The position numbers and the translations under genes are program-made. Shown in pieces: positions 1 to 64,000 of a stretch of 64,000 bases of DNA; within the stretch, counting starts at the first letter, position 1, and each line of letters starts with the position of its first letter. The stretch is from Promethearchaeota archaeon (GTDB lineage Archaea; Asgardarchaeota; Lokiarchaeia; Sigyniarchaeales; SOKP01). The stretch covers positions 1 through 64,000 of the forward strand of contig JAFGOA010000215.1 in assembly GCA_016926735.1 (NCBI GenBank). The letters are read 5' to 3'. Below the pieces are notes generated by a model. It was not told the origin of the DNA. It saw only the letters and a list, made by a program, of their open reading frames with translations, and did not search any database.

Positions 1-74
1 TTAATTTCTATACAATTATTATAAAATTTTAATACAATTTTTAAGTTAATTACAAATTAAGGTTATAAAATCAT

Positions 75-689
75 ATGCCAAGTCGTCGTGGTGATGGAAC
101 TCTTGTATTTAAGATATGTTTTTATGGTCCTTCTTTAGGGGGTAAAACTACCGCACTTGAGTGGGTTTATCATAAAGAAGGATTAGCTAGTGGAGATATG
201 CAACAAATTCAAGACCCGACTGGTAGAACACTTTTCTTCGATAGAGTTGTCGCACGAGTCTCTAATGTAGTTTTCCAAGTCTATACTGTAGCAGGGCAGC
301 GAAGACATAAATTCCAACGTCAGACAGTTCTAAAGGGAACTGATGCAGTTATATTCACTTGGGACAGTCTTATTGACCAATGGGAAGAAAATATTTGGTC
401 TCTTAAAGAATTACTCAGATTTTATGGAAATAAGTTAATTCCTCCAGCACCAGGAGAACCACCTGAGGTTCCAATGGTAGTTTTAGGAAATAAAAGAGAT
501 TTAGAAGGGATAATAGATATTTCGAAGATTAGGCAAGTTTTAGATACAGCAAAGCTTACAGATACTCTAATTTATGAAACAATAGCTATTACTGGTGTTA
601 ATGTTAAAAGAGGTTTTGTATATGCTGCTCGTCAAGCAGTTTTGAACCATTATAAAAAATTATCTGGTAAAGCTATAGAAAAAACGTAA
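75..689 (+). CDS. mglA: MglA-family small GTPase
   Basis: G1 GPSLGGKTT, MglA signature RTLFFD, switch II TVAGQ (MglA TVPGQ), G4 NKRD. Confidence 0.85.
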   Translation: MPSRRGDGTLVFKICFYGPSLGGKTTALEWVYHKEGLASGDMQQIQDPTGRTLFFDRVVARVSNVVFQVYTVAGQRRHKFQRQTVLKGTDAVIFTWDSLIDQWEENIWSLKELLRFYGNKLIPPAPGEPPEVPMVVLGNKRDLEGIIDISKIRQVLDTAKLTDTLIYETIAITGVNVKRGFVYAARQAVLNHYKKLSGKAIEKT

Positions 690-796
690 TTATTTTTATT
701 CTCTTTTTTAAAATTGTTTTAGTTGAAATTTGGTTATAAAAACAGAATATAATTGTTATGATCTTATCCTATATTCGTTAGTAAAAAAGAAAGAAA

Positions 797-1345
797 TTAT
801 AAAACTTTTGAAGATATCATTATCGAAAAGGGTATTAATCCATATAAAAATGTTCCAATTGTTATTACGGTTAATGAGACACCTCTTGTAGTTTCAGGAA
901 GAGTTAAGCTAAGAGGGATAGATAATCTACCAACTTCACAAAATAGGGCAATCCGAATACCGGTGAAAACATTTCTTTCTAACATAACACTATTTTCTCC
1001 ATCACTTAATATAATATAACAATTTATCGATAATAATTTTAAATTAATATTATGTCCACTTACATCCCAATATAATTGTACATAGTGTAAACGATATATT
1101 TTAGGAGCTATAGGATAGGGCCCTTCATTAATTTCTACGGAAAAATCAATATAGCTAGGAATTCCAATACCATTATCTGAGGTTCCATGAGATAAAATAG
1201 CTCCAGTTATCCATAATTGATTGGCTATAGCATATGGGATGTTTCTTTTTTCTCTCCAAGTATAGGCTGTACTAGGTGATAGAAAAGCTATTAAAAATAG
1301 AAAATAGATAATTCCTAAAGTTAAAGTAATTTTTTTTTTCATCAT
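797..1345 (-). CDS. Hypothetical exported/membrane-anchored protein
   Basis: Basic N-terminus + hydrophobic signal ending STA-Y, hydrophobic C-terminus; TATA-like box ~53 nt upstream. Confidence 0.6.
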   Translation of the reverse strand: MMKKKITLTLGIIYFLFLIAFLSPSTAYTWREKRNIPYAIANQLWITGAILSHGTSDNGIGIPSYIDFSVEINEGPYPIAPKIYRLHYVQLYWDVSGHNINLKLLSINCYIILSDGENSVMLERNVFTGIRIALFCEVGRLSIPLSLTLPETTRGVSLTVITIGTFLYGLIPFSIMISSKVL

Positions 1346-1397
1346 ATTTATCTTACTTCAATTGAATTGTTTTAATTTTAATATATGATAATTTCTA

Positions 1398-1424
1398 ATA
1401 TAAATGTGATCAGGACTGAATTTT
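1398..1424 (-). promoter_or_regulatory. GTCC-box + TATA promoter of 797..1345
   Basis: Sense strand TTCAGTCC-TGATCACA-TTTATAT. Confidence 0.45.
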
Positions 1425-1699
1425 GACAAATTTAATAAAAATAAAGTAAATTAATCTAGTTTTGAGAATTAAAATAATATTGTTTCACTTCATGAAGATG
1501 TTATGAATATAGATCATGAACCCAAATTTGTCATTTTCTCCTTCATGACATTCTCATTACATTTTTATATAATGTCAGCTATTATTTAATCAGACATAAT
1601 CAAGGTTGTGTTAATAATTGGCATCAGATCATAAAATATATCAATTAAATAAAAAGAAATAAAATAAGAAATAGAAGATTATTAAAAAATTAATTTCTT

Positions 1700-1891
1700 T
1701 TAGTATCTTTCAGTGTTGAAAAATTCCCAAAAAAAAACAACAAGCCCAGGAATAATAGCACATATAATGCCTAAAACTAAAAGAAACGGAATTTCATATA
1801 TATATCCTAAAATTGCAATTATTACACTCACAATTAATATTAATGCAGCATAATAATACTCTTTTGTATAAGTAATAGTTCTTGGAATTAT
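1700..1891 (-). CDS. Small two-TM membrane protein, not in the ORF track (probable ATA/ATT start, or pseudogene)
   Basis: Reads IIPRTITYTKEYYYAALILIVSVIIAILGYIYEIPFLLVLGIICAIIPGLVVFFWEFFNTERY*; the in-frame ATG at 1903 is followed by TGA at codon 3. Confidence 0.45.
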   Translation of the reverse strand: MIPRTITYTKEYYYAALILIVSVIIAILGYIYEIPFLLVLGIICAIIPGLVVFFWEFFNTERY

Positions 1892-1965
1892 CTTTCATTT
1901 CATTTAAATTTGAGTTTTTTATATAAAGATTTTTCTTTATATAAATTATATAAGTTTGAAATAAT

Positions 1966-1990
1966 ATTTAAATTTGAATTAGGACCGAAA
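1966..1990 (-). promoter_or_regulatory. GTCC-box + TATA promoter of the small membrane ORF
   Basis: Sense strand TTTCGGTCC-TAATTCAAA-TTTAAAT. Confidence 0.4.
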
Positions 1991-2027
1991 TTATATAAAT
2001 TTAGTTTTTTCTTATTTTATGAGAATT

Positions 2028-2048
2028 TCATGAATAACGATCGTGAAA
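2028..2048 (+). repeat. Dispersed 21-bp intergenic motif (copies at 63259-63279 and, degenerate, 1501-1520)
   Basis: TCATGAATAACGATCGTGAAA vs TCATGAATCAAGATCGTGAAA, 19/21 identical. Confidence 0.55.
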
Positions 2049-2222
2049 CAACTCCCACTTCAGAATATTATACTTTTTGATTTACGAATATATTATATTT
2101 TTTATAATTAATTGTTCAAATTTAGACCACAAATATTTTTATAAAACTCAGATTTCCTTCTTTATAGTTCTGAAATATACAAAAAATAATGTTAAAAAAA
2201 AGTATAACAATAATATATTAGA

Positions 2223-2834
2223 GTGAAACTAAAAGTGATAGATTATCCAAAACCAGAAATATATATACCTATAGATAGTTCAAATCTGAAATCAATAATA
2301 CCTACCGATGATGAAATTATATACAGTGCACTATGTAGAGCAGATTATCGATATGTAAAAGGAGGTACTGAATTTTCGGTAAGTTGGCAGACACATATTC
2401 TTCTTACCACTGGTGGACTAGCATATACTGAAATGAATTATGATAAATCTAAAGAAGATCGATATATTCCATGGCATAAATTATATGTCAATAATACAGG
2501 TTTAAATGTAAATAGAGCCAGTTGGATGATACGTAATAGTAGAGATGATCATACTACTATGCTTATGATAACAGCAAATCCAGATAATCCTGAGACTATT
2601 GAAGAACTTGCAACAAGATTAAATAAATTTCATACTACTTATAGACCATTCCTAATTGAATTAAAAAAAGAGTGGATTAAAGTAAATAAAGATAATCCAG
2701 ATATCAAGAAAAAAGAAAAGAAACGTGTTGAAAAAACACTCGAACTTATGGAAAAGGAACTAAAAAAAGATTTACATAAAGACCAAAAAAGAAAGGAAAA
2801 CCAGCAGAAAAAAGCTCAAAAATCTAAAAAATAA
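2223..2834 (+). CDS. Hypothetical protein, possible PH-like fold with charged C-terminal helix; paralog of 62514..63083
   Basis: IPIDSSNLKSIIPTDDEIIYS matches IVPLDYSNLQSVIPKEDEIIYS; true start may be GTG at 2235. Confidence 0.65.
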   Translation: MKLKVIDYPKPEIYIPIDSSNLKSIIPTDDEIIYSALCRADYRYVKGGTEFSVSWQTHILLTTGGLAYTEMNYDKSKEDRYIPWHKLYVNNTGLNVNRASWMIRNSRDDHTTMLMITANPDNPETIEELATRLNKFHTTYRPFLIELKKEWIKVNKDNPDIKKKEKKRVEKTLELMEKELKKDLHKDQKRKENQQKKAQKSKK

Positions 2835-3004
2835 ATAAAATTTATTTACAATCTTTTTTTAAATTAACATTGCTCATTTATTGGATATCTGCTATTTATT
2901 GAATAAAATAAACATAATATGCCTTAGATATCTAAGAAATGAATTTAAAAAATCATAGAATTAAGGATTTAAGGAATATAAAGACGTTGAGATTATTTGT
3001 AAAA

Positions 3005-3028
3005 TTTTGGTCCATATTGTATTTTTAT
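3005..3028 (+). promoter_or_regulatory. GTCC-box + TATA-like promoter of the LVIVD protein
   Basis: TTTTGGTCC-ATATTGTA-TTTTTAT, ending ~52 nt before ATG 3080. Confidence 0.45.
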
Positions 3029-3079
3029 GTATTCCTTTATTTTATCCAAATAACATATACTAAATTCATTGATATTGCT

Positions 3080-5974
3080 ATGAAAAGGAGTAATATTATA
3101 GGTGTTAAAAAAAGGTTTTTATTATGTGTATTAATTATCAATTTTTCAATTGGTATTTTTACATTTAATACGATACTAAATGATAATCCATCTTATGTTG
3201 AGGATAATAGTGTTGCATCATATTCAAAAATCTTCTATGAGGATACAGAAGGTAATGCGACCGATATATTCGTTGATGGCGATCTTGCTTATTTAGCTGA
3301 TGGAATATCTGGTCTTGCTATAATCAATATTTCTGATCCTTTAGAACCTCAAATTATAGGTTATGAAGATACAGATGGTTATGCTAATGGAGTTTTCATA
3401 TATGGAAATATAGCATATATAGCAGATGGACATTCTGGTCTGGCAATAATTAATATAACTAATCCTTTAGAACCTCAAATTATCGATTATGAAGATACAA
3501 ATGGTTATGCCAATGGAGTTTTTATAGATGGTAATTTTGCTTTCATAGCAGATGGTTCATCTGGTCTGGCAATAATCAATATAACTAATCCTTTAGAGCC
3601 TCAAATTATAAATTATGAAGATACAGATGGTTATGCAAACGGTGTTTTCATAGATGGTAATTATGCCTATATAGCAGATGGCCCATCTGGTCTTGCTATA
3701 ATCGATATAACAAATCCTATAGAACCACAAATAATTAGTTATAAAGATACAGATGGATATGCGAATAATGTCTTTATTGATGGGGATTTTGCTTATATAG
3801 CTGATGGGGTATCAGGAATTACAGCGATAAATATAACATATCCTGCTATACCCGCCTATATTTCTTCAATGTTACTTAATAGTAGTGCTGTAGATATAAG
3901 TATTGATGGGGATTATGCATATCTTTCATGTAATACTACAGGATTGGCGATAATTAATATAACAGATCCATTTATTTTTGGAGTTCCATCTTATGAATAT
4001 ATTGATACTCATATTGTTCAAGGTTTATGTATTGATGGTAATTATGCTTTTATTGCGGGTGCGGATTCAGGTATCATTATCACTGAGATTTCAAGAATAA
4101 TATCCCCTATTGATATATATTCAGAAACGGTGCTAAGTAACTTAGAGCATGTTCGTGTAAAAGGTAATTTTGCTTATGTAACTAGGATGGATGGTTCATT
4201 GTTTACATTTGATATAACCAATCCAACCGCACCTATAAATCTTGGTTATACTCTTTTATCTGGATCTTTATCAAGACTTGATATCGAAGGTGATTATCTA
4301 TACGTTGCTGCTGGAGGAGGAACGAACCCTTTATATGGAGGATTATGTATTGTAGATATATCAAATCCTAAAAGTCCTGTATTAAGGGCAAGGATAAAGG
4401 GAAATAATTCTGCTATAGCAATTTCTGTTGATGGTGATCTTGCTTATGTTGGAGATGGAAATGCTGGGCTACTTATCGTGAATATAAGTAATCCTATGAA
4501 TCCAAATATACTAAGTCATATGGATACTAATGGTATTGCCTATGATGTTATTTCTTATGATAATTATGTCTATATTGCTGATGGCGGAGGTGGTTTAGCC
4601 GTTATCGATGTTAGTAGGCCAGATGCTCCAATTAACATTACTCAATTAGATTGGGGGCGCTTTGCATTAAGTCTTTCTATCAGTGGTCATTATCTATATA
4701 TAGGTTGCGGTTCATACCTGGCGGTCTTTGATATTTCAATCCCATATGATCCTATTTTATTAAAATCAATATATACAGGATCTAGTAATTATGATATAAA
4801 AATAAGTGGAAATTATATATATATATCTGGTAGGGACGATGGAATACTTATAATAAATATAAAAGATCCGAGAAATCCTATAATTGAAAGTCAAAAAGCA
4901 ATTGATAGTGATCCTATGGGTATTGATATTAATGGAAATTATGCATATTTAACTGGATTTAGTACTGGATTATTTGAAGTTATTCAAATAAAAGAGAGGA
5001 CTGATAGAGAGGTTCCAGTATTATTAGAAATTGCCAGCGATTTAGTCGTAGATTTTGGATACACAGAAGGAGAATTTACATGGATCGCGGATGATTCACA
5101 TCCATATAATTATACAATTATCCTTGAAAATATAGGTCTAATAGAGGGACCATTGGTATGGCAAAGTCATACTCCTATAATTTTTTATATTGAAGAAGGA
5201 TATTCAATTGGAGATTATTTTTTTATTATCAATATAACAGATGAATATAATCATTTTATAACAGATAGGGTAAAGTTGACGGTAAGAGATCCTGATAATC
5301 CTATTATCCAAGACTCTCCTGATGATCTAATAATTTGTTATGATTATCAAAATCTCGATTTAATTTGGAATGTGTCAGATTTATATCCTGATTTATATTA
5401 TATTTATCATGATGATTTAGGATTAATGGAAGGACCAAAATCTTGGGATAGTGAATTTCCTATTTCTTACTTAGTACCCGAAGGATTAAACATTGGAGAA
5501 CACATTTTTTATATTAATTTGACTGATGAATATGATAATTCGATAGTTGATAACGTTTCGATTATGATAGAGGATTGGATTGATCCAATCTTTATTGATA
5601 AACCTTCTGATTTAACAATAAATTTAGGGTATACAGGTGTGTCTCTCTCATGGAAACTAATCGATATGACTCCTGATCTCTATACTCTTGAACTTTTAGG
5701 AACGGGTACTTTGATCTATCCATCTAATTGGAATAATAATACTAAAATTACATATTTTATTCAAGATGGGTTACCTCTTGGAAATTATACCTTTGTAGTA
5801 CATTTTGAAGATAAATTTGGGAATATTGCCTCAGATGAGGTTAACATCATTGTAAAAAGCAGACCTATTGAGAGAGGAATATCTTTTGGGTTCTATTTCA
5901 TCGGATTTTTACTTATTGGACTGATATCAATTGTAATCGTTCAAAAAAGAAGAATGATGATAAATTCTCAATAA
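3080..5974 (+). CDS. Cell-surface LVIVD-repeat beta-propeller protein with three Ig-like domains and C-terminal TM anchor
   Basis: About 14 repeats of V.G.YAY.ADG.SGL.II.I..P; signal peptide follows MKRS (ATG 3080, preferred over 2939); three ~95-aa repeats; tail ISFGFYF...QKRR. Confidence 0.85.
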   Translation: MKRSNIIGVKKRFLLCVLIINFSIGIFTFNTILNDNPSYVEDNSVASYSKIFYEDTEGNATDIFVDGDLAYLADGISGLAIINISDPLEPQIIGYEDTDGYANGVFIYGNIAYIADGHSGLAIINITNPLEPQIIDYEDTNGYANGVFIDGNFAFIADGSSGLAIINITNPLEPQIINYEDTDGYANGVFIDGNYAYIADGPSGLAIIDITNPIEPQIISYKDTDGYANNVFIDGDFAYIADGVSGITAINITYPAIPAYISSMLLNSSAVDISIDGDYAYLSCNTTGLAIINITDPFIFGVPSYEYIDTHIVQGLCIDGNYAFIAGADSGIIITEISRIISPIDIYSETVLSNLEHVRVKGNFAYVTRMDGSLFTFDITNPTAPINLGYTLLSGSLSRLDIEGDYLYVAAGGGTNPLYGGLCIVDISNPKSPVLRARIKGNNSAIAISVDGDLAYVGDGNAGLLIVNISNPMNPNILSHMDTNGIAYDVISYDNYVYIADGGGGLAVIDVSRPDAPINITQLDWGRFALSLSISGHYLYIGCGSYLAVFDISIPYDPILLKSIYTGSSNYDIKISGNYIYISGRDDGILIINIKDPRNPIIESQKAIDSDPMGIDINGNYAYLTGFSTGLFEVIQIKERTDREVPVLLEIASDLVVDFGYTEGEFTWIADDSHPYNYTIILENIGLIEGPLVWQSHTPIIFYIEEGYSIGDYFFIINITDEYNHFITDRVKLTVRDPDNPIIQDSPDDLIICYDYQNLDLIWNVSDLYPDLYYIYHDDLGLMEGPKSWDSEFPISYLVPEGLNIGEHIFYINLTDEYDNSIVDNVSIMIEDWIDPIFIDKPSDLTINLGYTGVSLSWKLIDMTPDLYTLELLGTGTLIYPSNWNNNTKITYFIQDGLPLGNYTFVVHFEDKFGNIASDEVNIIVKSRPIERGISFGFYFIGFLLIGLISIVIVQKRRMMINSQ
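3236..3830 (+). repeat. Coding tandem repeat, 126-bp period, ~5 copies
   Basis: Units start at 3236, 3362, 3488, 3614, 3740 (tatga(a/g)gatac...) and are highly similar at DNA level. Confidence 0.85.
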
Positions 5975-5983
5975 TTTTTTTTT
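5975..5983 (+). terminator. Oligo-T archaeal terminator
   Basis: T9 tract immediately after the stop codon, between convergent genes. Confidence 0.5.
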
Positions 5984-6002
5984 AATTTTATAAAAATTAT
6001 AA

Positions 6003-6530
6003 TTATATATATATAATTTGAAAGTTAATTTTATCTCTAGTTAATGTTAGAAAGGCATATGAATTTAAATTTGTAAATCTTTTATCTGTTGGTGTACCTG
6101 GATTGAAATAATATTTTCCTTCTCTTTTTTCATTAATAGGCTTATGAGTATGACCAAAGATTATAATATCATAGTTTTTTAAATCAAATTTCTTATTTAA
6201 TCGTTCTATTATACCGTGTGGTCCACCTTCTCCATGAGTTAAAAATATTTTATATCCTAATATCTCGATTACCCTTTTTTTAGGTAGAATTTTAGAGATA
6301 CTTAGATCATCCATATTTCCAGCAACACTAATAATTTTATCTTTTCCAAAAGTATTGACTAAATAATTATATGTTTCTATTGTTGTGTGATCGCCCAAAT
6401 GAAAAATAAAATTCACTTTTTTTTTCTTAAAATCATCAATAATTGAATCTGGTATATTTTGACATCTAGAAGGAATATGTGTGTCTGAAATAAGGCCAAT
6501 TACTACTTGTTCTTTATCTGAATTAATCAT
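6003..6530 (-). CDS. YfcE/MJ0936/Vps29-family metallophosphoesterase
   Basis: SDTH, HLGD, GNMD, THG, GHTH, NPG motifs. Confidence 0.9.
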   Translation of the reverse strand: MINSDKEQVVIGLISDTHIPSRCQNIPDSIIDDFKKKKVNFIFHLGDHTTIETYNYLVNTFGKDKIISVAGNMDDLSISKILPKKRVIEILGYKIFLTHGEGGPHGIIERLNKKFDLKNYDIIIFGHTHKPINEKREGKYYFNPGTPTDKRFTNLNSYAFLTLTRDKINFQIIYI

Positions 6531-6620
6531 TAAAATTCAATTTGTAAGAATCATTATTATTATTAATATAAAATAATGAAAAATAAAAGAATAAATAAAT
6601 TAAAACTAAATAAAAGCAAT

Positions 6621-9600
6621 TTATTCTTCAAGTTCTTTTGCGCATTTACCAATAGCACAAACAAAATCATCTTCATATAGATTAATAACTCTGACTCCTT
6701 TTGCTTTTCTATGGGTTAGCCGTATTGAATCAACAGGAACTCTAATTAATTGTCCTTGTTCGGTTCCTATTAAGAGATCCTCATCTTTAACTGTCATCTT
6801 TATAGCTATAACTTGATCATTATTTTCTCGATCAAGTTTAATATTATGAACTCCTTTTGCGCCTCTTCCAGTTTTTCTATATTCTTTAATGTAGGCTCTT
6901 TGACCATATCCATTTTGAGTAAGAGTTAACACAATTTCATCATTAGTAACAAGAAGACAATCAATTACCTCATCATTTTCCCTTAAATCAACCCCTTTTA
7001 CACCCATAGAAGTACGTCCTAACTCTCTGAGCTCTGATTCATCAAATCTTATTGCATATCCTTGTTTTGTAGCAATAAAAATATCCTGTAATTCATTAGT
7101 AATTTTCTTCACACTGATTAACTTATCATCTACTCTAATCTTTTGTGCTCTAATACCTGTTTTTTGGATTTTAGAGAATTTGCTTAATGATATTTTTTTA
7201 ACAATTCCCTTTTTAGTAACCATAATTAGCATTTCATTTGTATCAAAATTATTAATAGGAATCATTTCTGAAATTTCTTCACCTTTTTGAAGTTTGATGA
7301 TATTAACAATTGGTTTTCCTTTAGCAGTTCTTTTTTGAAGTGGTATTTGAAAGGCTTTTTTGGAATATATCCTCCCTTTTGAGGTGAAAAATAATATTGT
7401 ATCATGTGTGGAACATACAAAAAGATCTTTAATAAAATCTTCTTCTCGAACGGTCATTCCCTTTTTACCACGACCGCCTCGTTTTTGAGAACGATATTCT
7501 TCTAAAGAAACTCGTTTAATGTATTGATCATTTGAAAAGATAATTATGTTTGGTTCCTTTTTAATTAAATCTACTCTTTCGATTTCTCTAACAGCTGGTT
7601 CATCTTGGGCTATGATCTCTGTTTTTCTTTTATCTCCATAGATTTTTATTAATTCATTTAATTCATTTTTAATGATTTCTAATCTTAATTCTTTTTTCGC
7701 TAGAATTTGTTTATATTTTTTAATATCTTGTTTGAGTATTTTAGCCTCTTCCTTTAGCTTTTCTGTTTCTAAATTAGTTAAACGAGAAAGAGTCATGTTT
7801 AAAATGGCTTTAACCTGAATATCTGTAAATTCAAATCTTTCTTGTAGTCTAGTTTTAGCTTCTTCGGTATCTTTAGAAGATTTTATTATTTGAACTACTT
7901 CATCTATATTATCAAGAGCGATCAGTAATCCTTCGACTTTATGAAGTCTATCTTGAGCTTTTTTAAGGTCAAATTCAGTTCGTCTGTAAATTATTTGTAA
8001 TCTATGTTCAATATACTCTTGAATTAATTCTTTTAAGTTTAATATTTTTGGTTGTTTACCCTCATTAACTAACACAAGATTTACTATACTAAAGCTAGAA
8101 AGAAGTCTTGTTCTTTTAAATAATACATTTTTGATAATTTCTGGTTGTGCATCTTTTTTTAATTCTAATACAATTCTCATTCCTTTTCGATCTGATTCAT
8201 CTCTCAAATCTTTTATATCTTTTAGAATTCCATCTCTTATTAGTTTGGCAATTGATTCGATTAAGACGGCCTTATTTTGTAAATAGGGAATTTCAGATAT
8301 TATTAAATTATTAATTTTACCTTTTTGTTCCTCTTCGATTTTAGCCATTAAGGTAACATTCCCTTGTCCAGTTGCATATGCATTGTAGATTCCTGAAGGA
8401 TTTGTAATAATACCTCCTGTAGGAAAATCAGGACCCTTAATGATTTCTATTAATTCTTCTAATGATATATCCGGATTGTCTATTGTAGAAATTATACCAA
8501 GAGATATCTCCATAATATTATGAGGAGGCATAGATGTAGCCATCCCTACAGCAATTCCTTTTGTACCATTTATTAATATATTTGGTAGTTTAGCAGGTAA
8601 AGATGTAGGTTCTGTTGTGCTATCATCAAAATTTGGTTGAAAATCTACTGTTTCTTTTTGAATGTCTTCGATTAGTTCATTTGCTATTTTTGATAATCGA
8701 GCCTCCGTATACCTATATGCTGCTGGAGGATCCCCATCTACAGAACCAAAATTACCTTGTGGATCTATTAATGGATATCTTAAAGAAAAATCTTGACCCA
8801 TTCGAACAAGTGAATTATAAACCGCCATATCACCGTGAGGATGATAATTCCCAAGACAATTATGAACTATCATACCATTAGCTATAAATTGGTGATCATC
8901 TCTTACTTGAATATCGTAGGTTTTTTTGGCTTTATATTTATTTATTGACTTTATTTTTATAAAAAAGAAATCTTGTTCTATTATTTCATTTATAATTGGT
9001 AAATATTTTGAACCAATTAATTCCATTTTATTTTTGATATTTAATTTTTCAATTGTAGATTTGTATATCTTAATTTTATTCTTTAGATCCTTTTGATATC
9101 TAATTTTAGTACCATCTGGATATTTTATTCCAATTCTGATTTTTTTCCCAGATTTATCAGTATACCATCCTCCCCCTAAATGTTTCTCAGAAAATTCAGT
9201 AAAGATATATTTTCCTATAAAGGGAATTATATCGTATTTGGAAGGATTATATTTTAGTTTCTTGGATAATCTTTTAATTTTATCTGGATTATAAATATGA
9301 ATTTCTCTTTTTATTTTTGCATAATCGTTACCAGTTATCTCCAAAGAATATAAATCATAGTTTGGTTTGATTTTTCTACCTTTATAATGGTGAGTTTTCT
9401 TTTTATTTAAATAAATTGTTGAATTTATTCCTAAGCTAAATAAAATGATTTGAAAATCTCTTAAGAATTTTTCAGATATTGAGGAGATATTTATAACGTT
9501 CCGATTCTTATGAACATGACCATCACCTTCTAAATAACCACTAAAGAATGAATAAATGATTTTTTTTGAGGTATTTTTAAGAAAATTAGGTATTTTTATA

Positions 9601-10406
9601 TTATGAGAATATTTGTCTCCTAATTTAAAATTTTTAATAATTGATTGATTTAATTCATGTTTATTAATCCTAAAGTAATATATATTATTGGTTTCCCTAA
9701 ATATGATATTTTCATCATTTTTTAAATAATTACGCGAAATTTCTTGTACTTTATTAATAACTTGCTTACTCTCAGAAGCTATAACAATTCTATGATATCC
9801 TCTTTTATTATCTCTATCGATCCATCCATCAGCTAGAAATAATCCGATAAAATAAGCAATATCTTCGTTAATTTCAAACTCATAATTATATGTTATATCA
9901 TTAGATTCATTATATTTTGGTTTACAAACAATATAATCTCCTATTTTAAGTTCAGAAGGAGATTTCCAACGATAATCAAGATTTTTTGAAAAAGTTTTAA
10001 AATTTTGTCCTTTGGTACATATATTTGTAAGTCCATTTTCTAATTCTATTTTAAATAACTCTTGTTCAGGCATTTCATATAATTGAGTTACATCTTTTAC
10101 ATTATTATGAGTAATTACTTGATCTTCTGTAGAAATATTTTCTATAAATTTAAGTCCATTTGTTGTATTTACATATGTTCCTTTAGCAAAACATTCTCCT
10201 ACAACTTTGGCACATTTTACATGAGCACTACCAAAATGCCAATTATTTTTATGCATTGCATAAATAATTCTTCTATGAACTGGTTTTAATCCATCTCTTA
10301 CGTCTGGAATAGCACGGCCTACTACTACAGACATTGCATAATCTAAATAACTACTTTTCAGTTCATCTTTTAAAAGTATATCTTTAATATTATTTGAGGT
10401 TGAAAT
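6621..10406 (-). CDS. gyrA: DNA gyrase subunit A containing an intein; start extended to ATT at 10406
   Basis: ELKSSYLDYAMS lies upstream of the ORF-track ATG; RAIPDVRDGLKPVHRR, YHPHGD, catalytic RYTEARL, GyrA-box QKRGGRG, C-terminal beta-pinwheel repeats. Confidence 0.95.
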   Translation of the reverse strand: MSTSNNIKDILLKDELKSSYLDYAMSVVVGRAIPDVRDGLKPVHRRIIYAMHKNNWHFGSAHVKCAKVVGECFAKGTYVNTTNGLKFIENISTEDQVITHNNVKDVTQLYEMPEQELFKIELENGLTNICTKGQNFKTFSKNLDYRWKSPSELKIGDYIVCKPKYNESNDITYNYEFEINEDIAYFIGLFLADGWIDRDNKRGYHRIVIASESKQVINKVQEISRNYLKNDENIIFRETNNIYYFRINKHELNQSIIKNFKLGDKYSHNIKIPNFLKNTSKKIIYSFFSGYLEGDGHVHKNRNVINISSISEKFLRDFQIILFSLGINSTIYLNKKKTHHYKGRKIKPNYDLYSLEITGNDYAKIKREIHIYNPDKIKRLSKKLKYNPSKYDIIPFIGKYIFTEFSEKHLGGGWYTDKSGKKIRIGIKYPDGTKIRYQKDLKNKIKIYKSTIEKLNIKNKMELIGSKYLPIINEIIEQDFFFIKIKSINKYKAKKTYDIQVRDDHQFIANGMIVHNCLGNYHPHGDMAVYNSLVRMGQDFSLRYPLIDPQGNFGSVDGDPPAAYRYTEARLSKIANELIEDIQKETVDFQPNFDDSTTEPTSLPAKLPNILINGTKGIAVGMATSMPPHNIMEISLGIISTIDNPDISLEELIEIIKGPDFPTGGIITNPSGIYNAYATGQGNVTLMAKIEEEQKGKINNLIISEIPYLQNKAVLIESIAKLIRDGILKDIKDLRDESDRKGMRIVLELKKDAQPEIIKNVLFKRTRLLSSFSIVNLVLVNEGKQPKILNLKELIQEYIEHRLQIIYRRTEFDLKKAQDRLHKVEGLLIALDNIDEVVQIIKSSKDTEEAKTRLQERFEFTDIQVKAILNMTLSRLTNLETEKLKEEAKILKQDIKKYKQILAKKELRLEIIKNELNELIKIYGDKRKTEIIAQDEPAVREIERVDLIKKEPNIIIFSNDQYIKRVSLEEYRSQKRGGRGKKGMTVREEDFIKDLFVCSTHDTILFFTSKGRIYSKKAFQIPLQKRTAKGKPIVNIIKLQKGEEISEMIPINNFDTNEMLIMVTKKGIVKKISLSKFSKIQKTGIRAQKIRVDDKLISVKKITNELQDIFIATKQGYAIRFDESELRELGRTSMGVKGVDLRENDEVIDCLLVTNDEIVLTLTQNGYGQRAYIKEYRKTGRGAKGVHNIKLDRENNDQVIAIKMTVKDEDLLIGTEQGQLIRVPVDSIRLTHRKAKGVRVINLYEDDFVCAIGKCAKELEE
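8859..10193 (-). mobile_element. 445-aa intein with LAGLIDADG homing endonuclease inside GyrA
   Basis: Block A CFAKGTYV; C-terminal TYDIQV..DHQFIANGMIVHN followed by Cys+1; LAGLIDADG-like IGLFLADG and FSGYLEGDG; removal restores KVVGE-CLGNYHPHGD. Confidence 0.95.
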
Positions 10407-10451
10407 TTTATGTACACCTTCTTAGAAATTATGTAATCTATATATCTTTAT

Positions 10452-12440
10452 TTAAACGTCCAATACATTTACTTCATCATAATGTTCTATAATAAATTTT
10501 TTTCGAGGAGTTACTTCTTTTCCCATTAATTTAGAAAACATAAGGTCATTCTCTAGATAATCTTCATAGGTAACTCTTTTTAGAACTCTTGTTTCTCTCC
10601 TCATTGTAGTTTCATATAATTCTTCAGGATTCATTTCTCCTAATCCTTTATATCGCTGGACTCTTATAGATTCTGTATTTTTAAGTTTATATTTCTTTTT
10701 TAATTCTTTCAGATATTCTTCTTTTTGTTTATCCGTATATACATAATGATTTGTTTTTTTATATGAAATTTTATACAATGGTGGGACTGCTAGGTATAAA
10801 TGTCCTTCTTCAATAAGAGGACGCATATATCTAAAAAAGAAAGTAAGTAATAGAGTAGCTATATGAGCTCCGTCTACGTCTGCATCGCAAAAAATAATAA
10901 TCTTAAAATATCTTAGATCTTTTATATTGAAATCATCTTCTTCGTCATCTACACCTTCAAGGTCTGTCATACCTTGTATACCTACACCTAAAGCTTTTAT
11001 AATTCCTTGAATCTCAGCATTTTGAATAATTTTATCGATCCTAGCTTTTTCAACATTAAGAATCTTCCCTCTAAGAGGTAAAATTGCCTGATATGTTCTA
11101 TCTCTCCCTTGTTTAGCTGACCCTCCTGCTGAAGGTCCCTCTACTATAAAAATCTCACATTCTTTTGGATCATTTGAAGAACAATCTGCTAATTTTCCTG
11201 GCATCCTTGCATTATCTAAAGCAGATTTTCTCCTAATTAGTGATCTAGCTTTTTGAGCTGCTTCTCTTGCTTGTTTAGCATTAATTGTTTTAAGAATAAT
11301 CTTTTTAGCTATTTCTGGATTTTCTTCTAAAAATTGAGTTAATTTATCAGTTACAACTTGACTAACTATTTGTCTAATTTCAGGATTTCCTAATTTTATT
11401 TTAGTTTGACTTTCGAATTGAGGGTCTGGTAATTTAACTGAAATTACTGCTGAAAGACCTTCTCTAGTATCAGAACCGCTAAGAACGACATCCTTATATT
11501 TCTTTTCCATATCTTTCTCAATATACGAATTAAATACCCTAGTAAGTGCTGATTTGAACCCTGTGAGAGATGTTCCTCCTTCACTTGTGTGTATTGTATT
11601 TGCATATGTTAATATATTTTCTTGATATCCTTGATTATATTGCATAGCAACCTCAACTTCTACATCACCTTTTTTGTCTTTCATTGTACCATTAAAAGTG
11701 ATTATCTCTTCATGTAAAGGATTTTTCTCTTTATTTAGAAAATTAATAAATGCTTTAATTCCATTTGGATAAAAAAAATTCTCTCTTTCTTCCGTTTTCT
11801 TATCAAGTATTTCAAATTTAGCTTGAGGTGTTAAAAAAGCTAGTTCTCTCATGCGATTTGCAATAGTAGTAAAAGTAAAAATACTTTCATTTGGATTAAA
11901 TTCGAAAATTTCATTATCTGGATAAAATGTTATTTTGGTTCCTGATTTTGAATTGGTTGATTCGGTAATTTCTGGATCATTGACTTTTAAACCTCGAGAA
12001 AATTTTTGTTTGTAGAATGAACCATCTCTATTGATTTCTATGATTAACCATTCTGTTAATGCATTGACAACAGATAATCCTACTCCATGTAATCCCCCAG
12101 ATATTTTATAACTTTTATTATCAAATTTACCTCCTGAATGTAAATGCTCCATTATTACCTCAACAGCAGGTCTTTTAAATTCAGAATGTTCTTTAATTGG
12201 AATACCTCTTCCATTGTCCATAATGGATACTGAATTGTCATTATTGAAAATCACTTTTATTTCATTTGCATAACCAGCCATAGCCTCATCGACACTGTTA
12301 TCTAAAACTTCTAAAATAAGATGATGAAGGCCTTTTTTACCAGTGTCTCCAATATACATTGCAGGTCTTTTTCTTACGCCCTCAAGTCCCTTTAAGACTT
12401 TGATATCTGCTGCATCATATTTCGCGTTTTTATCAGACAT
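10452..12440 (-). CDS. gyrB: DNA gyrase subunit B (short form, no large insert)
   Basis: LEGVRKRPAMYIG, EVLDNSVDE, DNGRGIP, SGGLHGVG, VEGPSAGG, PLRGKILN, DADVDG, QRYKGLGEM. Confidence 0.97.
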   Translation of the reverse strand: MSDKNAKYDAADIKVLKGLEGVRKRPAMYIGDTGKKGLHHLILEVLDNSVDEAMAGYANEIKVIFNNDNSVSIMDNGRGIPIKEHSEFKRPAVEVIMEHLHSGGKFDNKSYKISGGLHGVGLSVVNALTEWLIIEINRDGSFYKQKFSRGLKVNDPEITESTNSKSGTKITFYPDNEIFEFNPNESIFTFTTIANRMRELAFLTPQAKFEILDKKTEERENFFYPNGIKAFINFLNKEKNPLHEEIITFNGTMKDKKGDVEVEVAMQYNQGYQENILTYANTIHTSEGGTSLTGFKSALTRVFNSYIEKDMEKKYKDVVLSGSDTREGLSAVISVKLPDPQFESQTKIKLGNPEIRQIVSQVVTDKLTQFLEENPEIAKKIILKTINAKQAREAAQKARSLIRRKSALDNARMPGKLADCSSNDPKECEIFIVEGPSAGGSAKQGRDRTYQAILPLRGKILNVEKARIDKIIQNAEIQGIIKALGVGIQGMTDLEGVDDEEDDFNIKDLRYFKIIIFCDADVDGAHIATLLLTFFFRYMRPLIEEGHLYLAVPPLYKISYKKTNHYVYTDKQKEEYLKELKKKYKLKNTESIRVQRYKGLGEMNPEELYETTMRRETRVLKRVTYEDYLENDLMFSKLMGKEVTPRKKFIIEHYDEVNVLDV

Positions 12441-12715
12441 AATAGATCTTATCTAAATATATTTGTAAAAGTAAAAATGATCAATTGTGATTGAATTTTA
12501 ATTAATATTTTACGAATTACTATTAATAAAAGTCTTTTCTAATTTATTAATCTTAGTTAATTTTTTATCATATTAAAGAGAAGAATAAATGAAAATTTGA
12601 AATCTTAGATTATTTTTTCTTATTTAAACTCTTTAGAAACTAGAATTTATATATATTAAATTCATACAAATCCTTTCTATTAAGGAAAAATGAATTATTA
12701 GATTTAATATAAAAT

Positions 12716-13585
12716 TTATTTGTTTTTTCTTATTTCTTGAGCAATCTTCGATATTTCAATTAATTGATTATTTACATCATGAGTTCTTACAATATGAGCT
12801 CCATTATAAATTGCAATGGCCGTAGCAGATAAGCTACCATTGTATCTTTCTTCTGGTAATGATTTATATTTACCTAAAGTAGATGCAATAAATGACTTTC
12901 TTGATAAGGCAATTAAGATAGGTAAATCAAATATTCTTAATTTTTCTAAATTGCCTATTATTTTAAGATCATAATAAAAGGTTTTTTTTTCAATCCATTT
13001 GCCAATACCTGGATCTAAAATAATTTTTCTCGAATCATATCCTTTTAATTTAAGCCTATTTGTAGTAACTTTAAATTGATTTATAATTTCTTCAATTGTA
13101 CATAAATCGCCAGGAATTTTTTCAGAAGCCATTAAAATAATTGGAAGATTGTTTTCTATTATAAAATCTTCTAATTTTTTATCTGTTGTAAGACAACTTA
13201 CATCATTAATTATTATTTTTTTTCTATATGTTTGGGAAATTTTAAACATAGATTCTGCTATATCGCTATATTGTGTATCAATAGATATAATTATTTCATT
13301 TGGTATTTCCTTACATAGAGTCTCCATTGCTGGAGTTAATCTATTTAATTCTTCTTCTAGTGATATTTTCTTTGACCATGGGGCAGTCGATCTTGCTCCG
13401 AGATCGATGATTTTAGCACCATTTTTAATCATTGAATCTGCAGAAGTTTTAATTTGCTCTGTACTTTGAAAAACCGAACCCTGATAAAACGATTCTGGAC
13501 TTAAATTAATAATTCCCATAATCGTGGTAGGGTAATCATCTCCAATTTCGCAAATATTATATAAATTTGTATAAATTTTTTCCAT
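12716..13585 (-). CDS. folP: Dihydropteroate synthase
   Basis: MGIINLSPESF, IDLGARSTAP, SIDT, INDVS, DPGIG, SRKSF, RTHDV. Confidence 0.92.
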   Translation of the reverse strand: MEKIYTNLYNICEIGDDYPTTIMGIINLSPESFYQGSVFQSTEQIKTSADSMIKNGAKIIDLGARSTAPWSKKISLEEELNRLTPAMETLCKEIPNEIIISIDTQYSDIAESMFKISQTYRKKIIINDVSCLTTDKKLEDFIIENNLPIILMASEKIPGDLCTIEEIINQFKVTTNRLKLKGYDSRKIILDPGIGKWIEKKTFYYDLKIIGNLEKLRIFDLPILIALSRKSFIASTLGKYKSLPEERYNGSLSATAIAIYNGAHIVRTHDVNNQLIEISKIAQEIRKNK

Positions 13586-13745
13586 TACTAGCTAGATTGT
13601 GTCTTTAAAAACATATAAAAATATTTATTAGTTTTTAAGATATATAAAGTTGATAATCATGAATTCAATTTATATATCCAATTTTTATATATTAGGAATC
13701 TAAATCTTCATATTCTCTTTTCTTTAATAATAGGTTTTTTATTAT

Positions 13746-15671
13746 ATGATTTCCATAAATATTATAGGAATTACAGTTAAAGAGTTGATTTCATTAAATA
13801 AAAAAAAATTTTATATAACAACTGCTATAGCCTACCTTAATGGAAAACCTCATATGGGTCATGCGTTAGAAATAATTCAAGCAGATTGTCTCTCTAGATT
13901 TTATAGATTATTTGATGAAGGACTAGTTTTTCAAACGGGTGCAGATGAACATGGAATGAAGATTTTAAATACAGCACAAGAAAAAGGAATTGAAGTTACT
14001 GAATTATTAAATGAGAATTATCAAGCCTTTATAGACTTTTATAATTTATTGAATATTAGTTTTGATAAATATGTGAGGACAACGTCTAAAATTCATAAAG
14101 ATGGCGCTTCAAAATTATGGAAAACCTTAGTTGATAATGGAGATATCTATAAAGGAACTTATAATGGCTTATATTGTATTGGATGCGAAGCATATAAAAC
14201 CTACAATGAATTGATTGAAAATAAATGTCCAAATCATCCCAATCGCGAGATTATCACTTTAAAAGAAGATAACTATTTTTTTAAACTTAGTAAATATATC
14301 GATAAATTGATAAAAATATATGATAATGATGAGATAGAGATCATTCCAAAAAGAAGAAAAGCTGAAATCCTTAATATATTGAAAGAGGAATTAGATGATA
14401 TTAGTTTTTCAAGACAGAAAGAAAAAATGCCTTGGGGTATACCTGTTCCGGGAGATGATAAACATGTAATGTATGTCTGGGCAGATGCACTTTCAAATTA
14501 TATTACCAACATAGGATATGAATTTTCTCCTAAAGAATTTAAATCTATTTGGCCAGCAGATATTCATTTAATAGGTAAAGACATTATTAAGTTTCACGCA
14601 ATTTATTGGCCTGCTATTTTATTATCTGCTGGACTTGAATTACCAAAAAAATTATTCATCCATGGATTTCTTACTGTGGAAGGATTAAAAATAGGTAAAT
14701 CAATAGGTAATGTTTCAGATCCTTTAATTTTGTTAGAAAAATATGGAGTTCCTATATTTCGATTTTATCTCTTGAAAAATATTCCTACTTATGATGATGG
14801 TTCTTTTTCTGAAAATGATTTGATCCAAATTTACAATAATGTTTTAGCGGATGATCTTGGGAACTTGGTATTAAGAATATTGACTTTTATCGAAAAAGAT
14901 TTTGATTTGCATTATCCACCCTTATTTTCATTGAGTGTGGAAGATAAGGAATATATAAAAGAATTTAATTTTATTGATGAATTAAAAGGTTTTTTTAATG
15001 ATTTTCAGATTAATAAAGCATTAGATAGAATATGGGAATTTGTTAAATTAACAAACAAATTTATAAATGATAGAAAACCTTGGGAACTAAAAAAGAATAA
15101 TAATAATAAAGGATATTCCACATTATTATATGTTTTATTAGAGGGATTGAGAATTATATCTATATATCTTAAACCTTTTATTCCCTCTATTTCAGAAAGG
15201 ATTTTAAATTTGATTGGAAAAGATAAAGAATATAATTTTAATGATATAGATTTCAATCCTGATTTTAAAGACAAAATAAATAAAAAGGAAGTATTATTTC
15301 CTAAAATTGAAATAAAAATGGAATCTAAAGAAGAAAAAGAAATTGATAACAATATCACTTATGAAGATTTTCAAAAGTTAGATATAAGGATCGCTATTAT
15401 AGAGACTGTCGAGAAAGTTGAAAATGCTGATAAGCTATATAAACTTTCCGTAGATTTAGGATATGAGAAAAGAATTATCGTAGCGGGATTAGCAGAATAT
15501 TATACTATAGAGGAACTTAAAGGAAAAAAAATTACATTACTTACTAATTTAAAACCTAGAAAAATTAGGGGCATATTAAGTCAAGGAATGTTACTTGCTG
15601 CCGATGATGGTAAATTGGTATCAATATTAATTCCTGATAAAAATGTGGATTTAGGTTCGAAAATTCAATAA
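13746..15671 (+). CDS. metG: Methionine-tRNA ligase with C-terminal tRNA-binding OB domain
   Basis: FYITTAIAY.NG.PHMGH, TGADEHG, single Zn knuckle CIGCE..CPNH, YVWADAL, GKDI, KIGKS (KMSKS variant), C-terminal SQGMLLAA; start may be a few codons downstream. Confidence 0.95.
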   Translation: MISINIIGITVKELISLNKKKFYITTAIAYLNGKPHMGHALEIIQADCLSRFYRLFDEGLVFQTGADEHGMKILNTAQEKGIEVTELLNENYQAFIDFYNLLNISFDKYVRTTSKIHKDGASKLWKTLVDNGDIYKGTYNGLYCIGCEAYKTYNELIENKCPNHPNREIITLKEDNYFFKLSKYIDKLIKIYDNDEIEIIPKRRKAEILNILKEELDDISFSRQKEKMPWGIPVPGDDKHVMYVWADALSNYITNIGYEFSPKEFKSIWPADIHLIGKDIIKFHAIYWPAILLSAGLELPKKLFIHGFLTVEGLKIGKSIGNVSDPLILLEKYGVPIFRFYLLKNIPTYDDGSFSENDLIQIYNNVLADDLGNLVLRILTFIEKDFDLHYPPLFSLSVEDKEYIKEFNFIDELKGFFNDFQINKALDRIWEFVKLTNKFINDRKPWELKKNNNNKGYSTLLYVLLEGLRIISIYLKPFIPSISERILNLIGKDKEYNFNDIDFNPDFKDKINKKEVLFPKIEIKMESKEEKEIDNNITYEDFQKLDIRIAIIETVEKVENADKLYKLSVDLGYEKRIIVAGLAEYYTIEELKGKKITLLTNLKPRKIRGILSQGMLLAADDGKLVSILIPDKNVDLGSKIQ

Positions 15672-15765
15672 AAAAACATTCTAATCTTTTTTTAAATTTT
15701 TATTTATTTATAATAAAAGATCTAATTATTTTCAGTATTCATTTTAAAATAAATAGAAAAAAAAA

Positions 15766-18588
15766 TTATTTTATTAAAAATTTGTATCTTTTATTTAGTA
15801 AAAGAATAACAGAAAGGATTCCGATTGATGAAAACAATATTAAAAGATCATATCCCGGTATCGAGTCTTCTTCTGAATCAACGATAATATGTATAGTAGT
15901 TTCACAATAATTTCCATATAGATCATAAGCTCTGATAATTAAATCATAATTACCCTTTTCCAAGGTTGTTATATTAGTAATTTCTCCAGTGCTATTATCA
16001 ATACTGAAATCTTCTTCATTATTTATCCAATAATATGCAATCCCAGAAAAATCAGAAGCATCAATGTCATAATAAAAGTCTTCTCCATGCATTACAATAT
16101 GGCTTAATTTTATATCACCCCAAACCGGATCTGTTGTATCTGAAATTGAGATCTTAATTATAGCACTGCAATTTTGATTATATGGGTCAAACACACAAAT
16201 TTCAATCCAATATTCACCTACAGCAAGATTACTTGCGTTTGTTATGAGACCATTTGAATTAGTATTAAAAAGTGTAGAATTTACAGAGTAATGATCAATT
16301 CCAAATGAGCTAAAAGCATTTAATTGATATGAAAAAGCATTTCCAAGTTCAATAGTTTGATTTAAAGGGATATCATTCCAAATTGGTGGTGGAGCATCAT
16401 GATTATAACATATTGGATATCTATCTTGACTATCTGATGAACCTTCAATATTATTATATGGAAGATCCCCTATATTATCAAAATTTATATCCCTTCCAGA
16501 ATAATCGTCCCAATAATTTCCAATTGTTCCATTATCCCATTGATTATTATTTCCATCATTAATTGCGTTTATATTATTTCCTGTAAAATTATTTAGATAT
16601 ATTGTATTGTTCTCAGATTCGCTTGTAAAATGGATTCCTTCATTATTTTCAAGTATACTGTTATTGTAAATAGACAATCCCTCTACTCCTAAAAAATAAA
16701 TACCTATTTCGACATTGGATTTAATAGTATTATTCTTTATAATCCCCAACGTGGTAGAACCCAAATAAATACCATTTTCACCATTATTATCTATTGTATT
16801 ATCTACTATTGTTGTATAATTTGAATTACTAACATGTATTCCATCAAAGGTATTATCTCTAAAAAGATTATTTGATATTTCCAATTGGTTGTTTAATAAT
16901 AAAAATATTCCATTCCAATGATTATGTATAATTGTATTTCCTCTTAATATTATATATTCGATATTCGTGCTTAAATAGTTAATTATACCATTTTCACCAT
17001 TTTCATAAATTGTATTATTAATAAAAGATATTGAAGAGCAATCAAAATATATACCATCATAGTCATTATTATATATTGAATTATTTACAATACTTACATC
17101 CTTACAATACATAATATCTATTCCGTATGCTTTATTGAATGATATTATATTCTCAGTGATATTAGGAAAATAAGAATACTTCATAATAATACCAATAGAA
17201 TTATTAACCAAAATATTGTTATAAATAATAAGATCATAACAATAATAAGCTATAATAGGAATGGCATTCATTGTATTTGAAATATTAAATTCAGAAATCT
17301 CTGAATTATTACAATTGATTACAATTATTTGTCCTGGATCTCCTTTATATGTAAAATCTAATGTATTTAATCCTGTTCTATTATAATAATGATAAATTGT
17401 TCTTCCATTTAATTTATTAGAGGTTGTTATGGTCCTATTACTTTCGGCTTTATTTGGAGTTATATAAATACCACAGTTTGTCATATTATTTCCATCAATT
17501 ATATAAAGTCCTCCACTTGTAGATATAAAAATACCAGTCACCCCAATAGTACTACCCATGAGATCATTATTTGTGCAATTTATCTGCTCACATTCTTCAA
17601 GATAAATATTGTTAGAAAAATCTATAACAGTATTATTATAAATAGATATATTCTCTCCATTTACACATATTCCATAGAGTTGCCCTTTTTCTATATGATT
17701 TCCTTCAATAGTTGCATTTAATGATGCTTTATCAAGATAAATTCCTCGATAACCGGCGAATTTTATAAAATTATTTTTTATTTTTACATTCTCACTATTA
17801 GTATAAATCGCATTATATTGGATTCTTATATGTTTTAAAGTATTTCCTTCTATAGTATAATCATTTCCTAAGAGAAAACAAAACCCTTCTCTTACATAAT
17901 TAATATCATTATTACATACTGTTGAATAATTACAATTTTTCATAATGATTCCATAGCTATAAGATGAATTGGAATTTTCGATTATATTATTCAAAATTAT
18001 TGAATTAATACATGTATCCAATCTTAATCCGCCCCAGATATTGGAATCTAAAATATTACTTTGAATAGTAATACTACTAGAATTCAAAATAGAGATACCA
18101 TGTCCATTATTATCCGAACAATTATTACTGTATATCAATCCATTTTTAACATTTTCAAGAACAATACCACCTCTAGTTAAATTACTATATTGTGCATAGA
18201 TTGAATTATAAAGATAACAATTTGAAATATTAAAATATTTTTCTGAGTTAATTATATGTATAGGTATTGAATTTTCTTCTCCATTAATAGCCAAATCCTT
18301 AATTATGTATGGACTTTCTATTGTTCCCAAACCAGAGCACCAAGTTTGTTTTTCAGCCCATGTCCAATTTTTTGCATTCATGCCTGTTGCTGTTCCATTT
18401 ATGAAGATTGGTGATTCATTAATTGCAGAATTATTTATTAGAGAATTATTAAAATTGGATTCCTTTTCAATATTCAAGGTATTATTATGTTCCATATAGG
18501 ATAATAAAGCTATAATATTAGGAACTATAATTAGAATGAAACATAAGATTTTTTTTTTTAATTTAAATTTCGTCATTTTAACATTCAT
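15766..18588 (-). CDS. Surface right-handed parallel beta-helix (NosD/CASH-like) protein with Ig-like domains and Loki-CTERM sorting tail
   Basis: Signal peptide, many N..GI...N.I..N repeats, GNYWDDY, two Ig-like repeats, tail IPGYDLLILFSSIGILSVILLLNKRYK. Confidence 0.88.
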   Translation of the reverse strand: MNVKMTKFKLKKKILCFILIIVPNIIALLSYMEHNNTLNIEKESNFNNSLINNSAINESPIFINGTATGMNAKNWTWAEKQTWCSGLGTIESPYIIKDLAINGEENSIPIHIINSEKYFNISNCYLYNSIYAQYSNLTRGGIVLENVKNGLIYSNNCSDNNGHGISILNSSSITIQSNILDSNIWGGLRLDTCINSIILNNIIENSNSSYSYGIIMKNCNYSTVCNNDINYVREGFCFLLGNDYTIEGNTLKHIRIQYNAIYTNSENVKIKNNFIKFAGYRGIYLDKASLNATIEGNHIEKGQLYGICVNGENISIYNNTVIDFSNNIYLEECEQINCTNNDLMGSTIGVTGIFISTSGGLYIIDGNNMTNCGIYITPNKAESNRTITTSNKLNGRTIYHYYNRTGLNTLDFTYKGDPGQIIVINCNNSEISEFNISNTMNAIPIIAYYCYDLIIYNNILVNNSIGIIMKYSYFPNITENIISFNKAYGIDIMYCKDVSIVNNSIYNNDYDGIYFDCSSISFINNTIYENGENGIINYLSTNIEYIILRGNTIIHNHWNGIFLLLNNQLEISNNLFRDNTFDGIHVSNSNYTTIVDNTIDNNGENGIYLGSTTLGIIKNNTIKSNVEIGIYFLGVEGLSIYNNSILENNEGIHFTSESENNTIYLNNFTGNNINAINDGNNNQWDNGTIGNYWDDYSGRDINFDNIGDLPYNNIEGSSDSQDRYPICYNHDAPPPIWNDIPLNQTIELGNAFSYQLNAFSSFGIDHYSVNSTLFNTNSNGLITNASNLAVGEYWIEICVFDPYNQNCSAIIKISISDTTDPVWGDIKLSHIVMHGEDFYYDIDASDFSGIAYYWINNEEDFSIDNSTGEITNITTLEKGNYDLIIRAYDLYGNYCETTIHIIVDSEEDSIPGYDLLILFSSIGILSVILLLNKRYKFLIK

Positions 18589-18622
18589 TTCATAATTTTA
18601 AATAAGTTATGTTTTAGATGAT

Positions 18623-18646
18623 ATTTAAAACACCTTGGACCAAAAA
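18623..18646 (-). promoter_or_regulatory. GTCC-box + TATA promoter of the Loki-CTERM beta-helix gene
   Basis: Sense strand TTTTTGGTCCAAGG-TGT-TTTAAAT; near-identical to 22851-22873. Confidence 0.6.
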
Positions 18647-18685
18647 TGATATTTTTTTTCATTTATGATAATTATACAAAATAAG

Positions 18686-21600
18686 TTATTCTCTATTCTT
18701 TAGCATTGTTTCTATTAATTTAATTCTTTCTTTTGGTTCCAAATTAATTAATTCTCTTATAAAACGTCCTTTTTCCTTTAAGGTTAGATCAAGTAAATCA
18801 ATCTTTTTAAATAGAGAAGGTGTAATTGAACCCATCATATAATTATGTATTTCAGGTATTTCATTGATTTTTTTATTTGATTCAATATAGTCTTTTAAGT
18901 AGGGCATATTTTTCATTAAGGATTCATATGTATCATCTTTTGATTTATGAATCGTCTCATATTGATCAATTATATCTATATTTTCATTAAAACTATTTTT
19001 TGAACTAGAAATTCTATTATCTATTTTTGATAAATTTTTTGAAGTAGTACTTAATCGAGGTTCTATTAATTTTTTCTTTTCTTCTCTTTTTTTAATTGTG
19101 TCTAAAATATTATTTCCTAAAAATAAGCTTCCTATTAGTAAACATGAAAAAATAATTATTATAATGATAATCTGAAGTGTTAAATTTTGAGTATGTATTG
19201 TTTGAAAAACAAGTGGAAAGTGATCTACAGAATTTGCCGAACCATTTATAAAATAGGGGATGTCACCAATACCGTCATTATTTGAATCTATTCCTACGTA
19301 ATCATCCCAATAATTTCCTATTACTCCATTATCCCATTGATTAAGATAACCATCATCTTTTGCATTCATTTGATTTCCTATGAAGTAATTTAAATATATT
19401 GTGTTATTATCTGAATACCCATCATTAATAATGATACCAATATCATTACAGAATATATTATTATAACTAATATTCAACTCAGAACTGTGGGATATTAACA
19501 ATCCATGTTCTTTATTATATGTAATTGAATTATTGAAAATTATCCCTCTATCACCATAATCTAAATTAATCCCTTTGTGTTCATTATAACTGATATTATT
19601 TTGATTTATTTCGCAAATACTTGAAATTAATTCAACTCCATTTTCATGATTATATAGTATATTATTTAATATAATTTTAATAAGATCTCCTTCACCATCT
19701 ATTCCATTTCGAGTATTATTATTAATAAGATTTCTGGTTATGTTTATCTCGTTGATATTATAATAATTAATACCATTTAAATTAAAAGATATAATATTAT
19801 TATCTATAACAATGCTTTGAGAACTTACACAATAAATTCCATTATTGATATTATTGGAAATCTCATTATTTTGAATTGTGATATTTGAGCATGAAAATAA
19901 TATTATTCCTCCTCCATATATTAGATCTATATTATTGATTATCGAATTATTACATTCAATTAATACAATTTTACCAGGATTTCCTAAATAAGTAAAATTG
20001 TCTGCAATAAGATTGGTTTTATTTGTATACCAATAGATTAATTTTCCATTAATTTTGTTTGTTAATGGAACATATAGAGTGGAAAGACCACCACCATAAT
20101 CATCTAGAAAAGTTATATCACTGTTGATAAGAGTATTATTTGAAATAACTAATCCATCATTATCGAAATTAAGATAAATTCCATTACTAGTATTTTGAAT
20201 TGTATTATTATAAAATAAAGAATCTATACAATAACTTATTGAAACACCATTATTATTATCTGAGATATTATTATAACTTATTTTACTATAATGTGAATTT
20301 GAGATTAAAATTCCATATTCTTTATTAAAGCTTATATTATTATAAGAAATCATACTAAAACGGGAATTTAGCATTAAAATTCCATATTCACTATTATTTG
20401 TTATGTGGTTATCTACAACACTGCAATTATAAGCATTTCTATTAAAAATTCCACTCATATTATTATTTAATATAGTATTTAATTTTATTGTACTATTTTT
20501 AGTAATATCAGCAATAAAGTTAACACCATATTCACCATTACCTATTATTTTATTACAAGTTATATTTGTTGAATCTGCATCAATATAGATACCATTGAGA
20601 CTATTATTTCTTATTGTATTGTTATATATTATATAATATGTCCCTGATTTGATATTTATTCCTTCTTCTTTATTATTCTCTATAAAATTTCTTTCTATTA
20701 ATGTAGAATTTCCAGATGACCATGAAGCGATTCCATCTTGGGAATTGAAAGAGAGTGTATTATTGATAATTCTGCATTTATATTCTGATGAAGCTCCAAA
20801 TCTAAAAATCGCGCTTTTATAATTATAGCTTAGGTTACAATTCATTATTGTTATATTATTGCAGTAAAATATTGAAATAGCATCTGAACTATTAGAGATC
20901 TCTAGGTCAGTAATAATTGTATTATTACAATTAACTAAAATAATCTGGCCAGGAGCACCGTTTATATTGAAATCAGAAAAACCTAGATTAGTTGTATTAT
21001 AATAATAATAAATTGCTTTCTCATTAACTCTATTTGATATATCAATATTAAATGAAGTGAGAAGAACTAAATCAATGGTTTGTCTTATTAAAATCCCACA
21101 ATTAGTCATATTATTATTCTTTATAATATAATTTTGACCATATGTATAGAAATAAATCCCATAACCATTATTCATTATATTATTGTTAGATATATTACAG
21201 AATTTTGATTTGGCATTTAGTACAATTCCCCATCCACAATTAGATACAATATTATTAAAAATTGTACTATTATCAGAAGAGATTTCAATTCCATAATATT
21301 CAACTCCTTCTATGGTATTTTCTTCAATAAAACATTTATTACCACTAGAAACTCTAATTCCCCTATCTGTAATATTGTATAAATAATTATTTTTAATTGT
21401 AATATTGAAACCATTGGAAACAGAAATACCATTATCATTCACCCAACTTATATTATTATTTTCTATTTCCATATCTTTCCCTTCTAATACTAATCCTCTT
21501 TTAACATCATGGATTTCATTATTTCTGATATTTGTATAATTACTTGGTTTAAATATACAAATTCCATCTATATGTGATGAATAAATAGTACGTATTGTAT

Positions 21601-22357
21601 AATTATTAATTATTTTATTATTGAAAATACTAGTATTAAGACAAGATATTAGTTCAACTCCATCATCAGCATTGAAGTTTAAATTATTTTTATCTATATC
21701 AATTTTATTACAATATACCGAATGGATACTATCACCATCATCAGTATTAAAATCAAAAAAATTCCCATTATTGGTTATATTATTATATTTTAAAGATATA
21801 TCTTGACTTTCCTCCAAGTAAACCCCGTGATATTCATTATTTTTTATATTATTACTCTCTATAGTTATATTTAGACAGGTCTTAATATATAATCCATAAT
21901 AACCATTTTCATTCATTGTTGAATTCTTAATCAATATATTACTACTATCATTTATTTTCACACCCGCATTTCCTTCAATAGAACCTGATAAAGAAACACT
22001 ACAATTTTCAATAATCAAATAAGCATTAGAGTTTACAATTGTTATACAACTTCCTAGACTATCTCCATCTATTATAATATCTAAGATTTTATATGGATTA
22101 CCAACTGTACCTTCTCCAGAACACCACGATTGAGTTTTTGCCCATGTCCAATTTTGAGCTCCTATTCCTGTTGCTGTACCATTTATAAATATGGGAGTTT
22201 CAAGTATTATTGAGGAGTTTAAATTACTATAATCCCGTTGTTCTCTTTGTATTTCCTTATTTGGGATCATATAAGATGTATATGATAATAAAAAGAGAAT
22301 TATTATAAGAATTGTATATTCCTTATTCCTATTTTTTCTATTTGGAATTATGTTCAT
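18686..22357 (-). CDS. Single-pass receptor-like protein: beta-helix ectodomain, TM, ~140-aa cytoplasmic tail
   Basis: Same N-terminal cap as its neighbour (PIFINGTATG..A.NWTWA..Q.WCSG.GT), beta-helix repeats, TM IIIIIIIFSCLLIGSLFLG, helical tail ending FIRELINLEPKERIKLIETML. Confidence 0.85.
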   Translation of the reverse strand: MNIIPNRKNRNKEYTILIIILFLLSYTSYMIPNKEIQREQRDYSNLNSSIILETPIFINGTATGIGAQNWTWAKTQSWCSGEGTVGNPYKILDIIIDGDSLGSCITIVNSNAYLIIENCSVSLSGSIEGNAGVKINDSSNILIKNSTMNENGYYGLYIKTCLNITIESNNIKNNEYHGVYLEESQDISLKYNNITNNGNFFDFNTDDGDSIHSVYCNKIDIDKNNLNFNADDGVELISCLNTSIFNNKIINNYTIRTIYSSHIDGICIFKPSNYTNIRNNEIHDVKRGLVLEGKDMEIENNNISWVNDNGISVSNGFNITIKNNYLYNITDRGIRVSSGNKCFIEENTIEGVEYYGIEISSDNSTIFNNIVSNCGWGIVLNAKSKFCNISNNNIMNNGYGIYFYTYGQNYIIKNNNMTNCGILIRQTIDLVLLTSFNIDISNRVNEKAIYYYYNTTNLGFSDFNINGAPGQIILVNCNNTIITDLEISNSSDAISIFYCNNITIMNCNLSYNYKSAIFRFGASSEYKCRIINNTLSFNSQDGIASWSSGNSTLIERNFIENNKEEGINIKSGTYYIIYNNTIRNNSLNGIYIDADSTNITCNKIIGNGEYGVNFIADITKNSTIKLNTILNNNMSGIFNRNAYNCSVVDNHITNNSEYGILMLNSRFSMISYNNISFNKEYGILISNSHYSKISYNNISDNNNGVSISYCIDSLFYNNTIQNTSNGIYLNFDNDGLVISNNTLINSDITFLDDYGGGLSTLYVPLTNKINGKLIYWYTNKTNLIADNFTYLGNPGKIVLIECNNSIINNIDLIYGGGIILFSCSNITIQNNEISNNINNGIYCVSSQSIVIDNNIISFNLNGINYYNINEINITRNLINNNTRNGIDGEGDLIKIILNNILYNHENGVELISSICEINQNNISYNEHKGINLDYGDRGIIFNNSITYNKEHGLLISHSSELNISYNNIFCNDIGIIINDGYSDNNTIYLNYFIGNQMNAKDDGYLNQWDNGVIGNYWDDYVGIDSNNDGIGDIPYFINGSANSVDHFPLVFQTIHTQNLTLQIIIIIIIFSCLLIGSLFLGNNILDTIKKREEKKKLIEPRLSTTSKNLSKIDNRISSSKNSFNENIDIIDQYETIHKSKDDTYESLMKNMPYLKDYIESNKKINEIPEIHNYMMGSITPSLFKKIDLLDLTLKEKGRFIRELINLEPKERIKLIETMLKNRE

Positions 22358-22374
22358 TTTAATCTAACCTCTTT

Positions 22375-22782
22375 TTATTCTTTTTTACAAATATAATATA
22401 GAATTTTATTATTCACATCTAATTTTTTTAAATATTGATATTTTTTTAAAATGGTAAGATGCCAGATAATTTTGCTTTTTTTTATTTTAAAATAGTTAGT
22501 TAATTCTTCAATTGATTTACCAGGATTCTTTTCTAAATATTTTAGTATCTTTAATCTTAGAGATAAATCGATAATCTCATGATTTCTTAATATTGGTGCC
22601 ACAGTAAATATATTTTCCTTAATCATTTGTTTAAATAAACGTTCTATTTCATTTTTATTTATATTTTTTATTATTTCTTCGTCATTATATATTTCTTTAA
22701 TTATTTGTTGCATTTTTGTTTTTTTTTTTAATCTTATTATTGTATCGATTTTATTTCTTATTTCTTTTTCAATTGGAATCAA
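22375..22782 (-). CDS. Winged-HTH transcriptional regulator (two wHTH units)
   Basis: LRLKILKYLEKNPG...IIWHLTIL; 17 nt gap to the receptor gene. Confidence 0.75.
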   Translation of the reverse strand: MIPIEKEIRNKIDTIIRLKKKTKMQQIIKEIYNDEEIIKNINKNEIERLFKQMIKENIFTVAPILRNHEIIDLSLRLKILKYLEKNPGKSIEELTNYFKIKKSKIIWHLTILKKYQYLKKLDVNNKILYYICKKE

Positions 22783-22850
22783 TACAATTCACTTAATTTA
22801 GATCTTTAAAATATATTTGATATAACTATAATAACAATAAATTTAATAGA

Positions 22851-22873
22851 ATTTAAAGAGCCTTGGACTAAAA
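22851..22873 (-). promoter_or_regulatory. GTCC-box + TATA promoter of the wHTH-receptor operon
   Basis: Sense strand TTTTAGTCCAAGG-CTC-TTTAAAT. Confidence 0.6.
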
Positions 22874-22931
22874 GTGAAATTATTAATATTGATTTAAATT
22901 ATTTTTTCCTCCCTAATCATTTTTATTTATC

Positions 22932-23582
22932 CTAAAAAGGATCTTTGTAAAATTTATATCTTTTTTTTTTTTCCCCATTAACCTTCTTTATTAAATTCAA
23001 TTCTACTAATTGATTTAAATATTTTTTTAATGTAGAATAATGAATCGATAATAATTCTGATAAAACTGTTGGTCTTAAGGGTGTACCTTTATTTTTTAAT
23101 AAATTAATAATAGACCTTATTTTCTCATTTTTTAGGATTATATATAAAATATCATCCTTTGGAGTAGATTCAAATCTAAATATGTTTTTTTGACTTTGAT
23201 ACTTTACAATACGAATAAATTGAAAATGTTCCATAATTTTTAGGTGCCAGAAAATACTATTACTCCCAATACTGAATTCTTTTTTGATATCATTAATATT
23301 AGCTCCTGGATTATTTTTTATATATTCATAAATATTTCTTCGAATGGGTAATTCTAATACATCGTCCTTTACTAATCTAATTCCTATGACTATTTTTTTT
23401 TTTTTTACCAGATTTTTTACAATTATTTCAATTTTGTTTCTATTAAAATTATCATTTGATTTTAAACGATAAGTTATAAAATTAATTATATCAATCAAGT
23501 TGTTAATTGTTTTTTTTTTAATATATTCCTTTATAATTTTATAAACAATTTGTTCGTCTTTATCAAATAACTCTTTTTTCAT
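22932..23582 (-). CDS. Multi-wHTH transcriptional regulator; paralog of 45218..45937
   Basis: RRNIYEYIKNNPG...IFWHLKIME plus a C-terminal HTH (LSELLSIHYSTLKKYLNQL). Confidence 0.82.
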   Translation of the reverse strand: MKKELFDKDEQIVYKIIKEYIKKKTINNLIDIINFITYRLKSNDNFNRNKIEIIVKNLVKKKKIVIGIRLVKDDVLELPIRRNIYEYIKNNPGANINDIKKEFSIGSNSIFWHLKIMEHFQFIRIVKYQSQKNIFRFESTPKDDILYIILKNEKIRSIINLLKNKGTPLRPTVLSELLSIHYSTLKKYLNQLVELNLIKKVNGEKKKRYKFYKDPF

Positions 23583-23769
23583 TTTATAAAAAAATTTAAC
23601 TTTAGTTTATTGAGTTTTATCTATCTAAATTATTATTTTTTAAAAATATTCTATATTAATTTTTATTAAATTAAAGTAAAAATCTATTAAGTTTTTTTAA
23701 TTAGATACAATCATAAATAGGATTATAATTACAAATAGAAATTTCTAAATATTAAATAATTTTTCAAAA

Positions 23770-24552
23770 ATGCATCTAATTTCAATAAAATTACCTCTAA
23801 TCAAACAAAATGATCTTTTATTAGATATTTTGGTTAAAAATTTAAAAAAAGATAATGAATCAATCAATGAAGGAGATGTTCTTGTAATTTCTGAGAAAGT
23901 TGTAGCTACTTCTCAAGGTAGAATTATGACTCTTTCTAAGGTTAATAAAATTTCTGAAAAAGCGAAGATTTTATCAAAAAAATATGATATGGATGAACGT
24001 TTTGTTGAGTTGATACTTCAAGAATCTAAAATGATACTGGGAGGTATGGAGCATGTTATTTTGACAAAAGTTGATGATTTCCTTATAGCTAATTCTGGAA
24101 TAGATCAATCAAATGCAGGAGAAGGAAATGTTGTATTGTTGCCAAAAAATTTAAAAGAAACAACATGGAATTTATATGAAGAAATTAAAAAATTGTTTAA
24201 AATCAATAATTTTGGCATAATCATTGCAGATTCAAGAGTCCAACCATTAAGAAAAGGGACAATTGGAATAGCAATATCATCAGCTGGATTTGAACCTATA
24301 GAAGATATGAGAGGAAAACCCGATCTTTTTGGAAGACCATTACAAATCACATTAAGAGCTGTAGCAGATGATTTAGCAAGCGCAGCTCAATTTATGCTGA
24401 ATGAAGGAAATCAACAAACCCCTGTAGTAATAATAAGAGGAGCTAATCTTAAGTTTACGGAAAATCCAAAATCCTCTCCTAAATTAGAACCGGAAAAATG
24501 TTTGTATATGAATATTTTCTCTAAATATCTTCTAAAGAAAAAAAAAGAATAA
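23770..24552 (+). CDS. cofE: Coenzyme F420-0:L-glutamate ligase
   Basis: GDVLVISEKVVATSQGR, ANSGIDQSN, IIADS, D.RG..DLFGR.L, P.VIIRG. Confidence 0.9.
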   Translation: MHLISIKLPLIKQNDLLLDILVKNLKKDNESINEGDVLVISEKVVATSQGRIMTLSKVNKISEKAKILSKKYDMDERFVELILQESKMILGGMEHVILTKVDDFLIANSGIDQSNAGEGNVVLLPKNLKETTWNLYEEIKKLFKINNFGIIIADSRVQPLRKGTIGIAISSAGFEPIEDMRGKPDLFGRPLQITLRAVADDLASAAQFMLNEGNQQTPVVIIRGANLKFTENPKSSPKLEPEKCLYMNIFSKYLLKKKKE

Positions 24553-24578
24553 TATAAAGTATAACACATAATTTTGAA

Positions 24579-25466
24579 TTATTTAATATGATAAATTTTA
24601 TTAAGTTCAGTAATAAATCTATTAGATGGTTTATATCTTTCCAAGCCTTTTATTAATTTTTCTTTCCAATCAATTAAATTAATTTTTATATTCATTGTTC
24701 CTAAAAAAGAATTAATATATAAAGGGTTTTTAAGAATTGCTTTACCAATCATAATTCCTAATATTGTATTTTTCCATTTTTTAATTTCAATATTTTGAAA
24801 TTGAGATTGAATCTTATAAACATCATCAATAGTACTTATTCCTCCATTAATAATTATTTTATATTCACAATTTAGGATATCTTCTAAATATTCCCAATGA
24901 GGTCTAGAATCTGAATTTTGGCGGGCATGTCGAAAATGAATGATTGTTGGTGCTATCCTATCATCATCTAATTTTTCAATTTCTTCTAATAACTGTAGTA
25001 CTTTTTTATATTTCATTTCTTGTTGATTTATACCTAATCGCATTTTACAGCTGATTTTAATAAAATCTATATTTGAGGAGTTTAAAAAGGTATTAAATAA
25101 ATTTATAAGTCTTTTTGTTCGCTTTATTAAGGCCGCTCCATCGCCTGCTCTAATTATATCTGGTTCTGGGCAACAAGCATTTATATTTACACCATATATA
25201 AATTTTCTTTTAGGATAATTATAACAAAAGTCTACAATGAATTTAGGTAATGCTTTCATATCCGAAAGACTATGAGTTAAAATTTGTAACCATTGATTTT
25301 GATTGGGAATTTCATATGTATCTATTAATTCTAATGCCTTTTCTTTTTGATATAGCAAAGAATTAAGATTTAGCATTTCTGTATAACTATCTGAGATATA
25401 ACTAAAGGAATTCCTAAAAGCCCAACATGTAATATTTTTCATTGGCGCTAAGTAAATATGTTGCAT
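24579..25466 (-). CDS. tRNA-dihydrouridine synthase family flavoprotein
   Basis: LAPM, AFR, N.CCP, GAAL, KMRLG, IH.R, NGGI, GIMIGKA. Confidence 0.8.
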   Translation of the reverse strand: MQHIYLAPMKNITCWAFRNSFSYISDSYTEMLNLNSLLYQKEKALELIDTYEIPNQNQWLQILTHSLSDMKALPKFIVDFCYNYPKRKFIYGVNINACCPEPDIIRAGDGAALIKRTKRLINLFNTFLNSSNIDFIKISCKMRLGINQQEMKYKKVLQLLEEIEKLDDDRIAPTIIHFRHARQNSDSRPHWEYLEDILNCEYKIIINGGISTIDDVYKIQSQFQNIEIKKWKNTILGIMIGKAILKNPLYINSFLGTMNIKINLIDWKEKLIKGLERYKPSNRFITELNKIYHIK

Positions 25467-25633
25467 ACAAACTCTCTAATATAGTTTCCTCTTTAGTTTT
25501 AAATGTGAAAATTCCTAAAAATATTATCTTTTATTTTTAAAAAAGAAATAGTATTATGTATACAAAGTTTTATAGATTTTTAAAAATTAGAAAATTTAAA
25601 GAAATTTAAAAAACCTTTTTTAGATTTAAAACA

Positions 25634-27109
25634 ATGAAAATCACGGATTTCATGGCTTATGAGCTAATAGAACAAATAAAAAACAAGGAATTAAAAATAA
25701 TCGATATTATCCAACAAACTTATGAAAATATTGAGAAAGTTGAAAATTCTGTCCATTCTTTTGTTAGTTTATCGAAAGAAAAAGCAATTGAAAAAGCTAA
25801 AAATTTAGATAAACAAATTGAAAATAAAAAGCTAAAAGGAAAATTATTTGGTTTACCAATTGCAATTAAAGATTTAATCTGTATTAAGGATAGTCCTACA
25901 ACTTGCTGTTCTAAAATTCTTAAAGATTTTAAACCCCCTTATAATGCAACAATAATAGAAAGACTGTTAAATAATGAAAATGCTATTTGTGTTGGAAGGA
26001 CCAATATGGATGAATTTGCTATGGGTAGTTCAACTGAAAATAGTTGTTATGGCCCCAGTTATAATCCATGGGATCTTGTAAGAGTTCCTGGAGGTTCTAG
26101 CGGAGGATCTGCTACCTCCGTTTCTTCCGGTCAGGTATTGTTTTCAATAGGTACAGATACCGGAGGAAGTATTAGATGTCCTGCTTCTTATTGTGGAGTT
26201 GTTGGTCTGAAACCTACATATGGAAGAGTCTCTCGTTATGGTCTAATTTCCTATGCGAATTCTCTGGATGTAATTGGACCTATAACTCATTGTGTTAAAG
26301 ATACCGCTTTATTATTAGAAGTAATTGCTGGTAAAGATCCTCTAGATTCTACCTCTTTTGATATAAAAGTTGATGATTATTCTCAAAATCTTGATCAATC
26401 AATCGAAAATAAAATACTTGGTGTTCCTAAAGAATTTTTCGGAGATGGAATTCAACCAAATGTAAAAAATAAGATTAATGATACTATTAAATTGTCAGAG
26501 AAACTAGGAGCGGAAATAAAAGAGATAACTCTTCCTCATTTAGAATATACGATTCCCACCTATTATTTAATAGCGATGAGTGAAGCTAGCTCGAATTTGG
26601 CTCGATTTGATGGATTGAGATATGGAGAAATGTATGATAATCCACAAAATGATGTTTTTGAAATTTTTAGTAAAACTAGAGGAGAAAAATTTGGAGAAGA
26701 AGTAAGACGTAGAATTATTTTAGGGACGTATACCTTATCCGCTGGATATTATGATATGTTTTATATAAAAGCTCTTAAAATAAGAACATTAATTAAACAA
26801 GATTTCAAAAATGCTTTTACTCAATGTGATGCAATTGTCTGTCCTACTATGCCAACAACAGCTTTCAAAATTGGAGAATTAATAGATGATCCATTACAAA
26901 TGTATTTAATGGATACTCTAACATGTCCTGTTAATTTGGCGGGATTGCCTGCATTATCTATACCATGTGGTTTTGATAATAATAATTTACCAATTGGATT
27001 TCAGATCATTGGAAATTATTTTGATGAAAAGATGATTTTAAATATTGGATATTTAATTGAGAAAAAGTTAGATATTTATAGAAAAATACCTCCATTATTA
27101 AAAAAATAG
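25634..27109 (+). CDS. gatA: Asp/Glu-tRNA amidotransferase subunit A
   Basis: G.PIAIKD, TNMDEFAMGSSTE, PGGSSGGSA, GTDTGGSIR.PA, SNLARFDG.RYG. Confidence 0.96.
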   Translation: MKITDFMAYELIEQIKNKELKIIDIIQQTYENIEKVENSVHSFVSLSKEKAIEKAKNLDKQIENKKLKGKLFGLPIAIKDLICIKDSPTTCCSKILKDFKPPYNATIIERLLNNENAICVGRTNMDEFAMGSSTENSCYGPSYNPWDLVRVPGGSSGGSATSVSSGQVLFSIGTDTGGSIRCPASYCGVVGLKPTYGRVSRYGLISYANSLDVIGPITHCVKDTALLLEVIAGKDPLDSTSFDIKVDDYSQNLDQSIENKILGVPKEFFGDGIQPNVKNKINDTIKLSEKLGAEIKEITLPHLEYTIPTYYLIAMSEASSNLARFDGLRYGEMYDNPQNDVFEIFSKTRGEKFGEEVRRRIILGTYTLSAGYYDMFYIKALKIRTLIKQDFKNAFTQCDAIVCPTMPTTAFKIGELIDDPLQMYLMDTLTCPVNLAGLPALSIPCGFDNNNLPIGFQIIGNYFDEKMILNIGYLIEKKLDIYRKIPPLLKK

Positions 27110-27145
27110 ACTTTAGTGATAATAGAATTCACGAGATAATTATTT

Positions 27146-27478
27146 TTAACAGCAACATTTTTTATCAGTATTTTTTCTCTTATTACTAGCTCTTTGTCTT
27201 GCATCCCATAAACAACCACATCCTTTTTCTTCAACTAACAGTATTGCTTGTTCAGGACAATTTCTTTCACAAGCACTACATTGTATACACAACTCAGGTT
27301 TATATATTTCATATTTATTGTTTAAATTGATTTTTGGAAGTCCAAATGGGCATATATCAGCACATAAACCGCAACCAATACATTTAGATTGATTAATTGT
27401 TATTTTTATATTTATTAAATTTAAAATTTGTTTAGTTGTATTGGAATTACAACATGATGATTTTTCAGTCTCAGACAT
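27146..27478 (-). CDS. hgcB: HgcB-like 2x[4Fe-4S] ferredoxin with Cys-rich termini
   Basis: CIGCGLCADICP and CIQCSACERNCP, then GCGC (HgcB GVGC position) and C-terminal CCC; 30 nt downstream of the hgcA-like gene. Confidence 0.75.
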   Translation of the reverse strand: MSETEKSSCCNSNTTKQILNLINIKITINQSKCIGCGLCADICPFGLPKINLNNKYEIYKPELCIQCSACERNCPEQAILLVEEKGCGCLWDARQRASNKRKNTDKKCCC

Positions 27479-27508
27479 TATTATTGTTTACCTCATATAA
27501 TATAATGA

Positions 27509-37062: not shown

Positions 37063-37200
37063 AAAAGATTTTATATAATAAAAATTTGATATTAAGCTAA
37101 TCTAATTAATCCTATTGTCTTTTAATAATAAATTTTAAACTAAATTTTTATAAGGATATCTAATATTAAATATATTTATTCTATAGAAAATGAAAAAATT

Positions 37201-38130
37201 ATGAAAAAACAATATTTAATTTCTGTAAGTATAATTATTACAATTATTATTATATTAGGAATCATATATTACAATGATATATTAACCTTTTTTAATATTA
37301 CTAGTGAATTAAATAAACTAAAAGTTAATTTAATTATCATTAATTTATTGGTTTATGTTATAAGAACATTATTAATAAAACTAATCAATATTTTGTTAAA
37401 ATATAAAATGTTGAGATTTTTAATTACTTTTCTCTTGAATATTATATGGATTGGATTTCTATTTTGGCTAATTTTTATCCTATCTCCTGAGTTAGGTATA
37501 GCAATTGTGTCTTTTCTAATTGTATCGATATCTCTAACATTTAAAGATAGAATTAGTAACATAACATCTAGCATAATGATATTAGTATCAAAATCTATAG
37601 ATATTGGTGATTTAATTGAAACAAATAATTATCAAGGAATTGTGTCTAAAATAACATTAAATTATACAAAATTGGTAGATTTTTCAGGAATTGAAATATT
37701 TTTACCTAATATAAATATATACAATGCATCTATTAAGAGATTCACTCAAAATATATCACGATTATCTGAAGAAAAAGATTATGAATTGCATGACTATATT
37801 AAAATCTTTCAAGATCTTATAACATTTAAAGAGGAAAAATTCACTCGATATATTAAGACTGTAGAAATTCCTTACAGTTTCATAAACAAGGAATTAAATG
37901 AACAATTAACGATTCCTTTTGATAAATATACACAATTGCTAGGAATCAGACCATTTGCTTATGCAAATTATACAAATTTTAACCGTCTTAATTTTACTTT
38001 ACAACTATTATCTAAAGATCCTAATATGATAATAACATATAAAAATCAATTTATGAAAGACATATTATATGAATTGGCATCAGAAAAAATAATGTTTAAT
38101 TCCAATTTAAATAATTTGGAGGAAGAATAA
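37201..38130 (+). CDS. MscS-family mechanosensitive channel
   Basis: TMs, then KD.ISN...IGDLIE...G.V.KI.L.YT....PN. Confidence 0.8.
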   Translation: MKKQYLISVSIIITIIIILGIIYYNDILTFFNITSELNKLKVNLIIINLLVYVIRTLLIKLINILLKYKMLRFLITFLLNIIWIGFLFWLIFILSPELGIAIVSFLIVSISLTFKDRISNITSSIMILVSKSIDIGDLIETNNYQGIVSKITLNYTKLVDFSGIEIFLPNINIYNASIKRFTQNISRLSEEKDYELHDYIKIFQDLITFKEEKFTRYIKTVEIPYSFINKELNEQLTIPFDKYTQLLGIRPFAYANYTNFNRLNFTLQLLSKDPNMIITYKNQFMKDILYELASEKIMFNSNLNNLEEE

Positions 38131-39006
38131 ATGGCATATTTTAGCACTGATTTAGAAGCATTTATTGTTATAATTATTATAGTTATAATATATTATATAA
38201 TTGGTAAAGTATTATCCAGTTTAATAAATAAACTTGATAGGTTAAATAGACGACAAAAAGTTATTCCCCCCTTTATATATAATTTATTGTCATTGATTCT
38301 GATCCTTTTTTTAGTTTTTAATGGATTTCCTATATTTGAGTCAATTGATCAACAATATTTGGGTGTTTTAATTGCTTCAGTTAGTACAGCAATAGCATTT
38401 GCTACAAGTGGAGTATTTTCAAATCTTATTTCCGGATTAGTATTATTATTAATTCATCCTTTTGATCTAGGAGATTTCATTGGGATAAAAGGAGATATTG
38501 GAATAGTTAGATCTATTCAACTTACTAGAACGATAATAGAAACAACAGATAATATTTTAATTGAAAAATCTAATAATGAACTTATTTCTTCTAATATAAC
38601 TAATTATTCTATTGGACTAAAAAAAGTAAAAAAAATGAATATTTTAAGACAAGATATTTTGAATAAAGGTTCAACTGTCTTAGATATAAAAGATAATACA
38701 ATAGAAGAAGACAAATCTATTCAAAATAAGATAAATTCATGGATAAAGACAGTCAGATCTAAGAAAATTCATAATTATTTTTTTAATATGCATTTTCCAT
38801 ATATAGGTTTTGATGAAAAAATTAAAAAAGTAAATGATATAGCCATATTATATAAATCAGAATTTGAATTTCAACCTACTTATTTTATTTTTACTTTTGA
38901 TGCTTTTATAACTGTTCGATTTAGAATATTAACTGATGATGCTGAAAAGATCCTTGAATTTCAACCGAAATTTGCAGAAGAGATTGCACGAATTATCGCT
39001 GAATAA
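38131..39006 (+). CDS. MscS-family mechanosensitive channel
   Basis: AIAFA...FSNLISG..LL..HPF.LGD.I.I.G..G.V..I.L..T. Confidence 0.85.
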   Translation: MAYFSTDLEAFIVIIIIVIIYYIIGKVLSSLINKLDRLNRRQKVIPPFIYNLLSLILILFLVFNGFPIFESIDQQYLGVLIASVSTAIAFATSGVFSNLISGLVLLLIHPFDLGDFIGIKGDIGIVRSIQLTRTIIETTDNILIEKSNNELISSNITNYSIGLKKVKKMNILRQDILNKGSTVLDIKDNTIEEDKSIQNKINSWIKTVRSKKIHNYFFNMHFPYIGFDEKIKKVNDIAILYKSEFEFQPTYFIFTFDAFITVRFRILTDDAEKILEFQPKFAEEIARIIAE

Positions 39007-39028
39007 TTTTTTTTCTTTTCTTTTTTTT
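39007..39028 (+). terminator. Oligo-T terminator
   Basis: T8-C-T4-C-T8 directly after the stop codon. Confidence 0.55.
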
Positions 39029-39173
39029 AGCATAATACATAATTTATAGATTATAGATTTTTTTAAAGAATTCAAATTATTGATATAAAGTGAATAAAAA
39101 TTAATTAAAATTTATAATACAAATTATTTTATAGATTGTAAAACATAATACTTAGATTGTTATTAAATTAAAG

Positions 39174-39737
39174 GTGATAAAAATAACAGAAAAAATACAA
39201 AAAACAAACTACAGAACTACAAATTTACTAGTAGGACTAATATTGGTATTTATAGCAATAATTGCGTTGTTTTATCCTGATATTACTAATCAAATTGTAA
39301 TAGTTATTCTTTCAATGGGTTTATTATTCATTGGTACAGCAAGAGTAGTGAATGCAGTATCAAAAGGAGAATTTAAAAATATTGACGTAGAGGCACGATT
39401 TCTTTCAGGAGTAATAGCAATAATAGTTGGAATCACTGCAATAATAACGATTATCCGGGATACCGGATTAGCTCTTGATATTTGGTATTATTTATTAGCT
39501 ACTGCTCTTTTAATTATCGGATTATCCAGGATAATTGTTGGATTAAAAATGAAAGAAGAAGTTGAAAAATGGTTTAAATATTATACTTTATTTACAGGCA
39601 TAGCAACTATCATATTTTCGATTATAGTTTATATAATTCCAGAAGCTGGTGGTATATATATTGTTGTATTAATATCATTATCATTATTGCTGAATGGAGT
39701 CCATAAGATAATTCTTAGTATTATAGGTCCAAAATAA
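39174..39737 (+). CDS. HdeD/DUF308-family membrane protein
   Basis: Six TM in repeated G-rich hairpins. Confidence 0.75.
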   Translation: MIKITEKIQKTNYRTTNLLVGLILVFIAIIALFYPDITNQIVIVILSMGLLFIGTARVVNAVSKGEFKNIDVEARFLSGVIAIIVGITAIITIIRDTGLALDIWYYLLATALLIIGLSRIIVGLKMKEEVEKWFKYYTLFTGIATIIFSIIVYIIPEAGGIYIVVLISLSLLLNGVHKIILSIIGPK

Positions 39738-39743
39738 TTATTT

Positions 39744-40823
39744 TTACAACCATTTTTTTTTTTTAAAATATAAAATCATTATAATAGCAATAAGAATCAT
39801 CAATAATATTAAAATTGGATATCCAAATGGAGATTTTAATTCAGGCATATCAAGGAAATTCATTCCATAAAATCCTGCAAGAAATGATAAGGGTATAAAT
39901 ACTGTAGATATAATAGTAAGTACTTTCATGATATCATTCATTTTGTTGCTTACACTTGATAAATACAGATCTAACATTCCGGTAATGATATCTCTACTGT
40001 TTTGTAATGAATCATTTATAAGATAAATATGATCATAGATATCCCTTAGATAAAATTGCATTTTTTCACTAGTTAATATTTGATCTTCACGTTGAAATTT
40101 ATTAATTATTTCTCTTACAGGCCATATCGATTTTCTAATTTCAATAATATTTCTTTTTAATTTATATATAGAATGTAATATTTCTATATGAGGTTCTTCT
40201 ATTAATTTATCTTCTATAAGTTCTATAGTTTCATTAATCGTTTCTTGTATAATTATATAATCATCAATAATAATATCTAAAAGTGTATATAGTAAATAAT
40301 CTGCGCCCATCTCTCGAACTCTCCCTTTTGGTATCATAATTCTATCAAATATTGGATTAAAAATATCAGATTCTTGTTCTCGAAAGGTAATTACATACTT
40401 TTTCCCTAAAATTAGACTAATCTGTTCTGTACCAAATACCTTGTCTTCATTATTCCAAATCACTTTTTTTAAAACAATAAAAGTAAACTCTCCATAATGT
40501 TCATATTTTGGCGCTTGATTTGTATTTAAGATATCCTCTAAGACTAGAGGATGAAAACCAAATAAAAAACCTAAATCTTCAATTACGTTTATATCTGTTA
40601 TTCCATCAATAATTATCCATCTAATTTTTAATGAATCTATTTCACTAATTTCTTTTTCTATTTTAAGATATTCTTTTATTATATATTCATTTTTATCATA
40701 ATCTATTACTTTGATCTTTGTATGCTCCATTTTTTTTTCTGCTGTAACTATTAAACTCCCTGGAGGTAAACCAGCCTTCTTCCTTGATTTTTTTAAGTTT
40801 TTTTTTTTACTTATTTTAAAAAT
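39744..40823 (-). CDS. corA: Mg/Co transporter CorA; start extended to ATT at 40823
   Basis: HPLVLEDI, EQIS, YLRDIYDH, MNDIMKVLT, YGMNF; conserved KKAGLPPG lies upstream of the ORF-track ATG; GGTGA SD at 40834-40830. Confidence 0.95.
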   Translation of the reverse strand: MFKISKKKNLKKSRKKAGLPPGSLIVTAEKKMEHTKIKVIDYDKNEYIIKEYLKIEKEISEIDSLKIRWIIIDGITDINVIEDLGFLFGFHPLVLEDILNTNQAPKYEHYGEFTFIVLKKVIWNNEDKVFGTEQISLILGKKYVITFREQESDIFNPIFDRIMIPKGRVREMGADYLLYTLLDIIIDDYIIIQETINETIELIEDKLIEEPHIEILHSIYKLKRNIIEIRKSIWPVREIINKFQREDQILTSEKMQFYLRDIYDHIYLINDSLQNSRDIITGMLDLYLSSVSNKMNDIMKVLTIISTVFIPLSFLAGFYGMNFLDMPELKSPFGYPILILLMILIAIIMILYFKKKKWL

Positions 40824-40971
40824 ATTTTTTCACCAGATTTTATTCTTTTAATGAATTAGATTCTTGATTATGATTTATACTAATTTTTTTGTAATATTTA
40901 AAATTAATTTTTATTTTAGTTGGTTAAAATAATATCTATATAATAATATTAATTAGAAAAAGAGTCTTTTT

Positions 40972-41376
40972 TTAATAAGATTCTTTTCGAGTAAGTAGAT
41001 AAAAATAGAACCCTATCACACCCATTATATAAAATATAAAAACCATTATAATATTATAAATAGCCAGCTGTCCCACATATATCATTGATCCAAAATTAAA
41101 GGTACCTATAATAAATGAAAAGAAGACCATAATTATCACTAGAAATTTTAAGATTTCTTTATTATTCAAAATTAAAGCATATATAATGACAAAAATAAGA
41201 GTGATATTGTAGATAGTGAGGTATAATGCCCATCCAGAGGGAGCCCAAATAAATGAATCTGAGCTTAATTCTGATAATGAAAATTGTATTAATATAGTAA
41301 GCGTTATGATTATTATCCATATGAATAAATATAATCTAAAAATATTATCTTTAGAAATTTTTATTTGAATGCTCAT
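40972..41376 (-). CDS. Hypothetical 4-TM membrane protein
   Basis: Four hydrophobic segments. Confidence 0.6.
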   Translation of the reverse strand: MSIQIKISKDNIFRLYLFIWIIIITLTILIQFSLSELSSDSFIWAPSGWALYLTIYNITLIFVIIYALILNNKEILKFLVIIMVFFSFIIGTFNFGSMIYVGQLAIYNIIMVFIFYIMGVIGFYFYLLTRKESY

Positions 41377-41494
41377 ATTATTGATTTATTTTTATAAGTA
41401 TATAAATTTTGTACTATAATAATAAAAATTTTATTTTAAAACCAATTAATTATTTCAAACTATTTGATTTTTTAATTAATACTATAATATCAAT

Positions 41495-42949
41495 TTGATT
41501 TTGATGTCTGAAACTAAAGTTATTATTGGTCTTGAAGTACATATTCAATTGACAAATCTTAATACAAAACTATTCTGTGGTTGTAATAGTGATTATCGGG
41601 GAAAAGAACAAAATACATTAGTTTGTCCAATTTGTTTAGGATTACCAGGTTCACTACCAGTTCTAAATGAAAAGGCAATAGAATTTGCAACGAGGTTAGC
41701 TCTTGCTTTAAATTGTAAGATAAATGAAGAATTTTGGTTTTTTAGAAAGAATTATTTCTATCCAGATCTTCCTAAAGCATTTCAAATAAGTCAATATAAT
41801 AAAGCTGGAGGAAAAGCTTTTGGAGATGGTGGAACTATAAAAATTCGATTAGACGGAGAAAAAAAAGAGATTAACCTAGATAGAATTCATTTAGAAGAGG
41901 ATCCTGCAAAATTAGTCCATAAAGGAAGTATTGCGTCATCACCATATACACTTGTGGATTATAATCGTTCTGGAATTTCACTTATAGAAATAGTATCTCA
42001 ACCAGTAATGAAATCTCCAGAAGAAGCAAGAGAGTTTTTAAATCAATTAAAATCTATTATACAATATACTGAAATTGCAGATTTGAATTTGGAAGGATCA
42101 GTAAGAGTGGATGCTAATATTTCAATTGAAGGTAATCCTCGTTCAGAGGTTAAGAATATAAATAGTTTTAAAGAAGTTGAGCGAGCATTAAAATGGGAGA
42201 TACAAAGGCAACGAAATGCAATAAAACGAGGGAAAGAACTCATTCAAGAAACAAGACATTGGGATGATAAAAGAAGAATTACTATTGGATTAAGAACAAA
42301 AGAATTTGAGAAAGATTATCGATACTTTCCTGAACAAGATCTAGTTCCAATCAATATAGATGGAAAATATGTGGAAAATATAAAAAAGAACCTTCCAGAA
42401 ATGCCTGATCAACGAATGAAAAGAATTCAGGAACAATATGGATTATCTGAATTTGATTCTGAAATATTAGTTCTTGATAAAAATATAGCAGATTTTTTTG
42501 AAGAAGGAGTAAAAGAAATTGAAGTATTAGGCCAAGAAGGATTTAAATTATTTTGTAATTGGTTAATGGGAGATATTTCTCGATGGTTAAATGAAAATAA
42601 TAAAAATATTAATGAAACACAATTACAACCACATCAAATATCTAAATTAATAGAATATATAGATAAAGGGAAAATAACGGGAAAGATTGCAAAAAGCTTT
42701 ATTAATGATATGATGAAAGGTATTCCTGTAGAGGAAATATTAGAGAAAACAGGTAAACAAAGGATAGCAGATGAAAAAACGCTCTCTAAAATTATAGATG
42801 ATGTATTTCAAGAAAACCCCGAAATAGTTAAAGATTATAAAAGAAATCCACGAGCATTAGAAGCATTAATAGGTAAATGTATGCAAAAAACTAGAGGACA
42901 AGCTGATCCAAATATTACACGCAATTTAATTTTAGAAAAAATTAAATAA
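41495..42949 (+). CDS. gatB: Asp/Glu-tRNA amidotransferase subunit B
   Basis: IGLEVH.QL, CPICLGLPG.LP, RKNYFYPDLPK, HLEED, DYNR.G, R.D.N.S, YRYFPE.DL; likely start ATG 41504. Confidence 0.96.
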   Translation: MILMSETKVIIGLEVHIQLTNLNTKLFCGCNSDYRGKEQNTLVCPICLGLPGSLPVLNEKAIEFATRLALALNCKINEEFWFFRKNYFYPDLPKAFQISQYNKAGGKAFGDGGTIKIRLDGEKKEINLDRIHLEEDPAKLVHKGSIASSPYTLVDYNRSGISLIEIVSQPVMKSPEEAREFLNQLKSIIQYTEIADLNLEGSVRVDANISIEGNPRSEVKNINSFKEVERALKWEIQRQRNAIKRGKELIQETRHWDDKRRITIGLRTKEFEKDYRYFPEQDLVPINIDGKYVENIKKNLPEMPDQRMKRIQEQYGLSEFDSEILVLDKNIADFFEEGVKEIEVLGQEGFKLFCNWLMGDISRWLNENNKNINETQLQPHQISKLIEYIDKGKITGKIAKSFINDMMKGIPVEEILEKTGKQRIADEKTLSKIIDDVFQENPEIVKDYKRNPRALEALIGKCMQKTRGQADPNITRNLILEKIK

Positions 42950-42983
42950 ATTTAAAAAAAAAATTATTTATTATTTAAAATTT

Positions 42984-43730
42984 CTATTGTACAACCGTAA
43001 TCCACTTATTTTGTGGATAGAGTATATTTGCTATCATCAGTGCGTGAAAAGCATTAGTATAAAAGATTGGATCTAAATTAACGGATATGTAATCATAATT
43101 ATCTATATTATTTTTATATGAATGATCTAGATACATATATACACATGGAAAAGGTAATATTTGAACACCAATTCCGAATTTTGCATCCCTATTTCCTCTA
43201 CAATTTATATGGTATATCCATAATAATATAGTTAACACAATAGCAACTATTATGACTACAGTCACAGCTGCAGCTATAGCAACAGTAGTAAGAGAAACTG
43301 AAGAAGCGATTAGGCTTATTAAGGGGACGACTATTGTACTGAACGCAGAATGGCCTGAGGCCACACCAATTGCAAAATTGAGTAGACTTAATCCAGATAA
43401 GGCCATATTTACTGCAGAAATTCCTGTGGAAATAATTGCATTTGCAAGATTTAAATCTAAATTAAACCATAATACATATAAGCTATACATAAAAGATGTT
43501 AATACATAATGTTTAAATGCAAAACTATGTTCCGATTCTGATACTGATTGAGATGTCTTAAGAGCAGAGCTAAAATCATCTAATTCTGATATATTCTCTT
43601 CAGATTGAGTACTTGTTAGCGAGGTTATAAGTACACCACTTATAGAAGATATTAGAATTATTGATACTAAAAGACTAATTTTTATTGCACTTCTTCTTTC
43701 AATTAATTTCTCATTTATTTTAAAATTCAT
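42984..43730 (-). CDS. Exported hydrophobic Ala/Ser-rich protein of unknown function
   Basis: Signal/anchor, acidic spacer ending LKTS, long hydrophobic helical core, Cys pair. Confidence 0.6.
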   Translation of the reverse strand: MNFKINEKLIERRSAIKISLLVSIILISSISGVLITSLTSTQSEENISELDDFSSALKTSQSVSESEHSFAFKHYVLTSFMYSLYVLWFNLDLNLANAIISTGISAVNMALSGLSLLNFAIGVASGHSAFSTIVVPLISLIASSVSLTTVAIAAAVTVVIIVAIVLTILLWIYHINCRGNRDAKFGIGVQILPFPCVYMYLDHSYKNNIDNYDYISVNLDPIFYTNAFHALMIANILYPQNKWITVVQ

Positions 43731-43796
43731 ATTTTTTCGCCTATTTATTATATTAGTTAATTTTTAGAACGTTATTATAAATTCATTGATATCGTT

Positions 43797-43822
43797 ATAT
43801 AAATCGATCAGGTCTAGGTTTT
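43797..43822 (-). promoter_or_regulatory. G(T/A)CC-box + TATA promoter of 42984..43730
   Basis: Sense strand AAAACCTAGACC-TGATCGA-TTTATAT; shares CCTGATC..TTTATAT with the promoter at 1398-1424. Confidence 0.45.
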
Positions 43823-43872
43823 TCCAAAAATTTAGAATAAGTATTTATGAGGTTTTTTTTATTCAAATAGAC

Positions 43873-45180
43873 TTAGCTAAGCTTATTTTTATCTTTTTGA
43901 CTTCTATATTTAGAATCTATTTTATCTACTTTATCTTTCAGTTCATTATATAAATCAAGAAACTCAGAAGAGACACAGATAGGAGTTTTTCCTAATTCAT
44001 CAATTATCAAATTATACTCTTTTTCATTAGTAAAAATATTCTTAAATTTATTTTCTATTTGCTGAGGAACTTTCCCATATTCAGATGATAAAATATATTC
44101 ACTCTCATCTCTGATAAATTCAGAAGGTATGTGAGCAAAATATTTTTTTATTAAATTATATGCTTCCTTATATTCGTTCATATCTATGCATGATTTTTTT
44201 AATAGTCTTTTGAATTCTTTTTCAAAATCATTTGAAAAATTAACTAAGCATTCTCTTAATATTTTTGATGTTTTTGAGGCAATTAAACCTACTGTAATAT
44301 ATTCTGTTCTATTTAATGTGAGTATACCATTAAAAAGATTAATATCTATTAGACCTCCTCTTCTCATTATTTCTTCGCTCATTACCTCTACTGCATTAAG
44401 AAATCCTGTGAACATTATCTCATTTATATCTGAATCAGACCAATCAAAATCAAATAATGGATTTCCATCATGATCTCTTACAATAATTCTAAAAACTTTA
44501 TAACGCAATACAAAGAGAAGTTTTGGCTCCTGATAAAGCCTTAAGACTCCAATTGAAAATCCAATTACTAATGGAATATTTAAAAATGTATAAAAATATG
44601 GTTCAATATAATGTATAAAAATAATTAAGATAGCTCCAATTGTTGCAATATTTGTACCCATAAAAATTTGAAAGCCTTTTTTTTTTATTGGAAGAGGTGC
44701 ACTCATCCAAGTTTTAAATCCCCAAAAGAAAACATAACAAGCAATAAAAATATGATAAAGCAAAATTATAATTAAAAATAATCCCATCCATGACGTTCTT
44801 AAATACCCATATATGCTTGTTATTTGAACTGCTTCAGGTTGTATTCCTAAATATATAAGAAGTATACCTAGACTACATATAATTACAAAATAACTGGAAA
44901 AAATCGTTTCTTTCATTGTATAATTAACAAAAATAGCAACAAAAAATGCAAGAGGAAACCATAATATTCCACTTATACGGGCAAAGATATTATTTTCAAA
45001 TAATAAGGAAAATATATTGAATAAATTCATAATACCAAATAATCCCGCAACTATACTATAATAAAGAATAGAAGGTATTTTCAAAGATCTTGATCTAATT
45101 TGAAATAAAATTGTTGCTAAAATTGAAAGAGTAGCCATTAAAATTCCGTTAATAATTTCCAATATAAATAATATTTCCAT
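43873..45180 (-). CDS. 7TM membrane receptor fused to a cytoplasmic longin domain and helical tail
   Basis: Seven hydrophobic helices, then IIV.D..G.PLF...F..FL.AV...SEEI...G....I (longin pattern). Confidence 0.75.
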   Translation of the reverse strand: MEILFILEIINGILMATLSILATILFQIRSRSLKIPSILYYSIVAGLFGIMNLFNIFSLLFENNIFARISGILWFPLAFFVAIFVNYTMKETIFSSYFVIICSLGILLIYLGIQPEAVQITSIYGYLRTSWMGLFLIIILLYHIFIACYVFFWGFKTWMSAPLPIKKKGFQIFMGTNIATIGAILIIFIHYIEPYFYTFLNIPLVIGFSIGVLRLYQEPKLLFVLRYKVFRIIVRDHDGNPLFDFDWSDSDINEIMFTGFLNAVEVMSEEIMRRGGLIDINLFNGILTLNRTEYITVGLIASKTSKILRECLVNFSNDFEKEFKRLLKKSCIDMNEYKEAYNLIKKYFAHIPSEFIRDESEYILSSEYGKVPQQIENKFKNIFTNEKEYNLIIDELGKTPICVSSEFLDLYNELKDKVDKIDSKYRSQKDKNKLS

Positions 45181-45217
45181 TTTTAAACTCCTTTATTTTG
45201 TTATATCATCTAAAATT

Positions 45218-45937
45218 TTACTTTTTTACTAAATTTTCATTCAAATTTTCTCTTAATTTTGGAGAAAGCATGATCAATTTTTCAGGTTTATCGAAAAATT
45301 GGATTATATCTTGGTTTAAGAAATTTTTAATTCTATAATTGACATTTTCCCTTTTTTCATTTATCATTTTATAAATATTTGGTTTCTTTAGATGTGCATG
45401 ATTGAGTAATAGTCTAATAATTTTCCTATTGAGCTCATCTTTCATAAGGAAATTCAATATACATAAGTTTTTATCTAATTCTTCTGGAATAAAGAGGGTA
45501 TGATTTCCAATTTTAACTTTTTTAATATAATTAAATTTAAGTAACATCTCTAGATGCCATATAAGTTGGCCTCCACTACCAGACTTGCTTGTAAATACAT
45601 TTTCTCTAATATATGTAAATGTAGCACCTTGATTTTTATATATTACTTTAACAATCTTTTTTCTATAGAGATTTGATAAGATTGTTTCTTTTGTATGCTT
45701 AGAACCATTTATCAAAATTTTATTATTAATTAAGAATTGAATGATTTCTAAAATACGTGTTCCTCGTAATTCTAATTGTTTTACAGCGATATCATAAAGA
45801 TTTTTGATTTTGAGCACTCTATTTTTGCTTATCATTTCTTGAGCAATTGTAATAACCTTCTGTACATGGGAATGGTCTAAAGCTAATGAACCACTTCTAT
45901 TATTCTGTTTGGTTTCAATTCTATTAAAGTTCATCAT
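45218..45937 (-). CDS. Multi-wHTH transcriptional regulator; paralog of 22932..23582
   Basis: IL.N.YR.KI...I..N.G...LIWHLEMLLKFNYIK, plus a C-terminal HTH. Confidence 0.8.
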   Translation of the reverse strand: MMNFNRIETKQNNRSGSLALDHSHVQKVITIAQEMISKNRVLKIKNLYDIAVKQLELRGTRILEIIQFLINNKILINGSKHTKETILSNLYRKKIVKVIYKNQGATFTYIRENVFTSKSGSGGQLIWHLEMLLKFNYIKKVKIGNHTLFIPEELDKNLCILNFLMKDELNRKIIRLLLNHAHLKKPNIYKMINEKRENVNYRIKNFLNQDIIQFFDKPEKLIMLSPKLRENLNENLVKK

Positions 45938-46150
45938 CTCTTACGTATAGGTATTATTAGAACATTTGATTTATAAAATTTTTGGATATATAGTCTTGAA
46001 ACTTAATATTGATAATTGTAATTTAATATATGGAAAAATATTCCTTTAAATATAAATTTGAGAAATCTTAAGTTTAAACTTTTATTTTAGATAATGATAA
46101 ATCATCATAATCTATACTATTTGAGAAAATAATAAAGATAAAAAGAAATT

Positions 46151-46501
46151 TTAAAGTTTTGCTTCCAAAGATTTAGTAGCAGAATGTAATTTTAGATTGA
46201 TAATTCCTAATTTAGCATCAACGGTAGTGATGATACAAAGAATATTACCTTTTACTTCCGAAAACAATATTTTACCATTTTCACTTTCGATAATTGCATT
46301 ATTAAATTTTCCTTGTTCTAATTCTTTAGTTGCTCTCTGACTTGCTTTAAGAATAAGGGTTACCATTGCTGCTACAGCATCCGGATCAATCCATCCGGGT
46401 ACTGCACTACCTTTAATTAAACCAAATTTTTCAATTAAAGCTGCTCCATGAACACCTTTTATTGATTTTAAACTCTCAAGAACTGCTCCTATTTCACTCA
46501 T
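46151..46501 (-). CDS. Roadblock/LC7 (MglB-like) protein
   Basis: GV.GA.LI...GL, AVAAM, EL..G......IE.E.GKI, KLG.I. Confidence 0.9.
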   Translation of the reverse strand: MSEIGAVLESLKSIKGVHGAALIEKFGLIKGSAVPGWIDPDAVAAMVTLILKASQRATKELEQGKFNNAIIESENGKILFSEVKGNILCIITTVDAKLGIINLKLHSATKSLEAKL

Positions 46502-46782
46502 TTATCTCAATTTTACTAATCTATATTAATTTATATATTTCAATTAATTGTTATGTTTTATATTCTTTTCTATCTTTATTTCTTTTTTTAATTATTATAT
46601 AAATGTTAGAGAATTTTTAAAATTATAATTAATTACATATTATTATTTAGTATTTCTTTTTTAACCCCATATTGTATATTGGATAAAATATTTAAAGAAT
46701 TCCATAGGAAATAAAGAAACCTTTTATATTATTTATTCCTAAATTTATATATTTAACTTTGTCAAAGAGTAAATAGATTATA

Positions 46783-47418
46783 ATGAAAAAGAAAACTATT
46801 CGAAATATTGAGGAAGTATCTAATGAATATTATATAGAATTCATGAAAGGTGCAAAACTAATGCATCAATTATGTATAGACTTTACAAAACAGAAATTAA
46901 ATAAAAATAATTTGAATACGGTAATAGAATGTGAAAGTCATTGTGATAGAATAAAGGAAGAATATATAGAAATTCTTTTTAAAAGTAAAAGAGCATTACC
47001 CTTTTTAGTCGAAGATCGTTATAAGATTATTACATATGTTGACCAGGTTTTAGGAAGAATTGAATACTTTTCACGATTTTTAAAAATATATCCTTTTAAT
47101 TTAGATAAAGATTATATCAAACAATTTAAGGAACTTTCAGACATAATACTAACAATAATAGAAGAATTGGTTAAAACCTTACATCTTATAGAAAATAATT
47201 TCGATGAAGCTTTCAAAAAGACCTATACAATTCAAACCCAACGTCGAGATGCAAGAAAGATAAGATTTTCATTGTTAGAAAATATTTATAAAAATTCTGA
47301 TGCAAATAAATTATTTTTAACATCTGAATTAGTTAATAATCTGTATCATATTGCGGGATTTATAGAGGATATTGCGGATTATTTAAGAGGATTAATTATA
47401 AAATACCCTAGTAGATAA
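46783..47418 (+). CDS. DUF47/PhoU-like Pit accessory protein
   Basis: E..CD.IK, PF..EDR, IEDIAD; directly upstream of pit. Confidence 0.85.
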   Translation: MKKKTIRNIEEVSNEYYIEFMKGAKLMHQLCIDFTKQKLNKNNLNTVIECESHCDRIKEEYIEILFKSKRALPFLVEDRYKIITYVDQVLGRIEYFSRFLKIYPFNLDKDYIKQFKELSDIILTIIEELVKTLHLIENNFDEAFKKTYTIQTQRRDARKIRFSLLENIYKNSDANKLFLTSELVNNLYHIAGFIEDIADYLRGLIIKYPSR

Positions 47419-47434
47419 TATAGGAGGTTTTTTA

Positions 47435-64000: not shown

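What the first reader, a model, noticed from the sequence alone, without database searches (positions are those of the whole stretch)
15766..23582. Candidate trans-membrane signalling module: wHTH regulators + receptor whose ectodomain is a paralog of the target surface protein
Seen, all on the minus strand: triple-wHTH gene, short wHTH gene, beta-helix protein with TM and ~140-aa cytoplasmic tail, then a paralogous beta-helix protein with Loki-CTERM and no tail. The wHTH-receptor operon and the target gene have nearly identical promoters, TTTTRGTCCAAGG-N3-TTTAAAT (22851-22873, 18623-18646). I see no such box upstream of the triple-wHTH gene. Inference: this parallels bacterial ECF or SigI-RsgI logic. 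A membrane sensor holds a wHTH activator by its tail and releases it on binding an extracellular ligand, switching on the cognate surface protein and itself. I know of no description of such a system in Asgard archaea.
Basis: inference. Interest (0 to 1): 0.8.

Follow-up and report, generated by a model that had tools for sequence, protein, structure and literature searches.

The report
Asgard receptor tail paired with winged-helix regulator
An Asgard archaeon encodes a cell-surface receptor whose small, undescribed inner tail is nearly always found next to, once fused to, and is predicted to grip a winged-helix DNA-binding-type protein, which points to a kinase-free route from the cell surface to gene control not described in archaea.

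Summary
On the minus strand lie a triple winged-helix (wH) gene, a short wH gene, a 1223-aa beta-helix receptor (TM plus ~140-aa tail), and a 940-aa tail-less paralog. Two near-identical boxes sit 6 nt upstream of a TATA box.

The last ~90 aa of the receptor are a conserved, unannotated domain. In 40 loci from other genomes chosen on the tail alone, 34 have a P0001-family wH gene directly adjacent. In the own genome 8 of 11 tail genes do. One ORF fuses receptor, tail and triple wH. Tail and wH identities co-vary (Mantel r 0.82).

A complex model scores 0.78 against 0.00 for the best control. It puts the tail on wH1 and on the wH2 recognition helix.

The box (TTTCAY-TTTTN-GTCCA, 6 nt, TATA) is not private to this locus. 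Within the genus it precedes receptors, wH genes and neighbouring exported-protein genes. Both boxes of this locus persist, slightly diverged, in a relative whose intergenic DNA does not align.

My reading is a receptor/wH-regulator signalling cassette. Physical pairing is well supported. DNA binding, ligand-triggered release and activation are inferred.

The tail domain is nearly confined to one family of Promethearchaeota. I found no paper describing it. This scan has noted the same kind of module on other DNA.

The parts
22932..23582 (-). P0001, triple winged-helix protein (wH1 aa ~8-70, wH2 ~79-136, wH3 ~141-211). It is the family-wide partner of the tail domain and has its own promoter without the box.
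   Evidence: pLDDT 92.5; alignment A2; adjacency; complex
22851..22879 (-). Box 1: TTTCAC-TTTTA-GTCCA, then AGGCTC, then TATA box TTTAAAT. It lies upstream of the P0002-P0003 operon.
   Evidence: The G001 orthologous site reads TTTCACTTTTGGTCCA AAGCTC TTTAAAT, and the G003 site is identical to box 1
22375..22782 (-). P0002, short wH protein (wH1-wH2 only; ArsR-type HTH_5). Its stop is 17 nt before the receptor start, so it is probably co-transcribed.
   Evidence: profile positions 9-136 of 223; 30% identical to P0001 residues 45-124, including the I-W-H-L helix
18686..22357 (-). P0003, single-pass receptor: N-terminal anchor, right-handed beta-helix ectodomain, TM, cytoplasmic tail.
19109..19183 (-). 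C-terminal transmembrane helix of P0003 (aa ~1059-1083).
   Evidence: position of the hydrophobic stretch; read directly from the sequence
18689..18973 (-). Conserved tail domain of P0003 (last 95 aa, six short helices). Motif: EK-x2-F-I-x-E-L-x2-L-x-P-x-E-R. R1211 is invariant across all 38 aligned tails. F1199 is nearly invariant in both alignments. E1195, L1206, P1208 and E1210 reach 90% only in the 11-sequence own-genome alignment.
   Evidence: A3; distribution; pLDDT 80; no Pfam, PDB fold or PDB sequence match
18623..18651 (-). Box 2: TATCAT-TTTTG-GTCCA, then AGGTGT, then TATA box TTTAAAT, 35 nt before the P0004 start codon.
   Evidence: The G003 ortholog reads TTTCAT. The G001 ortholog reads TTTCAATTCTAGTCCA ATGGGT TTTTTATAT
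15766..18588 (-). P0004, tail-less paralog of the receptor ectodomain, with two cadherin-like modules and a Loki-CTERM-like anchor (aa 910-940 = 15769-15861). It is the candidate regulated surface protein.

Best explanation
This is a transmembrane signalling cassette without a kinase. P0003 is a single-pass surface receptor. Its last ~90 residues fold into a small helical domain that docks onto wH1 and onto the recognition helix of wH2 in a cognate multi-winged-helix protein. The partners here are P0001 and probably also its truncated paralog P0002. While docked, the wH protein is held at the membrane with its wH2 DNA-reading helix covered.

A change at the beta-helix ectodomain is proposed to alter this docking. 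The wH protein would then act at promoters carrying the bipartite box TTTCAY-N5-GTCCA placed 6 nt upstream of the TATA box. That position is where archaeal activators sit. The outcome would be control of the receptor operon itself and of the paralogous surface protein P0004.

Shown by computation: the pairing, from conserved adjacency, a fusion, parallel divergence and a controlled complex model; and the conservation and regulon-like spread of the box.

Inferred: DNA binding to the box, the sign of regulation, and ligand-triggered release.
For: 1. Tail domain. P0003's C-terminus matches 10 other proteins of the own genome that carry different ectodomains: beta-helix, BNR-like repeats, or none.

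2. Adjacency. In the own genome 8 of 11 tail genes have a family wH gene within 400 nt. Two of the three exceptions sit on contigs of 2.8 and 4.9 kb. The best 9 wH hits are 8 cassette genes plus one TM-wH fusion. In 40 loci from other genomes chosen on the tail alone, 34 have the wH gene directly adjacent on the same strand (E 1e-20 to 1e-85), and 4 of the 6 without are cut by a contig end. No third gene is conserved.

3. Fusions. L047 (G019) encodes beta-helix, TM, tail and triple wH in one 1111-aa ORF. The own genome also has TM-wH1-wH2-wH3 (C138) and at least 9 receptor-TM-wH2-wH3 proteins. Some of these carry the same repeat ectodomain as a tail-type receptor.

4. Parallel divergence. For 38 wH/tail pairs Mantel r is 0.82, and 0 of 2000 permutations reach it. 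For the 7 paralogous pairs of the own genome r is 0.81.

5. Complex model, P0001 plus the last 95 aa of P0003.
- Score 0.78; best of 3 controls 0.00.
- The mark was reached by 58 of 80 solved complexes and 2 of 110 mismatched pairs. These counts hold only roughly because my own alignments were used.
- The runs agree in at least 93% of contacts, and partner pLDDT is at least 82.
- The interface is P0001 residues 17-70 and 106-119 (including invariant W112/H113) against tail residues 15-95.
- No similar solved complex was found by sequence or fold, so a pass from memory is unlikely.

6. DNA-binding type. Profile matches are only to DNA-binding wHTH families: ArsR, MarR, TrmB, IclR and HTH_24. 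The W-H-L helix is also kept in the fused forms that have no tail, so its conservation is not explained by tail binding alone.

7. Box. The exact 16-mer occurs 5 times in the own genome, against 0 for the reversed control. Four of these lie in tail cassettes. In congeners it precedes receptors, a triple-wH gene and runs of exported-protein genes: 5 consecutive genes in G001:C110 and 4 in G002:C214. Spacing to the TATA box is constant at 6 nt. Both boxes persist, slightly diverged, in the G001 ortholog, where only one 754-nt stretch aligns, at 76% identity.
Against: - No experiment and no RNA data exist.
- The box is shared by several cassettes that each have their own wH paralog. It is therefore not a private operator, and it could be read by another factor.
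- One close cassette (C207) shows no box.
- The box was not found in cassettes of other genera: 1 weak hit in 29 loci.
- The whole-protein fold search finds only generic tandem-wH proteins. These include protein-binding ones such as ScpB and ESCRT-II, at TM-scores of 0.25-0.34.
- The invariant wH2 residues lie in the predicted protein interface, so wH2 could be a pure docking domain.
- The fused forms suggest the output may work while tethered, which removes the need for release.
- The single tail-wH fusion comes from a metagenome-assembled genome and could be a sequencing error at a stop codon.
- Adjacency and mirror-tree signals are inflated by shared ancestry among related genomes.
Confidence: 0.55

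Rival explanations
1. A membrane-tethered transcription factor that is never released. The tail and the wH protein form a constitutive complex, in effect a split ToxR/CadC-like one-component regulator. The ectodomain signal changes its activity at the membrane. wH3, and in fused forms wH2-wH3, binds DNA while anchored.
For: L047 fuses tail and wH in one chain. C138 and at least 9 other proteins of the own genome anchor wH2-wH3 or wH1-3 directly to TM segments. wH3 is outside the predicted interface. The invariant residues of both partners lie in the interface, as expected for a permanent complex.
Against: In some cassettes the only partner is a short wH1-wH2 protein lacking wH3 (C42, G001 L057, G019 L048). 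Its single DNA-type helix would then be covered permanently. The W-H-L helix is conserved in tail-less fusions, which argues that it reads DNA when free.
Confidence: 0.2
2. The wH proteins are not transcription factors. They are adaptors that couple surface-protein tails to a cytoplasmic machine for sorting, anchoring, cytoskeleton or GTPase control. The shared promoter box is read by some other factor.
For: Tandem wH proteins that bind helical peptides are common: ScpB and ESCRT-II appear among the fold hits. The wH2 'recognition' helix is used for protein contact in the model. Earlier notes of this scan describe tail-binding wH modules fused to longin and appendage domains in other Asgard genomes (not tested here).
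Against: All sequence-profile matches are to DNA-binding regulator families, and none is to ESCRT-II or ScpB families. No conserved third gene accompanies the pair. The cassette genes themselves carry a conserved promoter element, which fits autoregulation.
Confidence: 0.15
3. The promoter similarity comes from gene duplication, or from a general promoter type of exported-protein genes (for example a site for a TFB/TBP paralog or a global regulator). On this reading it says nothing about the wH proteins.
For: The core TTTTNGTCCA plus 6 nt plus TATA also precedes genes without a nearby cassette: a solute-binding protein on C75 and an unknown gene on C1. Many box genes are tandem paralogs with the same N-terminus, MKHRKIT.... 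Strict spacing to the TATA box is typical of core promoter elements.
Against: The box also precedes non-homologous genes: the short wH, a triple wH in G002, receptors, and DUF285, beta-helix and unknown exported proteins. Only the box and the TATA box are conserved while the flanks diverge beyond alignment. Four of the 5 exact copies in the own genome lie in tail cassettes, which cover about 2-3% of the genome by my estimate.
Confidence: 0.25

Closest known systems
SigI/RsgI biomass-sensing pairs of Acetivibrio (Clostridium) thermocellum, and ECF sigma/anti-sigma pairs in general
   Same: Many paralogous pairs per genome. A single-pass membrane sensor holds a cytoplasmic transcription regulator by a small inner domain. 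The sensor ectodomain resembles the proteins being regulated. The pair is autoregulated from a shared promoter motif.
   Different: No sigma-70 or anti-sigma domain is present (Pfam scans), and archaea have no sigma factors. The regulator is a triple winged-helix protein, and the inner domain is a helical C-terminal domain with no known family. The box lies upstream of a TATA box rather than being a -35/-10 pair.
SdpI/SdpR of Bacillus subtilis (membrane sequestration of an ArsR-family autorepressor). The mechanism is cited from general knowledge and was not read here.
   Same: An ArsR-like winged-helix protein is encoded with a membrane protein that captures it, and the operon is autoregulated. 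P0001 and P0002 give weak SdpR-profile matches.
   Different: The SdpR profile scores are 29 and 22 bits against a cut-off of 100, so these are not members. SdpI is polytopic with no large ectodomain. SdpR is a single-domain repressor. The box position here suggests activation.
ToxR/CadC-type membrane-bound one-component regulators, and archaeal ArnR/ArnR1 (general knowledge)
   Same: A winged-helix or HTH output is tied to a membrane sensor. The fused forms in this genome (C138, C41:63499-65748 and others) and L047 have this layout.
   Different: There is no OmpR-type Trans_reg_C domain. In the cassette studied the output is a separate polypeptide that docks non-covalently on a dedicated tail domain.
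BlaR1/BlaI and MecR1/MecI (general knowledge)
   Same: A membrane sensor and a winged-helix regulator share an operon, and a neighbouring target gene carries the same operator.
   Different: The tail has no protease domain. There is no Penicillinase_R or Peptidase_M56 match.

Membership tests
ArsR/SmtB-type winged helix (Pfam HTH_5 PF01022; NCBIfam HTH_metalloreg NF033788) | Profile match above the curated cut-off | tested here: inconclusive
   P0002 scores 33.0 bits on HTH_5 against a cut-off of 22, so the domain is met. On NF033788 P0002 scores 23.4 and P0001 24.9 against a cut-off of 55, so the subfamily is not met.
ArsR/SmtB-type winged helix | Metal- or metalloid-binding Cys/His sites | tested here: not met
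   P0001 has no cysteine. P0002 has a single one, near its C-terminus (sequences).
SdpR autorepressor family (NF033789) | Profile score of 100 bits or more | tested here: not met
   29.4 bits (P0001) and 22.1 bits (P0002).
Sigma/anti-sigma (ECF, SigI/RsgI) | Sigma-70 region 2/4 domains in the regulator, and an anti-sigma domain in the sensor | tested here: not met
   The Pfam hit lists contain no sigma or anti-sigma family at E up to 0.1 for the four proteins or E up to 1 for 38 tails.
Loki-CTERM sorting domain (NF033507) | Profile score of 19.9 bits or more at the extreme C-terminus | tested here: not met
   P0004 aa 910-935 scores 17.3 bits. It resembles the domain but falls under the cut-off.
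NosD / right-handed beta-helix (PF05048, PF13229; TIGR04247) | Beta-helix repeat profiles, and the NosD equivalog-level score | tested here: inconclusive
   The Pfam repeats are strongly met (E 5e-78 and 6e-41). TIGR04247 scores 130 and 127 bits against a cut-off of 300. So the fold family applies, but these are not NosD proper.
The receptor-tail/multi-wH module itself (defined here) | C-terminal tail domain after a TM, and a P0001-family wH gene adjacent on the same strand | tested here: met
   Tail E 1.4e-24. P0002 is adjacent and P0001 is one gene further. The same layout occurs in C207 and in G001 L059 and L060.
ESCRT-II / ScpB tandem-wH adaptors | Sequence-profile membership (EAP30, ESCRT-II, ScpB families) | tested here: not met
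   None appears among the Pfam hits. The only link is generic fold resemblance, TM-score 0.25-0.33.

The most novel reading that the evidence does not exclude
This family of Promethearchaeota has evolved its own expandable receptor-to-gene signalling system, an analogue of bacterial ECF sigma/anti-sigma pairs built from unrelated parts. A universal ~90-aa receptor tail domain is read by a wH1-wH2 docking module, and that module masks its own DNA-reading helix while docked. wH3 or direct membrane fusion supplies output variants. Truncated wH1-wH2 proteins (P0002) and stand-alone soluble tail proteins (82-96 aa) act as competitors, which would give partner-switching control of a regulon of surface proteins.
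Probability: 0.3. Interest if true: 0.85.

Novelty: new variant of a known kind. Interest (0 to 1): 0.78.

Why it matters
How Asgard archaea sense their surroundings and control their unusually rich set of surface proteins is essentially unknown. Archaea are thought to rely mostly on one-component regulators and a few two-component systems.

A multi-copy receptor/regulator pair built from an undescribed tail domain and a triple winged-helix protein would be a new signalling route in the closest prokaryotic relatives of eukaryotes. The own genome has 11 tail genes, and one relative has up to 19 matches.

It is directly testable with two small soluble parts: a 95-aa tail and a 216-aa protein, plus a 29-bp DNA box. 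It also gives a handle on the regulon of Asgard cell-surface proteins, which matter for cell-cell contact and syntrophy.

Tried and rejected
- The search for related loci with alignment A2 failed because no stretch was conserved enough. With P0001 alone it returned only one near-identical metagenome contig.
- The box was sought in cassettes of other genera, and only one weak hit appeared in 29 loci. A k-mer screen of upstream regions there gave only footprints shared by orthologous loci (TCATTCCA near one conserved 266-270-aa tail gene), not a common motif.
- The third genomic match to the 23-mer (C49:493-515, two mismatches) lies inside an ORF beside a TnpB-like gene end, so I treat it as chance.
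- The fold search of P0001 gave only generic tandem-wH hits. The fold search of the tail gave nothing below E 4.5. PDB sequence searches gave nothing for the tail and one 77-aa 'putative DNA binding protein' (5duk) for wH2.
- Pfam has no family for the tail.
- A search for a conserved third gene such as a protease or kinase near 40 cassettes found none.
- Literature searches for Loki-CTERM, HVO_0163, and Asgard with membrane-bound or winged-helix signalling found no description of this module.
- A complex of the tail with P0002 was not run because the cap is one job.
Full report
**1. What is in the window**

The window is contig C41:1-64000 of a 3.88-Mb, 238-contig genome with about 25% G+C. 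A protein-atlas search places the wH family in Promethearchaeota, that is Asgard.

- **P0001** (22932-23582, 216 aa) folds with pLDDT 92.5 into three winged-helix units: helices 8-60; helices 79-119 with strands 123-136; and helices 141-194 with strands 198-211. Its profile matches are all to DNA-binding wHTH families.
- **P0002** (22375-22782, 135 aa from a TTG) is an ArsR-type wH protein (HTH_5, 33 bits). It is 30% identical to P0001 residues 45-124. On the family profile it covers positions 9-136 of 223, which is wH1-wH2 only.
- **P0003** (18686-22357, 1223 aa) has an N-terminal anchor, a long right-handed beta-helix ectodomain, a TM at about aa 1059-1083 and a ~140-aa tail.
- **P0004** (15766-18588, 940 aa) is its paralog at 32-36% identity, E 3e-60. 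It adds cadherin-like modules and a C-terminal anchor that falls just under the Loki-CTERM cut-off, 17.3 against 19.9 bits.

Two boxes match TTTTRGTCCAAGG-N3-TTTAAAT, at 22851-22873 and 18623-18645. In the whole genome the pattern has only these two exact matches. P0001 has no box upstream.

**2. The tail is a conserved domain, and it travels with the wH protein**

A search of the own genome with the tail found paralogous C-termini on other membrane proteins. Each of these lay beside a paralog of P0001.

With profiles built from 38 pairs, 8 of the 11 tail genes in the own genome have a family wH gene within 400 nt. The exceptions are two genes on contigs of 2.8 and 4.9 kb and one stand-alone 82-aa tail protein.

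The ectodomains differ between cassettes. They are beta-helix in C41, C207, C30 and C129, BNR-like repeats in C144, a zinc-ribbon protein with two tail repeats in C19, and nothing at all in proteins of 82-143 aa. The link is therefore between the tail and the wH protein, not between the beta-helix and the wH protein.

Whole-genome searches found the tail in 23 of 41 relatives. In a phylum-wide sample of 301 genomes it was in 56 of 68 genomes of the same family and almost nowhere else. Weak matches occurred in three other families.

I fetched 40 loci from other genomes chosen only on the tail match. Thirty-four carry a P0001-family gene directly adjacent on the same strand, with E from 1e-20 to 1e-85. 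Four of the other six are cut by a contig end. No third gene is conserved around the pair.

**3. Fusions**

One ORF in G019 (L047:7250-10582, 1111 aa) encodes signal anchor, beta-helix, TM, tail (aa 791-875), a 20-aa linker and the triple wH (895-1106) in a single chain.

The own genome also has a TM-anchored triple wH (C138, 376 aa). It has at least nine further proteins in which an ectodomain and one to three predicted TM segments are followed directly by wH2-wH3, at profile positions about 60-217, with no wH1 and no tail. Two of these lie in tandem from C41:63499, partly inside the window. Their repeat ectodomain is of the same type as that of the tail-type receptor on C144.

So wH2-wH3 is a recurrent cytoplasmic output of membrane receptors in this lineage. 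wH1 appears only where there is a tail to dock on, with C138 as the one exception.

**4. Co-divergence and modelled contact**

Pairwise identities of the 38 wH proteins and of their 38 neighbouring tails correlate, with Mantel r 0.82. None of 2000 permutations reaches that value. For the seven paralogous pairs within the own genome r is 0.81. This shows the pairs duplicate and diverge as units. Shared descent contributes to the signal.

The complex job was run with P0001 and the last 95 aa of P0003, both as 38-row alignments.

- The scores were 0.78, 0.79 and 0.76, and the best of three controls was 0.00.
- The mark was reached by 58 of 80 solved complexes and 2 of 110 mismatched pairs. These counts hold only roughly because my own alignments were used.
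- The runs agree in at least 93% of contacts, and partner pLDDT is at least 82.
- The model supports binding but does not show it.
- No similar solved complex exists by sequence or by fold, so a pass from memory is unlikely.

The interface is P0001 residues 17-70 (wH1) plus 106-119. The second stretch is the third helix of wH2, the canonical DNA-reading helix, and it holds the invariant W112 and H113. On the tail side the contacts centre on the two conserved C-terminal helices, which include the nearly invariant F71 and the invariant R83 of the tail (F1199 and R1211 of P0003). wH3 is free.

The W-H-L helix is conserved in the tail-less membrane fusions too. Its conservation is therefore not explained by tail binding alone. 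I infer that it reads DNA when free and is masked when docked.

**5. The box**

The exact 16-mer occurs 5 times in the own genome, and the reversed control occurs 0 times. The five sites are:

- before the P0002-P0003 operon;
- before the receptors on C30 and C129;
- before a DUF285/PKD exported protein that precedes a stand-alone tail gene on C184;
- before an exported protein at the end of contig C93.

Box 2 before P0004 has one mismatch here (TATCAT) and none in the near-identical G003.

In congeners the box precedes five consecutive genes on G001:C110, namely four exported-protein genes and one receptor. On G002:C214 it precedes four genes: two exported-protein genes, the triple-wH gene and the receptor.

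In the G001 ortholog of this locus both boxes are present in diverged form. TTTCACTTTTGGTCCA lies before the short wH gene, and TTTCAATTCTAGTCCA lies before the P0004 ortholog. Only one 754-nt stretch of that locus aligns, at 76% identity.

A looser core, TTTTNGTCCA plus 6 nt plus TATA but with GTAWAA in place of TTTCAY, precedes other genes:

- a 4460-aa protein next to the C153 cassette;
- the wH gene of the C19 cassette;
- a solute-binding/cadherin protein on C75;
- an unknown gene on C1.

The box is thus a genus-level regulon element for cassettes and exported proteins, not a private operator of this locus. Its two conserved blocks are about one helical turn apart, which would suit two tandem wH domains. 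This is inference. Its position just upstream of the BRE/TATA region is where known archaeal activators bind, which is general knowledge. I did not find the box in other genera.

**6. Mechanism and rivals**

Best reading, confidence about 0.55: a receptor/wH-regulator cassette in which the tail holds the regulator at the membrane and masks its wH2 DNA-reading helix. The ectodomain state decides how much regulator reaches the box promoters. Those promoters drive the receptor operon and the paralogous surface protein.

P0002 is the docking half without wH3 and is co-transcribed with the receptor. It would either be the receptor's own stoichiometric partner or compete with P0001 for the tail.

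The rivals are:

- a never-released, split ToxR-like complex (0.2);
- a non-transcriptional adaptor (0.15);
- independently of those two, the possibility that the box is read by another factor (0.25).

I put the pairing of tail and wH protein at about 0.85 or higher. DNA binding and release are open.

**7. Comparison with known systems**

By logic, the closest systems are SigI/RsgI and ECF sigma/anti-sigma pairs, SdpI/SdpR, BlaR1/BlaI and ToxR-type regulators. None is homologous. There are no sigma, anti-sigma, OmpR-type or protease domains. The SdpR profile scores are far under the cut-off. The tail has no Pfam, PDB sequence or PDB fold match.

Full-text searches found no description of this module.

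Earlier notes of this scan report the same kind of pair on other DNA. These include the C30 cassette of this genome and what appears to be the G001 ortholog of this locus. I used those notes as leads only.

**8. Verdict**

This is a new variant of a known kind of logic (a membrane sensor holding a transcription regulator), built from undescribed parts in Asgard archaea.

Noticed in passing
window 63499-64000, continuing to C41:65748 and C41:65841-68147 (L077:3500-5749 and 5842-8148): Two tandem genes of about 750 aa. Each has a signal anchor, a BNR-like repeat ectodomain, 2-3 TM segments and a wH2-wH3 module directly fused. They have no wH1 and no tail. At least three more copies lie elsewhere in the genome.
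   Followed up: partly
window 45218-45937 (minus strand): A second-tier triple-wH paralog (profile E 4e-25). Another first-reader note places it next to a 7TM-longin membrane protein. No tail-domain match was found nearby.
   Followed up: partly
L073 (G003:C236), corresponding to window 16221-18538: In the 92-95% identical relative G003, about 2.3 kb inside the P0004 ortholog is missing. Box 2, the first codons and the last ~150 codons remain. This is either a real deletion or an assembly collapse.
   Followed up: partly
L047:7250-10582 (G019:C27): A single 1111-aa ORF fuses beta-helix receptor, TM, tail domain and triple wH. It comes from a metagenome-assembled genome, so a stop-codon error is not excluded.
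   Followed up: partly
G000 C222:41132-41380 (L014), C184:385-675 (L015); G001 L058:8739-9002: Stand-alone soluble proteins of 82-96 aa that consist of the tail domain only. They are possible decoys or competitors for the wH proteins.
   Followed up: no
G000 C153:27685, C75:9012, C1:18846, C19:21043: A variant box, GTAWAA-TTTTR-GTCCA plus 6 nt plus TATA. It precedes a 4460-aa protein, a solute-binding/cadherin protein, an unknown 316-aa protein and a cassette wH gene.
   Followed up: partly
L003 (G000:C49:1-2015): A two-mismatch copy of the 23-mer box (493-515) lies inside an ORF next to the 3' end of a TnpB-like gene with a zinc-ribbon motif. It is probably chance.
   Followed up: partly
L005:7365-9170 (G000:C30): Downstream of the C30 cassette lie a SIR2-like domain fused to TPR repeats (601 aa) and a prolyl-oligopeptidase-family gene. 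Neither has a box.
   Followed up: no
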